A stretch of DNA of 64,000 bases from Candidatus Multivorans sp. (GTDB lineage Bacteria; Acidobacteriota; Thermoanaerobaculia; Multivoradales; Multivoraceae): NCBI GenBank assembly GCA_965224025.1, contig OZ245033.1, forward strand, positions 2,304,001 to 2,368,000, given 5' to 3'. Below, in pieces: positions 1 through 64,000 of this stretch (position 1 is the stretch's first letter; each line of letters opens with the position of its first letter). A program made the translations under genes and the position numbers. Under the pieces are notes generated by a model, which worked only from the letters and a program-made list of their open reading frames with translations, made no database searches and was not told the DNA's origin.

Positions 1-2
1 TG

Positions 3-1268
3 GAGACGGTCTACGCCCTGAGCTACCAGCAGGGCCGGCTCTGGGTCGCCACCGGCCAGGAGGGCAAGCTGTTCAGCTTCCAGAACGACCAGATGGTGCT
101 CGAGAAGGACCTCGATCAGAGCCAGATCGTCGGTCTGGGTCAGGGCAATGCGGGCCCGGTCTTCGCCAGCGTCAATGCGGCGGCCGTCTACGGCTTCGTC
201 GGCGGCGCCGGCGGCGGGCTGGCAAGCCAGGGGACGGTGACCGCCAAGCCGCTCGACGCGTCGTCCGTCGCGAGCTTCGGTTCGATCCGCTGGCGCGGGC
301 GCGCCGGAGACGGCGCCCTCGTGGCGCTCTCCGCGCGCAGCGGGATGAGTTCGGACCCGGACGAGACGTGGTCGGACTGGACCGAGGCTTCCGCGGCGCG
401 GGAGGCGCCGCTCAAAGACCTGCCGCCGGGCCGCTACCTCCAATGGCGGGCCGAACTCCGCGGCAGCGGCGACCTTACGCCCGAGGTCGTGGCGGTCGAG
501 GTCACCTACCGGCAGCACAACCGCAAGCCCGAGATCAAGAAGCTGGAAGTGCTCCCGGCGGGGACGATCCTGGTGCCGACGAACTTCAATCCGTCGAACC
601 AGGCCTACGAGCCGGCGCACCCGAACCGCGACCGCATCTTCACCGTCGTCGGCGACCCGGCGCAGACCAAGCAGGGCGCAACGAAGAGCCTGTGGAAGCT
701 GGGATACCGGACGCTGCGCTGGGAAGCCGAGGACCCCAACAAGGACCGTCTCCGCTACCGGCTCTCCTTCGCCCGCGAGGCGGAACTCGCGGCCGGCGAC
801 GAAGACGCGGACGACTCGGATGCTCTGTGGCTGGAGATGGCGGATGACCTCAAGGCCGCCTTTTTCAGCTTCGACGCGACCGTGCTGCCGGACGGGCTCT
901 ACCGTTTCCGGGTCAGCGCCACCGACAAACTCGACAACACCCCCGGCGACGCCCTCGAGGCAGACCGGGTATCGGCCGCGGTGATGGTCGACCACAGCCC
1001 GGCGCGCCTGGTCGAGGCCTCGCGCGACGGCGGCCGCGTGACCGCGGTGGTCGAGGACGCCTGGAGCCCGCTGCGCGAGGCGGTGGTCAGCGTCGACGCG
1101 GGCGAGTGGCGCGCCGCCAGGGTCGAGGACGGTCTGCTCGACAGTCAGCGGGAGACGCTGTCGATCGATGCCGCCGGGGGCGCCCGGTTGTTGCTGCTCC
1201 GGCTGACCGACGCCGCCCACAACGTGACCACGATTGACCTGTCCGATCAGCTCGGGAGCGAAGAATGA
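3..1268 (+). CDS. Large secreted/periplasmic beta-propeller-like hypothetical protein, 5' end outside window
   Basis: Frame is open from position 3 (ETVYALSYQQGRLWVATGQEGKLFSF...) to the stop at 1268; genome-typical codon usage; overlaps the coaD start (ATGA). Confidence 0.75.
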   Translation, partial: ETVYALSYQQGRLWVATGQEGKLFSFQNDQMVLEKDLDQSQIVGLGQGNAGPVFASVNAAAVYGFVGGAGGGLASQGTVTAKPLDASSVASFGSIRWRGRAGDGALVALSARSGMSSDPDETWSDWTEASAAREAPLKDLPPGRYLQWRAELRGSGDLTPEVVAVEVTYRQHNRKPEIKKLEVLPAGTILVPTNFNPSNQAYEPAHPNRDRIFTVVGDPAQTKQGATKSLWKLGYRTLRWEAEDPNKDRLRYRLSFAREAELAAGDEDADDSDALWLEMADDLKAAFFSFDATVLPDGLYRFRVSATDKLDNTPGDALEADRVSAAVMVDHSPARLVEASRDGGRVTAVVEDAWSPLREAVVSVDAGEWRAARVEDGLLDSQRETLSIDAAGGARLLLLRLTDAAHNVTTIDLSDQLGSEE

Positions 1269-1747
1269 GCCCGCGAGTTGGCGTCTTCCCCGGCTCCTTC
1301 GACCCGGTGCACAACGGCCACCTCGATCTGATCGAGCGCGCCCGCCGGCTCTTCGACGTGCTCTACATCGCGGTGCTCTTCAACGAGCAGAAGCAAGCGC
1401 TGTTCTCGGTCGAGGAACGCATCGACCTGCTGCACACCCTGCTCGGAGAATCCGACGACTGCCGGGTCGAGAGCTTCAGCGGCCTGCTCGTCGACTACGC
1501 GCGGGAACGGAAAGCCACCGCCGTCGTCCGCGGCCTCCGCTCCGGCGCCGACTTCGACTACGAACTGCCGATGACGCTGATGAACCGCCGCCTCGCCCCC
1601 GGCATCGACACGATCTTCCTGCTGCCGGCGCCGGAGTGGATCTTCCTCTCCAGCCGGCTGACCAAGGAGGTCGGCAGCCTGGAGGGCGACCTGACGGGCG
1701 TCGTGCCGCCCTTGGTCATTGAGGCGTTGCGCCGGAAGCTGGGGTAG
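1265..1747 (+). CDS. coaD: Pantetheine-phosphate adenylyltransferase
   Basis: FPGSFDPVHNGHLDLIERA, VRGLR..DFDYE and FLSS motifs; 160 aa. Confidence 0.97.
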   Translation: MSPRVGVFPGSFDPVHNGHLDLIERARRLFDVLYIAVLFNEQKQALFSVEERIDLLHTLLGESDDCRVESFSGLLVDYARERKATAVVRGLRSGADFDYELPMTLMNRRLAPGIDTIFLLPAPEWIFLSSRLTKEVGSLEGDLTGVVPPLVIEALRRKLG

Positions 1748-1781
1748 TTCGGGACGCGGCGATCGCGTCCACGGTCGAGTC

Positions 1782-2330
1782 CTACTCGGGGCCGACTTCC
1801 CCGCTCGAGATCATGGTCGTTCCGGTCAAGGGGTCGTAGACCGCGATCACGTAGGTGTGCTCTCGCCGACGGAGCCGCAGGTCGGTCTGGTAGTAGAAGA
1901 ACTGGCCCGGCTCGGGCTTCTCGGGAGCGGCTATCGGGATCTTCTCGCTTGACATGTCCGCGCGGCTACCGTTCAGGCCCATCACCAGGATCCGGACCTC
2001 CAGCTCGTTCTGCCACAGGCCGGCTATGGGAAGAAGTGCCACTTCATCTAGCGGAATCGCCACCTCGATGGGCACTGAGATCTTGCCTCGGCCGGCGCGG
2101 ACCGGTTCCGAGAAGCGAACGTCGAGTGGCTGGGCATCGGACGGCTCGCCTAACAGAAGGGCGGCCTCGACTGTCATGGCGATCTCGCGGTCCCGCGACG
2201 TGTCCACGTAGCCTTCGCGCGTTCGGACGTTGAGGTCGGTGCGGTCAATGATGTTGATCTCCACTCCGTGAAACTCGTCGTCCTCCCGCCGAGTGGGCTC
2301 GAAGCCCAGCCAGTAGAGGCTGAATGTCCA
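1782..2330 (-). pseudogene. C-terminal remnant of a VWA-domain-associated protein (5' truncated)
   Basis: Frame extends upstream of the called ORF as YWLGFEPTRREDDEFHGVEINII...VRTREGY, typical of the post-VWA region of acidobacterial VWA proteins. It then hits a stop in lower-GC sequence, with no VWA domain present. Confidence 0.6.
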
Positions 2331-2632
2331 GTAACGGACAAGTCGCCTGTCAGGTCACGCTTTGTCAACGACTTTGGAACAGCCCTGAGCGAGAACGCAG
2401 AGGGCCTGGAGCGTCCTCGCGACTGGCACTAGACTCCTTGAACGAGCGTGGTCTTTACAGTTGAGGCAAGTTTCAGCCAGAGCCATGATCGATACGTCGG
2501 CTCGCGTAGCCCGCAAGGACATGCTCGTCGGTCTGAGGCGAAGCCTCGCTAGGGAAATGCTGCCGGTCCGGCGGCGCGAAAGGGCTTGACCGCTAGTGGG
2601 CGGACGTCGACTTGGGTGCGCAAGCGCCCACC

Positions 2633-3691
<1,059 letters not shown>

Positions 3692-3698
3692 CTCTCTG

Positions 3699-5621
3699 CT
3701 AGGTCTCCGCCATTTGCCGGCCAGGAGCAGCGCTCTCTCCGGCCGCGGTAGATGTCTCCGCGCCGCTGAGGGAGTAGATTCGATGGAGGATTTCGTCCCG
3801 CGTGAAAGGCTTGCCCTCGACCTTGGAGAAGGTCTCGATGTCCTTCAGGTAGCGGGCCCGCAGGAGCAGGGCCAACTGGCCGAGGTTCATTTCCGGCACC
3901 AGAACCCGCTCGAAGCGGTCGAGGATGTCGCCCAGATTGCGGGGAAAGGGGTTGATGTGCCGGAGGTGGGCGCGACTGACCGTGAGGCCGTCCGCCCGCG
4001 CCTGGTTCACCGCTCCGGTGATCGCGCCCAGGGTGCTGCCCCAACCGAGGATCAGGAGTTTGCCGCTCTCGGGTCCGTTGACCTCGATGTCGGAAATGTC
4101 GCCCGCGATCCGCGCGACCTTCTCGGCTCGCAGCCGCACCATGTGGTCGTGGTTGTCCGGCTCGTAGTTGACGTTGCCGGTGACGTCCTCCTTCTCGAGA
4201 CCGCCGATCCGGTGCTCGAGGCCGGGAGTGCCCGGAATCGCCCAGGGCCGGGCGAGGGTCTGCTGGTCGCGCATGTAGGGCAGGAAGCCCTCGGCGTCCT
4301 GGTGGAAGCCGACCCGGAGGTCGGGGAGTTCCTCGACCAGGGGGATCCGCCAGGGTTCGGCGCCGTTGGCGATGTAGCCGTCGGACAAGAGGATGACGGG
4401 CGTCATGTAGGTCGTCGCCATGCGGACCGCCTCGAGCGCGGTGTCGAAGCAGTCGGCGGGCGAAGCGGCCGCGATCACCGGTACGGGCGATTCGTTGTTG
4501 CGCCCGAACATGACCTGCAGCAAATCCGCCTGCTCGGTCTTCGTCGGCAGGCCGGTCGACGGCCCGCCCCGCTGGATGTCGCAGATGACCAGGGGCAGCT
4601 CGACCATCACCGCCAGGTTGATCCCCTCGGCCTTCAGCGCGATCCCGGGGCCACTCGAACAACTGACGCCGAGGCTGCCGCCGAAGGAAGCGCCGATCGC
4701 GGCGCAGACGGCGGCGATCTCGTCCTCGGCCTGGTAGGTCACAACACCGAAGTGCTTGTAGGTCGCCAACTCGTGGAGCACGTCGCTGGCGGGAGTGATC
4801 GGGTAGGCGCCGAGGAACAGGGGCAGGCCGCTGCGGCGGCTCGCCGCCACCAGGCCGATGGCCAGCGCCGAGTTGCCGTGGATGCTGCGGTAAATGCCGG
4901 GATCGAGCTGGGCGGGCTCCACGTCGTACCGCACCTGGAAGGCGTCGGTGATGTCGCAGAAGTTCCAGCCCGCCTTCATCACCTTGACGTTCGCCTCGGC
5001 GATCTCGGGGCGTCTCTTGAACTTGACCCGCAGCCAGTCGATCGTCGACTCGAGGGGCCGGCTGAACAGCCAGTAGACCATCCCCAGGGCCAGGAAGTTC
5101 TTGCACCGGTCCTTGGAGCGGACGTCGAGCGGGCTGTCCTCCAGCGCGCGCCGGGTCATCGTCGTCAGGCCGACCGGGTAGAGCCGGAAGGCGTTCAGGC
5201 TGTCGTCCTCGAGCGGATTCGACTCGTAGCCGGCCCGCTTCAGGTTGCGCGGAGTGAACTCGTCGGTGTTGACGATGATCACGCCGTTGTCGCGCAGGTC
5301 GCGCAGGTTGGCCTTGAGCGCCGCCGGGTTCATGGCGATCAGGACGTCCGGGGCGTCGCCCGGGGTGTGGATGTCGTGATCGGCGATCCGGACCTGGAAA
5401 CCGGAAACGCCCGCCAGCGTGCCTGCCGGCGCGCGGATCTCGGCCGGGAAGTCGGGCAGGGTCGACAGGTCGTTGCCGATCAGCGCCGACGTGTTCGTGA
5501 ACTGCGTGCCGGTGAGCTGCATGCCGTCGCCGGAATCGCCGGCGAAGCGGATGACGACGTCGGAGATTGTTGCTTCGGAGGCTCTGCCGGCGGCCGTCTG
5601 CCCTGCGATCGGGAGGGTCAT
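3699..5621 (-). CDS. korA: 2-oxoacid:ferredoxin oxidoreductase alpha subunit (gamma-alpha fusion)
   Basis: RFAGDSGDGMQLTG, YPITPAS, QAEDEIAA, QRGGPSTGLPTK, EMNLGQL; start placed at ATG 5621 (MTLPIAG). Confidence 0.95.
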   Translation of the reverse strand: MTLPIAGQTAAGRASEATISDVVIRFAGDSGDGMQLTGTQFTNTSALIGNDLSTLPDFPAEIRAPAGTLAGVSGFQVRIADHDIHTPGDAPDVLIAMNPAALKANLRDLRDNGVIIVNTDEFTPRNLKRAGYESNPLEDDSLNAFRLYPVGLTTMTRRALEDSPLDVRSKDRCKNFLALGMVYWLFSRPLESTIDWLRVKFKRRPEIAEANVKVMKAGWNFCDITDAFQVRYDVEPAQLDPGIYRSIHGNSALAIGLVAASRRSGLPLFLGAYPITPASDVLHELATYKHFGVVTYQAEDEIAAVCAAIGASFGGSLGVSCSSGPGIALKAEGINLAVMVELPLVICDIQRGGPSTGLPTKTEQADLLQVMFGRNNESPVPVIAAASPADCFDTALEAVRMATTYMTPVILLSDGYIANGAEPWRIPLVEELPDLRVGFHQDAEGFLPYMRDQQTLARPWAIPGTPGLEHRIGGLEKEDVTGNVNYEPDNHDHMVRLRAEKVARIAGDISDIEVNGPESGKLLILGWGSTLGAITGAVNQARADGLTVSRAHLRHINPFPRNLGDILDRFERVLVPEMNLGQLALLLRARYLKDIETFSKVEGKPFTRDEILHRIYSLSGAETSTAAGESAAPGRQMAET

Positions 5622-5769
5622 GTTCGTCTCTTGCGATGTGGACGCGAGGCGTTCTTGGACGCAGGCCGAGGCCACTGGCACGCCCGCGGGCGGTCCGAAA
5701 ATCCGTCCGCCGGAAGTGAGGACGTAGATAGTACCATGACGCTGCCCCGCGCGTTGGCGAGAACTTCCA

Positions 5770-7830
5770 GTGCCTAGTCGCGAGAACAAACCGAGCCAAA
5801 GGAGGCCATGGCGTCGAGCCGGCTGGCTGTTGGGGCTGCTTCTCGCTCTGGGACTCTCGAGCGCCACCCTCTCGCTCAACGCGCCGCTGGCTCTGGACCT
5901 GTTGGCCGGGACCGTCGCCAGCGTGGCCGGACTCGTCATCGTGTGGGTGGCCGTGGTTTGGTTGCAGCGCCGGTTGCTGTGGCGGGTCGGACGCCGCTTG
6001 GCCTTCAGCTACATGCTGCTCGGTCTGCTGCCCTTCCTGCTCAGCCTGGTGCTGGTGATCGTCACCGCCTACCTGCTGTCCGGGTTCTTTCTGGGTCACC
6101 TGTACCGGGACGCGGCGATCAGCCTCCACGAGGAACTCGAGGCGGTGTCCGAGTTCCTCATCCAGCCGCTCGAAATGGGGCTCCTCGACCCGTCCGGTCT
6201 GCCCACGACGGTGGGTGGCGCCGCGCTGGCGTACTACCAGGACGGCCTTCGCGTGGCCGGAGACCGGCGGGCGCCGGCGCCCTTTCCGGCGTGGCTGGAG
6301 ACGGACGACGAGTTCGAGGGTCAGCGGCGGCGGAGCAGGGTTCCGCAGTTGGTCGTGCTGTCGGACGGTGCGGCGACCCTGGCCGCGGCTTTTGGCCGCG
6401 GGACATCCGGCGTGGTGGCCTTCTACGACCCCGAGGCCGGGCGCCTGCTGGAACGGGAGTTGAGCGGCCGAAGCGATGTCTGGACCCGGCTCCGGCGTCA
6501 GGGCGAGACGGACGGCGCGGAGACGACGCTCCAGATCCTCGACACCCAGTTCGTGCTGCAGCCGCTGGCGCGGACGCGCGGCAGCGCCGAACGCGAGGCG
6601 TTCTTCGAGTCTCTCGGCGCCAGTTCGCCGCTCAGCATCGTCGGCGTCGAAATGGCCGGGCCGCTGCACGCCTTCGCCAGCGGCGAACCGGTCTCGCCGC
6701 CGGTGTCGGCGTCGCTCGCCGCTACCGAGCGGATCGTTATTCGACACCTTTTCTCGTCATCGGGCCAGGTCGACAGTCTCGGCTGGATCGTGTTCGGTGT
6801 CGCCGCCTTCCTGCTCTTCGACGTCTTCATCGCGGCGACTGTCATGGCCGCGTTCATGATCCTGGGGCTGAGCCGCGCAGTGAACCGGTTGAGCGCGGCG
6901 ACCGGGGCGGTGCAGGCGGGCGACTTCTCGGCCCGCATCCCGGTGCGTCGCCGGGATCAGGTCGGCGCCCTGCAGACCTCCTTCAACGAGATGGCGCGGA
7001 GCCTCGAGGGCCTGGTGGCCGAGCTCGCCGCGAAGCACGCCCTGGAGCAGGAACTCGAGATCGCCCGGGAGGTCCAGAAGAGCCTGATTCCGGGCCGCAG
7101 CGTGCAGTCGGAGGGTGTGGAGTTCGCGACCTTCTTCGAGCCGTCCGCCGCGATAGGCGGCGACTACTTCGACATCGTGCGGCTGCCCGGAGAGGACGGC
7201 GGCGAGAGCGATCGGCTGGCGGTGGTGATCGCGGACGTTGCAGGTCACGGGCTTTCCGCGGGTCTGCGCATGGCGATGCTCAAGGCGGGGCTTCTGACCC
7301 TGGTCGAGGAGGGCAAGCCGCCGCGGGAGATCCTGTCATCGCTCGATCGGCTCGTGCGGTCGGGAGGCGACCGCACCTTCGTGACCGCGAGCCTGTCCCT
7401 GGTCGATCTGAAGGAGGGCGTCGTCGACATCACGAACGCGGGCCATCCGCCGGCGTACCTGCTGCGGCGGAACGAAGTCGAGGAGATCCTGCTGCCGGGG
7501 ACCCCGCTCGGCGCGCTCGGCGAGGACTACGGCTTCCGGCGTATCGAGCTGCAGCCGGGTGATGTCCTCGCTTGGCTTTCCGACGGCTTCATCGAGGCCG
7601 TGGGCCGCGACGGTGAGCCGTTCGGCTACGACCGGACCAGGACCTCGCTCTTGGGACCCGCGGCCAACGCCAAGGAGGTGTGCGACCGCATCCTCGAGAA
7701 GATGAGGCGCCATACCGACGGCGTCGGCGCCGAGGACGATCTGACTCTGGTCGTCATGCGTTACCAACCGGAAACAGCCGCGGCAGAGAATCCGGCCGGT
7801 CCGGAGCTCATGACCGCGGCCGGCGCCTGA
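5770..7830 (+). CDS. Membrane sensor with HAMP domain and SpoIIE/PP2C phosphatase domain
   Basis: N-terminal TM helices, HAMP (GDFSARIPVRRRDQVGALQTSFNEM), GGDYFD, IADVAGHG, NAGHPP, SDGFIE and DDLT motifs. Confidence 0.92.
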   Translation: MPSRENKPSQRRPWRRAGWLLGLLLALGLSSATLSLNAPLALDLLAGTVASVAGLVIVWVAVVWLQRRLLWRVGRRLAFSYMLLGLLPFLLSLVLVIVTAYLLSGFFLGHLYRDAAISLHEELEAVSEFLIQPLEMGLLDPSGLPTTVGGAALAYYQDGLRVAGDRRAPAPFPAWLETDDEFEGQRRRSRVPQLVVLSDGAATLAAAFGRGTSGVVAFYDPEAGRLLERELSGRSDVWTRLRRQGETDGAETTLQILDTQFVLQPLARTRGSAEREAFFESLGASSPLSIVGVEMAGPLHAFASGEPVSPPVSASLAATERIVIRHLFSSSGQVDSLGWIVFGVAAFLLFDVFIAATVMAAFMILGLSRAVNRLSAATGAVQAGDFSARIPVRRRDQVGALQTSFNEMARSLEGLVAELAAKHALEQELEIAREVQKSLIPGRSVQSEGVEFATFFEPSAAIGGDYFDIVRLPGEDGGESDRLAVVIADVAGHGLSAGLRMAMLKAGLLTLVEEGKPPREILSSLDRLVRSGGDRTFVTASLSLVDLKEGVVDITNAGHPPAYLLRRNEVEEILLPGTPLGALGEDYGFRRIELQPGDVLAWLSDGFIEAVGRDGEPFGYDRTRTSLLGPAANAKEVCDRILEKMRRHTDGVGAEDDLTLVVMRYQPETAAAENPAGPELMTAAGA

Positions 7831-7842
7831 CGGAGGCCGCGC

Positions 7843-8532
7843 GTGAACGTCGCCTCGCGGGCCGCTGCGGCGGCCGTGGTACTGGTCTTGTGCGCCTCGG
7901 CGGTCGGGGCGGAGTTGGCCGTTCTGACCAACGGTTACCGGTACAAGGTGACGGCGTGGGAGCTCCTCGAGGGGCGGGGTACGAACGCCGAGCGCATCCG
8001 GCTGACCTTGGAGGGCGGCGGTTCCGTCACCCTGCCGCTGATGCGGATCGAGCGCATCGTGGACGACGAGATCGTCGAGGCGCCGCCTCCCGAGCCGCCG
8101 CCGGAGAACGGCTTCTCGCTCGACTACAGGCCCGGACAGACGGCGCCGGCCGTTCCCTACGGCGAGCTGTTCCTCGAGATCGGCCGCGAGCATGAACTGA
8201 ACCCCGATCTGCTGGCGGCGATGGCGCGCGCGGAGTCCGCCTACGACCCCGGCGCCATGTCGTCGAAGGGCGCGCGCGGTCTGCTGCAACTCATGCCGGC
8301 GACCGCCGAGCGCTTCGGCGTTTCGGCGGGCGAGCTCTACGACCCCGCCCGCAACGTGCTCGCCGCGGCCCGCTACCTGACCTGGCTGCGCCGCCGGTTC
8401 GAGGACGACCTGCCGCGCGTGCTGGCCGGGTACAACGCCGGCGAGGGCGCCGTCGACGCCCACGACGGGGTGCCTCCTTACCGGGAGACCGTGACCTTTG
8501 TCGGCCGGATCTACGGCTTCCTGGGCCTGTAG
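7843..8532 (+). CDS. Lytic transglycosylase (SLT domain)
   Basis: Signal peptide; AES catalytic motif, GARGLLQLMPATA, AGYNAGEG, PPYRET. Confidence 0.93.
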   Translation: MNVASRAAAAAVVLVLCASAVGAELAVLTNGYRYKVTAWELLEGRGTNAERIRLTLEGGGSVTLPLMRIERIVDDEIVEAPPPEPPPENGFSLDYRPGQTAPAVPYGELFLEIGREHELNPDLLAAMARAESAYDPGAMSSKGARGLLQLMPATAERFGVSAGELYDPARNVLAAARYLTWLRRRFEDDLPRVLAGYNAGEGAVDAHDGVPPYRETVTFVGRIYGFLGL

Positions 8533-8535
8533 GGC

Positions 8536-8656
8536 CCGTCAGCGGGCGCGCGGGTGATATTGCAAAGCGCGCGGGCGATCCCTTCGAGGTTGTCCGTTTC
8601 ACCTTGCGCGCGGGTGATATGGGAGAGTGCGGCGATTCGGTCGAGGTCTTCCCGTT

Positions 8657-8678
<22 letters not shown>
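8536..8678. repeat. Three direct copies of the xerD 3'-terminal sequence at 58-60 bp period
   Basis: ccgtttcaccttgcgcgcgggtgatat is exact at 8594-8620 and 8652-8678; variant ccgtcagcgggcgcgcgggtgatat at 8536-8560. All read YHPRAR-stop on the minus strand. Confidence 0.9.
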
Positions 8679-9583
<905 letters not shown>

Positions 9584-9708
9584 GTCGTATAGCCGGAAAT
9601 CTATCAGTGCGTGCCGACACTGGTTGCGCCGGCGTCCCCGCCGGCATGGGGCCGCAGCATTGCCTGGTCGCTTGTTGTAGAGAATGTCGCTAGCGCGACA
9701 CCGTTTCT

Positions 9709-9807
9709 CTGGGTGCGCGGACGTGCCATCCGTGCGCCCGATGACGGGCGCACGGACTGGTTTACGGGTGGCGCGGATCGCGCCACCCGGGATCTGGTCC
9801 GCATCCG
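9709..9807. repeat. Composite repeat: double-hairpin element B (9726-9791) inserted in the loop of a family-A hairpin
   Basis: ctgggtgcgcggac [B] tctggtccgcatccg; the uninterrupted form occurs at 48898-48928 (minus strand). Confidence 0.8.
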
Positions 9808-9858
9808 AGCGATGCCGCGAAGCGGCGAGCCCGAGTCGCGTCGCGCTACGATTCCCCG

Positions 9859-11520
9859 ATGACAAGACGAACTCTCGCACTCGCGCTTTCTCTTCTGGCG
9901 TTCGCCATCGCCGCCTGCGTCCAGCCAGCCCCTGATATCGCAACCCAACTCGACACCTGGCTTGCCGACCTCGCCGACGACGCCATGGAGGGCCGCGGCC
10001 CCGGCAGTGCCGGTGACGTCGCCGCGCGCCTGTACATCGCCGGCGCCATGGCGGACATGGGCATCGAACCGGCGGCTGGCGATGGCGGCTGGGAGCAGCC
10101 GTTCGACATCGTCGGCATCAACGCCACCGTGCCCGAGACCTGGACCTTCCACGCGAGCGGCGGCGACAGCGTCGAGTTCGCGTTCTGGGACGAGTTCATC
10201 GCCCACAGCGGCGTCCAGTCGGAGCAGGCGACGATCGAGGACGCCGAGGTGGTGTTCGTCGGCTACGGCATCCAGGCGCCGGAGTACGGCTGGGACGACT
10301 ACGGCGACGCGGATCTCGCCGGCAAGGTCCTCGTCATGCTGAACAACGATCCGGACCGGGATCCGGACCTGTTCGAGGGCGACCGCCGCCTCTACTACGG
10401 CCGCTGGACCTACAAGTACGAGAGCGCGGCGGCCCAGGGCGCGGCCGGCGCGATCATCATCCACACCACGCCGTCGGCCGGCTATCCCTTCCAGGTGGTT
10501 CAGACATCCTGGACGGGGCCCCAGTTCGAGCTGCCCGCCGAGGGCGAACCGCGCACGCAGATCAACGCCTGGCTGACGGAAGAGGCGTCCCGCCGGCTCT
10601 TCGCGCTGGCCGGCGTCGACTACGACGCGACTCTGGAGTCGGCCAGGAGCGCCGACTTCGAACCCGTGCCGCTTGGACTCTCGACGAGTCTGGCGCTCGA
10701 GAACATCGTGACCAGCGAGCAAACGGCCAATGTCCTCGGCGCCCTGCCCGGCAGCGACCCGGACTTGGCCGACGAGTGGGTCGTCTTCACGGCCCACCAC
10801 GATCACCTGGGCGTCTCGCCAGACGAGAGCCTGGAAGACCGCATCTACAACGGCGCCCTCGACAACGCGGCCGGCGTTGCCCAGGTGCTGGCGATCGCCA
10901 GCGAGCTGGCCGCTCAGGAACCCGGTCCGAGCCGCTCCGTCCTGCTCGCCTTCGTCGGCGCGGAGGAGCAGGGCCTTCTCGGCTCCGAGTACTACGCCGG
11001 CCACCCCACGGTGCCGCCCGGCAAGATGGCCGCGAACATCAACTACGACGGCGGCAACCAGTGGGGCCGCACCCGCGACGTGACCTACATCGGCTACGGC
11101 AAGTCGAGCCTCGACGCCGTGGTCGAAGCGGCCGCGGCCGACCAGGGCCGCACCGTGCTGCCCGACCAGTTTCCGGACCGCGGCTACTTCTACCGTTCGG
11201 ACCAGTTGAACTTCGCCCGCATCGGCGTGCCGGCGATCTACCTCGACAACGGCACCGACTTCATCGACCGGCCGGAGGGTTGGGGCCACGAGCAGTTGGA
11301 TGCCTGGACGGACAACATCTACCACCAGGTGTCCGACGAGTACCAGCCGATGAACGAGGAAGGCGAGGGCTGGAACCTCGACGGCATGGTCGAAGACGTC
11401 GAACTCGGCCTCGCCTGCGCCCGCGCCATTGCCGAGAACCCCGAACTCCCGGCCTGGAACCCCGGCGACGAGTTCGAGGCCGCGCGGCTGGCGGCGCTCG
11501 CCGCCGTGGCGGGCGAGTAG
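9859..11520 (+). CDS. M28 family metallopeptidase lipoprotein (PA-domain insert)
   Basis: Lipobox-like AIAAC, EGRGPG, TAHHDHLG, NGALDNAAG, AEEQGLLGS, RSDQ and YHQVSDE zinc-ligand motifs. Confidence 0.93.
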   Translation: MTRRTLALALSLLAFAIAACVQPAPDIATQLDTWLADLADDAMEGRGPGSAGDVAARLYIAGAMADMGIEPAAGDGGWEQPFDIVGINATVPETWTFHASGGDSVEFAFWDEFIAHSGVQSEQATIEDAEVVFVGYGIQAPEYGWDDYGDADLAGKVLVMLNNDPDRDPDLFEGDRRLYYGRWTYKYESAAAQGAAGAIIIHTTPSAGYPFQVVQTSWTGPQFELPAEGEPRTQINAWLTEEASRRLFALAGVDYDATLESARSADFEPVPLGLSTSLALENIVTSEQTANVLGALPGSDPDLADEWVVFTAHHDHLGVSPDESLEDRIYNGALDNAAGVAQVLAIASELAAQEPGPSRSVLLAFVGAEEQGLLGSEYYAGHPTVPPGKMAANINYDGGNQWGRTRDVTYIGYGKSSLDAVVEAAAADQGRTVLPDQFPDRGYFYRSDQLNFARIGVPAIYLDNGTDFIDRPEGWGHEQLDAWTDNIYHQVSDEYQPMNEEGEGWNLDGMVEDVELGLACARAIAENPELPAWNPGDEFEAARLAALAAVAGE

Positions 11521-11600
11521 CGCTTCGTGCGAACTGGCGGCATCGGTTGCACCCTCCCCTCCGGACCCGGCCCAGGCTGGACGGCGCTGCCCATCAGGCC

Positions 11601-11633
11601 CTGGGAACGCGGGCATCCTGCCCGCATCCGGCG
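11601..11633 (+). repeat. Dispersed REP-like hairpin, family A
   Basis: ctgggaacgcgggcatcctgcccgcatccggcg; near-identical copies at 37813, 51594, 60737 and 62522 (minus). Confidence 0.85.
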
Positions 11634-11667
11634 GGCTACCGGCTGACCAATAGAGGAGAACCATCAG

Positions 11668-11907
11668 ATGACCGAAGCCCAGATTGCCGCTCGCGAGCCG
11701 GCGAAGATCGAACTCGAAGCCGGCACCTACTACTGGTGCCGGTGCGGCCAGTCGCAGAACCAACCGTTCTGCGACGGCTCGCACCGTGGCACGGAGTTCG
11801 AGCCGATCCGTCTCACCTTGGAGGAGGACCGCCGGGTTGCGCTCTGTCAGTGCAAGCGCAGCGGCAAGATTCCGCACTGCGACGGCAGTCACCGCTTCCT
11901 GGACTGA
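11668..11907 (+). CDS. CDGSH iron-sulfur domain protein (two CDGSH motifs)
   Basis: [17 protein letters not shown] and [17 protein letters not shown]; RBS gaggag upstream. Confidence 0.95.
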
Positions 11908-11922
11908 GGGAGGCGGTCGCCG

Positions 11923-12654
11923 TCAGCGGCATATCGCCGCGGGATCCGTCGGCAGGCGTGGGCCGCCGACCTGCAGCCTCTCCATCGCCGCGTACTTGGC
12001 GTTCACGTACTCCGTGAGCAGGTCCAGGACGCCGGCAGGCGCGTTCGCTGCAACCAGCGGCAGTTTCGGATTGTCGAGGAAGTTCTGGAGAAAGCCGGTC
12101 TGCGTGAGGCGGACCTCGGACAGGTTGCCGGTATGAGCGTCGCGTTCGACCCGACTGACCAGATACTCGCGCCCGCGGAGGAAGAAGTACTCCTCGTTTC
12201 TCAACAGGCCGCTCCTTGCGGTCGCCGAGCGCCATCCGGATTCGAGCAGCCGTCTCCGGCCTGAACCGGAGTAGATGAAGACCAACGCTCCGCCCGACTG
12301 CCAGATTTTGGAGAAGGCGGAATTGTAGTCGTAGCCGTTCTCGGTGATGCGCGCGTCATCGCAGGCGCGCCGGTAGAGCGCTTCCTGGTCGCCCGCCAGC
12401 AGCTCGAGGCGAGCCACCAGGGCCTGGCGTTCCTCTTCCGGGAACAGCATCAACACGGTCGCTTCGCCGCCTCCAGGAACGGCCATGGGTGTAGCCCACA
12501 CAGTCACCTGCGTTTGCTTGACCGTCCCCCGGTATTCGCCGGCCAGTCCTCGGTAGGCGTCCGGCGCCGTTGGCTGCGCGCTGACGACAACGGCCGCCGG
12601 CCAGAGCAGCGCGAGCAACAAGGCTCCATGTAGATGACAGGTGTTTCTCGTCAT
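11923..12654 (-). CDS. Hypothetical exported protein
   Basis: Signal-peptide-like HGALLLALLWPAAVVVSAQ after a probable start MTRNT (12654); no recognisable domain. Confidence 0.65.
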   Translation of the reverse strand: MTRNTCHLHGALLLALLWPAAVVVSAQPTAPDAYRGLAGEYRGTVKQTQVTVWATPMAVPGGGEATVLMLFPEEERQALVARLELLAGDQEALYRRACDDARITENGYDYNSAFSKIWQSGGALVFIYSGSGRRRLLESGWRSATARSGLLRNEEYFFLRGREYLVSRVERDAHTGNLSEVRLTQTGFLQNFLDNPKLPLVAANAPAGVLDLLTEYVNAKYAAMERLQVGGPRLPTDPAAICR

Positions 12655-12717
12655 GCGTATCGAGGGCCGCAGGCGGTTGAACCCCGAAGCACGAACCGCG
12701 ACCGACAATCTCCAGCG

Positions 12718-13320
12718 TCAACCGAGGGCTTCGGGATTCCGGAACTTCACATGGTCCACCAGGCGGTCGAAGAACCGGTCGAAGTCCCCCGGGTCCGACC
12801 GCACCACGGGCCCTTCCGTGAAGTCGACCTCGGCGAGCACGTGGCCTTCGAACGTTCCGGTGGCCCAAGCCGGCGGCGCTCGATGGGACAGTTGGTCCAA
12901 CCGCGATTTCAGTAGACCGAGCCACGTCGAGTCGTGTTTCTTCGACCAAGAGTCCTGACTGCGGTCGAAGACCATGATGTACCCGATGACGATCTCGGGT
13001 GAGTGCAACTGGGCGTTGGCCACTTCGCCCATGAGGTCGTCAATCCGATTCGGGACGGTGCCCGGGATGTTCTTGAGCAGTGACTTGAGGGAGAGCCCCA
13101 GCCGGGCCTTTCCGGCGTGCTCCCAAGCGACATCCCACTGCTTCACCCGGCCGAAGCCCTGGACCGCTACTTCCGCGCCGACGCCAGAAACGCCGCGTTT
13201 CTCGAGCTCCTGAACGCAGAAGTCCGCGAGGCCGGAGAGCCTGGCCGGGGAAGTCGTCTTCTGTTCGACAACGGCGACGCGATAGAGATGCTCTATGGCC
13301 TCTTGAACGGTAACCGCCAA
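12718..13320 (-). CDS. Putative type II restriction endonuclease (PD-(D/E)XK, XhoI/PaeR7I-like)
   Basis: KQWDVAW...LSLKS...NRIDDLMGE...IGYIMVFD resembles the XhoI-type core; directly downstream of a DNA MTase. Confidence 0.7.
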   Translation of the reverse strand: MAVTVQEAIEHLYRVAVVEQKTTSPARLSGLADFCVQELEKRGVSGVGAEVAVQGFGRVKQWDVAWEHAGKARLGLSLKSLLKNIPGTVPNRIDDLMGEVANAQLHSPEIVIGYIMVFDRSQDSWSKKHDSTWLGLLKSRLDQLSHRAPPAWATGTFEGHVLAEVDFTEGPVVRSDPGDFDRFFDRLVDHVKFRNPEALG

Positions 13321-13352
13321 CGCCTAGTCCTTAGGTCGGATCGCCTTCGAAC

Positions 13353-14372
13353 TCAGCGAACTGCCGACACACTGGAATCTGGAGTGTGCGGCACGACTTC
13401 GACCTGTTTGAACATGTCGGCTGCCTGAGTCGACATTCGCGCCACGGAAGCCTTGAAGTACTCCGGCTCCACCTCGACGCCGACACTGTTTCGGCCCCAC
13501 ATGGCCGCAGCCGACTGAGTCGTGGCGGTGCCCATGAAGGGGTCGAACACGGTGTCGCCCGCGAAACTGAACATCCGGATCAGCCGCTCGGCGATCTCGA
13601 GGGGGTACGGGGCGGGATGGTGCCGGGTGGAGGCTCCCCCGAGTCCTTCCCAGACTTGGCGGAACCACTTGTGGTGAAGGTCGGCCGGAATCAGGCTCAG
13701 CAGTTTGGCCGCGGATGTGGGCCGGCGGTAGCCGCCCGGCTTCCGCTGCATGAGGACGAACTCGATGTCGTTCTTGATTACGGCGTTCGGTTCATAGGGC
13801 TTGCCCAGGAACGCGCCCTTGCCGCCCTGTACTTCGTAGGCGGCGTTGGCGATCTTGTGCCAGATGATCGGGGCCAGATTGTCGAAGCCCACGCTGCGGC
13901 AGCGCTCCTGGATCGAAGCGTGCAGCGGCACGACCGTGTGGCGCCCGTGCCGGCGCCGCGAAAGGCAGACATCGCCGACCACACAGACCAGCCGTCCGCC
14001 GGGAACGAGAGCGTCGTAGCAGCGGCGCCAGACCTTGTCGAGCTGATCCAGGAAGTCCTCGTAGTCCGCGACCCACCCCAACTGGCCGTCGGAAGTCGGG
14101 TACTCCTTCAGGGTCCAGTAGGGCGGCGATGTGACCACGAGGTGGATCGACTCCGGCGCCAGCGGCGGCACGGTGCGGGAGTCGCCCAGGAACAGCTCGT
14201 GGCGGGTGGGCACCTCCGCGAGCAGCGCCTCGATGCGGGCCGTGGCGCTCGGATCCCTGGCTAGTTTGGGTAAATCGCGGCGCGGATTCTCCAAGGATCT
14301 CCAGCGCTGCGGCACCAGATCAAGGAGCGGGTCGGGCGGGTTCCGAGTCGCGTGGGCAGATACGGAACTCAT
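13353..14372 (-). CDS. Site-specific DNA methyltransferase, beta-class N4/N6 (SPPY, likely N4-C)
   Basis: Motif IV VTSPPY precedes HPAPYP and motif I DPFMGTATT; start ATG 14372 (MSSVS). Confidence 0.9.
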   Translation of the reverse strand: MSSVSAHATRNPPDPLLDLVPQRWRSLENPRRDLPKLARDPSATARIEALLAEVPTRHELFLGDSRTVPPLAPESIHLVVTSPPYWTLKEYPTSDGQLGWVADYEDFLDQLDKVWRRCYDALVPGGRLVCVVGDVCLSRRRHGRHTVVPLHASIQERCRSVGFDNLAPIIWHKIANAAYEVQGGKGAFLGKPYEPNAVIKNDIEFVLMQRKPGGYRRPTSAAKLLSLIPADLHHKWFRQVWEGLGGASTRHHPAPYPLEIAERLIRMFSFAGDTVFDPFMGTATTQSAAAMWGRNSVGVEVEPEYFKASVARMSTQAADMFKQVEVVPHTPDSSVSAVR

Positions 14373-14451
14373 GCCGGCCAGAGTACCACTTGGGCAGGTC
14401 CTCGTTCCGCCCGTCACCCGCCTCAGACGGTTGCGTAGACGCGCTGCCAGT

Positions 14452-14876
14452 TCAGGTCGAGGATCGCCCGAACGGCCGACTCGGAGTAGCCGCGATCGTC
14501 GCATCGTGCCCGCACCACACCAGTCCCGACACAAGCTTCGGCAGGAAACGGGTCGATTTAGGCGGAAGCAGATCGCCGTCCTCGGTGGCGAGCGCGAACT
14601 GCTTCGGCGTCATAGGCGGCAGGAAGACGCCGGCGGTGATCTCAGAGCGCTCGAGCAGCGCGACGATACCGTCCGGGTCGGCTTCGTAGGTGATGCTTCC
14701 GTCGGTGGCGGACGTAGGCGGTACGCCGGCGGTCTTCAGCAGGTGGTGGTGAATCAAGGCCGCCGGGAGGGCGGTCTTCCGGCCGGGCATGTCGGCGGGC
14801 GCGGCCGCCGCGTCGAGGGTCCAGAGTTCAGGCACCGCGTCGCCCTGAGACAAGACGGCGAGGGCGGGCTGCGGCG
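14452..14876 (-). pseudogene. Orphan 3' fragment of a DUF1015 gene (diverged duplicate of about 23352-23746)
   Basis: Translates to ELWTLD...HHHLL...LLPPKSTRFLPKLVSGLVWCGHDA, roughly 80% identical by eye to the C-terminus of 23352..24608; no 5' part. Confidence 0.88.
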
Positions 14877-14879
14877 AAA

Positions 14880-15121
14880 CTGAATCGACGTCGTTGCGTG
14901 GGAGGACGCCGCCGCGTCCAGCGCGGCGCTGCGCTCAGGGTCGAAGGCATGCCGTACGAGCCACCGAACAGCCTGGACGCACACTGCGTTGCCGAAGCCC
15001 TGCCTCGCCTTGACGGTCGTTGGCTTCGATCGGGAAGCAGTCAGCCGCTTGGAGGCGCGCGAACGCGGCCGATTCCAGCAAAGAACTCCGCGAAGCGGCC
15101 CGCCGTCGACGGGTCGCTCAT
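14880..15121 (-). pseudogene. Internally deleted C5 DNA methyltransferase relic
   Basis: ATG 15121 gives MSDPSTAGRFAEFFAGIG (motif I); about 50 nt later, in another frame, KARQGFGNAVCVQAVRWLV (motif X). The whole catalytic core is missing. Confidence 0.65.
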
Positions 15122-15295
15122 CCGGTCCTGTTCGCCGAGACGGCTCTCGGATAGACCGGCGGCGAACTGGCGGCAATGCAGGACGCTGCAGTCGGCTCGA
15201 CTCCACCACGGCGATGCGGACGCAGGCGGAGGCGATGCAGTAGCCTTGATGCTTCCCACAGAGAGTCTGCGGCTGGGCCCAAGGCCGGGGAGAGC

Positions 15296-15745
15296 GTGCC
15301 GGACACCTTCGACAGCGCGACGCGTTCGCGAATCATGGCGAGAGTCCAGAGTCGGAACACCGGGCCGGAGTTGATCCTTCGCCGTGCGCTCCACGCCCGC
15401 GGACTGCGGTACAAACTCCACGATTCCGCGCTTCCGGGCCGACCGGACCTCGTCTTCCCCCGCTTCGGAGCGGTCTGCTTCGTACACGGCTGCTTCTGGC
15501 ATCGCCATGAGGGCTGTCGTCGCACCACGACACCGGCGACCAACAGGAGCTCCTGGGAGCGGAAGTTCGCGGCTAATGTCCGGCGCGACCGGAACAACCG
15601 AACCGCGCTGCTTGCGGCCGGCTGGCGCGTCGGGGTCATCTGGGAGTGCGTCTTGCGCCCCAAGAAGCGCTCGGAGGAGGTGGCAGCGAGCGTTGAGCTA
15701 TGGCTGAAGGGACAGCGCAAGGACTTCATTGCCGGTCGTCAGTAG
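15296..15745 (+). CDS. vsr: Very short patch repair endonuclease
   Basis: PDTFDSATRSRIMARVQSRNTGPE, LPGRPDLVF, FVHGCFWHRH, NVRRD, GWRVGVIWEC; GTG start 15296. Confidence 0.95.
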   Translation: MPDTFDSATRSRIMARVQSRNTGPELILRRALHARGLRYKLHDSALPGRPDLVFPRFGAVCFVHGCFWHRHEGCRRTTTPATNRSSWERKFAANVRRDRNNRTALLAAGWRVGVIWECVLRPKKRSEEVAASVELWLKGQRKDFIAGRQ

Positions 15746-15869
15746 GCTGGCGGGTCATGGTCGTCTGCGGGCGCGTAGCGAAGGCCGGGGACGCGGTTGT
15801 GGAGCAGATTGCGCCGCACCTCGGCCCGGACGACGGGGAGTCTCGTGGACCGTGCTTCTGCGAGATCGG

Positions 15870-17507
15870 TCAGCTAGCCCGTTGCCCGATGCTCTTGGAG
15901 CGCCGGAGCCACTCCGACTGGTTGAGGGGAAGGCGTGACATTCTCTCGGCAATCGTCTGCGCTATCGACTGGGCGAACTCCGGCTTGAGTTCTCCCACCC
16001 AACGGTACTTTCCGTCGCCGCACTCTCCGTCGCCGGATTCCTGGAAGATGAATTCCCTCTCGGGCCCATCGCGGTTTGCGAGCACGCATTGCTCCACGGG
16101 GTCCGGTGTGAAGTACTTCATAAGCCATTCCGACGGATTCGCGGATATCGTCATGCGCCGAAGTTGGTCCGCTCCGACCGGCACGACGACCTGCAGGGTC
16201 CTGCTCTTGGGTTCAGAAAGGGGGACAAACAGGAAGGATGAATCCTGAGTCAAACGGATGCTGTCGCACCTCGGTGTAACACATAGGAGCATCCTGTCGT
16301 CGTTTCCGATCCGGCGGACGACCGTTCCCATTGACAATTGTCGCGAAGTGGGGTCGAGCACCTGGCGAAAACTCATCGTAGATGCGAAGAGACGGTCGAG
16401 CTCGCGGACGTCGCCGTCGCCTCCGGCTAGTCCATGAGAGATAAGGTCCCACTTCTTCTTCCCCTTCTTCGTCCGTAGGCATGCTGGCGGTTTCTCCTCA
16501 AGTCCATGGGTCAGCATTTCCCGGACCTCGGGTACGGTAGCCTTGTGGTTTTGGTCGAATACCACCTGATCATCGGCGAATCGGTCCGTCAACCAATGCT
16601 TAATCGCTTCGATTCCGGCGGGACGTCTTTTGCTGATCGTGTCGTCCATGATTCCGTGGAGCTCGCTGGCGATCTGTTCCACCATGTGCTGTTCTGAATC
16701 CGAGGGTTGCCGAAGAAGGGCGCGGTGCGCCAGAAAGGCGGGATCAAGTTCGCGGCCGAAGCGGTTCAACACCCGATACACGTTCTCCCTGACGGCGGTG
16801 AGTGCGGTCAGGACCAGGCCGGGCAGGAGTCCCTGGGCCATTTCGGCGATATCGGCGATAAGCCGATCGGCCAGCTCTTGTTCGTTTACGACCGTGTTCG
16901 AGCCGTCGGCCGGGGAACCAGGCTTCCCGTACACGACGATCCGGCACGCCCCGAACTCGATGGGATTGCGGTCGTCGGTTGTGCGTACCTCTCCATGAGG
17001 TAGGTCGAGGCCGTCGAGGCAGGCTGCGATCCGTGTGCGGATGTCCTGCTGGTCGGGCTCGCCGGTGTAGAAGGCGATCAGGCGAAGTCGCCCCGGCTGG
17101 TCTGTCTGCAGGATGCGTTCCAGCAGCGGCAGGGCATTCGCGCCGCTCTCTCGGCTCAGTCGCCAGTCCAAAATGAGGATGTCAGCACGAGCGACGGCTT
17201 TGGCAAGCGCCTCAACATCGCCTTGGCCTTGCTGGGGCGCTACTACGCCGCAGACCATTCCTTGGCGGGCAAACGACCATGTGATCGGCTCAACGTTCAG
17301 GGGCCGAGACGGATGATCCTGCGGGTCGGCCGTTGTCGGCCGGCTTGAAGAATGCTGGTCGGGTGGGGCCAGGTTGCCGTGGACCAGTGGACCAGTTGGG
17401 GCGGAGAGTTCGTCGTCAACGACCACCGCCGTCAGCAGGAAACGCCGGACGATCTGGCGGCAGTGCTCGCCAAGTCCGTTCGTCTCCCCGGAACTACGGG
17501 GCGCCAT
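15870..17507 (-). CDS. Atypical response-regulator receiver protein with large uncharacterised C-terminal effector region
   Basis: REC motifs: AVVVDDE, ADILILDW (acceptor Asp), IAFYTGE, VVYGK; C-terminal LLCVTPRCD motif; no HTH output domain; start overlaps the kinase stop by 14 nt. Confidence 0.82.
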   Translation of the reverse strand: MAPRSSGETNGLGEHCRQIVRRFLLTAVVVDDELSAPTGPLVHGNLAPPDQHSSSRPTTADPQDHPSRPLNVEPITWSFARQGMVCGVVAPQQGQGDVEALAKAVARADILILDWRLSRESGANALPLLERILQTDQPGRLRLIAFYTGEPDQQDIRTRIAACLDGLDLPHGEVRTTDDRNPIEFGACRIVVYGKPGSPADGSNTVVNEQELADRLIADIAEMAQGLLPGLVLTALTAVRENVYRVLNRFGRELDPAFLAHRALLRQPSDSEQHMVEQIASELHGIMDDTISKRRPAGIEAIKHWLTDRFADDQVVFDQNHKATVPEVREMLTHGLEEKPPACLRTKKGKKKWDLISHGLAGGDGDVRELDRLFASTMSFRQVLDPTSRQLSMGTVVRRIGNDDRMLLCVTPRCDSIRLTQDSSFLFVPLSEPKSRTLQVVVPVGADQLRRMTISANPSEWLMKYFTPDPVEQCVLANRDGPEREFIFQESGDGECGDGKYRWVGELKPEFAQSIAQTIAERMSRLPLNQSEWLRRSKSIGQRAS

Positions 17508-19223
17508 CGGTGTCGTCCTTCCGTTCCTTGATCGGTGCGATCGCGAACGTCGTGCTCCACTCGGGCCCGCGCTCCTCGAGCGTCAGGTCATAACCAACTT
17601 CACGCAGCGTTGCGCGCGCGATGTGCAAACCCATCCCGCGTCCCTCCGGCTTCCTAGTGAACCCGATGTCGAAGATGTCGTCCCGGTCCCGGGCGTGGAT
17701 CCCGGGTCCGGTGTCTGAGACGCGGAAGGTCTTCCCGGACGCGTCGAGCCGGATTCGGCGCTCGAGGCGCTCGTTTAGGCCCGAGAGCCAGTAGATCGCA
17801 TTGTCCACGAGATTTATGAACACGGGATAAAAGGAAGAGGGATAGCCCCGCACTGCGGCGCTCTTGAAGGAGTCGGATTGGGCCAGTTCTATGTTGTGCC
17901 TGGCCAGTCGCTGACCGAAGAGGTTGATCAGGAACTCGTGGATCTCCCACCCGCGAATGTCCACGGTCTTGCGGTAGAGCCTCCTTTGGAGCGGCGTGAA
18001 GAGCGTCAGATACGCGTCGAGGTGATCGAAGCTGCCGCGAATCCTTTGGTATAGCGACATCAGTTCGCGATTCGCATCGGCCCAGGCCTTAAGGCCGCGC
18101 AGTCCCGATCGGACCGAACGGATAGCGGCGCCGAACTCGTGGCTTATTATTTCGATCGCCATGCCGAGCTGAGCGAGCTGAAGGTCGGCGGCCGTCTGTT
18201 CTTGGAGCGTGACGTTGCTCTGTTCCACTGCCGCAAGTTGATCGAGAAGGGAGGAATCGCTCCTCAAGTCGATGGCTTCCAGCTGCGAGCGAACGGAGTC
18301 GAGAGTTCTCTTTGCGTTCTCCAGGGCCTCGCTGATCGGAGCTTCCAGGTCGGAACGTGCGGCAATCAGCCGCTGGTCGTCCAGACCGGCTAGGTCGCGT
18401 CGGCCGAAATCGGCCATTCCGGCGCGAATGGCATCCTCGACGTCTCGCACGCACCGGGCCGCTAGGTCGCGCACATCCTCCGAGATGCTCTTGGCTCTCG
18501 CGTTGACGTCGTGGCGACTGGCCTCCGTCTCTCTTCTAGCCAGCCGAACGACTTCATTGAGAACCGATTCCATGCGTTCTCTGGCACCAACGTCAACGCC
18601 CGCCTTCGTCACCTCCTTCGTGACGACGCTCTCAATCGAGTCCCGGATGTCCCGTATGCCGTCGGAGAGGGCCTGGAACGCTTCCTGATAGTCGCCCCAC
18701 TCCCGCTGCAAGGCCCGACTCAATCCGATGCGCGGCTTGGAAACCCGGTACATGGCCTCCAGCTTCCCGAGATCTCTCCTGGCGTTCCGTTCTATCGCGA
18801 AGATCCGTCTGGCCGCCCTGCCGCGATCTGCATCGAGGCTCGCCTCCCTGACGCGCTCCTCGGTCGCCAAGCCCAGTTCCATGACGCTGTCAAGGGGCCT
18901 GTCCGTCTCCATTCGCTGGAAGAAAGCGGTCAGGTCGTTCTTGAATTGGGCGCGTTTGGCCGTGGCCTTCGTGGCACGGGCACGCCTGTGTCGTTCGGTC
19001 TCGTCCAACTCTCGCTTGCGGGTGTTGAACCGGTCGCCGTACACTCCCTCCTCTCGGAAGAAGTCGGCGGCCACCTGAACTAGGAAGCTCTTCAGAATAC
19101 TCCTCAACTCACGATAGGCCCTGTTCTCGCGAAAGCCCTCTCGCCCGGCTTTCTCGCGAAGACGTCCGTTGTTGGCGGAGTCGACTTCGACCACTCCGAA
19201 CATCTGCCGGTACGAAAAATAGT

Positions 19224-20721
19224 GGCTCTTTTGAATTGCGAGTGGGTCAAGCGGTGTGCGGGTTGAGCGTGTGGAAGTCGAGTTTGCCGGCGATGAGGAA
19301 GAAGGCGATGCGTATGGTGTCGAATCGCTTGTAGCCTCTGGCCTTGCGTTTGGCGGACTGGAAGAGTCCGTTGAGGGCTTCGAGGAAGCCGTTGGTCTGC
19401 CGGGTTCGCGCCCAGGCAGCGATCGCTTGCAGGTGCTTTCGGATGGTGCGGGCGACGGCCTTCATGGGTTCGACCTTGGAGCGGTTCACGTTGGTGCACC
19501 ACTGATGGAGCATTCGCAGCACGACGTTGATCTGCTTGCGGTTGAGAATTTCGCGGAGTTGCTCCCGATAGAGCCAGGCGCGTGCGGTGCGTCGGCTGGC
19601 GACCCTCTTGACGAAGCGGTCGAGGTCGGCCCGTTGGGCCGGCGTCAGGGAGTCGCGGTTCTTGAGCAGCGTCCAGCGCAGGCCCTTCAGCGACGGATCG
19701 AGGCGCTGTTCGAGGCGCCGGGTCTCGTCCACCGCCTTCGAGGCCAGGGCCATGACGTGGAACTTGTCGAGGGTCACCTCGGCGTTGGGGAGATTCTCGG
19801 CGACGCCCTTGAGGAAGGCGGCCGACATGTCGATGGACGCCCGGCTGATCGCGGCGGGATCGCCGCCGCGCCTTTGCAGATCGTCGGCGAACTCCTCGAT
19901 CGTGCCGGACTTGCGTCCCTCGGCGAGGAACACCACGCGCCGGCGCTCGCTGTCGGCGACCGCGGTCACGTAGTCGTGCCCCTTGGCGCGGGAAGTCTCG
20001 TCAATGGCCACGTGGCGCAGTTCGGAGAGGTCGTCCCGGTCGACCGCCAGCTCGACGTAGCGCTTGCAGATCGCGTGCACCCGATGCCACGACACCCCGG
20101 TCAACCGGGCCACCGCAGCGAAGGTCATGTCTCGGCACATGGCCAGAATCAAGGCTTCGAACAGCAGCGTGAAGCCGGACAATCTGCCCGACCAGGGCGG
20201 AGTCACCAACGCCACCCGCTGGTCGGGGAGTCGCACACGGGGCACTCGCGCCTCGAGCAGGCACTCGTGCTGGAAGAAGTTGAGGTGCCGATAGCGCTTG
20301 ATCTGCGTGTCGTGCACCGGATGAGAACCGCCGTCCCCCTCGTGGGCGAATCGGCTGCCCTTCCTGAAGTCGATCCGTATCGTCAACCGACGCTCCCTCT
20401 CACAGAAGTCCACGCCGTCAACGAACCACGGCGCCGACACGCCCAGCGCTCTCGCGAACAATTCCCTCTGCATCTCTCGTCCTCCTTCAGTCGGAACAGG
20501 AGAGACGAGTCTTGCTCATTCCGATCGCCCGCGACTACCGCCGCCACCCGAAATCGCCGCGAACGCCCTCCCCACCGGACAGCTTGCGCCCTCGCCGCTA
20601 CCGGTCTTCCGCAGATTCCACAGCCCGACGGCGGCGGCTACGGCGGCGGAGGCCGCTATCCCAAGACCCCCTCAGCATCTGCACTCGCCCGCGCCCTACC
20701 CACTCGCAACTCGAAAGAGGC
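19224..20721 (-). mobile_element. ISL3 family insertion sequence, 1498 bp
   Basis: Imperfect 24-bp IRs ggctcttttgaattgcgagtgggt / acccactcgcaactcgaaagaggc (3 mismatches); 8-bp TSD AAAATAGT at 19216-19223 and 20722-20729. Confidence 0.95.
19247..20473 (-). CDS. ISL3 family transposase
   Basis: RHLNFFQHECLLEARVPRV, IDETS..KGHDYVT, IDMSAAF, DKFHV, TNGFLEALNGLFQSAKRKARGY; intact 408 aa. Confidence 0.96.
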   Translation of the reverse strand: MQRELFARALGVSAPWFVDGVDFCERERRLTIRIDFRKGSRFAHEGDGGSHPVHDTQIKRYRHLNFFQHECLLEARVPRVRLPDQRVALVTPPWSGRLSGFTLLFEALILAMCRDMTFAAVARLTGVSWHRVHAICKRYVELAVDRDDLSELRHVAIDETSRAKGHDYVTAVADSERRRVVFLAEGRKSGTIEEFADDLQRRGGDPAAISRASIDMSAAFLKGVAENLPNAEVTLDKFHVMALASKAVDETRRLEQRLDPSLKGLRWTLLKNRDSLTPAQRADLDRFVKRVASRRTARAWLYREQLREILNRKQINVVLRMLHQWCTNVNRSKVEPMKAVARTIRKHLQAIAAWARTRQTNGFLEALNGLFQSAKRKARGYKRFDTIRIAFFLIAGKLDFHTLNPHTA

Positions 20722-21980
20722 AAAATAGTAGTAGGAGGCGCTCTTGGTCCGCCGCAGCTCGATCTCCAACCAATCGTAGTCCGTGTTTCCGTACGGCTGA
20801 ATGCGTACGCCGTCCCGATAGATGTAGAGGCCCCCGATGCGTTTCGTCTTCTCCAACATGCGACCATGCTCCGCCGGAGGAAGAGTGGAATGCCTGGCTA
20901 CACCCTCGATTGCGGCAAACGTGATATCGAACGGGCCGCACGCCGTGGGATGCCCTTGTCCTTCGCTCCAGTTGATTACATGGTCGGTCTTGGTTTCGCC
21001 GTAGACGGATACGCTGCCCTTGAACTGGCCATACCGGTCGAATCTCCCCGCGATTTGGTGATCTGCGTTGTCGTAATCGTAGGGAGTGAAGAATTCGTGT
21101 TCGCCGATCAGGTCTTCGCATGTGCCGTCCACTCGGTGATCCCGAAAGGCGGTGCGGATGACGGGTTCCGCGCGGGCCACAAACGACGGAATGGTAAACC
21201 CCAGCAGCGCCTTGTGCAGCGGTGCCGCTGAACCGGAAGTCAGATCCCCCGCCAGGTCGTAGGCCAGGTTGTCAGATGTAGGCATAAGGTAGAAGTGTGT
21301 ACCGTGACCTCCGTCGAGGAGCGTAGGCTCGTCCATGTTTTCGGCTGTCTCGAGAGGATCCACCGCAAACGCTCCAAGATCGCCCTCTATCCGCGCCCAC
21401 TCCTCTGCGTCCATGTGTTTCTGAAGTCGGGCGTTCCTGCCGAGGAATGACTCCACCATGCCGGCTACGTCCTCGGCGTCGGGCAGGCTGCCTCCGGGGA
21501 AGGTGCGAAGGGGAATCCGGATGTCCTGAAGATTCAGTCCAGGACATTGGAAGACCCGCCAGTTCAGAAAGGCGGCCGTCAGGTCGGACAAGACGCCATC
21601 GCGAAGAGCCCGCGTGAGCACCAGCACTTGAGGGGCGATCGTGGCGATGGCCAGGCGACCTATTCCCTTCTCCCCCAAGATGGGCCTTGCGCCTCGCTGC
21701 GGCTTGCTGCGTCGACGCTCCGCGCGTTTCCGCTGGATGCTGGTCTCCGTCGCTATGGTGAGCCATCGGTCTATGAACTCGTCGGTCTGCATGCCGAAGC
21801 CGTCGTCGCGCAGCACGAACAGCCTGTCGCGACGGTAGTAGTCAACTTCCACGCGCCCGGCGTCCGCATCGTGCGCGTTCTTGAACAACTCGCTGATCGC
21901 GGTGGGGATGCCGGCGATCTGCTGCCTCCCCAGCATGTCCAGCGTCCTGGCCCGGGCCTTGAAGCTAACCTCCGCCGACA

Positions 21981-23090
21981 TCAGGTCACGCGTGCCTCGG
22001 CCAGGTGTCTGGTGACGTGCTGTCCCACGAGGTTCGTCAACAGCGAGGGTACCGCGTTCCCAATCTGCCGAGCCATCGAGTTCAGGCTGCCGCAGAGGTG
22101 AAAATCCATCGGAAATGTCTGAAGACACGCGGCTTCCCTGACGCTGATCGCGCGATCCTGCTCGGGGTGTCCGAAGCGGCCGTTGGAGTAGCTGATGCAA
22201 CGCGTCGTGAGCCCGGAAGCGGGCCGGTCCCACGACATGCGACCGTAGACGTCGGTGGCGCCGGCAATCTTCTTGTGGCATTCAAGACGAAGGGCCTTCG
22301 GCCAATCCCGGTGCCCGCCGCCCTCGGGGGTCGCCCGGATGCGCTCCAGATTGAGCTCGAACAGCCGGGCGGCGCGGTGGTCAGAGATTGCCGGGTGGGT
22401 CTCGCCGGCCTCAATCCGGGGCAGGTCGCCTATCCAGTCGCGCACGGTGGCGAATTCGGGGTTGGCCTTGCCCGGCCCGTGCGTCTCGGGAGGGAGATCC
22501 ACGGGTCCGTGGCGACTGGCGAGGAGCAGGAATCTACGGCGACCCTGCGGCACTCCATACTGCTTCAGGGGCACTGAAGTGCACGTCGGCTTGGGATAGC
22601 CGGCCTCCTCCAATCCCTGAAGGAACTCGCTGAGCGGTTCAGATTCGGGGCACACATTCTGAATCCCCGGGACGTTCTCCACGAAGACGATGTCGGGCTC
22701 GCACCTTCGGATGAAGCGCAGGAGTTCGAGAAGCAACGGCACCCGTTCGTCCTCGTTGGGCTTGGGACGGCTGGTGTTCTGCTTGGTGAACGGCTGGCAG
22801 GGCGCGCATCCGCAGAATAGAATGCGATGCGGTCGGTGCTTGACCACCAGCTCGTGGGCGGAGTCTTCATCCACATGCCGAATGTCTCCGCGTTCGAAGA
22901 CGGCCGCCGGGAGATTCCGCCGGAAGGTTCGCTCGGCGTCGGTGTCACAATCGAGGCCGAACACGATGTCCATTCCGGCGTCCTGGAAGCCGCGGCTGGC
23001 CCCGCCGCAACCGGAGAAGAAGTCGAACACCTTCACTCGCGGGCAGGGCGCGGCTGCGCCGTTCGTGTTGGGATCGCCGAGGGGATTCAT
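21981..23090 (-). CDS. dcm: DNA (cytosine-5)-methyltransferase
   Basis: DFFSGCGG (I), APCQPF (IV), ENVPG (VI), YGVPQGRRR (VIII), RQIGNAVP (X); TGA overlaps the ATG of the ATPase/kinase gene (TGATG). Start uncertain. Confidence 0.95.
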   Translation of the reverse strand: MNPLGDPNTNGAAAPCPRVKVFDFFSGCGGASRGFQDAGMDIVFGLDCDTDAERTFRRNLPAAVFERGDIRHVDEDSAHELVVKHRPHRILFCGCAPCQPFTKQNTSRPKPNEDERVPLLLELLRFIRRCEPDIVFVENVPGIQNVCPESEPLSEFLQGLEEAGYPKPTCTSVPLKQYGVPQGRRRFLLLASRHGPVDLPPETHGPGKANPEFATVRDWIGDLPRIEAGETHPAISDHRAARLFELNLERIRATPEGGGHRDWPKALRLECHKKIAGATDVYGRMSWDRPASGLTTRCISYSNGRFGHPEQDRAISVREAACLQTFPMDFHLCGSLNSMARQIGNAVPSLLTNLVGQHVTRHLAEARVT

Positions 23091-23351
23091 GGACGACGCG
23101 GCTGCCGCGACAGAGGTTCCAAGGCGGCGGAAGCCTAACAAACCGCGGCAGAAGCCGTCTTCAGGCGAAAGGCCCCTCGTGAGGTTGTGAGGTCGTTCCG
23201 GTGGGACCTCGCACCATCTGTAAGACGTTCTGCATCTTCATCGCCAGGCTGATGTCGCCGGCGATTCTCGGGCGGCCGCTCATGCCGCCTGTCCGGTTTC
23301 AGGACGGCCTCACACGATCCCCCCCAACGGTCATCGCAGGAGTGGAAACGG

Positions 23352-24608
23352 CTAACCCGCCACCACCTTCGCGTCATGCCCGCACCAAACCAATCCCGAC
23401 ACGAGCTTCGGCAGGAACCGGGTCGACTTCGGCGGCAGCAGGTCTCCGTCCTCGGTGGCGAGCACGAACTGTGTCGGTGTCATCGGGGGCAGGAAGACGC
23501 CGACGGTGGCCTCGGAGTTCTCCAGCAGGGCGACGATGTCATGCGGGTCGGCCTCGTAGGCGATGCTGCCGTCGGTGGCGGATACGATCGGCACGCCGGC
23601 GGTCGTCAGCAGGTGGTGGTGGAGCAGGGAGGCCGGCAGGTCGGCCTTGCGGCCCGGCATGTCGTCCGGGGCGGCCGCGGGGTCGAGGGTCCAGAGTTCG
23701 GGCGATGCGTCACCTTGGAACCAGACGGCGAGAGCCGGCTGCGGCGCGGCGGCGACGCGGGCCGCGATCTCGGCGCCGCCGGTTGCTTCCAGGGGTTCGC
23801 GGTGCGCCGGCAGCGCGGACATCGCGTCGCGGTTCAGCGGCACGCGGATGCCCCGGTGGACGGGGTCGATCCGGAGGTTCGCGGAGGCGAGGCTGGTGAG
23901 GACGACCATCTTGCAGGCCGCCGCGGTGCCGCTCTTTGCGCCCTCCTCGGCGGCGTAGGTCTGGGCCACCTGGGTGCGGTGGTGGCCGTCGGCGATCGCG
24001 GCGCGGGCGCCTTCGAGCGCCGCGCCGTAGGCGGCGATGCGCTCGGGGTCGGTGATCCGGAAGAGCGTGTGGACATCGCCGGTCCAGGGGTCCGCGTGGC
24101 TGACCAGGGCGGCGCCGGCGCCTCCGTTGCAGTCTTCGATCAGCAGGCGTTCGAAGGCGCCGTCGTCTTCGGCGAGGTAGAACACCGGCTCGATGTCGAT
24201 CTGCGTGAGCCGCAGCAGGGCCAGACGCTCGGCGATCGACTTCGCCACCGTTTGCTCGTGCGGCCAGAGGTCGCCTTCGCGTCCCGGCTCGACGCCGACG
24301 AGGGCGCACAGGCCGAGGCGGCTTGCACCGTCGGGTTGGGTGATCGCGTACGGGTAGAGTGAGGGAGTCTCGTCGCGCTCGACGACTCCGTTCTCCAGCC
24401 ACTCCCGGTGGAGCGCGGCCGAGTGCTCGTGCGGCGTCTCGCCGTCACGCGCCACGGGCTTCGTCACCCGGGAGAACTGGTGCGGCGACTGGGCGTGCAG
24501 GCGGTCGCGCAGGGCCTCGTCGATCTGATCGAACGGCGGCGCAGCCTGAGGTGCGGCATCGAGCCTGGCGGAGTTGTAGCGGTAGCCCTGAAAGGCGTAG
24601 AGCTTCAT
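23352..24608 (-). CDS. DUF1015 family protein
   Basis: APPFDQI, PHEQT, IADGHHR and PPKSTRFLPKLVSGL motifs; start MKLYAF at 24608. Confidence 0.88.
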   Translation of the reverse strand: MKLYAFQGYRYNSARLDAAPQAAPPFDQIDEALRDRLHAQSPHQFSRVTKPVARDGETPHEHSAALHREWLENGVVERDETPSLYPYAITQPDGASRLGLCALVGVEPGREGDLWPHEQTVAKSIAERLALLRLTQIDIEPVFYLAEDDGAFERLLIEDCNGGAGAALVSHADPWTGDVHTLFRITDPERIAAYGAALEGARAAIADGHHRTQVAQTYAAEEGAKSGTAAACKMVVLTSLASANLRIDPVHRGIRVPLNRDAMSALPAHREPLEATGGAEIAARVAAAPQPALAVWFQGDASPELWTLDPAAAPDDMPGRKADLPASLLHHHLLTTAGVPIVSATDGSIAYEADPHDIVALLENSEATVGVFLPPMTPTQFVLATEDGDLLPPKSTRFLPKLVSGLVWCGHDAKVVAG

Positions 24609-24658
24609 TGCGGTTCCTCGTCGGTGTTGGAGTCGGCCCCCCATTCTGGAGGATTACT

Positions 24659-24700
24659 GCGGGGTTACCGCGGGGTTGCAGCGGGGTTGCGGCGGGGTTG
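24659..24700. repeat. Short 11-bp-period tandem repeat (gcggggtt core x4) between clpB and DUF1015
   Basis: gcggggttacc-gcggggttgca-gcggggttgcg-gcggggttg. Confidence 0.7.
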
Positions 24701-24716
24701 GAGTGGAAACGGCGGT

Positions 24717-27380
<2,664 letters not shown>

Positions 27381-27416
27381 ATCGTTCAATACTCCTGTTT
27401 CTCCAAGGGGGCGTGC

Positions 27417-28424
27417 TCAGCGCTCTCCGTCGCCGGTCCCGGAGGTGTCGCCGGAGGTCTCGAAGTGGGAGGTCTCACGGAGCCGTTCGAACAACGCCTT
27501 CTCCTCCGCGGTGAGCCGCTTGGGGACGACGACCTGAACTTCGGCCAGCAGATCGCCGTCCGGGCCCTTGGGATCGGGCAGCCCGCGGCCGCGCAGGCGC
27601 ATCTTCCGGCCGGTCGACGAGCCCGGCGGAAGCTGTGCCTCCGCGTGCCCGCCGAGGGTCGGAATCCGCACCTTGCCGCCCAGCGCGGCGGTCCACGGCG
27701 CCACCGGCACGTCGCAGAGAAGGTCGCGCCCGCGGCGGCGAAAGACGGGGTGAGGCAGAGCTTCGACCTTGAGAAGCAGATCGCCGTCGGGCGCGCCCAT
27801 GCCCTTGCCGCCCTGGCCGCTGAGCCGGATCGACTGGCCGGGAAGAACGCCCTTCGGAATCTGCACCTGGAGGTTCCGCGTACGGCTGGTTGAACGGTCG
27901 AGAAACTCGATCGTCCGTGAACCGCCCTCGGCCAGGTTCTCGAGGCTGAGCGGCAACGCGACCTCGTGGTTCCGGCCGCGGCGGGGCCGGGTCCAGCTCC
28001 CGGGCCGACCGCCGCCGGGGAAGCCCCGCGGGCCGGCGCCTCCGAACAGCATGTCGAAGAAGGAACTGAAGCCGGAGGCGCCGCCGACGCCGCGGGCGCT
28101 GCCGAAGTCGAAACGCTCGTCGCCGCCGAAGTTGCCTCCGTCGCCTCCGAAGTTGAAACGGAAGCCTTCCCAGCCGGGCGGCGGAGCGCCCCCGGTCTGC
28201 ACCCGTTGCCAGGCGGCGCCGTACTGGTCGTACTTGCTCCGCTTGTCCTGGTCCTTGAGCACCTCGTAGGCCTCGCCGATGTCCTTGAAGCGGGCCTCGG
28301 CGCCGGCGTCCTTGTTCACGTCCGGGTGGAACTGGCGAGCGAGCTTGCGGTAGGCCCGCTGGATCTCCGCCGCGGGGGCGTCCTTCGCTACCCCCAGCGT
28401 CTTGTAGTAGTCCTTGTATTCCAC
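27417..28424 (-). CDS. cbpA: DnaJ class B chaperone (CbpA-like, no zinc finger)
   Basis: J-domain with HPD, G/F-rich linker, DnaJ_C domain; GTG start. Confidence 0.88.
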   Translation of the reverse strand: MEYKDYYKTLGVAKDAPAAEIQRAYRKLARQFHPDVNKDAGAEARFKDIGEAYEVLKDQDKRSKYDQYGAAWQRVQTGGAPPPGWEGFRFNFGGDGGNFGGDERFDFGSARGVGGASGFSSFFDMLFGGAGPRGFPGGGRPGSWTRPRRGRNHEVALPLSLENLAEGGSRTIEFLDRSTSRTRNLQVQIPKGVLPGQSIRLSGQGGKGMGAPDGDLLLKVEALPHPVFRRRGRDLLCDVPVAPWTAALGGKVRIPTLGGHAEAQLPPGSSTGRKMRLRGRGLPDPKGPDGDLLAEVQVVVPKRLTAEEKALFERLRETSHFETSGDTSGTGDGER

Positions 28425-28488
28425 CGGTTCTCCCCGTCCTCAGGGACTTGCGTGGGTCTGAGCACCAACGACCCAAGTTGGACACATA

Positions 28489-28509
28489 GTTTAGTCCATC
28501 ACACTCAAC
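28489..28509. promoter_or_regulatory. HAIR-like (HspR) operator upstream of the dnaJ-clpB operon
   Basis: Minus strand GTTGAGT-N7-ACTAAAC versus the HAIR consensus CTTGAGT-N7-ACTCAAG; 65 bp upstream of the dnaJ start. Confidence 0.6.
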
Positions 28510-28518
28510 CTTGGGAAG

Positions 28519-28583
28519 CCGGGTGGCGCGATCCGCGCCACCGGTGAACGAGTCCATGCGCCCGTCATCGGGCACATGGATGG
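28519..28583. repeat. Double-hairpin dispersed repeat, family B
   Basis: ggtggcgcg-atc-cgcgccacc ... tccatgcgcccg-tcat-cgggcacatgga. Confidence 0.85.
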
Positions 28584-28679
28584 CGCCCTCAGCGGGGGGT
28601 TCCGGCTGGTGGACTGCAGATTCACGAAGGGCGCGACTCGCGTCGCGCCCTGGATTTCGCTCAAGCTGTCGCTAGCCCG

Positions 28680-28937
28680 TCACGGCGGGTCGAAGCCGAA
28701 CATCGTGTAGTTCAGCGCGATGTACTTGTCCTGACCCTCGGGCACCTCCTCGAGGGGCAGGATCGCCTGCACCGGACAGGCGTCGACGCACAGGCCGCAG
28801 TCGATGCACTCCTCCGGGTGGATGTAGAGCATGTCCCAGTCTTCCTCGTCCTTGCCGTAGATGCAGTCGACAGGGCAGACATCGACGCACGACGTGTCCT
28901 TTACGCCGATGCAGGGTTCGAAGATGATGTGGGTCAT
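28680..28937 (-). CDS. 7Fe/8Fe-type ferredoxin
   Basis: MTHIIFEPCIGVKDTSCVDVCPVDCI...CIDCGLCVDACPV. Confidence 0.95.
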   Translation of the reverse strand: MTHIIFEPCIGVKDTSCVDVCPVDCIYGKDEEDWDMLYIHPEECIDCGLCVDACPVQAILPLEEVPEGQDKYIALNYTMFGFDPP

Positions 28938-28975
28938 CGGACTCTTCCTCGGGCCGGCCAGTGAGTGCCGGACTC

Positions 28976-30223
28976 TCAAGTTTCCGGCGGATTCGGCGTG
29001 CGCGAGACAGTACCAGAGTCGCCGTCAGGCGAGAACCCGGCTGGCGCCGCCCGCGCCAGCCGTGAACCAGTGTGTGCGCCGGTCATCGGGCGCACGGATG
29101 GACCCCGGGTGGCGGTGGTGAAGCGGCTCGGCCGCATCGCGACGGGGACCGGGACGACGGGGTTCTCGGGCCGGCCGAGGACCAGCGGCGCGACCATCCT
29201 GGCGGTGAGCGGGGCCAGCAGGATGCCGTTGCGGAAGTGTCCGGCGGCGATGTGCAGACGGTCGCTCAACCGGCCGACCAGGGGCCACCCGTCGGGCGTT
29301 CCCGGACGAAGCCCGGCCCAGTGCTCGACCGGTTCGCGGCCGCGTAGCGCCGGCAGCAGGTCGGCGGCCTCACGGGCCAGTCCGCTGCCGACATCGTCGG
29401 TCAGGCTGAGGTCGAAGCCCGTGTGCTCGACCGAAGCTCCGATCAGGAGGCGGTTGCCGGCACGGCGGACGGCATAGAAGGACGGGGTTCGGATGGCGCC
29501 GGTGAAGGGCCAGTCGATCCGGTCGAAGGCGATCATCTGGCCCTTGACGGGACGAATGGGCAGGGTCGGAAGACCGCGGATCGCCGGTGTCCAGGCGCCG
29601 CCGCAGATCACGACGGCGCCCGCGGCGCAGGCGAAACCGGCGCCCGCGACAGAGACGCCGCCGGGTTTCTCCGTCACGCTCTCGACCGTGGCCCGGTGGA
29701 GGGTGACGCCCTGCCGCCTCAGGGCTGCCGCGGCCGCGGCGGCGGCAAGCCGGTTGTCGACGCGGTGTTCGCCCGGCAGCAGCAGCGCCGCCTCGATCCC
29801 GGGACGCAGGTCCGGCGCCAACTGGAGCAGTTCGGCACGGTCGAGCTCCGCGGTGGGTTCGCCGAGATCGGTGGCCCGTGCCCGGATCCCGCCCAGCGCC
29901 TTGCGGCCTGTTTCGTCGAGGACCGGCAGGATGGCGCCCGTGTTGTCGTAGTCGATCGAGGTCCCGCTCTCGTGTTCGAGGGCCGGCGCCAGCTCGGTCC
30001 AGAGATCGCGCGACGCAAGTGCCATCTTCGCGAAGGCCACGTCGGCGCTGCTCTCCGCGATCGGCGCGATCATTCCGGCCGCGGTGGGCGAGGCGGCGCC
30101 CGCGCGGCGGTCGTCGGCGACCTCGACCCGGGCGCCGGCGCGGACCAGCTCGCGCGCGATCAGCAGGCCGATCAGGCCGCCGCCAACGACCAGGACGTCG
30201 GGCCGCGGCCCACTGGCAGGCAT
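28976..30223 (-). CDS. thiO: Glycine oxidase
   Basis: VGGGLIG FAD motif, AAGMIAP, PVKGQM, WAGLRPGTPD, GHFRNGILLAP. Confidence 0.88.
   Translation of the reverse strand: MPASGPRPDVLVVGGGLIGLLIARELVRAGARVEVADDRRAGAASPTAAGMIAPIAESSADVAFAKMALASRDLWTELAPALEHESGTSIDYDNTGAILPVLDETGRKALGGIRARATDLGEPTAELDRAELLQLAPDLRPGIEAALLLPGEHRVDNRLAAAAAAAALRRQGVTLHRATVESVTEKPGGVSVAGAGFACAAGAVVICGGAWTPAIRGLPTLPIRPVKGQMIAFDRIDWPFTGAIRTPSFYAVRRAGNRLLIGASVEHTGFDLSLTDDVGSGLAREAADLLPALRGREPVEHWAGLRPGTPDGWPLVGRLSDRLHIAAGHFRNGILLAPLTARMVAPLVLGRPENPVVPVPVAMRPSRFTTATRGPSVRPMTGAHTGSRLARAAPAGFSPDGDSGTVSRTPNPPET
29036..29101. repeat. Double-hairpin dispersed repeat, family B (within the thiO 3' end)
   Basis: ggctggcgc-cgccc-gcgccagcc gtgaaccag tgtgtgcgccgg-tcat-cgggcgcacgga. 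Confidence 0.8.
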
Positions 30224-32643
30224 CAGTTGTCCGCCAGGGCGTCGGCCTGCAGGCGCGCCCGCGGCGCGACTCTCGGCCCGGCGTCGGACACGAGACGCCC
30301 GCGCTCCGCGACGGCAAGGGTCTCGAAGACGGCCCGGGCGCGTGCCCGGTACTCGTCCCTGCCCTCGTCGCCAAGCATCTGCAGCGCGAGGCCGACCGTG
30401 TACTCCACCGTCTCGCGGCCCAGTCCGCTACGGCCGGGAGCGTCGATCGTGCGCAGGCTGCGGATGGCGTCCGCGGCGTCGCCGCCCGCGAGGAGCAGAG
30501 TGGCGAGATTGAACTCGAGCAGCCAGCGGGGGATGTCGCCTATTCGCTCCAGTTCCTGGAGCAGCCGGGCGGCCGCGGCGGACGGCAGCAGGTCGGGGTC
30601 GAAGACATCGAGCCCCGTCAACCCCCACTCCGGCTCGGCGGTCAGGACGATGACGGTGTCCCGATCCTGGATCTCGAGTTCAACCACGCCGCCGGGTTCC
30701 AGGTTTTCGAGAGCCGCGGTCAACTGAAGGGTCGAGAAAGCGGCCGTGCCGTCGATGGCGATGACTTCCATCCCGGGCCGGAGCCCCGCCTCGTCCGCGG
30801 GGCCGTCGGGTTCGACCGTGGCCACGATGGGCACGCCCGCGTTCAGTGAGTCGATCAGAACGGCGCCGAAGCGCGGCGTCTGGCGGCCGAGGTCTGGATC
30901 GAGGGCGCCGGCGAGACGGAGCAGCGGTCCGTCCTCCAGGCGTCCGCCATCAATCCGCACGGTCCGCACGTCGGGCCGCGCCGGGCCGGGGGCGGCCGGC
31001 CACCACCACAGGTCGACCGCATCGGCGATCAGGTCGTCGTTCAGGACGGCGGCGAAGTAGAGCGCCGCCGGCAGCCTGGCCTGGACCTGCTCCTGGACCC
31101 TGTTCCAGTCCAGTTCCCGGCGAGCGGTTTCCCGGTCGCGCAGAGTCTCCGCATCGATTCCCAGCTCTGCTAGTGCCGCGACACCTTCGGTGGCGCGTCC
31201 GAGGACGCTGTAGGCGCCGGCGCCGCGGAACGACTCGAGCGCCGATTCCATGGCCCGAACGCCGGCCGGATCGTCGCCCAGCACGCCGAGGTAGACGAGC
31301 GCGGGGCGGAGTTCGACCTCGATGGCGACGCGGCGCCGGTCTTCGGCGACCACGGATGTCTCGAAGTAGCCCAGGGCGCCGTGGGTCACCGAGAGGTCGT
31401 AAGCGCCGGGAGGCAGGCGCACCTGAGGCGGCGACTTCGACCAGTCGGGGCGCAGGATCCGGCCGTTGCCGACGACGGTCGCGCCTTCGGCCAGGCCGGT
31501 CAGACTGATGACCGCTTCCTCGCGATCGAGAACGATCGGCGGCAGGTCGTAGTCGCGCAGGTCAGGCAGTTGCAGACTGGTCTCGACGCTCCGGAAGCCG
31601 GCCTTCTCGACTTCGATCCGGTAGCGGCCGGGAGACAGGTCCTCGATCCAGAGTTCCTCCGAGAAGTCCTCGGGCGGATGCTCCGAGGCCGGGCCCTCCG
31701 GCCGGAACCAGGGTTCCGCCTGGCCGGCCGTTCGGCCGCGCTCGATGCCGTCGACCAGCACGGTGGCGCCGGTCGGCGCGGTGCGCAAACGGACGACCGC
31801 GCTGTCGCGCTCCAGCTCGACCTCGACTTCGAGGTCTAGCGCGCCCACGATCGTGAAGGCGGCGGTGGTGGGCAGGAAGCCCGGGCGGGACACGGCGGCC
31901 AAGTAGTCGCCGACCAGCAGGGGACTGGGCTCGGGAGGCTCGAACGGTTCGGGCGCTGGCTCTGCCTCGGCATCCGGGTCGGAGGCCGTGGAGTCGCCGT
32001 CGGCGCCGTCGGCGCCGTCGGCTTCTTCACCGGTTTCGTCCTCCACTTCCTCGCCGTCCTCCTCCTCGCCGGGCGGGGTCTCCGGCGGCGTCGCGTTCTC
32101 GAACTCCACGCCACCCACCAGAATGCGGGCGTCTCGCGGCAGGACCAGGAAGGAGACGCGGCCCACCAGTCTTTCCTTCCGACCCTTCAGACGGTCGGTC
32201 AACTGCTTGCCGGCGGTCTCCTCGTCCAGCTCGAAGAGGGGATCGAGGCGGACGATCCGGTCGAGCGCGTCGTCGGCGGCCTCCCGGTCGCTGAGCGTCC
32301 AATGGGCGGCGGCCAGGTAGAGCCAGGCGGTGCGCAGGGTCTCGAACAGGCGTGGGTCGTTGCCGGCGAGTTCTCGTCCGTCGCCCGTTGCCTCGGCGAG
32401 CGGCGCCAGAGTCTCGACTACGCTTTGCAGGATGGGAATCGCTCCTTCGGAGTCGCCTTCCGCGTAGAGGTCGCCGGCCTCGGCCAACGCGGCCGTCGCC
32501 TGCGGCGGCAGCCGGCTCGAGTGCTCGGTATCGAGATCGCTGCGGCCGATCTCCTGGACGCCGAAGCGCTGCGCGGCGAGGGGGCCGGAGAGGGCGAGGA
32601 GCGCCGGCAGGATGGCCGCCGCGGCGGTGAGCTTGTGGCGCAT
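30223..32643 (-). CDS. Exported TPR/PEGA/PDZ domain protein
   Basis: Signal peptide after MRHKL; TPR-like helices; PEGA repeats (TAPTGATVLVDG, LSPGRYRIEVEKAGF); PDZ (VEPDGPADEAGLRPGMEVIAIDG). Confidence 0.8.
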   Translation of the reverse strand: MRHKLTAAAAILPALLALSGPLAAQRFGVQEIGRSDLDTEHSSRLPPQATAALAEAGDLYAEGDSEGAIPILQSVVETLAPLAEATGDGRELAGNDPRLFETLRTAWLYLAAAHWTLSDREAADDALDRIVRLDPLFELDEETAGKQLTDRLKGRKERLVGRVSFLVLPRDARILVGGVEFENATPPETPPGEEEDGEEVEDETGEEADGADGADGDSTASDPDAEAEPAPEPFEPPEPSPLLVGDYLAAVSRPGFLPTTAAFTIVGALDLEVEVELERDSAVVRLRTAPTGATVLVDGIERGRTAGQAEPWFRPEGPASEHPPEDFSEELWIEDLSPGRYRIEVEKAGFRSVETSLQLPDLRDYDLPPIVLDREEAVISLTGLAEGATVVGNGRILRPDWSKSPPQVRLPPGAYDLSVTHGALGYFETSVVAEDRRRVAIEVELRPALVYLGVLGDDPAGVRAMESALESFRGAGAYSVLGRATEGVAALAELGIDAETLRDRETARRELDWNRVQEQVQARLPAALYFAAVLNDDLIADAVDLWWWPAAPGPARPDVRTVRIDGGRLEDGPLLRLAGALDPDLGRQTPRFGAVLIDSLNAGVPIVATVEPDGPADEAGLRPGMEVIAIDGTAAFSTLQLTAALENLEPGGVVELEIQDRDTVIVLTAEPEWGLTGLDVFDPDLLPSAAAARLLQELERIGDIPRWLLEFNLATLLLAGGDAADAIRSLRTIDAPGRSGLGRETVEYTVGLALQMLGDEGRDEYRARARAVFETLAVAERGRLVSDAGPRVAPRARLQADALADN

Positions 32644-32667
32644 CGCGCTATTGCTACTCCACATGAG

Positions 32668-33996
32668 CTACTCCACGACCAGGACGGTACCGAGCCGGCT
32701 GTCGGCGATGAAGATGCGCGCCCGGGCGTCGACCGCGATGTCCTCCGGCGCCCGCAGCTCCTGGGCGCTCGGGAGGATGGGTCCGATGGTGGCGATGGGT
32801 GTGGCAAACGGATCGTAGACCAGGACCTGGAGCTTTCCCGTGTCGAGCACGTAGCGGTTGCCGAACGGGTCGACATCGAGCGCCACCGGCCGCTTCCATT
32901 CGGCGCGGAAGGACTCCTGGAACCTGCCGTCGGCGCCGAAGCGGAGCACCGATGGGGCTTGCGAGCGGGAACCCGCGTCCAGGACGTGGATGGCGCCGTC
33001 TTCGCCCAAGGCGAGGTCGATGGGCTCGGTCATCGCGGCCACCCGCAGGGTTTCTAGCGGGCGGCCGTCCGGGTCGTAGCGGAGCACTTCGGCGACGCGG
33101 CGCGAGAGCACGGTCCAGTTGCCGAACTCGTCCTGGTGGGCGGCGACGATCCGGTCGAGGGCGCCGGCCCGCGGGCGGGTGAAGGAGACGGTCGCGAGGT
33201 CCTGGAGCCGGGTCACTCCGTCGGCGGTGATCACGGCCGCGGCGCCGCGGGAAGCCTGGCTGGGCCGGACGATCCCGCGGAGGTCGCGGGCCGAGGACGG
33301 CATTCCGCCGGCATCCAGGATCGCCGCCCGGTTCGTGTCGGTGACCAGGAGCTCGCCGTCCGATCCGGCCGCGACTCCACGGGGCTTCTCGATTCCAACC
33401 TGCTCGGGCAGGTAGGGCCGGGACCGGCGCCAGGGTTCCTTTCCGGCCAGCGGGCGCAGGATCAGGCGGTGGATCAGGGTCATCCGCTCGAGCGCCGAAT
33501 CGGCGAGGTCGGTCAAAGGCCCCCCATCGGCGGCTGCGAGGCGTAGCCAGCCTTCCCGCGCCAGCCGTAGATGGTCGACTGCTTCCTGCCAGTCGCCCCT
33601 CGCGAGCAGCAGTTCGCCGAGTTCGAAGTGGGCCCGCGGCGTCCACTCGCTCTCGGCCTCGCGCTCCAGCACCCGCAGCAGCTCGCCGGCGGCTTGCGCC
33701 GCGTCGCCGGTGCGCCGGCCGAGTGCGGCTGCCTCGACCAGGGAGCGGCCGCGAATTGCCGATCGCGGGTGTTCGCTTTGCGGGAACCGCCGACTCAGCG
33801 CCAGCAACTGCCCGCGCGCTTCCACGAGGTCGTCGGTGCTGCGGGCGGTCTGCACGCTGGCGAGAACCGCGTCCACGGCCGCGGCCGCCTCCGGTTCGGC
33901 CGCCTCGTGCTGGGCCGGCAGAGCCGCGGCGACGAAGACAACGCCGACGCCGAGCCAGAGGTCGAGATTCCGGCCGCGCCGGAGGAGGCAGACCAA
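32668..33996 (-). CDS. TPR + NHL-repeat beta-propeller exported protein
   Basis: TPR helices, then NHL repeats (KPRGVAA, EPIDLAL..G.IHVLD, RPVALDVD..GNRYVLD, APEDIAVD..RIFIAD); start uncertain. Confidence 0.78.
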   Translation of the reverse strand: MVCLLRRGRNLDLWLGVGVVFVAAALPAQHEAAEPEAAAAVDAVLASVQTARSTDDLVEARGQLLALSRRFPQSEHPRSAIRGRSLVEAAALGRRTGDAAQAAGELLRVLEREAESEWTPRAHFELGELLLARGDWQEAVDHLRLAREGWLRLAAADGGPLTDLADSALERMTLIHRLILRPLAGKEPWRRSRPYLPEQVGIEKPRGVAAGSDGELLVTDTNRAAILDAGGMPSSARDLRGIVRPSQASRGAAAVITADGVTRLQDLATVSFTRPRAGALDRIVAAHQDEFGNWTVLSRRVAEVLRYDPDGRPLETLRVAAMTEPIDLALGEDGAIHVLDAGSRSQAPSVLRFGADGRFQESFRAEWKRPVALDVDPFGNRYVLDTGKLQVLVYDPFATPIATIGPILPSAQELRAPEDIAVDARARIFIADSRLGTVLVVE

Positions 33997-34024
33997 CCCA
34001 CTCGGCCTGCAGCCGGTCGGGCGG

Positions 34025-35851
34025 CTACGCGTCGAGTTGCTCGTTGAGCCGCTCGTCACTGATCCGTTGGGCGCTTGGCGAGAGAGGGGCATGAATGAGA
34101 ATCAGGTTGGCGCGCGCAATCGCCTTTGCCGCGTCGCCGAGATCCTGGTAGGTGAGCATCTCCTTGTAGAGCACGTCCGCGAGTCTGTTCAACTGCCCTT
34201 CGACCTCGCCCGCGTAGGGGCCGTCCGGGAAGCGCTCGAGATACTCCGACCCGCTTGTGATGTCGTCGTAGTCGGCGACCAATTTGCCCAGCCGATCCTC
34301 GGCTCGCTCGCCCAGTTCGGGGTCGCGTTGCTGGAGGGCCAGATGCTGGAGCGAGCCAAGACGGGTGAGCACCGGCGCCAGGTTGCGCAGCCCGCGCTGG
34401 GCGGCGGCCGCCGGACTGTCTCCGTCTTCCTCGATGGCCTCGGCCGGTTCCGATTCCCAGGCCTTGAGGAAATGCTCCACCGCGTCCGTCTCGCGGCCGA
34501 GCCGGCTGTAGGAGATCCCCAGCAGCAGGGCCACCCTGGGCGCCCGCGGAGAGTCGGGATAGTTGGAGAGGAATGCCTCGAGGAAGGGAGTCTCGAATAC
34601 GCCCCGGTCGAGGATCCCGATCGACTGGCCGTAGAGCTCTTCCGACTGGCGGCGAAGATCGGCCAGCTCGTTGCTGAGCACCGCCAGGAAGGGCGAGTCG
34701 GGGGTCAGGGCGCGCACGTTCTCCATCTGCCGGCGGTAGGCGGCGGTCACGCGGCCGAAGTCTCGCGAGGTGGCCAGACGCTCCAGTTCGACATCGCGAA
34801 GCTTGTGCAGCTTGTCGAGCCGCAACGACTCGGCGGCAGTGCCGGAGGGCCAGGCGTGAAGCGCCAGCTCCCCCAGCAGCTCGATTTCGGGCGACATTGG
34901 TGGCTGTCCCTGCGGGCCGCTGCGCCGCCGCTCCGTCGTCCCGCGTGCCCCGAACTCGAGTAGAACCGTCTGCGTCTCGGCGCGGTACGCATCGACTTCT
35001 TCGGAGGGCGCCGGCGCCAGGGTCGCCAGGTAGCGGCCGCGGGCTTCGGCGGCGTGGACGCGCGAGTCGAAGAAGGGGTGCGTCTGCCAGTAGCCGAGGA
35101 GGTTCAACTGCGAGATGCGTTCGCCCATCCTGGCCATCAACCGCGCCAGCCCGTTCGGGTCGAAGCCGGCGGCGGCCGCGTAGCGCTGCCCCTCCTCGTC
35201 GCTCTGGTCCTCGTGCTCGCGGGAGTAGCTGCGCATGAGCAGTTCGGTGAGCACCATGCCGCCGGTGAGAGCCGCCTGGGCGGCGGCGGCGGTCGACCCT
35301 TGGTCGCGCGTGTAGCCGTAGGGACCGACGTAGCCGTCGTCCCTGTCGGCCGCGCTGGCCGCGATCAGGCCCACGGAGAGCAGCGAACTCGCCACATTGA
35401 GCCAGGTCGCGCGCTTCTTCTGCTTCAGGAAGTGCTCTGAGGTGACATGCGCGATCTCGTGGCCGAGGAGCGCGGCCAGCATGTCATCCGAGAGCCCGAG
35501 GTCGAGCATGCCTCGGGTGACGAAGATCTGCCCGGCGGGTAGGGCGAAGGCGTTGGGAAGCGGCGTGTCGACGACCGCGAATGTAAAAGGATAACGGTCG
35601 AAATCAGAGTGATAGGCCACGCGGTAGCCGATCCGGTTGACCCGTTCCTGCGCCTCCGGGTCGTCGAGCAGCCCGTACTGCTTCACCGCCTGGGCGGCGG
35701 CGGCCAGGCTCTTCTGGAACAGGGCGGGATTCGAGATCTCGACGGCGGGCGCGGCCGTTGCATTCACGAGACACCAGACCAGGGCGACGGCGGTTGCGGA
35801 CCGCGCGGATGCCCTGGCGTGGGATGTTGGGTGGCTGCGTCGCACGCTCAT
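34025..35851 (-). CDS. M48 family zinc metalloprotease (BepA-like) with C-terminal TPRs
   Basis: PNAFALPAGQIFVTRG, HEIAH, YSREHEDQSD, THP motifs. Confidence 0.9.
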   Translation of the reverse strand: MSVRRSHPTSHARASARSATAVALVWCLVNATAAPAVEISNPALFQKSLAAAAQAVKQYGLLDDPEAQERVNRIGYRVAYHSDFDRYPFTFAVVDTPLPNAFALPAGQIFVTRGMLDLGLSDDMLAALLGHEIAHVTSEHFLKQKKRATWLNVASSLLSVGLIAASAADRDDGYVGPYGYTRDQGSTAAAAQAALTGGMVLTELLMRSYSREHEDQSDEEGQRYAAAAGFDPNGLARLMARMGERISQLNLLGYWQTHPFFDSRVHAAEARGRYLATLAPAPSEEVDAYRAETQTVLLEFGARGTTERRRSGPQGQPPMSPEIELLGELALHAWPSGTAAESLRLDKLHKLRDVELERLATSRDFGRVTAAYRRQMENVRALTPDSPFLAVLSNELADLRRQSEELYGQSIGILDRGVFETPFLEAFLSNYPDSPRAPRVALLLGISYSRLGRETDAVEHFLKAWESEPAEAIEEDGDSPAAAAQRGLRNLAPVLTRLGSLQHLALQQRDPELGERAEDRLGKLVADYDDITSGSEYLERFPDGPYAGEVEGQLNRLADVLYKEMLTYQDLGDAAKAIARANLILIHAPLSPSAQRISDERLNEQLDA

Positions 35852-35895
35852 AGGATACCGCTGTGGCGGCCTCACAGCCGGTCGAGGCGTTGGCG

Positions 35896-36558
35896 ATGGC
35901 GGCGCGGAGCAGCCGCGGCCATGAGCCTTGGGTGTTCTACCCGCGCGATGGCCGCTGGCGGTGGTGGTCGTTTCAGCGCGGCTGGACCGAGGTCGAGCGC
36001 TGGCGGGCGGCGCTGGAGAGCGGTGAACGACCATCGGTCGACCGGATCCCGGCGCCCCAGTCCTCTCCGCAGGCGCTCTGTTGCCACCTCGCGGCGGCCT
36101 CGGCGGAGACCGTCGCTGCCGCTGTCTTCGACGAATTGCTGGCGCCGCGGCAGCCGGCGCGGGAGATCGTCGTCGTCACCCCGCCCGCGTCGGCGTCGCC
36201 GTCGCGGCTGGACAGCCTGGCCGTGCCGTGGCTGCATTGGTGCTGTGCGAATCTGGCGGTGCTGGTGCTCGAACCGAGCCGCGAGGCGCTGGTCGGTTCG
36301 GTGCTGTGGTGCCGGCCGACGGTGCTCCTTGCCGGCATGGCGCAGGAGCGCGCGCTCGCCGCCGCGGTGCGGGAGCGGAGCCGGAACCGTGAACGCCGGG
36401 CCGCGGCGATGCTCGACCGGCTCCGTGTCCTCCTGGTTGCGGCAGAAGATCCGGAGGACGGCGGCGAAGCGCCGGATACGGCCGCCTCGTGGCGCGCCTG
36501 GGGCGTCGAGCGGCGGTTCGTGTGTCGTGAGGACTCTGGATCGCCCTCTCGCCGGTGA
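35896..36558 (+). CDS. Hypothetical protein (weak resemblance to the N-terminal part of AMP-binding enzymes)
   Basis: ORF fills the gap before dctP with plausible codon usage; no catalytic motifs seen. Confidence 0.45.
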   Translation: MAARSSRGHEPWVFYPRDGRWRWWSFQRGWTEVERWRAALESGERPSVDRIPAPQSSPQALCCHLAAASAETVAAAVFDELLAPRQPAREIVVVTPPASASPSRLDSLAVPWLHWCCANLAVLVLEPSREALVGSVLWCRPTVLLAGMAQERALAAAVRERSRNRERRAAAMLDRLRVLLVAAEDPEDGGEAPDTAASWRAWGVERRFVCREDSGSPSRR

Positions 36559-36659
36559 CGCCCGCCGGGGCCGGGCCGTTGATACAGTGCCGGCAGTTGA
36601 ACACTGCAGGTCGGAGCGGCGCGGATGCGCCCCCGGCCGGTGCCCGAAGGAGGCCCAGG

Positions 36660-37712
36660 ATGAAGTTCCGGTTCTCGCCGCTGCTGGCGCTGCTCCTGAT
36701 TGCTGCGGCCGTAACCGCGCCGGCCGGCGCCGCGGGCTTTGCCATCAAGATGGCGACGCTGTCGCCCGACGGTTCGCCCTGGGATGGTTTCTTCGACACC
36801 ATGGGCCGCGATTGGGAGAAGGGCACCGATGGCCGGGTGAGCCTGACGGTCTATCCCGGCGGCGTGGCCGGAGACGAGCCGGACATCCTGCGCAAGATGA
36901 AGATCGGCCAGTACCACGCGGCCGCTCTTTCGGTCAGCGGTCTGGCCGACATCTCCAAGGACTTCACCGTCTTCGAGATACCCCTCTTCTTCCGCTCGGA
37001 GCAGGAGATGTTCCATGTCCTTGGGGAACTGACTCCCGGCTTGCGGGCGAAGCTGGACGAGAAGGGCTTCGTGCTCCTGGGCTGGGGCTACGTGGGGCAG
37101 GTGCATTTCTTCACGAATCGGCGGGCGCGCACCGTCGAGGAGATGCAGCGGCTCAAGATCTTCACCTGGGCCGGCGACGAGGCGATGACGGACTGGTGGC
37201 GGCGGGGCGGCTTCAAGCCGGTGGCGCTGGCCGCCACCGACATCGTCACCGGTCTGCAGACCGGCATGATCGATGCCCTCGCGGTGCCGCCGATCTACGC
37301 CATGTCGGTTCAGTTCTTCAAGCGGGCGAAGTACTTCGCCGATATTCCGCTGATCCCCATGATGGGCGCCATCGTGGTCACCAAGCGGGCCTGGAACCGT
37401 GTCTCGGAGGCGGATCGGAAGGTGCTGGTCGAGGGCGGCCAGCGGGCCGAGAACCGGATCTTCGAGACGATCCCCAGCATCGAGCAGGCGACGATCAAGC
37501 TGATGGCAAGCCAGGGGCTGGAAGTCGTTCCGATCGTGGGCACGGAGGTGGAGGACGACTGGAAGCGCATCGCCAATGACTTCGCCGAGGACATGCGCGG
37601 GAAGACGGTCCCGGAGGCGATCTTCGACCGGGCGACGGCGGTGCGGGACGCGTACCGCAAGCAGCAGGAGGCCGAAGCGGCCGCGCCTGCCGCCTCGGAC
37701 AGCGGCCGGTAG
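36660..37712 (+). CDS. dctP: TRAP transporter substrate-binding protein
   Basis: Signal peptide; IKMATLSPDGSPW, YPGGVAGDE, LQTGMID. Confidence 0.92.
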   Translation: MKFRFSPLLALLLIAAAVTAPAGAAGFAIKMATLSPDGSPWDGFFDTMGRDWEKGTDGRVSLTVYPGGVAGDEPDILRKMKIGQYHAAALSVSGLADISKDFTVFEIPLFFRSEQEMFHVLGELTPGLRAKLDEKGFVLLGWGYVGQVHFFTNRRARTVEEMQRLKIFTWAGDEAMTDWWRRGGFKPVALAATDIVTGLQTGMIDALAVPPIYAMSVQFFKRAKYFADIPLIPMMGAIVVTKRAWNRVSEADRKVLVEGGQRAENRIFETIPSIEQATIKLMASQGLEVVPIVGTEVEDDWKRIANDFAEDMRGKTVPEAIFDRATAVRDAYRKQQEAEAAAPAASDSGR

Positions 37713-37740
37713 CAGCTTGCGCCGCTGGAATCGCAGCCCC

Positions 37741-37855
37741 CTGGGAACCCGTGTGGCGCGATTCCGCGCCACACGCGAACCACTCCGTGCGCCCGTCGGC
37801 GGGCGCACGGATGGAACGCGGGCATCCTGCCCGCATTCGGCGCGAAGCGCCGGCC
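37741..37855. repeat. Composite repeat: family B (37748-37814) inserted into a family A copy
   Basis: ctgggaac [B] ggaacgcgggcatcctgcccgcattcggcg; ggaac is present on both sides of B. Confidence 0.8.
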
Positions 37856-37865
37856 GGGTCTTCGC

Positions 37866-39701
37866 TTGACGGAGAGCGTCGCCGCGGCCCGGCTCAGGGC
37901 CCCGGTGCGCTTTCTCCATCGCGTCGAGGACGGCCTCTCGAGCGTGCTGCTGGCCGCCATGGTGCTGCTGCCTCTGGCGGAGATCGTCGTCCGCCAGACC
38001 GGCACCGGCATTCCCGGCGCGCTTCCCTTCGAACAGCACCTGACCCTCTGGATCGCGTTCCTGGGCGCGGCCCTGGCGGCGCGCGAAGGGCGCCTGCTGG
38101 CCCTGGCCACCGGGACCCTGCTCCCCAAGGGCCGGTTTCGGAGCGCGGCTGCGGTTCTGACCGGCGGCGTCAGCGCGATGGTGGCGACGCTGCTGGGGCT
38201 GTCCAGCCTGGAACTGGTGCAGATAGAGCGCGAGGGCGGTATCGAGATGGCGGCCGGCGTACCCGTTTGGGTGGGGCAGGCGATCATGCCGGTCGGTTTC
38301 GGGCTGCTGGCGCTGCGGCTGGCGTGGAAGTCGTCGGATCGCCGGCTGGGGCGCGGTCTGGCGATGCTCGGGATCGCGCTGGGATTCTGGATCAACGCGA
38401 ACGCGGACGCCTTCGCCGATGGCACGGCGGTGCCCTGGCTGGTGCTGATTCTGGCTTCGACGCTGCTCGGGGGGCCTATCTTCGCCGCTCTTGGCGGAGC
38501 GGCGGTGTTCCTGTTCCTCGCCGACTGGGTGCCGCTCGCCGCCATCCCGGCGGAGAGCTACCGGCTCGCCGTCTCGCCGACCCTGGCGGCTATTCCGCTG
38601 TTCACGCTGACCGGGTTCCTGCTCGCCGAGGGCGGCGCGTCCGAACGGCTGTTGCGCGTCTTCCGCGCGATGTTCGGCTGGGCGCCGGGCGGGACGGCGG
38701 TGGTCTGCGCCGTCGTGTGCGCGTTCTTCACCGTGTTCACCGGCGGTTCCGGCGTGACCATCCTGGCGCTCGGGGGCGTTCTCTTCGCCGCCCTCTCGGC
38801 GGACGGCTATCGCGAGCGGTTCTCGCTCGGGCTCCTGACCTCGTCCGGATCCCTGGGTCTCCTGCTGCCGCCGGCCCTGCCGCTGATCCTGTTCGGCATC
38901 GTCGCGCAGGTGCCGATCGAGGACCTGTTCATCGGCGGCCTGCTGCCGGGCATGTTGTTGATCCTGCTGATCGCTGCCTGGGGTGTGCGGGAGGGCCTGC
39001 GCGGCGGCGCCCGCCGAAGCCGCACCTCGGTTGCCGAGATTGGTCGCGCCGTGTGGGCCGGCAAGTGGGAGCTGTTGCTGCCGGTAGTCATTCTGTTTGC
39101 GATCTTCAGCGGTGTGGCGACCCTGGTCGAGTCGGCCGCCCTGGCTGCTCTCTACGCCTTCATCGTCCAGTGCGTGATCCACCGCGACCTGAAGGTGGGG
39201 AAGCCGCTGATCGCGGTGTTCCGGCAGTGCACGGTGCTGGTCGGCGGCGTGCTGATCATCCTGGTGGTGGCGATGGGGCTCACGAGCTGGCTGGTGGATG
39301 CCCAGGCGGCCCAACATCTGGTCGAGCTGGTGCAGGACAACATCGAATCGAAGATCCTCTTCCTGCTGCTGCTCAACGTCTTTCTGCTCCTGGTCGGCTG
39401 CCTGATGGACATCTTCTCGGCCACCGTCGTCGTCGTACCCCTGATCATCCCGATCGGTCTGGCCTTCGGGGTCGACCCGATCCACCTCGGAATCATCTTC
39501 GTGGCCAACCTGGAGCTGGGCTACCTGACGCCGCCGGTGGGTCTCAACCTGTTCCTGGCGTCCTACCGCTTCGAGCGGCCGCTGCTTGTGATCTACCGGG
39601 CCGCGGTGCCCGCACTCGTCATACTCGGCGTCGGCGTGCTGCTGATCACCTACGTACCGGTTCTGACCCTGGGCCTGCTTGAGTTGTTGGGGAGATCGTG
39701 A
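37866..39701 (+). CDS. dctM: TRAP transporter fused small/large permease (DctQ-DctM)
   Basis: DctQ-like 4-TM N-terminus followed by DctM motifs AIPLF, TGGSG, GSLGLLLPP, GYLTPPVGLNLF. Confidence 0.92.
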   Translation: MTESVAAARLRAPVRFLHRVEDGLSSVLLAAMVLLPLAEIVVRQTGTGIPGALPFEQHLTLWIAFLGAALAAREGRLLALATGTLLPKGRFRSAAAVLTGGVSAMVATLLGLSSLELVQIEREGGIEMAAGVPVWVGQAIMPVGFGLLALRLAWKSSDRRLGRGLAMLGIALGFWINANADAFADGTAVPWLVLILASTLLGGPIFAALGGAAVFLFLADWVPLAAIPAESYRLAVSPTLAAIPLFTLTGFLLAEGGASERLLRVFRAMFGWAPGGTAVVCAVVCAFFTVFTGGSGVTILALGGVLFAALSADGYRERFSLGLLTSSGSLGLLLPPALPLILFGIVAQVPIEDLFIGGLLPGMLLILLIAAWGVREGLRGGARRSRTSVAEIGRAVWAGKWELLLPVVILFAIFSGVATLVESAALAALYAFIVQCVIHRDLKVGKPLIAVFRQCTVLVGGVLIILVVAMGLTSWLVDAQAAQHLVELVQDNIESKILFLLLLNVFLLLVGCLMDIFSATVVVVPLIIPIGLAFGVDPIHLGIIFVANLELGYLTPPVGLNLFLASYRFERPLLVIYRAAVPALVILGVGVLLITYVPVLTLGLLELLGRS

Positions 39702-39767
39702 ACCCTGTTCTTCTTCTGGTTTCAGCCGCGGCGACCACGCCGCCCGGAACGTGAAGGGCGGAGCGGT

Positions 39768-40352
39768 ATGAGATTCCGGACGGCTACGACGAACTGGAAG
39801 CGCCTGCAGTCGGTCGCCGTCGTCTGGTCCACCGTCTTCGTGGTCGCCGCGATCCTGGCCGTGGTGGGTGTCCAGATCGTGCCGCGCGACGTTTCGGGGC
39901 TGGTCGGATCGTTGCACGTGCTGGTGGCGGCGATCGGTTTCTTCTGCGGCGTCGCGGCGACCCGGCGCCGGGCGGAGGTCGAGGCGGAACGATGGGAGCG
40001 CGTCGAGGACTCGGATCTCACCACGAGCGAGCGGGAGCACGCCCACCGGGAGGCGGAATCGGACCTGAAGCGGGCGAGCGCCCAGTTCCTGCTCGCCGGC
40101 GTGACCCTGGGGGGCTGGCTCGCCTACCAGTTGCGTGCCGAACGTCCGGAAGCCGGCGCCGCGGTCACGGAGCTTCTCGGCGGCGAGGCGCCCGAGGTGC
40201 CCGCTTCCGTCGAGACGCTGACGGAGACCCTGGCTGCTGAGCCCGTGTACAGCGTCAGCGCGTCCGATCTGCTCATCGCGACGCCGCTCATCGCCTTCGG
40301 TCTCGGCATGCTGTGGGCGCGATACCGGGTACCCGGGCCCTATGGGGGTTGA
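39768..40352 (+). CDS. Hypothetical membrane protein
   Basis: Four hydrophobic segments; RBS ggag upstream. Confidence 0.7.
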   Translation: MRFRTATTNWKRLQSVAVVWSTVFVVAAILAVVGVQIVPRDVSGLVGSLHVLVAAIGFFCGVAATRRRAEVEAERWERVEDSDLTTSEREHAHREAESDLKRASAQFLLAGVTLGGWLAYQLRAERPEAGAAVTELLGGEAPEVPASVETLTETLAAEPVYSVSASDLLIATPLIAFGLGMLWARYRVPGPYGG

Positions 40353-40599
40353 CGAGATCCTCGATGGATGGTCGCCGCGCAGCCGTCCAAGAAGCCAGAG
40401 TGGCCTCAGAGAGTCTTGTCCAGTCCTGGAACGAGCCAGACGGGACCGTGCTTGAGAGAAGAGCCGGTCGCGAGGAAGAAGGACTCTGAAGCTGTAGATG
40501 GCGCGTCAGCGGGGTCAGTCGCCCCGGGTTGGGCCTCGAGGTTGGCGGGAAGCAGCGGTTGGTGCTTCGGCTGGTGCGGACGGCGGCACGGGGACCAGG

Positions 40600-41335
40600 T
40601 ACAGATGGCTGCTGGATAGCCCCGCCAGACGCTCGAACCGCGCATCGCCGAAGACCTACGCGGTCTTCGAACCGACCGGCCGCTACCACCGCCGGCTGCA
40701 CCAGTGCCTTGCCGCGGACGGCTTGCGAAACTGCTCTGGTGCAACCGGCCCGTGCTCGTCGGTTCGCCCAGGCGTTCGGCAAACTCGCCAAGACGGATCG
40801 CGTCCATGCGACGATGTTGGCCCGGCTGGGACGTCTGGACGGGATGGAGGCGACGCCGCCAACGGCGCAGAGCCTCTATAGGCTCAAGGATCTCGTGCTG
40901 ATCCGTCGGCGATTTGTCGACGAACGCGCCGACCTGGGGAGGTTGGCTTCGGAACTCGAATCCAAGGCCGGTCTGCGGCAGGTACGGCTGCAACTGCGCT
41001 GTCTCGCCAACCGCGTTGCGGCGCTCGACCGGGACAAGCACCAGGGCCGTCGCCACGTGCGAGGCGGTCGCACTGCGCCTAGGCGAGCCATGTACATGGC
41101 TCGTCTGGCGGCCGTCCGCTTCAATCCCCCTCAGCGCGACTTCTACCGCCGATTCCGCGAAGCCGGCAAGGAACACAACGTGGCCCTCGTCGCGGTCATG
41201 AGAAAGCTCGTCATTCTCGCCAACGTCCTGTTGCAGCAAAGATCGCCTCTGGCTACCCCAACCGCCACCGCCGCCGAAGGCCGCAGAAACGCTCGAATGC
41301 TCCGGCCACCTGGCATCTTGACAACACGGTTGCTC
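40600..41335 (+). mobile_element. Degenerate IS110 family transposase relic
   Basis: AVFEPTGRYHRRL (frameshifted), ARRFAQAFGKLAKTDRVHA and GGRTAPRRAMYMA...NP...FYRR...GK...ALVAVMRKL; the central region is deleted. Boundaries approximate. Confidence 0.85.
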
Positions 41336-41359
41336 ATCTCTCGTGGGACAAGGCTTGCT

Positions 41360-42660
41360 CAAGTCCAATCCAATCCTGAAATGAGCCTGAACGGGACGGT
41401 CGTTGGGAAGTGATCTGGTCCGGTTCCGGGAAGGTTCTGGAGCGGCAGACGGAGCGTCAGCGGAGTCTGCCGCCTAAAAGGTTGGGCCCGCTCGGCGGGC
41501 GGCGAGTACCGGCTGGGGCGCCGGCGGTCTGGGTTTCGGGTTGCATGGAGTTCAAGCGCTTCGTCGGCGGTGAGGGTCGGACTCTCGGTCGATGAGGTCG
41601 AAGAGTCTGGCACGAGCCTGGTTGAGAGCGAGGGCGGCATCGAGATCGCTTTCGGCCTTGGCTTGTTCTTCGAGGGCGGCGATGGTGAGGCCAGACTTCA
41701 GGTACTGCTCGACGTCGGGCAGGGACTTGAGCTTCTCGAACGGCGTCATCGTGTCCTGGTATCGGTAGCGGCTGGTCTTCTTTCCGCGCCGGTCGACAAC
41801 CTCGGTGGGGAACAGGCACGGGCGGTGGAAGTTCAGGTAGGGCGTTAGTGTTAGGGTGTCGCGGGAGAAGACGTTGACCTCGCGGGCGAACAGCTTCGGG
41901 ATGTGTCCGTAGCCGAAGTAGCGCCGGATCACGTTGCCGTTCTTGGACTCGACCAGCGCGTTGTCGTTGCTGTAGCGCGGCCGCGACTTGGTGAACTCCT
42001 CGACATGCAGGTTGGTCAACATCTCGGCCACGCGGTGGTTGATGTACTCCGATCCGTTGTCGGCGTGAAAGCCCAACACCCTGAACGGACAAGACTTGAT
42101 CGACTCCTCGAGCATCCGAAGCAGAAAGCGCTCCGAGATCGCCCGCACCGTGCCCACGTGCTCCCACTGCGTGACCTCGTCCACCAGGTTGATGTGGAAC
42201 ACGCCTTTCCGGCCGTCCTTCTCCCCCTGATCCACGGTGTCCACGCGCAGAAAGCCCGGCCGGCCCGAGGGCGCGGGCTTGCGCCGCTCGGCGATCCCGA
42301 CCTGCCGCGCCTTCGTCTTCCTGAAGACCGTGCGGCGCCGACTGTAGGCGGTCGAGTTGCGCAGGTTGTAGAAATGGCCGTTCGAGATCACAGCCAAGCG
42401 CTCGAAGCGCTCGTCGCCGTACTCCTCGACCATCCTCCGCATCACCGCCCGCGTGGCGTGGCCGCACATCTGGCCCAGCGCCGCATCGACCTCCGCCAAC
42501 AAGCCGATGTCGGCCTTGGTGAACCGCGCCTTGACGAGTAGGCGGACGACCGATCCGTATGCCGAAAGCTCGCCTCTCCGCCCGAGGACACGAACTCACG
42601 TACTTGATCCAGGGTCTGAAGACGGTGCGTCTGTAGCGACACGATCATCCTCCGATGATC
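41360..42660 (-). mobile_element. IS relic with integrase-core (DDE) transposase, frameshifted/deleted near the N-terminus
   Basis: ORF 41552..42502 has PGFLRVDTV, FHADNGSEYIN, SRPRYSNDNALVESKNG, NFHRPC; its N-terminus (MIVSLQTHRLQTLDQVREF, 42648) is in another frame. Boundaries approximate. Confidence 0.8.
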
Positions 42661-42743
42661 CCCGATCCCACCGGCTCACGCTCACCTCTCGCTGGATTCA
42701 CGCTCCCCGTTCACGCTCACTTCTCGCTGGACAGCACGGGCGC

Positions 42744-42771
42744 TTGACAGGCTTGACAGCCGTGCTAAAGT
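42744..42771 (+). promoter_or_regulatory. Putative sigma70 promoter for the small-peptide cassette
   Basis: TTGACA (42744-42749), 16 nt spacer, TGc-TAAAGT (extended -10); RBS AGGAGG at 42786-42791. Confidence 0.5.
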
Positions 42772-42798
42772 AATGGCCACACAACAGGAGGTCCTCCA

Positions 42799-43060
42799 AT
42801 AGAGGAAAGACAGTTGCTTCCGGGGCGCGCTACTGAGCGCGCTGTTCTTCGCTCTGATCGTCGGCGGCACGCCGAGCATCGCTGTAGCCCAAGCTCCTAC
42901 CGGAGTGGAGGTTGTCTGCGGCGGTCCGTTGACGATCTTGTCGTGCGCGGAGAAGCTGTGGCGCTGCGTGTTCAAGAACGGTCGGCCCGTCGGCGAGTGC
43001 GGTCGAGAATACGTCGATTGTATCGGTCCGTGGGGCGGTCCACACTTGGGCGGTGCCTAA
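42799..43060 (+). pseudogene. Small secreted Cys-rich peptide, start codon apparently broken (ATAG instead of ATG)
   Basis: Frame 42803-43060 reads RKDSCFRGALLSALFFALIVGGTPSIAVAQAPTGVEVVCGGPLTILSCAEKLWRCVFKNGRPVGECGREYVDCIGPWGGPHLGGA; AGGAGG lies 7 nt before ATAG; not in the ORF track. Confidence 0.6.
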
Positions 43061-43513
43061 GTGAGGCAGACTCTACGAGTCGCGCTGTTGAGTCTGCTGT
43101 TCTTTGGCGGGTTGGCGCTGCTTTCAGTGCCAGCGGTGGCTCAGGGGACGCCGGACAACATGGAATGTGAGGGCCTGGACTGCTCGGACGCAATAGCCGT
43201 CACTGACACTGACGATCCGAACGACCTCAACCATCTGGTGCCGATCTATGTTCCGCCGTACACTCCTCCGCCGCCACACCCGCTTCCGCCGGACTACCCG
43301 CCGCCTTCGGGGGATCAAGCACTAACAGCGGAAGATTGGGCCGCGATCGACGACTTGATGGGCGACCTATGCGAGGCAATCCGGAACGGTGATGACGCAG
43401 GAACGATAATCGCGGCGATCTTGGCGATCGCGAAGAAGAACGCAGTGCTGTTCGTGATAGTCAAGGGCGCTCTTGAGGTGGCGGAGGCAGGGTGCTCTCT
43501 TGCGGGGAAATGA
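43061..43513 (+). CDS. Secreted protein with Pro-rich linker and hydrophobic Cys-flanked C-terminal helices
   Basis: Signal peptide ending AVA-Q; starts immediately after the previous stop; atypical codon usage. Confidence 0.7.
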   Translation: MRQTLRVALLSLLFFGGLALLSVPAVAQGTPDNMECEGLDCSDAIAVTDTDDPNDLNHLVPIYVPPYTPPPPHPLPPDYPPPSGDQALTAEDWAAIDDLMGDLCEAIRNGDDAGTIIAAILAIAKKNAVLFVIVKGALEVAEAGCSLAGK

Positions 43514-43514
43514 G

Positions 43515-43706
43515 ATGAAGGACTTTCGAGCTGTCATCTGTTTGGTGCTTCTCGCGCTTCTCGGCGGCCATGTGTGGAGTTTGATCAAGAATGCCGAATG
43601 GGGATCGTTGGCCGTTGTTTCGGTTGTCGCCGTTGGTGGGGTACTCCTAGCGCGCAGCCGGAGCTTGGCTCGATACTCGGCGGAGCGCCGAACAGGGCCG
43701 CAATAG
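43515..43706 (+). CDS. Small two-TM membrane protein
   Basis: MKDFRAVICLVLLALLGG...WGSLAVVSVVAVGGVLLA; ATG 1 nt after the previous stop. Confidence 0.6.
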   Translation: MKDFRAVICLVLLALLGGHVWSLIKNAEWGSLAVVSVVAVGGVLLARSRSLARYSAERRTGPQ

Positions 43707-43934
43707 ACGCGGAAAAGGGATTCAGTGAAGGTCCCGTTCGAAGAGTTCTCTGTCCTGTTCCCCAGTGAAGAGCTGGTCGGGTCGCTTGAGCAGATGAACT
43801 CTGAGCTCGGGGCCTTCCCTCATCCCTTGTTCGGCGCAAGTGCCGATGAGGATGAGCCGTCGCGTGCGGCGCTTGCGTTCGGCCGCTGTTACGCGGTGCT
43901 TGGCGCGCCTGATCCTGCGGTTTCAGCTCTTCTC

Positions 43935-44200
43935 GTCGCCGACCACCTGACCCGCGAGGGCGACTACTCCCGCGATGCCTCCGCGCTCGAAGGAGAGCGG
44001 CAACACGCCTGAGTGGGCCACGGACTCGCCTCGCGACTACTGGGCCGCGGCGGACGATCATGAGCGCGCCAACGGGCGGCTGCACCGCGAGGTTCACTTC
44101 GCGCTGCCGGCCGAGCTCGGCGACGGCGAAGCAGCGCGCCTTGGCACGGCGGTTCGCGCGGGACGTGACCGGCCAGGAGTTGTTTGCCGCACACCCTGGT
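43935..44200 (+). pseudogene. MobA/MobL (RSF1010-type) relaxase N-terminal relic
   Basis: ADHLTREGDYS, then after a frameshift SGNTPEWATDSPRDYWAAADDHERANGRLHREVHFALPAEL, matching the MobA/MobL signature ERAN(G/A)R..RE...ALP.EL. Confidence 0.75.
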
Positions 44201-44371
44201 GATTCCACGAGGGAGCACCTGGGGCGACAGGCGCTGTAAGGCCTCGTGGCTGAGCGTGGCAACTGCGTCGCGCCCCGCCAGTTCGGGCTCTGGCGTACGC
44301 CGTCGCGGTTCGAGCGTCGCGCCATCAGCCTCCGCGAGCGTCAGATGGGATTCCTCGCCGCCTTTTCTTCC

Positions 44372-44689
44372 CTAACGCATCCGCGCCACCGTGGCGCCCC
44401 ATCCACCGCCGCCGGGACCGCCGCTCCTGAACGACACGACCCGCGGGTCGCGCTCCAGCACCTTGCGCACGATCTGGCGCTGGACGCCGATCCCGCGGCC
44501 ATGGATGATCCGTACCTCGCGGAACCCCTTCTCGTACGCGGCGTCGAGATAGCTCTCGACGACGTCCTTCACCTCCCGGGGCTGGAACGGATGGAGGTCG
44601 ATCTCATCGCCGATGGGCACCTCGACAACGTCGTCGGAATCGATGGCGCCGCGCCGCGCATCGGGTTCGGAGTGGTCTTCGGGTGGCAC
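44372..44689 (-). CDS. Smr/MutS2 domain protein
   Basis: EIDLH, VRIIHGRGIG, GGWGAT. Confidence 0.9.
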   Translation of the reverse strand: MPPEDHSEPDARRGAIDSDDVVEVPIGDEIDLHPFQPREVKDVVESYLDAAYEKGFREVRIIHGRGIGVQRQIVRKVLERDPRVVSFRSGGPGGGGWGATVARMR

Positions 44690-44724
44690 GCCGGCATCGT
44701 AGCGCCGCAGGCTAGACTCGGTCC

Positions 44725-45717
44725 ATGGCCGATCCGCTCACCCGACGCCCGCCACGACGGCGCGAGCCGCTGCGCGAACTCGACGCGGCGGACTTTCCGG
44801 GGTGCCGGGCGGTGTCGATTCCCGCATCGGAGATCGAGGACTACGAGGGGCGCGTCGAGTACTGGGAGGCGCGTACGGAGACGGCGATGATCGCCGAGCC
44901 GACCACGACCTATCACGAGATTCCGTCGGCGGGAGTAGTGGGTCTGGTGGAGGTGATTTCCCTGGCACGTGGCTCGAAGATCCTGGCGCTCGGTTCGGCG
45001 GACCTGGTGCTGTTCGGGGAACGAGGGGGGCGTGAGGCCCTGATGCAGCCGGACGCGATGTTCTTTCTGGACCGCCCGTGGCCACAGGAGAAAGTGATCG
45101 ACATCGACACCGGCCCGCTGCCGGATGTGGTGCTGGAAGTGGACCACACGACCGACGCGCGGCGGCGGAAGCTGGAAATCTACGCGTCGTGGGGCCTTCC
45201 CGAGGTGTGGATCGAGGTGCCGGAACCGGCGTGGCTTGCGCCGCGGAAGTCGGGTCGGCCGCGCCTTGAAATCCGCCTGCTGAAAGGAGACGGCTACGTC
45301 GAGTCGGCGAGTAGCCGGACATTCCCGGGGTGGACGGCGGCGGAGATCCACCGAGCGCTGAACGAAGAGGTGCGTTCGGCGGACACGGCGGCGGCGCTCC
45401 GGCGGGTGGGCCGGCGGATGGGCCGGATGGCTGGAACCGGTCCGGACGACGACCTTTTCCTCGGCGCCGAGCGGGCCGAGAGCCGGGAGGAGGGTCACGC
45501 CGAGGGTCGTGCCGAGGGTCGAACAGTCGGACGCCTGGACGCGACGCGGTGTCTCGTCCGGCAGACGCTCGAAGCGCGCGGCGTCCCGGTGACCGACAGC
45601 ATCGAGGATTGGCTTGCCGGACTCGAGACAGTTCCCTCTGCCGCGTCTCTGATGGCGGCGGCCGTTGGCTGCCAGGATGCGGACGACTTCCTCCGCCGGG
45701 TGCTCAGAACAGCTTGA
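44725..45717 (+). CDS. Uma2 family endonuclease
   Basis: QPDAMF, PDVVLEVDHTT, KLEIYASWGLPEVW; EG(R/H)AEG repeats at the C-terminus. Confidence 0.85.
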   Translation: MADPLTRRPPRRREPLRELDAADFPGCRAVSIPASEIEDYEGRVEYWEARTETAMIAEPTTTYHEIPSAGVVGLVEVISLARGSKILALGSADLVLFGERGGREALMQPDAMFFLDRPWPQEKVIDIDTGPLPDVVLEVDHTTDARRRKLEIYASWGLPEVWIEVPEPAWLAPRKSGRPRLEIRLLKGDGYVESASSRTFPGWTAAEIHRALNEEVRSADTAAALRRVGRRMGRMAGTGPDDDLFLGAERAESREEGHAEGRAEGRTVGRLDATRCLVRQTLEARGVPVTDSIEDWLAGLETVPSAASLMAAAVGCQDADDFLRRVLRTA

Positions 45718-48703
45718 GCACCGCGATGAAGGCGCTCCAGCCGTCGTCCGGTCCGGCGAGCGCGGTGCCCACGTCCATGTTGACCACCGTGCCCCAGGGG
45801 CCGATGAAGGTGCCGACGATGCCGGCGCCGGCGAGCAGCTCGTTGTCCAGGCCGGAGGCCATGTCCGTCGCCCAGGCGGCGTCGCCGACCAGGTCGATGC
45901 GGAAGAGCTGGCCGAGTTCGAAGCCGTAGCTCAGGTGCGCCGCCGCCGCCCGTTCCGCGCGCACCTTGTCGCTCTGGTAGCCGTGGACGGTGACGTCCGA
46001 GAAGAACCCGAACTCGTACTTGCTGAAGCGGTCCAGGTCGGCGCCGTCCACGTACTCGAAGGACAGGCCGACCTTCTGGAACTTCGGCAGGTGCCAGGTC
46101 TTGGCGACGCCCGCGTTCCAGAGAGTGTAGGTGTCCGGGGTCACGTTGGCGGCGTCGAAACCCCAGGGCTCCCAGCCGCCTCGCAGGTTCCAGGTGCCGC
46201 CGAGCACCAACCGGTAGCCGGAACGCGTGTAGCGGAGGGTGGTTCCCAGGCTGTGACTCAGGTGATCCGCCGGCAGAACGAAGTCCTCACCGGTCTCGTC
46301 GGCCCGCTGGAAGTTGTTCCAGGACAACTCGTAGCGGAAGTCGAGCTTGGTGTAGCTGCCGAGCGGCCGGCCGAGGCTGAAGTCCATGTTCGGGCGCAGC
46401 CGTTCCACGTTCTCCCGAGGCGACTCCCGGCCGTCGCGGTAGAGGGTGTCCTGGCCCGCGAAGGCGAGCGCGAAGATGTCGACGCCGGCATCCCACCGCG
46501 AGCCGAACAGGCTCGGGTTCGCGATGTTGGCGAGGATCAGCGGACCGGCGATGAACAGGTCGGCCTGCATTCCCGTTCCCCGCCAGTCGAAGGCGAGCCA
46601 GTTCACGCCGCCCAGCGGCAGGGGACCATCCTGGGCCTCGTCGTAGAAAGCGCCGCCGACGATGAACATGCGGGTCTTGTCGTCCTCCTTGACCACCCGT
46701 TCGCCGGTCTCGTTGTCGACGGCCAGGTAGCGAAGCCCCACCTCGGTGTCGCGCACCATCGTCGCTTCGGAGGCCAGGACCGCCTGCCGGCGGGTTTCGA
46801 AGTCGCCGGGATTGATCCGGATGCCGGTGAGTTCGGTCAACCCCTCGACGACCGTGGTCGCGTTCAGCAGCGAGAACAGCCGCTGGCTGACGACGCGGGC
46901 CGGCAGCCAGTACGAGGACCGCTCCCACGCCGCCGGGTCGCCTTCCTCGTCGACCGGTGTGTAGACCGTCGTTTCGTCGTTTGAGAGAACATCGCCGGTC
47001 AGCCCGAGCTGGATCGCGCGGGTCTTCACCCGGGCGTAGATCTCGCGGTCCACCCATACCGTGCCGCGGAACAGGCTGCGGCCCTCGGCCAGCGCCGCCG
47101 CCGGCTCGAAATCCACGACCCAGGTGTCCCGGCCCTCGACGGTCGCGGTGCCCCGCAGCCGGTAGCGGTACTCCTTCGTGAAGGTGATCGCGGCCGGCAT
47201 CGCGGCCGCCTTTTCCGGCTGGATCAGGGGGATCTCGGGGATCTTCTTGCGCCGCCAGCGGATGCCGTTGACGAAGAAGTTGTCCCAGGCCCAGTCGAAA
47301 CCGGCCTTGCATTGAGCAGGTCTCTTCCCGTGCGTCAGCGCCGCGCAGACGCCGCGACTTGACTCCTGGCGGAAGAAGAAGGGGCCCTGGAAGGTCACGT
47401 CGACCGTCTGGATGCCGGTGCCGAGTTGGAAGCGCAGGGAGGTCGTGTTCGTGGCGCTGTAGTTCGCGATCCGTCTGGACTGATCGTCCTCGAAGGCCTG
47501 CAGCCGCCTCAGGATCTCGCCGACCGGCACCTGCCGGGTGTCGGCAACGGTCAATGCCTCCTCGATGCTCTCCGCCCCGTCGAGGCCAACCGCCAAGTCG
47601 CGCTCGAGCCGGAAGACGAAGGGACCGTCCGTTTCGGCCAGTTCGAGTTGATAGCCGCTTCGGGTGCGCCGGCCGCCGAAGAGCAGGTCGGTTTCGCCGG
47701 TCGCGAGGTCGAAGCGAGCGGCCGAGCCGAGCTGCCGGTCGCTGAAACTGAGCGTGACCGGCGCGCCTTCTGCCGGCGGCGACACGACGATCCGCAGGCT
47801 CAGGTCCTCGCCGTGGACGAAGCTCCAGGCCGTGGCACCCGAGGGCGTCGAGTAGGGATCGAAGGCGACGTCCCCCGAGAATTCCCGAGCGACCAGGCGG
47901 GCGGCTCGAACCGCCGCCGCGTCGCCGTCCCCGTCGCCGGGGAGTGGAAACAGGGACAGGGTGGCGCCGGCCTCCGCCTCCGCCGCGGCGCGCACGAGCA
48001 GGTCGCCGCCGGCGTCCGCGGCCGCGGTCGGCTCGCGCTCCACCGCCATCAGGGCGTCCGGATCGAGGTCGCGGAGCAATCGCCTGAGTGCGGCCAGGTC
48101 GATCTCGCCGGCCGCTCCGTCGACGCTGAACGAGACGCCGTCAAGATAGGCGTCGAGTTCCTGCCCGTAGAGGCTGCGAATCAAACCGTCATCGGCGGGA
48201 AACGACTGGGAGACGACGAGGGCATCGGGCTGTGCGCCGGAGACCGCCACCGCGGCCCGCTTCAGGGCGAGGGCGTACTCCTGGACTTGTAGGGGTTCGT
48301 CCTGAATCTCCACTGGCCAGATGATCTGGAAGAAGGCGCCGGGCGACGCCGTCCGCGCGAGGTCGGCGAGCCGCTCCAGCTCCGTCGCCAGTTCGTCGCC
48401 GCGGCCGGCCGCCGGCGGGGGCTCGGCGAAGCGAACCGCGTACCACGGCACGGCGCCGCTGTCGCGCAGCCGCGACGCCGCCTCGACCGCCGCGCCGACC
48501 TCGGCCTCATCCGCGAGGTCGACGGGCCACTTGACCACGAGCAGCGCCTCCTCCGGCAGCTCCGGCAAGGTGCCCAGGATCTCTGCCGCCCCCGCGGGGT
48601 CCTCCGTGGCCAGACCGACGCAGGGATTGCACGGCAACTGCCCGGCCGCTGGCAGAGCGCCAGCAAGCAGGAAGACTGAGGCAAGCAGGGGTCGCTTCAT
48701 CAT
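45704..48703 (-). CDS. Large exported/outer-membrane protein (N-terminal TIM-barrel-like region, central LolA/RseB-like region, C-terminal beta-barrel)
   Basis: Signal peptide; YRYRLRGTATVEGRDTWVVDFEP; amphipathic beta-strand C-terminus ending in F. Confidence 0.75.
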   Translation of the reverse strand: MMKRPLLASVFLLAGALPAAGQLPCNPCVGLATEDPAGAAEILGTLPELPEEALLVVKWPVDLADEAEVGAAVEAASRLRDSGAVPWYAVRFAEPPPAAGRGDELATELERLADLARTASPGAFFQIIWPVEIQDEPLQVQEYALALKRAAVAVSGAQPDALVVSQSFPADDGLIRSLYGQELDAYLDGVSFSVDGAAGEIDLAALRRLLRDLDPDALMAVEREPTAAADAGGDLLVRAAAEAEAGATLSLFPLPGDGDGDAAAVRAARLVAREFSGDVAFDPYSTPSGATAWSFVHGEDLSLRIVVSPPAEGAPVTLSFSDRQLGSAARFDLATGETDLLFGGRRTRSGYQLELAETDGPFVFRLERDLAVGLDGAESIEEALTVADTRQVPVGEILRRLQAFEDDQSRRIANYSATNTTSLRFQLGTGIQTVDVTFQGPFFFRQESSRGVCAALTHGKRPAQCKAGFDWAWDNFFVNGIRWRRKKIPEIPLIQPEKAAAMPAAITFTKEYRYRLRGTATVEGRDTWVVDFEPAAALAEGRSLFRGTVWVDREIYARVKTRAIQLGLTGDVLSNDETTVYTPVDEEGDPAAWERSSYWLPARVVSQRLFSLLNATTVVEGLTELTGIRINPGDFETRRQAVLASEATMVRDTEVGLRYLAVDNETGERVVKEDDKTRMFIVGGAFYDEAQDGPLPLGGVNWLAFDWRGTGMQADLFIAGPLILANIANPSLFGSRWDAGVDIFALAFAGQDTLYRDGRESPRENVERLRPNMDFSLGRPLGSYTKLDFRYELSWNNFQRADETGEDFVLPADHLSHSLGTTLRYTRSGYRLVLGGTWNLRGGWEPWGFDAANVTPDTYTLWNAGVAKTWHLPKFQKVGLSFEYVDGADLDRFSKYEFGFFSDVTVHGYQSDKVRAERAAAAHLSYGFELGQLFRIDLVGDAAWATDMASGLDNELLAGAGIVGTFIGPWGTVVNMDVGTALAGPDDGWSAFIAVLKLF

Positions 48704-48820
48704 TTCTCTCTGAGTTCCTCCAGCCCGGTGTCGGACCTTAGCCCGGATAACACCCTGAAGCGGCTCAGATTCCCGGTTCGCGGAGAGTGTCGGTCTACGT
48801 TTGCCTCGTGTACCAGCGCT

Positions 48821-49066
48821 CTCGGCACCGCCGTCCAGCCCAGTCGGGGAAAGAAGAATGGGCTGAGTAGCGGGACTGACCCGGATGCCGCCCGCGGCGG
48901 ATGCGGACCAGAAGGTCCGCGCACCCAGAGAACGGCCTCAGGTGTGGCGGAGTTCTCTACATGCAGATGAGATGACATCGCTCAGGCGCTGCGGACCAGA
49001 GGGAATCACCCAGAGGCAGGTCGGTGCCTGGCCTTGCACTCGGCACCGCCGTCCAGCCCAGTCGGG
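48821..49066. repeat. Perfect 28-bp direct repeat (48821-48848, 49039-49066) enclosing a family-A variant hairpin
   Basis: ctcggcaccgccgtccagcccagtcggg twice; hairpin gcggacc-aga-aggtccgc at 48903-48920. Confidence 0.85.
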
Positions 49067-49224
49067 TCAGGAGGGGTCTGCTCCCAGGTGCCTCTGAACG
49101 AGCGACGCCCGACGACATCGCACTCACCGACGCCCAACCGGAGCGAGTGAAGCGGAGTGAGCGCCACCCCTTCCCATCTCCTCTCAAGCGCTCACGTCAC
49201 CTGGGAGCTGACCCCTCCTGACCC
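49064..49224. mobile_element. MITE/REPIN-like element with 27-bp terminal inverted repeats
   Basis: gggtcaggaggggtctgctcccaggtg (49064-49090) versus cacctgggagctgacccctcctgaccc (49198-49224), 1 mismatch. Confidence 0.7.
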
Positions 49225-49277
49225 CAAGACGGGCGGGTGCGTCCTCCGCCGCCGCCGTCCTCCGCCTCCGCCGCCGG

Positions 49278-50345
49278 CTAGCCGGCGGCCGCCGTCTGCT
49301 CGCCGGACTCGGCGGCGGCGACGATCGCCGGCAGGCCCATCTCGGAGCGGAGGTGCGCCTCGATCTCGTCGGCCAGGTCCGGGTTGTCGCGGAGGAACCG
49401 CTTCGCGTTCTCGCGGCCCTGGCCAAGCCTCACGTCGCCGGCCGAGAACCAGGCGCCGCTCTTCATGACCCGCTTGTGCTGGATGCCTAGGTCGATCAGC
49501 TCACCGACGCGGGAGATGCCCTCGCCGTAGTCGATGTCGAACTCGGCGAGCCGGAAGGGGGGCGCGACCTTGTTCTTGACCACCTTGATCCGCACCCGCG
49601 AGCCAACCACCTGGTCGCCGTCCTTGAGCGCGCCGATGCGGCGGATGTCGATGCGGACGGAAGAGTAGAACTTGAGCGCCCGGCCGCCCGTCGTCGTCTC
49701 GGGCGAGCCGAACATGACGCCGATCTTCTCGCGGATCTGGTTGATGAACACCACCGTCGTCCGCGACTTGGCGATGATGGCGGTCAGCTTCCGCAGCGCC
49801 TGGGACATGAGACGGGCCTGGAGGCCGACATGGGAGTCCCCCATCTCGCCTTCCAGTTCGGCGCGCGGCACCAGGGCGGCGACCGAGTCGATCACGACGA
49901 TGTCGAGCGCGTTCGAACGCACCAGCATCTCGGCGATCTCGAGCGCCTGCTCGCCGCTGTCGGGCTGGGAGACCAGGAGGTCGTCGATGTTGACGCCGAT
50001 CTTCTCGGCGTACTCGGCGTCCAGCGCGTGCTCCGCGTCGATGAATGCCGCGGCGCCGCCGGTGCGCTGGGCCTGTCCGACGACCGACAGGGCCAGGGTC
50101 GTCTTGCCGCTCGATTCCGGACCGTAGACCTCGACGACGCGGCCGCGGGGGAAGCCGCCGGTGCCGATGGCGTGGTCGACGGCCAGCGAACCGGTCGAGA
50201 TCGATTCGACGCCGAGGTTCTCCTGTTCGCCGAGGCGCATGATCGCGCCTTTTCCGAACTGACGTTCGATCTGGGTGAGCGCGCCCGCGATGCCTTCCTC
50301 GCGGCCGACTTGCTGCTTGCGCGCATTCGCGCGGGTGGGGGTCAT
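49278..50345 (-). CDS. recA: Recombinase RecA
   Basis: [44 protein letters not shown]. Confidence 0.99.
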
Positions 50346-50581
50346 GGGTTTCTTGTTCCTCTTGTGTGGCTATCGGCGCGTTGGCGGTGTTCGGGGGTGG
50401 AAGTTCGGGCGTGATCGGCGGCCTTCGAGGGGGCGGCGACGCGCTCCCGGCGGCGTCGCCGAAGGCTGTGCGTGGCTATACTTCCGCGCGACCGATGCGG
50501 CGGTCCCCTGGATCGTCAGACGGTTGAACGGAAGGCGGGACCTGGCCGCTGCGGACGCTCGGCGACGTGGCGTAGAACAAC

Positions 50582-51592
50582 GTGACAGCCGACATCGACA
50601 AGGGCGCAGTCAGCGTATTGCAGCCCCCCTTGGGCGTCAACCGCGAGGCTCGGGACCGGCTCTCTGCGACCCCCGGCGTCCATGTCCGCGAGGCGGTTCC
50701 GCTGGCCTCGGTGACGACGCTGCGGATCGGCGGTGCAGCGGATCTCTTCGTCCGGGTCGAGTCCGAAACGGCCCTTGCGGCGGTGATGACCGTGGCCCGC
50801 GAGTGTGCGGTCCCGCTTCACCTGCACGGTCACGGTTCGAACGTCCTGTTCCCGGACAGGGGCATTCGCGGCCTCGTCTGCCGGTTGCGAGGCGAGCTCG
50901 AACTCGTCGAAGTGGAGGGCGAAATGGTGCGGGCCGGCGCCGGAGTCACGCTTGCCAGACTGGCGCGGGACACGGCGAAGCAGGGTCTGCTCGGGCTCGA
51001 GGCCCTGTCCGGTTTTCCCTCGACCGTGGGAGGCGCCGTGGTGATGAACGCCGGGTGCTACGGCACGGAGATCGGAGACGTCCTCACCGAGGTTCGCGTG
51101 GCGCGGCCGGCGCGGCCGGTCGAGGCCGTGCCGGTCGCCCGGCTCGATCCCGGCTACCGGACCACGAACCTGCAGGGGACCGACGCGGTCATAACGGGAG
51201 CGGAGTTCCGGCTCCGGAGCGGGGACGGCGCCGCGGCGCTCAAGCGGATCAACGAGTTGAACAAGCGGCGGTGGCAGAGCCTGCCGTCCGGCAAGCCGAA
51301 TGCCGGTTCCGTGTTCCGCAATCCCCAGGACGATTTCGCCGGCCGGCTGATCGAAGCCTGCGGTCTGAAGGGCCTGCGCCGTGGCGGCGCCGAGATCAGT
51401 CAGCGCCATGCGAACGTGATCGTCAACCGGGAGAAGGCGCGCGCCGCCGACGTACTCGATCTGATGGTGGCCGCGCACCGGGCGGTTCGAGACCGGTTCG
51501 GCGTCGAACTGCGGCCCGAGATCGTGCTGGCCGGCGGTCTGGCCGAGGAGTTCTGGGACCGCGCTAGGAACTTGCGCGGTAGAACGATCTGA
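50582..51592 (+). CDS. murB: UDP-N-acetylmuramate dehydrogenase
   Basis: TTLRIGGAA, GSNVL, GGAVVMNAG, AGSVFRNP, HANVIVN. Confidence 0.95.
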   Translation: MTADIDKGAVSVLQPPLGVNREARDRLSATPGVHVREAVPLASVTTLRIGGAADLFVRVESETALAAVMTVARECAVPLHLHGHGSNVLFPDRGIRGLVCRLRGELELVEVEGEMVRAGAGVTLARLARDTAKQGLLGLEALSGFPSTVGGAVVMNAGCYGTEIGDVLTEVRVARPARPVEAVPVARLDPGYRTTNLQGTDAVITGAEFRLRSGDGAAALKRINELNKRRWQSLPSGKPNAGSVFRNPQDDFAGRLIEACGLKGLRRGGAEISQRHANVIVNREKARAADVLDLMVAAHRAVRDRFGVELRPEIVLAGGLAEEFWDRARNLRGRTI

Positions 51593-51593
51593 C

Positions 51594-51638
51594 CTGGGAA
51601 CGCGGTCATCCTGCCCGCATCCGGCGCGGAGCGCCGGC
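51594..51638 (+). repeat. Dispersed REP-like hairpin, family A
   Basis: ctgggaacgcggtcatcctgcccgcatccggcgcggagcgccggc. Confidence 0.85.
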
Positions 51639-51741
51639 CTCCGGTCGTTCTTCCGCGCCCGTTCCGGGTGATACAGGCTATCCTCAGAGGTCCACGCGAA
51701 CCGAAGGCCAGACGAGGCTGATGGAAGGGAAGGGAGAGACG

Positions 51742-52308
51742 ATGAAGGGGACTTTGAATCGGACATCGTGGCGGCGACCGGAAGTGGTCGTGGCGTTTGT
51801 TGCGGCCATCGCGCTGCTCGCCCTCGCCTGCGGCGGCGGGGGCGGTGTGGCCGAGACCCGCGCCGGCTTTATCGCGCAGTTGCAGTCGTTCACGGTTCAG
51901 GCACCGGCTGCCGAGGAGGCGATGGCATCCGAGGAGGCCGAAGCCGAAGCCGAAGCCGAAGCCGAAGCCGAAGCCGAAGCCGATACAGACGCCGAAGCGG
52001 AAGGCGACATGCCGGCCGAGCCCGCCATGGTGAGTGTCATGCTCGACATTCTGGTTCACAACGAGGGCTCCGGAACGCTCGACGGCGTCACGGTCGACCT
52101 CACGATCGCCGACCCGGACGGCGGAGAGAAGGAACGCCGGCTGCTCTGGATCGAGACCGCCGGGCTCACCAAGGGCTCCCAGACACAGGTCGTCTACGAC
52201 CTGAACGATGTCGCCTATAGCGAGGGCGACGGCTTCCACGTCGAGGTCCGCCACCCGATCCCGATGGAAGAGCGCGGCGACTACCGCGAGTTCGACGCCG
52301 AAGACTGA
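51742..52308 (+). CDS. Hypothetical lipoprotein with Glu-Ala repeat linker
   Basis: Lipobox LALAC-GG; (GCCGAA)7 at 51937-51978. Confidence 0.8.
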   Translation: MKGTLNRTSWRRPEVVVAFVAAIALLALACGGGGGVAETRAGFIAQLQSFTVQAPAAEEAMASEEAEAEAEAEAEAEAEADTDAEAEGDMPAEPAMVSVMLDILVHNEGSGTLDGVTVDLTIADPDGGEKERRLLWIETAGLTKGSQTQVVYDLNDVAYSEGDGFHVEVRHPIPMEERGDYREFDAED

Positions 52309-52464
52309 GCCGGCTTGGCTATAGCTATCTAGCTAAGCTAGCTACCGATCGGGCGAGCTTGTCGAGAGCCTGGATTCGGGCATCTTCTCGGCTGACGTGG
52401 GCTGCGAGGAGGCCGAACAGGGCAAGGGGTACATTTTGGGGAGGCCGCCTACAGCATTCCGTGG

Positions 52465-54211
52465 ATGGCTAGTCGGCGGGTGATCGATGACGTCGACTCC
52501 TGCGCTCCGCGACGTGTAGTGCCCGGTGAGGACGCAACCCGGGTGTGTGAGAACCAAGCCGGCACCCGTCGGCTAACGATTCGGTTGTCTCCTTCGGACG
52601 GAGACAGTGGTCTACCTGCCGGTGCAGAAGCACCACTCGGCACGACCGAGATAGTCGCGGCACCGGCGGAGATGTGGCGGGAGACGCCGGTCAGCCTGTT
52701 GCCAAGGTGGCTCGCCGATTCGAAGGCACTGGTCCTCACGCGCACCCGTGAGCGGTGGAGGGTGCAGGCCCTCGGCGAGGATCAACTCTCCGAGTTGCGC
52801 GACGTGCCGGCGGATGAGGATGCGGTGGAGCTTGCACTAGGGCCTGCGGCCGATGTTCCCGTGCAGGTGACGGCGGATCGCTCGCCGCTCTTTGGCGCCC
52901 GCCCGTCCCTGGTACGCCCGGGAGCTTCGCAGACAGGCGGGCGGGGATCTACGTTGCGGCCGATGGGCGCACTGCCGCTGCCGGAGGCCGGTTCATGGCC
53001 CGCCGCGAGACGGACAACATGAGTAGCCACCGTCCTCTCGCGCCAGACGGCTCGTTCTCCATCGATCTGCCGGGCGGCGCCTACGAGCTGGAGTTGTCTG
53101 CCGGCAACACCGGTTCGCGGCGTCTCAGGGTTAGCGGAGTGGCGGGGGAGACTCGGGACCTGGGCGTCGTTGCGGCTTCGGCTTCCGCCTGGGTCTCTGG
53201 TTCGTTCTGAGTCCCGAATACCTGCCGGTGGCAGGGGCATCCGTGTCGCGTGAGCGTTCGGACGAGATGGGCCCACTATGGGCCTGGGCTCTCGGCAACG
53301 TCGACCAGGTGACGACGAACGCCGAGGGCTACTTCGAACTGTTCGGGCTGGAATTGGGCTCCTCGATCATTCGGGTGGAGGCAGACGGTTTCGCACCACT
53401 GGAGTTCTCCGTAGAGGCGGCCGGACTTGAGTGAGTGGATGCCGGTACGGTTGAGCTCTCCCGCGGTCGCCGCGTTCTGGTGCGGTCCGACGTGAAAAGA
53501 GGTGAGGTGGTCATTGATACGGGCGGAATCGGACATCCGCGGGAACTCGTCCACAAAGCACTCAGCGAAGCGGAGGCGTTGCTTGAGGCAATCCCCGACG
53601 GTTCGTTTGTCGTGCAGGTTCTGGAAGATGGCGTTCCGGTCTGCGAGCTGGACGAGGAGAGGGAAGAGGGAGATATCGCGGTGCGCTGCAACCGCGGCAC
53701 GGTCTCGGTCTCCGGCCGGGTAGCGATCGGCGAGCAGCCGGGAGATGGCATGCTCGTTTGGCGGCAGAAGAGCCGGGCAGCTCTACCCGAAGGCGGCTTG
53801 ACTACTCGCGGGGTCCCCTTACCCAGTACGCAAGTCGTATCCAACCGGCCGCGGGAGAGGGAGGCGATGCTCGATGGCGAGGGCCGCTACCGGGCCGACG
53901 GCCGCTGGGTCTTCTCGCCCTGGCAGGATCTGCGGCGGGCGCTCGACGAGGGAGTGGAGCTGGATCCGTATGAGTCCGCTTCAACCCTTGTCCTCGCCGG
54001 CGAGAGCCCCGAAACGAGGGTCGAGGTCATTGGTCCCGGCGACTGGAATCTCGGCGCGCTCCGGATTTGGTTCGGTGGTGCGATGGTATTCCGGGTCGGG
54101 GAAGCGATCCCGCATCTCCCGGTCGGCAGCTACACGGTCCGCTGGAATGATCGGTCTCGGACCGTGCACACTGAACGAGGGCGTACCGTCGAGGTCGAAA
54201 TCGACGGCTGA
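52465..54211 (+). pseudogene. Fragmented carboxypeptidase-regulatory-like (beta-sandwich repeat) domain protein
   Basis: Consecutive same-strand pieces broken by stops/frameshifts (DGSFSIDLPGGAYEL; TTNAEGYFELFGL...VEADGFAP; LPVGSYTV...GRTVEVEI). Confidence 0.7.
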
Positions 54212-54565
54212 CCGCGTCGGAGTCTCGTAGCCTGAGACAGGGCGTAGTGGGTCAGCAAAGCGTCTACGCTGGACCCATAATCGGGCCGCCCGCATCAGCT
54301 CCGAGAGCGTCGCGCCGACGGGCTCGGCCTTGGCCCGCCACTCTCACCTGGTCGCCCTCGATCGGGAGGTCCGCGAGCTCCTGCAGCTTGATCGCGGTGA
54401 CTATGCGAGGCGATCCTCGCAACCCGGAGTCCGCAAGAGCCGGCCCCACGGCCGCTCGAGCCGAAAGGCGTACGGAAAGGTCAGTCCGGCGCCGCCGGAA
54501 GACTGGGGCGCCGCGAGCGCCGTCTCCGGAGCAAGGAGCCGCCGCGGCTGCCCTCCCTGCTGACC

Positions 54566-54666
54566 CTAGTGTTGTGTCTCCGACTTGACGTGCCACTTAG
54601 GGTTGCCCAAAGGTGGGCGCTTGAGGCTCGGCTACCTGTAAACCGGTATCGGAGACACAACACTAG
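54566..54666. mobile_element. 101-bp MITE with perfect 18-bp inverted ends including CTAG
   Basis: ctagtgttgtgtctccga (54566-54583) / tcggagacacaacactag (54649-54666). Confidence 0.85.
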
Positions 54667-54671
54667 CTTGG

Positions 54672-56099
54672 CTAGTAAGCGTTCTTGGTCAGACCCCGGC
54701 GCAGGGTCAGCCACAGGATCTGGAAGTCGAGACGGAGACTCCAGTTCTCGATGTAGTAGAGGTCGTACTGGATCCGCTTGCTGATCGAGGTGTTGCCCCG
54801 CCAGCCGTGGACCTGGGCCCAGCCGGTCAGCCCCGACTTCACGCGGTGGCGCAGCATGTACTGCGGGATCTCGTTGCGGAACTTGCGGACGAACGCGGGA
54901 CGCTCGGGGCGGGGGCCGACGATCGACATGTCGCCGCGGAAGATGTTCCAGAGCTGGGGCAGCTCGTCGATCGACCAGCGCCGCAGGAAGGCGCCGATTC
55001 GGGTGCGACGGGGATCGTCCTCGACCGCCCACACCGGCCCGGTGGTGGATTCGGCGCCCATCCGCATCGAGCGAAACTTGAGGATCATGAAGGAGCGGCC
55101 GTCGAGCCCCATACGCTCCTGCCGGTAGAACAGCGGTCCGCGGTCCTCAAGCTTGATCAGCACCAGAACGACCGGCAGCAGGGGCAGCAGCACGGCCATG
55201 GCCGCCAGGGAGGCGCCGATGTCGATCGTCCGCTTGGCCAGACTCGACCAGCCCTCCATCGGCACGTGGGAAAGGTTGATCACCGGCGTGCCGTCCACGT
55301 CCTCCATGTCGGCGCGCAGCGTCGAGTACTGCAGGACGTTCGGCACCAGTCGGATCTCGATCAGCTCGTTGCCGATGCGGTCGAGCAGGTTGAGGATCTT
55401 CCGGTGCGCCTCGAACGGCAGGGCGATCATGACCTGATCGACGTGGTATCGCTCGATTGCTGCTTCCAGGTCGTCGAGAGTGCCGACCACGCTGACGCCG
55501 CTGACGCGCTCGCCGGATTGCCTGTCCGGGTCGTCGTCCAGGAAGCCCACGACCTCGTAGCCGAGCTCCCGGTGCCGGACCAGTTTGACGGCGATCTCCT
55601 CGCCGCTGTCGCCGGCGCCGATGATCAGGATGCGGCGCACGTTGTGCCCTCGTCGCCGGACCACGCGCAGGAAGGCGCGGGTGACGAAGCGGAGCAGTGC
55701 GACCAGGAAGATGTCGCTGACCGCGAACAGAGCAAAGAAGGCGCGGCTGTAGGAGAATGGGTCGTCGCTGCCGGCCTGAGTCACGCGGTCGAAGGTGAGG
55801 ACTGCGGTCAGGATCACGAGCGCCAGCACGGTGGCGACGACGATGCTGATCAACTCGTCCACCCGGCTGTGTCCGCGCCGGATGCGGTAGAGGCCGTGGA
55901 AGTAGTAGACCGTGGGCCAGATCAGCAGGATGAAGGGCAGCATCCTGAGATACGGCTCGAAGTCCGGCACGGACTTCGTCACTTCGATCACGGGCTGCAC
56001 GAAGCGCAGGTACCAGGCCAGGAAGAAGGCGCCGACCGTGGCGGCGACATCGCCGGCGATGTTCAGCGTGGCGGTAACGCGGAGTCGCTTCTGGAGCAC
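54672..56099 (-). CDS. Undecaprenyl-phosphate glucose phosphotransferase (WcaJ-like)
   Basis: N-terminal TMs, IIGAG, KRTID, KFRSM, IDELPQLWN..GDMSIVGPRPE, GLTGWAQV. Confidence 0.93.
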   Translation of the reverse strand: MLQKRLRVTATLNIAGDVAATVGAFFLAWYLRFVQPVIEVTKSVPDFEPYLRMLPFILLIWPTVYYFHGLYRIRRGHSRVDELISIVVATVLALVILTAVLTFDRVTQAGSDDPFSYSRAFFALFAVSDIFLVALLRFVTRAFLRVVRRRGHNVRRILIIGAGDSGEEIAVKLVRHRELGYEVVGFLDDDPDRQSGERVSGVSVVGTLDDLEAAIERYHVDQVMIALPFEAHRKILNLLDRIGNELIEIRLVPNVLQYSTLRADMEDVDGTPVINLSHVPMEGWSSLAKRTIDIGASLAAMAVLLPLLPVVLVLIKLEDRGPLFYRQERMGLDGRSFMILKFRSMRMGAESTTGPVWAVEDDPRRTRIGAFLRRWSIDELPQLWNIFRGDMSIVGPRPERPAFVRKFRNEIPQYMLRHRVKSGLTGWAQVHGWRGNTSISKRIQYDLYYIENWSLRLDFQILWLTLRRGLTKNAY

Positions 56100-56189
56100 G
56101 GTTCTGGGATCGTGGGAATGGAGGCGCCCGACTCTGGCGGACGCTGGATGTTAGCAATCCGGGCTAGGAGTGGCGCCGCGGGACGGCGG

Positions 56190-57329
56190 TCAGTATCCCG
56201 TCTCCCCGAGCACGTCGCGGTAGATCGCGAGGGTGCTCTCGGCGGCCGCCTGCCACTGGAATCCGGCGGCGCGGGAGGCGGCGCGGTCGGCGAGCCGCCG
56301 GGCGTGGTCCCGGTCCATCATGCAGCGTTCGATGGCTCTCGCGATCTCCTCCACCTCGAGGGGATTGACGAGTTCCGCGTAGCCTCGGGCAATCTCCTTG
56401 AGCGACGACGTGTTTGACGTGATCACAGGCGCCCGTGAGGCCATCGCCTCGACCACGGGCAGACCGAAACCCTCGTACAGGGTGGGGTAGAGGAACAGGC
56501 TCGCGCCCTGGTAGAGCGCCGGAAGGGCGCGCGCCGGCACATGGCCGGCGAGGTGGACGTGATCGCCGACCCCGAGCTGGCGGGCGCGGCGCTCGAGCTT
56601 GAAGTCGCTGCCGGGCCGCGCGCCGACGCAGACGAGGGGCGCTTCGAAGCCGGCCCGCGAACGGGCCCTGGCGTACGCCTTGAGCACCCGGTCCAGGTTC
56701 TTGTGGGGCTTCGGATTGCCGACGAACAGCAGGTACGGCTGCTGGACTCCGACGGCCTCCAGACGGGCGCCGAGTTCTTCCGCGCCGAGCACTTGCCGGA
56801 AACGATCCTCGACGCCGTTGTACACGACCTTGATCTTCTCTTCCGGGATGTCGAAGTAGTCGAGAACGTCGCTGCTCGTGTTCTGGGACACGGCAATGAT
56901 CCGGTCGGCTCGGTTGACGCTGTGGCGAAACATGCGTTGAGCGTAGAGGGACGCCATGCGACTCGGCAGGAAGCCGGGGTAGAGCAGGTGGATGATGTCG
57001 TGGATCGTGACCACCGTCGTACACGGAACGATCGCCGGCAGGACGTAGTGGGTGGCGTGGTAGAGGTCCAGGCGCGACCGCGAGATGCGCCAGGTCATCA
57101 TCCCGATCTCGCGCAGCGAGTAGACCGGCGACCGTTCGACGACGCAGCGGAAGTTTGCCGGCAGATCGGCAGCGAAGTCGCGATCCTCGGGGCGGACGAA
57201 GAGGACGTACTCGTTGGCGCCAGCTTCCTGCTCGCCCTGGATCCGAGCGAGACCGCGGATCAGGTTGGAGACGTAGACGCCAATCCCGAAATCGCGGACC
57301 TTGCGGGCATCGATGCCGATTCGGGCCAC
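56190..57329 (-). CDS. Glycosyltransferase family 4
   Basis: IGIDAR, VVTIHD, VVYNGV, PHKNL, YEGFGLPVVEAMA; GTG start 57329. Confidence 0.93.
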   Translation of the reverse strand: MARIGIDARKVRDFGIGVYVSNLIRGLARIQGEQEAGANEYVLFVRPEDRDFAADLPANFRCVVERSPVYSLREIGMMTWRISRSRLDLYHATHYVLPAIVPCTTVVTIHDIIHLLYPGFLPSRMASLYAQRMFRHSVNRADRIIAVSQNTSSDVLDYFDIPEEKIKVVYNGVEDRFRQVLGAEELGARLEAVGVQQPYLLFVGNPKPHKNLDRVLKAYARARSRAGFEAPLVCVGARPGSDFKLERRARQLGVGDHVHLAGHVPARALPALYQGASLFLYPTLYEGFGLPVVEAMASRAPVITSNTSSLKEIARGYAELVNPLEVEEIARAIERCMMDRDHARRLADRAASRAAGFQWQAAAESTLAIYRDVLGETGY

Positions 57330-57433
57330 GGTGCAAGCGTAGCGCGGAGACCCGCGGAAGGCAGGCGCCCGACCCTGATAGGGTCCTGCACCACGGCCCT
57401 GCCTGCTGCCCGATTCTGGTAGCGTATTCCGCC

Positions 57434-57685
57434 ATGACGACCGCGACGTTCGACACCTTGGCAACGGCCCGCAAGCTGACGGAGTCCGGTCTGGAAACCG
57501 CTCAGGCTGAGGCTGTCACCGAGGCCATCCGCGCCGCGGTAACGGAGGGTGTCGCGATGAAGGCGGACTTGGCGGCATTGAGGGCGGATGTCGCGGCCAT
57601 GGAGTTGCGTCTCACATGGCGGATTCTCGGCGGAGTGGCCGTGTTGCTCGCGCTTGCGACTGCTCTGGGTCGACTGCTTGGGTGA
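57434..57685 (+). CDS. DUF1640/CCDC90-like small coiled-coil membrane-anchored protein
   Basis: FDTLATARKLTESG...QAEAV...KADL...LRLTWR plus C-terminal TM. Confidence 0.75.
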   Translation: MTTATFDTLATARKLTESGLETAQAEAVTEAIRAAVTEGVAMKADLAALRADVAAMELRLTWRILGGVAVLLALATALGRLLG

Positions 57686-57750
57686 GTTCCCGGCGCGACC
57701 TGAACTTGCAGTCGCGGTTTGAGGCAGCGGACGCTCGGCGGTGAACTGGC

Positions 57751-58305
57751 ATGCTTCTACAGCTTGACCAGGCCCGCAACGGCCCCCTGCGTTGGCAAGA
57801 CGCCATAGCGGTTCCGGCCGCTGATCTCTTGCGGGACCAGGCTCTCATCCTGGGCAATGTCGAATGCGAGGGCAGCCTGACCTTCACCGGGCCGGATTTC
57901 CTGCTTGAAACCCGGCTGCGCTATCGCCACCGGCTCCATTGCGACCGTTGCCTCACTGCGTTCAAGGAGGATGTCGAACTGCCGCTCATGTTCGTCGTCA
58001 CCGTGCACGGCGGGGCCGCCCCTGCAAACGGGACGGGTAGCGTCGACGAACACGGCGGCCGAGAGCTGGCGCCGGAGGATTTGTCCACCCTGACCGCGGT
58101 GGACGGCGCGTTCGACCTCGGCTCTCTCGTGCGGGAGCAGGTCGAGTTGAACGTGCCGATGAAACCGATCTGCAAAGCCTCCTGCAGCGGCCTGTGCCCG
58201 CAGTGCGGCGCCGACCGGAACAGGGAGGCCTGCGCCTGCTCCGCCGACCGGGTCGACCCGCGCTGGTCGGGCCTGGAGGCGATCCGCGAACGAGTTGGGC
58301 GCTAG
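57751..58305 (+). CDS. yceD: DUF177/YceD family protein
   Basis: CDRCL, PMKPICKASCSGLCPQCG, DPRW; upstream of rpmF. Confidence 0.9.
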   Translation: MLLQLDQARNGPLRWQDAIAVPAADLLRDQALILGNVECEGSLTFTGPDFLLETRLRYRHRLHCDRCLTAFKEDVELPLMFVVTVHGGAAPANGTGSVDEHGGRELAPEDLSTLTAVDGAFDLGSLVREQVELNVPMKPICKASCSGLCPQCGADRNREACACSADRVDPRWSGLEAIRERVGR

Positions 58306-58377
58306 GATTGCGCGCCGGCGAAGCAACGGTGCAGCCCGCTGACAATCAAGCTGAACACTCAGAAAGGAACCCTTGAA

Positions 58378-58563
58378 ATGCCAAACCCCAAACGACGGCA
58401 CTCGAAGGCGCGTCGCGACCGGAGACGGGCCCATGACGGGCTCAAGCGGCCAGCCGGCTCGGTATGCCCGAACTGCGGCGAAACCAAGCTGCCGCATCGC
58501 GCCTGCAGCCACTGCGGCCACTATCGTGGGCGCGACGTGGTCGATATCGACGACGTGCTGTAG
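58378..58563 (+). CDS. rpmF: 50S ribosomal protein L32 (Zn-ribbon form)
   Basis: [19 protein letters not shown]...CPNCG...[12 protein letters not shown]. Confidence 0.97.
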
Positions 58564-58608
58564 CCGACGGTTGGAGGGCGCTAGACTGGTGGTTTCCGAA
58601 GGACAGAG

Positions 58609-59679
58609 TTGGCCCTGAAATTGACGGATCGAGCCTCCACGCGAACTCCGACCGTGATCGCCGTCGACGCGATGGGCGGGGACCACGCTCCCCGGACGGT
58701 GGTTGAGGGCGCGCTGCTGGCGGCGCGCCAGCGCGAGCTGCGGCTCCTCCTGGTGGGGCGCCGGCCGATCCTCGAGCAGGAGATCGAGAAGTTCGATCCC
58801 GGGGATGGTGTTCGGCGCCGGGTCGAGATCGTGCATGCCGGCGAGGTCGTCGGCATGTGCGAGTCCGCGCTCGCGGTGCGGCGCAAGCGCGACTCTTCGG
58901 TGCGTGTCTGCGCCCGCCTGGTCAAGGACGGCCGGGCGCAGGCCATGGTGACCGCGGGCAACACCGGCGCCGCACTGGTCGCCGGCAAGATGGTGATCGG
59001 CGTCGCCCCCGGAGTCGATCGCCCGGCGCTGGCCGTGACCATGCCGCGGCGCGTCGGTCGAACCATCCTGCTGGACGCGGGCGCCAACGTCGACTCGAAG
59101 CCCGACCAGCTCCGTCAGTTCGCGGTCATGGGCCACTACCTGGCCCAGCAACTGCTGCGGATGAACTCGCCGCGCATCGGCCTGTTGTCGATCGGCGAGG
59201 AAGCCGGGAAGGGCACCGACCTGGTCCGCGAGGTGTTCAAGTCGCTCGACGCCACGGGACTCAACTTCGTCGGCAACGTCGAGGGCCGCGACGTCTTCAG
59301 CGGCACGACCGATGTCGTCGTCTGCGACGGCTTCGTCGGCAACGCGATCCTGAAGAGCGCCGAAGCGCTCGCGGAGTTCGTGGGCGGCCAGTTGCGCGAG
59401 GAGATGGGCCGCACACTCCGGTCGCGGCTCGGCTATCTGCTGGCCCGGCCCGCCTTCGACCGCTTCAAGAGCCGGATCGACTACAGCGAGTACGGCGGCG
59501 CGCCGCTGCTCGGCCTGCGCGGCGGTTGCTTCGTCGCCCACGGCCGTTCGTCCGCCCACGCGATCTGCAGCGCGGTGCGGCGCGCGGTGGAGTTCTGCGA
59601 GGCGGACATTCACGTCAAGGTCAGCGCCAAACTGTCGGAGGTCGCCTTCGAGGCGGCGCCAGAGGCGGTAGCGGGATGA
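58609..59679 (+). CDS. plsX: Phosphate acyltransferase PlsX
   Basis: IAVDAMGGDHAP, AGNTGA, RPAL, DAGAN, DGFVGN, HGRS. Confidence 0.96.
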   Translation: MALKLTDRASTRTPTVIAVDAMGGDHAPRTVVEGALLAARQRELRLLLVGRRPILEQEIEKFDPGDGVRRRVEIVHAGEVVGMCESALAVRRKRDSSVRVCARLVKDGRAQAMVTAGNTGAALVAGKMVIGVAPGVDRPALAVTMPRRVGRTILLDAGANVDSKPDQLRQFAVMGHYLAQQLLRMNSPRIGLLSIGEEAGKGTDLVREVFKSLDATGLNFVGNVEGRDVFSGTTDVVVCDGFVGNAILKSAEALAEFVGGQLREEMGRTLRSRLGYLLARPAFDRFKSRIDYSEYGGAPLLGLRGGCFVAHGRSSAHAICSAVRRAVEFCEADIHVKVSAKLSEVAFEAAPEAVAG

Positions 59680-60719
59680 CAAACGGACTCAGGCCAGCTT
59701 CTACCAACCATGCACGGCGGGTCTGGATCGCCGGCACCGGGAAGGCCGTGCCGGACAAGATTCTCACCAACGCCGACTTCGAGCGCATGATCGACACCTC
59801 GGACGAGTGGATCGTCGCCCGAACCGGGATCCACGAACGACGGGTCGCCACCGACGACGAGTACACGTCGGTCTTCGCTGTCAAAGCCGCGCGCGAGGCG
59901 ATGGAGATGGCGGGCGTGCAGTCCGCGGAGGTGGATCTCGTCCTGATCTCGACGGTGACGCCGGACATGCCCTTCCCTTCCACTGCCTGCCTGGTGCAGG
60001 AAGAGATCGGTGCGAAGGAGGCGACCTCCTTCGATCTGAACGCGGGCTGCACCGGCTTCATCTACGGTCTTTCAGTCGGGCAGCAGTACGTCGCGAGCGG
60101 CGCTGCCTCGACGGCTCTGGTGATCGGCGCCGAGTCGCTGACCAAGTTCACGGACTATGAGGACCGCTCGACCTGCGTTCTGTTCGGCGACGGCGCGGGC
60201 GCGGTTGTGCTACGGGGTGAAGACCCCCCGGCGCCGAGTTCGGAGAACGGGCTGCCGGGCGTCCTCTCCGTGGCGATCCACAGCGATGGTTCGCTGGCCC
60301 GCCTCCTCGAGATGCCGGGCGGCGGCAGCCGAAATCCTCCGAACCGTCCAGAGACGCTGGAAGCGCGGCTGCCCTTCATCCGGATGCTCGGCAACGAGAC
60401 CTTCAAGGTGGCGGTCCGCACGCTGGCCGAAGTCTCGGGCGAAGTGCTCGCCGACGCCGGTCAGGCGCCGGAAGACGTCAAGTGGCTCATTCCCCATCAG
60501 GCGAACCGCCGGATCATCGACGCCGTGGGTCGCCGCATCGACGTGCCCGCCGACCGCGTGTACGTCAACGTCGATCGCTACGGCAACACATCGGCCGCGT
60601 CCATCCCGATCGCGCTCGACGAACTGAACCGCGACGGTCGGATCGACTCCGGGGACCTGGTCCTGATGGCGGCCTTCGGCGCCGGGTTGACCTGGGGCGC
60701 CGCCGCAGTCCGCTTCTAG
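59676..60719 (+). CDS. fabH: 3-oxoacyl-ACP synthase III
   Basis: DTSDEWI..RTGI, AGCTGF, LFGDGAGA, PHQAN, GNTSAAS, FGAGLTWG; start ATG 59676. Confidence 0.96.
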   Translation: MTNGLRPASTNHARRVWIAGTGKAVPDKILTNADFERMIDTSDEWIVARTGIHERRVATDDEYTSVFAVKAAREAMEMAGVQSAEVDLVLISTVTPDMPFPSTACLVQEEIGAKEATSFDLNAGCTGFIYGLSVGQQYVASGAASTALVIGAESLTKFTDYEDRSTCVLFGDGAGAVVLRGEDPPAPSSENGLPGVLSVAIHSDGSLARLLEMPGGGSRNPPNRPETLEARLPFIRMLGNETFKVAVRTLAEVSGEVLADAGQAPEDVKWLIPHQANRRIIDAVGRRIDVPADRVYVNVDRYGNTSAASIPIALDELNRDGRIDSGDLVLMAAFGAGLTWGAAAVRF

Positions 60720-60736
60720 TGTCCCGCCGCCGTCCC

Positions 60737-60780
60737 CTGGGAACGCGGGCGTCTCGCCCGCATCCGGCGCCGAGCGTCGG
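60737..60780 (+). repeat. Dispersed REP-like hairpin, family A
   Basis: ctgggaacgcgggcgtctcgcccgcatccggcg. Confidence 0.8.
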
Positions 60781-60801
60781 ACCTTGGAATGGTCCTGTTG
60801 G

Positions 60802-61728
60802 ATGAGTGGGGTGGCGTACGTCTTTCCGGGTCAGGGCTCGCAGTGGGTCGGCATGGGCCGGGCGTTGGCTTTGGCCTTTCCGGAGGCGCGGGAGGTCTTC
60901 GAGGAAGCGGACGACACCCTCGGTTTTTCGCTGTCCGTGCTCTGCTTCGAGGGGCCCGAGGACGAGCTTCAACTAACGGCCAACACGCAGCCCGCGATCG
61001 TCGCCGCGTCGGTGGCGGCGATCCGCTGCTACCGGGCTCAGGGTCTGGAGACGGAGACGCCGGACTTCGTCGCCGGCCACAGCCTGGGCGAGTATTCGGC
61101 GCTCGTCGCTGCCGGCGCCCTCGAACTCGGCGACGCTCTGCGCCTGGTCCGGGCCCGGGGCGAGGCGATGCAGAAGGCGGTGCCGGTGGGCGAAGGCGCG
61201 ATGGCCGCGGTACTTGGCCTGAGCGTCGAGGACACGGCGGAGGTCGCCGCCGAGGCGGCGGGCGACACCGGCGGTGTCTGCCAGCTCGCCAACCTGAACG
61301 CGCCGGGGCAGATCGTGATCGCCGGCGCCGGGGAATCGGTGGAGCGGGCAATGGTGCTGGCGAGTGGCCGGGGCGCGCGCCGGGCGATTTTGCTGCCCGT
61401 CTCGGCCCCCTTCCACTGCGCCCTGATGGCGCCGGCCCGCCGGGCAATGGCGCCGCTGATTCAGGCGGCGCCGATGGCGGACCCACAGGTACCGGTGGTC
61501 TGCAACGTGGATGCGGCGCCGGTGACCAGCGCTTCCGCGGCCAGGTACGCGCTGGTCCGGCAGATCGACGGCCCCGTGCGCTGGGCGGAGTCGGTGACGG
61601 TCATGGCGGCCGAAGGCGTCGGCCGGCTGATCGAGTTTGGCCCGGGTAAGGTGCTTTCCGGCCTCGCGCGGCGGATCGATCGAAAGCTGAAGGTCCGGTC
61701 GGTGGCCGAGCCGGGCGACATGGAGTGA
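60802..61728 (+). CDS. fabD: Malonyl-CoA:ACP transacylase
   Basis: FPGQGSQ, GHSLGEY, VSAPFH, EFGPGKVLSGL. Confidence 0.96.
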   Translation: MSGVAYVFPGQGSQWVGMGRALALAFPEAREVFEEADDTLGFSLSVLCFEGPEDELQLTANTQPAIVAASVAAIRCYRAQGLETETPDFVAGHSLGEYSALVAAGALELGDALRLVRARGEAMQKAVPVGEGAMAAVLGLSVEDTAEVAAEAAGDTGGVCQLANLNAPGQIVIAGAGESVERAMVLASGRGARRAILLPVSAPFHCALMAPARRAMAPLIQAAPMADPQVPVVCNVDAAPVTSASAARYALVRQIDGPVRWAESVTVMAAEGVGRLIEFGPGKVLSGLARRIDRKLKVRSVAEPGDME

Positions 61729-62480
61729 CGACCGTGAGCATCTTCGACTTGAGCGGACGGACGGCGCTGGTCACCGGCGCCTCGCGCGGGATCGGCCGCG
61801 CCTGTGCCGTGCTGCTGGCGCGCCAGGGCGCCCGCGTGGTGCTGGCGGCCCGGAACGAGGAGCTGCTGGGGGAAGTCGCGGCCGAAATCGCCGCCTCGGG
61901 AGGCGAGGCCCATGCCATGGCGCTCGATCTGGCCGATCACGAACAGGTACCCGGCGCGGTGCGGCAACTTCCGAAGGAGTTCGCGGCGGTCGACATCCTC
62001 GTCAACAACGCCGGCATCACGGCCGACAACCTGTTGGCCCGCATGACCCTGGACCAGTGGCAGCGGGTGCAGGACGTGAACCTGACCGGCGTCTTCGTCC
62101 TCACCAAGGCGCTCGTGCGGGGTATGATGCGCCGCCGCTTCGGGCGGGTCGTTTCCGTGTCATCCGTCGCCGGTGTGCTCGGAAACGCCGGGCAGGCGAA
62201 CTATGCCGCCTCGAAGGCCGGGCTGATCGGATTCAGCAAGTCCCTCGCCCGTGAGCTGCTGAGCCGGGGGATCACGGTGAACGTCGTCGCGCCGGGCTTC
62301 ATCGAGACGGACATGACCGCCGCGATGCCGGATGGCGCCGGCGAGCGCTTCCTGGAGCAGTACGGCGTGGTGCGCCTCGGCACGGTAAACGACATTGCGC
62401 CCGCGGTGTTGTTCCTGGCAAGCGACGAAGCGTCGTACGTCACCGGCGAGGTCCTGAGCGTCAGCGGTGGGATGACTTGA
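61725..62480 (+). CDS. fabG: 3-oxoacyl-ACP reductase
   Basis: TGASRGIG, NNAGIT, YAASKAG, PGFIETDMT; within the fab cluster. Confidence 0.95.
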   Translation: MTTVSIFDLSGRTALVTGASRGIGRACAVLLARQGARVVLAARNEELLGEVAAEIAASGGEAHAMALDLADHEQVPGAVRQLPKEFAAVDILVNNAGITADNLLARMTLDQWQRVQDVNLTGVFVLTKALVRGMMRRRFGRVVSVSSVAGVLGNAGQANYAASKAGLIGFSKSLARELLSRGITVNVVAPGFIETDMTAAMPDGAGERFLEQYGVVRLGTVNDIAPAVLFLASDEASYVTGEVLSVSGGMT

Positions 62481-62521
62481 GAACAGCACTGGAGCGCGGC
62501 AGAACTGCCGGAAGCCGACTC

Positions 62522-62558
62522 TTCGCGCCGGATGCGGGCAAGATGCCCGCGTTCCCAG
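62522..62558 (-). repeat. Dispersed REP-like hairpin, family A (reverse orientation)
   Basis: Reverse complement ctgggaacgcgggcatcttgcccgcatccggcgcgaa. Confidence 0.85.
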
Positions 62559-62653
62559 GTCAGACCATTCTGCAGTGCAAGCTTGTATAGTCTCCGTCTG
62601 TCAGCGGGCCGGAGACGTCAACCCTGCGCGAATTTCCCTAAAGAGGAACCAGA

Positions 62654-62893
62654 ATGTCCGTAGTCGAAAAGGTCAATAGCATCATTGTCGAGCAGCTCGG
62701 AGTCGATGCCGACGAAGTCACTCCGCAGGCCAGTTTCACCGACGACCTCGGTGCGGACTCGCTCGACATCGTCGAGTTGGTCATGGCCTTCGAGGAAGAG
62801 TTCGGCATCGAGATTCCCGATGAGGATGCCGAGAAGATCGGCTCCGTCAAGGAAGCCACCGACTACATCCAGGCGCACGGGGGCGATAACTAG
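62654..62893 (+). CDS. acpP: Acyl carrier protein
   Basis: [20 protein letters not shown]. Confidence 0.98.
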
Positions 62894-62965
62894 CTGCCAG
62901 AGGCCGGCGCCCTGGCCGGGTCCGGCCGCCCCAAGCGGGTCCGCTGACGGATTCGTGTCATGCAC

Positions 62966-64000
62966 ATGAACGACCGTAGACGCGTCGTCATCACCGGTGT
63001 CGGTCTGGTGTCACCGCTTGCGGTAGGCACCGAAGCTACCTGGTCCGGCCTGATGGAGGGCCGGAGCGGCGTCGGTGCGTTGACGCGGGTCGACGCGGAC
63101 CTGTATACGACCAAGATCGCCGCCGAGGTAAGCGACTTCGACGCGGAGCGGTTCATGCCTCGCAAGGACATTCGCCGGGTCGATCTCTTCATCCAGTTCG
63201 CCGTCGCGGCGGCGGCGCTGGCCCGCGAGGACTCGGGGCTCGAGATCGATGACGGCAACGCCGATCGTGTCGCCACCGTCGTCGGCTCGGGCATGGGCGG
63301 GCTGCCGCTGATCGAGCACATGCACGACATCTGGCGCGACCGGGGACCGCGCAGGGTGTCGCCGTTCTTCATCCCCGGCCTGATCGCCAACATGGCGTCC
63401 GGCCAGATCTCGATCCGGCATGGCGCCAAGGGGCCGAACACGTGCCCCACGACTGCCTGTACCACCGGCCTCCACGGTGTCGGCGATGCGTTCCGTCAGA
63501 TTCAGCACGGGTACGCCGACGCTGCCTTCGCCGGCGGCACGGAGGCCACGACCTGCGATCTGGCGATGGCCGGCTTCGGGGCGATGAAGGCGCTGTCGGT
63601 CCGCAACGACGAGCCGGCCAGGGCGTCCCGGCCCTGGGACGGCGGCCGCGACGGTTTCGTTCTGGGCGAGGGCTCGGGCGTGCTGATCCTGGAGGAGCGC
63701 GAGGCAGCCCTTGCCCGCGGCGCCCACGCCTATGCCGAGATTCTGGGCTACGGCATGAGCGGCGACGCCTACCACGTGTCGGCGCCAGAGCCCACGGGCG
63801 ACGGCGCGTCGCGCGTCATGCGGGCGACGCTCGATGACGCCGGCATCGCGGCGGAACGGATCGACTACATCAACGCCCACGGCACTTCGACACCGCTGGG
63901 CGACATCGCCGAGGTCCGGGCGATCAAGCGCGTCTTCGGGGATCACGCCTACCGGCTGGCCGTGTCATCCACAAAATCTTCCACCGGCCACCTTCTGGGA
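62966..64000 (+). CDS. fabF: 3-oxoacyl-ACP synthase II, runs off the window
   Basis: MNDRRRVVITGVG, TACTTG, GFVLGEG, NAHGTST, SSTKSSTGHLLG; not in the ORF track because there is no stop in the window. Confidence 0.96.
   Translation, partial: MNDRRRVVITGVGLVSPLAVGTEATWSGLMEGRSGVGALTRVDADLYTTKIAAEVSDFDAERFMPRKDIRRVDLFIQFAVAAAALAREDSGLEIDDGNADRVATVVGSGMGGLPLIEHMHDIWRDRGPRRVSPFFIPGLIANMASGQISIRHGAKGPNTCPTTACTTGLHGVGDAFRQIQHGYADAAFAGGTEATTCDLAMAGFGAMKALSVRNDEPARASRPWDGGRDGFVLGEGSGVLILEEREAALARGAHAYAEILGYGMSGDAYHVSAPEPTGDGASRVMRATLDDAGIAAERIDYINAHGTSTPLGDIAEVRAIKRVFGDHAYRLAVSSTKSSTGHLLG

Follow-up and report, generated by a model that had tools for sequence, protein, structure and literature searches.

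A dcm–kinase–receiver–vsr island of Candidatus Multivorans sp. with a predicted toxin-fold receiver output and a kinase gene split by an ISL3 element

The window analysed here, 64,000 nucleotides of contig OZ245033.1 of Candidatus Multivorans sp. (positions 2,304,001 to 2,368,000), carries dcm, histidine kinase and receiver genes on the minus strand together with a convergent vsr gene. This arrangement, noticed in the initial annotation, was confirmed, and the gene coordinates, overlaps and all of the motifs quoted there were found as given. The locus comprises the following features.

14489-14788, no strand assigned: left island boundary, displaced 3' end of a DUF1015 gene, direct repeat of 23359-23658
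15296-15745, plus strand: vsr, very-short-patch repair endonuclease (Pfam Vsr, 2.4e-28; NCBIfam TIGR00632, 4.2e-36, 123.8 bits, above the cut-off of 97.85; PADLOC Vsr, 9.2e-31)
15870-17507, minus strand: receiver-effector protein, 545 aa (PF19192)
17494-19223, minus strand: split histidine kinase, C-terminal part, residues 421-993 of the whole (PF19191, PF02518)
19224-20721, minus strand: ISL3-family insertion sequence, 1498 bp, with 25-nt inverted ends and an 8-bp duplication (DDE_Tnp_ISL3)
20722-21981, minus strand: split histidine kinase, N-terminal part, residues 1-420 (HATPase_c_3)
21981-23090, minus strand: dcm, C5 cytosine DNA methyltransferase, at the head of the operon (Pfam DNA_methylase, PF00145, 2.1e-43; TIGR00675, 116.8 bits, above the cut-off of 100.65)
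23359-23658, no strand assigned: right island boundary, repeat copy forming the intact DUF1015 gene's 3' end

The dcm frame starts with an ATG at 23090, is open as far as 23141 and contains the motifs FSGCGG, PCQPF, ENV, QGRRR and GNAVP. Its stop codon has one base in common with the kinase start (TGATG), and the end of the kinase gene runs 14 nt into the receiver gene. The cassette is a horizontally acquired island of approximately 8.9 kb, bounded by 300-nt direct repeats that are 82% identical and spaced 8870 apart. The right copy belongs to the intact neighbouring DUF1015 gene (23352-24644, minus strand), and the ORF at 14452-14853 on the left matches the DUF1015 3' end in three related loci (L004, L005 and L040).

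The kinase gene is split by the ISL3 element, whose transposase ORF (19247-20473) matched Pfam DDE_Tnp_ISL3 at 7.6e-63 and NCBIfam transpos_ISL3 at 3.8e-91, and which is flanked by the 8-bp target duplication AAAATAGT at 19216-19223 and 20722-20729. Removal of the element and one duplicate gave an open kinase frame of 993 codons. The same length is found in the intact orthologue at L004:7033-10014, to which the N-terminal part is 90% identical (residues 1-419) and the C-terminal part 85% identical (residues 421-991), both without gaps. Moreover, the empty insertion site was found in the public run X5, and the kinase allele is uninterrupted both there and in an orthologue.

The reconstructed kinase is a soluble protein of 993 aa composed of a paraMORC-type GHKL head, a coiled coil, and DHp and CA domains, in agreement with the two GHKL domains and the lack of a transmembrane segment first proposed for it. 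The N half, encoding the paraMORC/MutL-like ATPase head and a middle region, matched HATPase_c_3 (5e-13), and the C half, with the coiled-coil region, the DHp domain carrying the H-box and the catalytic domain, matched HEF_HK (PF19191, 8.8e-28) and HATPase_c (PF02518, 1.2e-13). All of the head and kinase motifs were found (ELFKNAHDADA, DDGFGM, GEKGIGRLA, SHEF, NLVDNA, DTGPG and GRGMGL), with the H, N, G1 and G2 motifs among them. Among PDB entries, the C half resembled the DHp-CA region of ZraS (1.2e-7) and the N half the GHKL domains of HtpG and MutL (E 0.004-0.2). The head was closest to the NCBIfam BbrUII/HgiDII restriction-enzyme family NF050001 (1.2e-21), a match covering only the N-terminal positions 8-115 of 659 with a score far below the family cut-off. 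No membrane-like segment was detected in the kinase (highest 19-residue Kyte-Doolittle mean, 1.37), and neither in the kinase nor in the receiver was a region recognised that would read DNA sequence or methylation.

The receiver protein consists of a REC domain (~23-225), a helical domain (~205-385), a domain with a predicted MazF/Kid/CcdB fold (~389-527) and two terminal helices. The REC domain matched Response_reg_2 (PF19192, 5e-34, residues 23-198) and gave fold matches of Z 10-11 on the predicted model; the AlphaFold models had pLDDT values of 89.2 and 93.1. Its phosphorylation pocket is intact, as originally read from the DDE and ILDW motifs: D31, D114 and K195 are invariant and D32 and T148 near-invariant in 80 sequences with identities down to 27%. 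Conservation extends over the full length of the protein, output included, in 1518 clusters formed at 50% identity.

The output region, for which a PemK-like fold had been guessed and an HTH doubted, is predicted to consist of the helical domain followed by a toxin-fold domain instead of an HTH. In a wide fold search of 48,161 chains, the top 12 matches were all MazF, Kid, CcdB or CptN (Z 9.3-6.1, 87-101 aligned residues, nearly whole targets covered) and the next match had Z 5.7; in a second comparison, 39 MazF/Kid-family entries scored Z 7.0-9.3, followed by Z 5.0. The superpositions had an rmsd of 2.4-3.3 A over 86-105 residues, Foldseek returned probabilities of 0.96-1.0 but E values of 6e-3 or weaker, and the solved relatives of the fold among the matches listed are all toxins; nothing else notable was matched. 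This likeness is one of predicted fold alone, without sequence similarity to such toxins. A profile search of the PDB with the output region gave no match, a PemK/CcdB Pfam match was absent from all 80 receiver-family members even at E 10, and hhalign against 25 PemK proteins gave a probability of 0.2. The columns equated, by strand order only, with Arg29 and Thr52 of E. coli MazF, which we take to be its catalytic positions, are variable. The output module has conserved residues of its own (D255, E282 and C414 invariant; H261, R262, C409, P412, D415 and R418 near-invariant), and the toxin-fold domain its own invariant motif, C-x2-P-x-C-D-S-x-R; LLCVTPRCD was found as annotated. No HTH or wHTH family appeared in the Pfam, NCBIfam, PADLOC or fold searches, although failure to appear in them does not prove that none is there; the helical domain gave no fold match, which leaves room for a DNA-binding role.

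The association with the methylase and the lack of a restriction enzyme, both suggested from this single locus, were borne out by the survey of homologue neighbourhoods. The dcm, kinase and receiver genes are collinear in 71 of the 73 related loci with at least 4.3 kb upstream, drawn from many phyla, which puts the arrangement well outside chance expectation; the sequence identities of the three genes drop in parallel across the loci, and Vsr is found no more than 10 kb away in 43 of the 73. The flanking ORFs of 79 loci revealed no further conserved neighbour of the module, whether a restriction nuclease or anything else: the commonest family is type I HsdM (13/79), and HNH_2 occurs in 4/79.

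Novelty cannot be claimed for the gene set, as the initial annotation had already allowed; the architecture, the methylase link and the toxin-like fold, the last as a prediction, stood. The cassette is a member of the published module of HEF_HK (PF19191) and Response_reg_2 (PF19192), Pfam families whose cut-offs are exceeded here, and its association with type II C5-methylases, Vsr and paraMORC ATPases has been described by computation (PMC8011034; Bellieny-Rabelo, Pretorius & Moleleki 2021). The kinase has the "group 1" architecture of that paper (HATPase_c_3 + HEF_HK + HATPase_c), and the adjoining receiver gene, upstream C5-methylase, downstream Vsr and soluble kinase are common to both, without a difference in kind. 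In that paper the C-terminal 350 aa of the receiver carry no domain, whereas here they are modelled as a helical and a MazF/CcdB-fold domain; the island boundaries are a further addition to the 2021 description, and the IS-split kinase is a peculiarity of the present copy.

Related systems differ in the placement of the effector. The BbrUII/HgiDII family, the GHKL-nuclease paraMORC3/VcSduA (Shedu), which acts in anti-phage defence (PMC12137116), and the paraMORC-HEPN fusions (PMC3710099, PMC2292703) resemble the cassette in their GHKL head, BbrUII/HgiDII most closely, and in cytosine methylase and Vsr partners; in them head and effector share one polypeptide, whereas a DHp-CA core takes the effector's place here and the putative effector sits on a separate receiver protein. 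Ambrosia of Pseudomonas aeruginosa (AbrR-AbrA-AbrB-AbrC-AbrD), which blocks phages and requires the REC Asp (bioRxiv 10.1101/2025.09.30.679545), likewise combines a methylase, a HATPase-type histidine kinase and a REC protein in one cluster. Compared by description only, it comprises an XRE regulator, a methylase of the N6-adenine type, a REC protein reported to carry a wHTH and a separate HNH nuclease, whereas the methylase of the present cassette is of the C5 type, XRE and HNH are both missing, and the REC protein has a predicted toxin-fold output. With the endoribonucleases MazF, PemK and Kid and the gyrase poison CcdB, the receiver shares the predicted fold at ~389-527 (Z up to 9.3), but it has no sequence similarity to them, no antitoxin gene and its own motif, and the putative toxin-fold domain is fused behind the REC and helical domains. 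Detocs is a two-component system of phage defence whose effector, fused to the receiver, is turned on through a His-Asp relay; its sensor and effector domains differ from those of the cassette, and it is not known to have a methylase partner.

The best reading of the cassette, which we put at somewhat below even odds (roughly 0.45), is a toxin-like receiver effector gated by a phosphorelay. Dcm would mark host DNA, with Vsr repairing the T:G mismatches arising from 5-methylcytosine, and the GHKL head, dimerising with ATP like MORC/MutL-type ATPases, would report the state of the DNA, either unmarked incoming DNA or a failure of methylation. The signal would run through the coiled coil, reach the H-box histidine and pass on to Asp114 of the receiver, whose phosphorylation may release the C-terminal module as an effector, most likely a toxin against RNA or, like CcdB, against gyrase, that halts growth or the invader. 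The REC domain would thus play the antitoxin's role and the relay that of the restriction enzyme. We infer both the signal sensed by the MORC-like head and the toxicity of the output. Published analogues for the toxin-effector reading, with GHKL heads in control of nucleic-acid toxins in R-M settings, are the paraMORC-HEPN fusions (PMC3710099), the GHKL-nuclease paraMORC3/VcSduA (PMC12137116) and the phage-blocking Ambrosia cluster.

The kinase and receiver might instead be regulatory: as a two-component system they would respond to infection by switching the transcription of the methylase, or of some restriction enzyme whose gene lies elsewhere. Signalling that controls R-M systems is proposed, as speculation, in the Discussion of PMC8011034, and the Ambrosia preprint favours transcriptional control, with cluster reporter genes induced upon infection and AbrC said to have a wHTH (bioRxiv 10.1101/2025.09.30.679545); the helical domain at ~205-385, having no assigned fold, would suit such a role. 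We nevertheless consider transcriptional switching improbable: the searches above returned no HTH or wHTH family, with the reservation already made, the sole recognisable output fold is the one predicted to match the MazF/CcdB toxins, and no regulated restriction partner is evident because no nuclease gene is conserved in the 79 loci.

Equally unlikely, in our estimation, is post-segregational killing by a mobile cassette rather than defence, in which loss or dilution of the methylase would leave host DNA unmarked and the kinase would then let the toxin-like receiver kill the cell. The module forms an island complete in itself and flanked by direct repeats, it is patchily distributed (3/401 genomes of the phylum, 0/9 of the genus), the methylase is always the first gene of the operon, and selfish behaviour is a recognised trait of R-M systems (see PMC8011034). 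Its rarity on plasmids (2/72,556 records), its absence from 50,697 phage records and its neighbours, often defence genes themselves (type I R-M and Schlafen/AlbA_2, for instance), argue against addiction; loss of the kinase with retention of the methylase is allowed by addiction too and does not discriminate. The C-terminal module could also be a MazF-like-barrel binding or adaptor domain that recruits or regulates, for example, Dcm, Vsr or a repair or replication protein, thereby tuning methylation or repair. Variable MazF catalytic positions, the missing sequence similarity to toxins, the frequent proximity of Vsr and the toleration of an intact receiver gene beside a broken kinase gene are consistent with an adaptor, which we likewise hold to be a poor bet, since every solved relative of the fold among the matches listed is a toxin and the strong invariance of polar and Cys residues points to a site for catalysis or metal.

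In the source genome the phosphorelay is dead, because the kinase gene is split, while dcm, vsr and the receiver gene remain open. The broken kinase fits the discarding of a costly system and fits equally a system without consequence. The responsible ISL3 element is recently active: at least 12 full-length, 100% identical places, including the copy in the kinase gene, were counted in the genome (21 matches).

Only vsr, the receiver gene, the kinase gene with its insertion sequence (IS) and dcm lie between two direct repeats in the window, and the cassette that they form is a real, well-delimited example of a known, widespread kind of system. Its features are located as follows.

21981-23090 (open frame to 23141), minus strand: dcm, C5 cytosine methyltransferase (Pfam DNA_methylase PF00145, 2.1e-43; TIGR00675 above cut-off)
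20722-21981, minus strand: N-terminal piece of the kinase gene (Pfam HATPase_c_3, 5e-13)
19224-20721 (1498 bp): ISL3-family IS, transposase at 19247-20473 (DDE_Tnp_ISL3, Pfam 7.6e-63; NCBIfam 3.8e-91)
17494-19223, minus strand: C-terminal piece of the kinase gene (Pfam HEF_HK, 8.8e-28; HATPase_c, 1.2e-13)
15870-17507, minus strand: receiver gene, 545 codons (Pfam Response_reg_2, 5e-34, residues 23-198)
15296-15745, convergent with the operon: vsr (Pfam Vsr, 2.4e-28)

One base is shared by the stop codon of dcm and the start codon of the kinase gene (TGATG), and the kinase stop overlaps the receiver start by 14 nt. Response_reg_2 scored 118.4 bits on the receiver against the Pfam cut-off of 27, and the matches of the kinase halves scored 97 bits for HEF_HK, 51.9 for HATPase_c and 49.7 for HATPase_c_3. 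The kinase carries the motifs of a classical two-component protein, namely the SHEF H-box and the N, G1 and G2 boxes NLVDNA, DTGPG and GRGMGL, and its C-terminal half matched the DHp-CA part of solved histidine kinases (ZraS, 1.2e-7). The pocket of the receiver is likewise intact, with D31, D114 and K195 invariant and D32 and T148 present in at least 90% of 80 aligned sequences. A simple hydropathy scan revealed no membrane-like stretch in any protein of the cassette, the highest 19-residue means of the kinase halves being 1.29 and 1.17, in keeping with the soluble kinase of the HEF_HK module. The genes had been described correctly in the initial annotation, and every motif quoted there was found.

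The Pfam families found in the cassette were defined by Bellieny-Rabelo, Pretorius and Moleleki (2021; PMC8011034). In that paper, the two genes of the module are linked in 91.6% of 644 regions, C5-methylases usually lie upstream and Vsr often directly downstream, the kinase is soluble, with HATPase_c_3 + HEF_HK + HATPase_c as its commonest architecture (174 of 222 sequences), and kinship with the paraMORC ATPases is proposed; no domain of the receiver is found there beyond the REC part, and a role in the control of restriction-modification (R-M) is offered as speculation. The cassette belongs to this HEF_HK/Response_reg_2 module, as the receiver, the group 1 kinase, the adjacency of the genes and the upstream C5-methylase all fit, and the novelty sensed by the initial annotation is forestalled by this earlier publication. 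What is added to the known module in the present study is a predicted fold for the output (C-terminal) part of the receiver and the boundaries of an island, not a new kind of system. The literature searched under the family names gave no mechanism and nothing further on the C5-methylase form, for which no bench test was found.

The island is lower in GC content than its nearest flanks (0.59-0.66 versus 0.67-0.73 in 1-kb windows) and is framed by a 300-nt direct repeat (14489-14788 and 23359-23658, 82% identical), the right copy of which is the 3' end of an intact DUF1015 gene and the left copy a displaced remnant. The cassette occupies the same site, after ClpB and DUF1015, in its three closest loci, L004, L005 and L040 (ClpB 88-94% identical), and the duplicated DUF1015 fragment is kept in L004. 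The arrangement of the repeats and the common site in these relatives thus indicate that the cassette entered at the 3' end of DUF1015, bringing or rebuilding that end. No integrase was found between the 300-nt repeats, and the cassette could have moved by recombination between alleles or with the help of an integrase supplied in trans. The XerC/D-type tyrosine recombinase encoded at 8657-9943 (minus strand), beyond an M28 peptidase gene, has a SAM-like domain at its N terminus; it is probably chromosomal and not part of the island, since it has the same place in L005 and L040.

A second modification module is located just outside the island, at 11923-14534 on the minus strand. Its first gene encodes a type II N4/N6 methyltransferase (13353-14534; PF01555, 7.4e-33). 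The two ORFs behind it, at 12718-13320 and 11923-12708, gave no Pfam, NCBIfam or PADLOC match and could represent an unrecognised restriction enzyme. The orthologous site of L004 lacks the N4/N6 methylase and the first ORF and retains the last ORF alone.

Receiver relatives numbered 360 at E <= 0.001 among 7998 candidates scored, and PF19192 was the sole Pfam family in each of the best 120 of them. The family is large and spans many phyla: in a library of 50%-identity representatives, 1518 clusters matched the receiver at E <= 0.001 and 687 at 1e-30, and among the matches listed the cluster representatives align over its full length. At the same time, the module is rare within any single lineage, being present in three of 401 sampled genomes of the phylum (the window's own counted) and in none of nine of the genus. 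It was found in two of 72,556 plasmid records and in none of 50,697 phage records.

The constancy of the gene set was evaluated in a scan of one genome per species with a close alignment of 18 sequences, which gave 92 confirmed relatives; the best 80 of these, representing 79 distinct loci in many phyla, were kept and searched with the proteins of the window. After six loci with less than 4.3 kb upstream (L031, L048, L054, L061, L066 and L070) were set aside, dcm, the N- and C-terminal parts of the kinase and the receiver were collinear on one strand in 71 of the remaining 73. The two exceptions both lack dcm: L007 retains the receiver, vsr and a 57-codon kinase remnant, and the kinase of L047 is missing its GHKL head. 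Shortened or interrupted receiver genes occur in L027, L040, L071 and L079. Of the 79 loci, 68 have both kinase parts in a single open frame, and the 11 others include short contigs and artefacts of frame tracing. A vsr gene lies no more than 10 kb away in 43 of the 73 loci; it is upstream on the same strand in 23 of them, downstream and convergent (the arrangement of the window) in 11, and downstream on the same strand in 9. The identities of methylase, kinase and receiver drop in parallel from locus to locus, as expected of a unit.

Among 630 flanking ORFs, the most frequent family occurred in 13 of the 79 loci, and no nuclease family was conserved.

Families in the flanks of the module (loci out of 79)
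Type I HsdM: 13
Type I HsdS: 11
Type I HsdR: 8
N6_N4 methylases: 6
HNH_2: 4
Schlafen/AlbA_2 protein: 4
Transposase: 4

These counts define a conserved core of three genes, often accompanied by vsr, with defence-type neighbours and no restriction enzyme of its own. The island itself also carries a methyltransferase without a cognate restriction endonuclease, which distinguishes it from type II R-M systems. Across the 64 intact loci, even the part of the methylase that recognises the target is well conserved, and it therefore yields no usable signal of covariation between methylase and kinase.

The whole receiver was modelled with AlphaFold from the 80-sequence alignment (pLDDT 89.2, pTM 0.86). 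Because the Foldseek list for the whole protein was swamped by REC matches and noise, the C-terminal part (residues 205-545) was folded separately (pLDDT 93.1). Many response regulators matched the REC domain (residues 23-225) at Z 10-11. The helical domain that follows (about 205-385) had no fold match over the noise level typical of helices and is left without an assigned fold; no helix-turn-helix (HTH) family was found in the receiver by sequence search, and none appeared in the fold lists.

The remaining beta-rich domain (about residues 389-527) is predicted to have the MazF/PemK/Kid/CcdB fold. When the domain was compared with 48,161 chains without filtering, the best 12 matches were all to MazF, Kid, CcdB or the type III toxin CptN (Z 9.3 to 6.1, 87-101 residues aligned, rmsd 2.5-4.0 A), followed by the next unrelated row at 5.7, and the rescored Foldseek list gave 39 entries of the MazF/Kid family at Z 7.0-9.3 and then 5.0. 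Foldseek itself assigned these matches probabilities of 0.96-1.0, yet with weak E-values of 6e-3 and up. A PemK-like output, which the initial annotation had guessed, is thereby borne out at the level of a predicted fold, and in these models the likeness to the toxins ends at that level. A profile search of PDB sequences with the receiver gave no hits, neither PF02452 (PemK_toxin) nor the CcdB family of Pfam was detected in any of the 80 receiver members, even at E 10, and profile-profile comparison (hhalign) with 25 PemK proteins from related genomes gave a probability of 0.2. Receiver columns 404/405 and 431, equated by strand order only with Arg29 and Thr52, which we take to be the catalytic positions of E. 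coli MazF, are variable. No additional gene that could encode an adjacent antitoxin is conserved next to the module in the 79 loci.

Other positions of the 80-sequence alignment are strongly conserved: D255 and E282 (invariant) with H261 and R262 (near-invariant) in the helical domain; G394, C414 and F466 (invariant) with C409, P412, D415, R418 and W503 (near-invariant) in the beta-rich domain; and R525, E532, W533 and R535 (near-invariant) in the C-terminal helices. Such conservation, read from the alignment, points to a possible family-specific catalytic or metal-binding site. A PD-(D/E)xK nuclease, formed by P412-x-C-D415 with E506-x-K508, was considered and dropped: 90 residues separate the two motifs, neither E506 nor K508 is invariant, and the fold lists contain MazF-type barrels only. 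In the ESM Atlas, residues 385-545 retrieved unnamed clusters only, with scores (0.89-0.91) within the chance range. Stand-alone forms of the output module were limited to nine short, fragment-like proteins in a search among close relatives.

The N-terminal GHKL head of the kinase gave a HATPase_c_3 match with intact motifs, as in the MORC/paraMORC ATPases, and shows a weak likeness to HtpG and MutL. The annotated family to which it comes closest is that of the BbrUII/HgiDII-type restriction enzymes, whose head it resembles (NCBIfam match of 1.2e-21, limited to the first 115 of the 659 positions and far under the family cut-off; PADLOC REase_II, 3.2e-11). This likeness suggests that the ancestor may have been a GHKL-nuclease restriction enzyme with a cytosine methylase and Vsr, the nuclease part of which was replaced by a kinase core. 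Published accounts describe paraMORC families with nuclease domains (PMC2292703), paraMORC-HEPN fusions compared to the anticodon nucleases PrrC and RloC (PMC3710099) and the GHKL-nuclease Shedu protein VcSduA, which provides phage protection (PMC12137116); these are parallels in which GHKL heads are fused with nucleic-acid toxins in R-M settings.

A tested system with a related theme is Ambrosia, an anti-phage cluster of Pseudomonas aeruginosa (bioRxiv 10.1101/2025.09.30.679545), described as five genes that encode an XRE regulator and an N6 methylase together with a HATPase kinase, a REC protein to which a winged HTH (wHTH) is attributed, and an HNH nuclease. Phage blocking by the cluster requires each of the five genes as well as the REC aspartate. 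Compared by description, Ambrosia and the cassette have the combination of methylase, kinase and REC protein in common, whereas the cassette has a C5 methylase, no XRE or HNH gene and an output with a predicted toxin fold in place of the wHTH.

The best-supported reading of the cassette, to which we give a probability of about 0.45, is a phosphorelay that would start from the GHKL head, as the sensor of a feature of DNA or of its methylation, and would end at the toxin-fold module of the receiver as the effector. The analysis shows the family membership, the constancy of the three-gene unit, the lack of a conserved nuclease partner, the intact relay residues, the predicted fold and the IS break; the signal, the phosphotransfer, the toxicity and the biological role are inferred. 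Transcriptional control by the kinase and receiver, which the authors of Ambrosia favour for their own system, appears improbable here; sequence and fold searches gave no HTH in the receiver, in which the helical domain has no fold assigned and could still bind DNA. Equally hard to favour is an output that acts as a non-toxic adaptor, with which the variable columns at the presumed MazF positions and the likeness limited to the fold would be compatible; the conserved Cys, Asp and Arg residues would sit better with an active site. An addiction module is given a similarly low likelihood: the self-contained cassette between direct repeats and its patchy spread would suit it, and its rarity on plasmids, the lack of matches in the phage records and the defence-type neighbours speak against it.

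The phosphorelay with a toxin-fold effector may be extended to a restriction-free, methylation-keyed immune or addiction system, which as a joint claim is rather unlikely. The MORC-type ATPase would clamp DNA and read the presence of the cassette's own 5mC mark, and the result would be relayed by His-Asp phosphotransfer to an output domain that would make up a new branch within the MazF/CcdB fold; this branch would have its own Cys/Asp/Arg (+ Asp/His/Glu) active or metal site and would be restrained by the receiver domain instead of an antitoxin. If the output is indeed a phosphorylation-gated toxin, a methylation mark would be tied to a response at the level of the cell with no restriction enzyme involved, and this would be a new regulatory principle for the MazF/CcdB fold.

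Whatever its role, the module is disabled in the window's genome by the ISL3 element in the kinase gene. The element has 25-nt inverted ends and is flanked on both sides by the 8-bp target duplication AAAATAGT, and removal of the IS and one duplicate leaves the kinase frame open over 993 codons. The nearest intact orthologue (L004:7033-10014, 993 aa, with all three Pfam domains) matches both halves of the kinase free of gaps (90% identity over residues 1-419 and 85% over 421-991), so the insertion is the sole lesion of the gene. The genome has 21 matches to the element, several of them truncated and 12 full-length and 100% identical (the kinase copy counted), which points to a recent transposition burst of an element that is active, or was so recently. 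In the public sequencing run X1, probably the source run, the flanks of the IS have a depth of about 30 and the element about 300. In run X5, from a separate study, a 2604-nt contig (depth 40) connects 19215 to 20722 and represents the empty site, with 9 differing positions from the window in about 2 kb. The IS-broken allele of the window and the intact, approximately 99.5% identical allele of run X5 form a natural experimental pair. A variant of the module on the Pseudomonas syringae plasmid NZ_ON146836.1 (6736-8259) was considered as a candidate Ambrosia-like form: its receiver is short (268 aa; PF19192, 2e-31), and the next gene encodes a 157-aa protein of its own that has no Pfam match. 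The kinase of this variant is an 82-aa remnant adjoining an IS5 transposase, so that here, too, an insertion sequence has cost the module its kinase.
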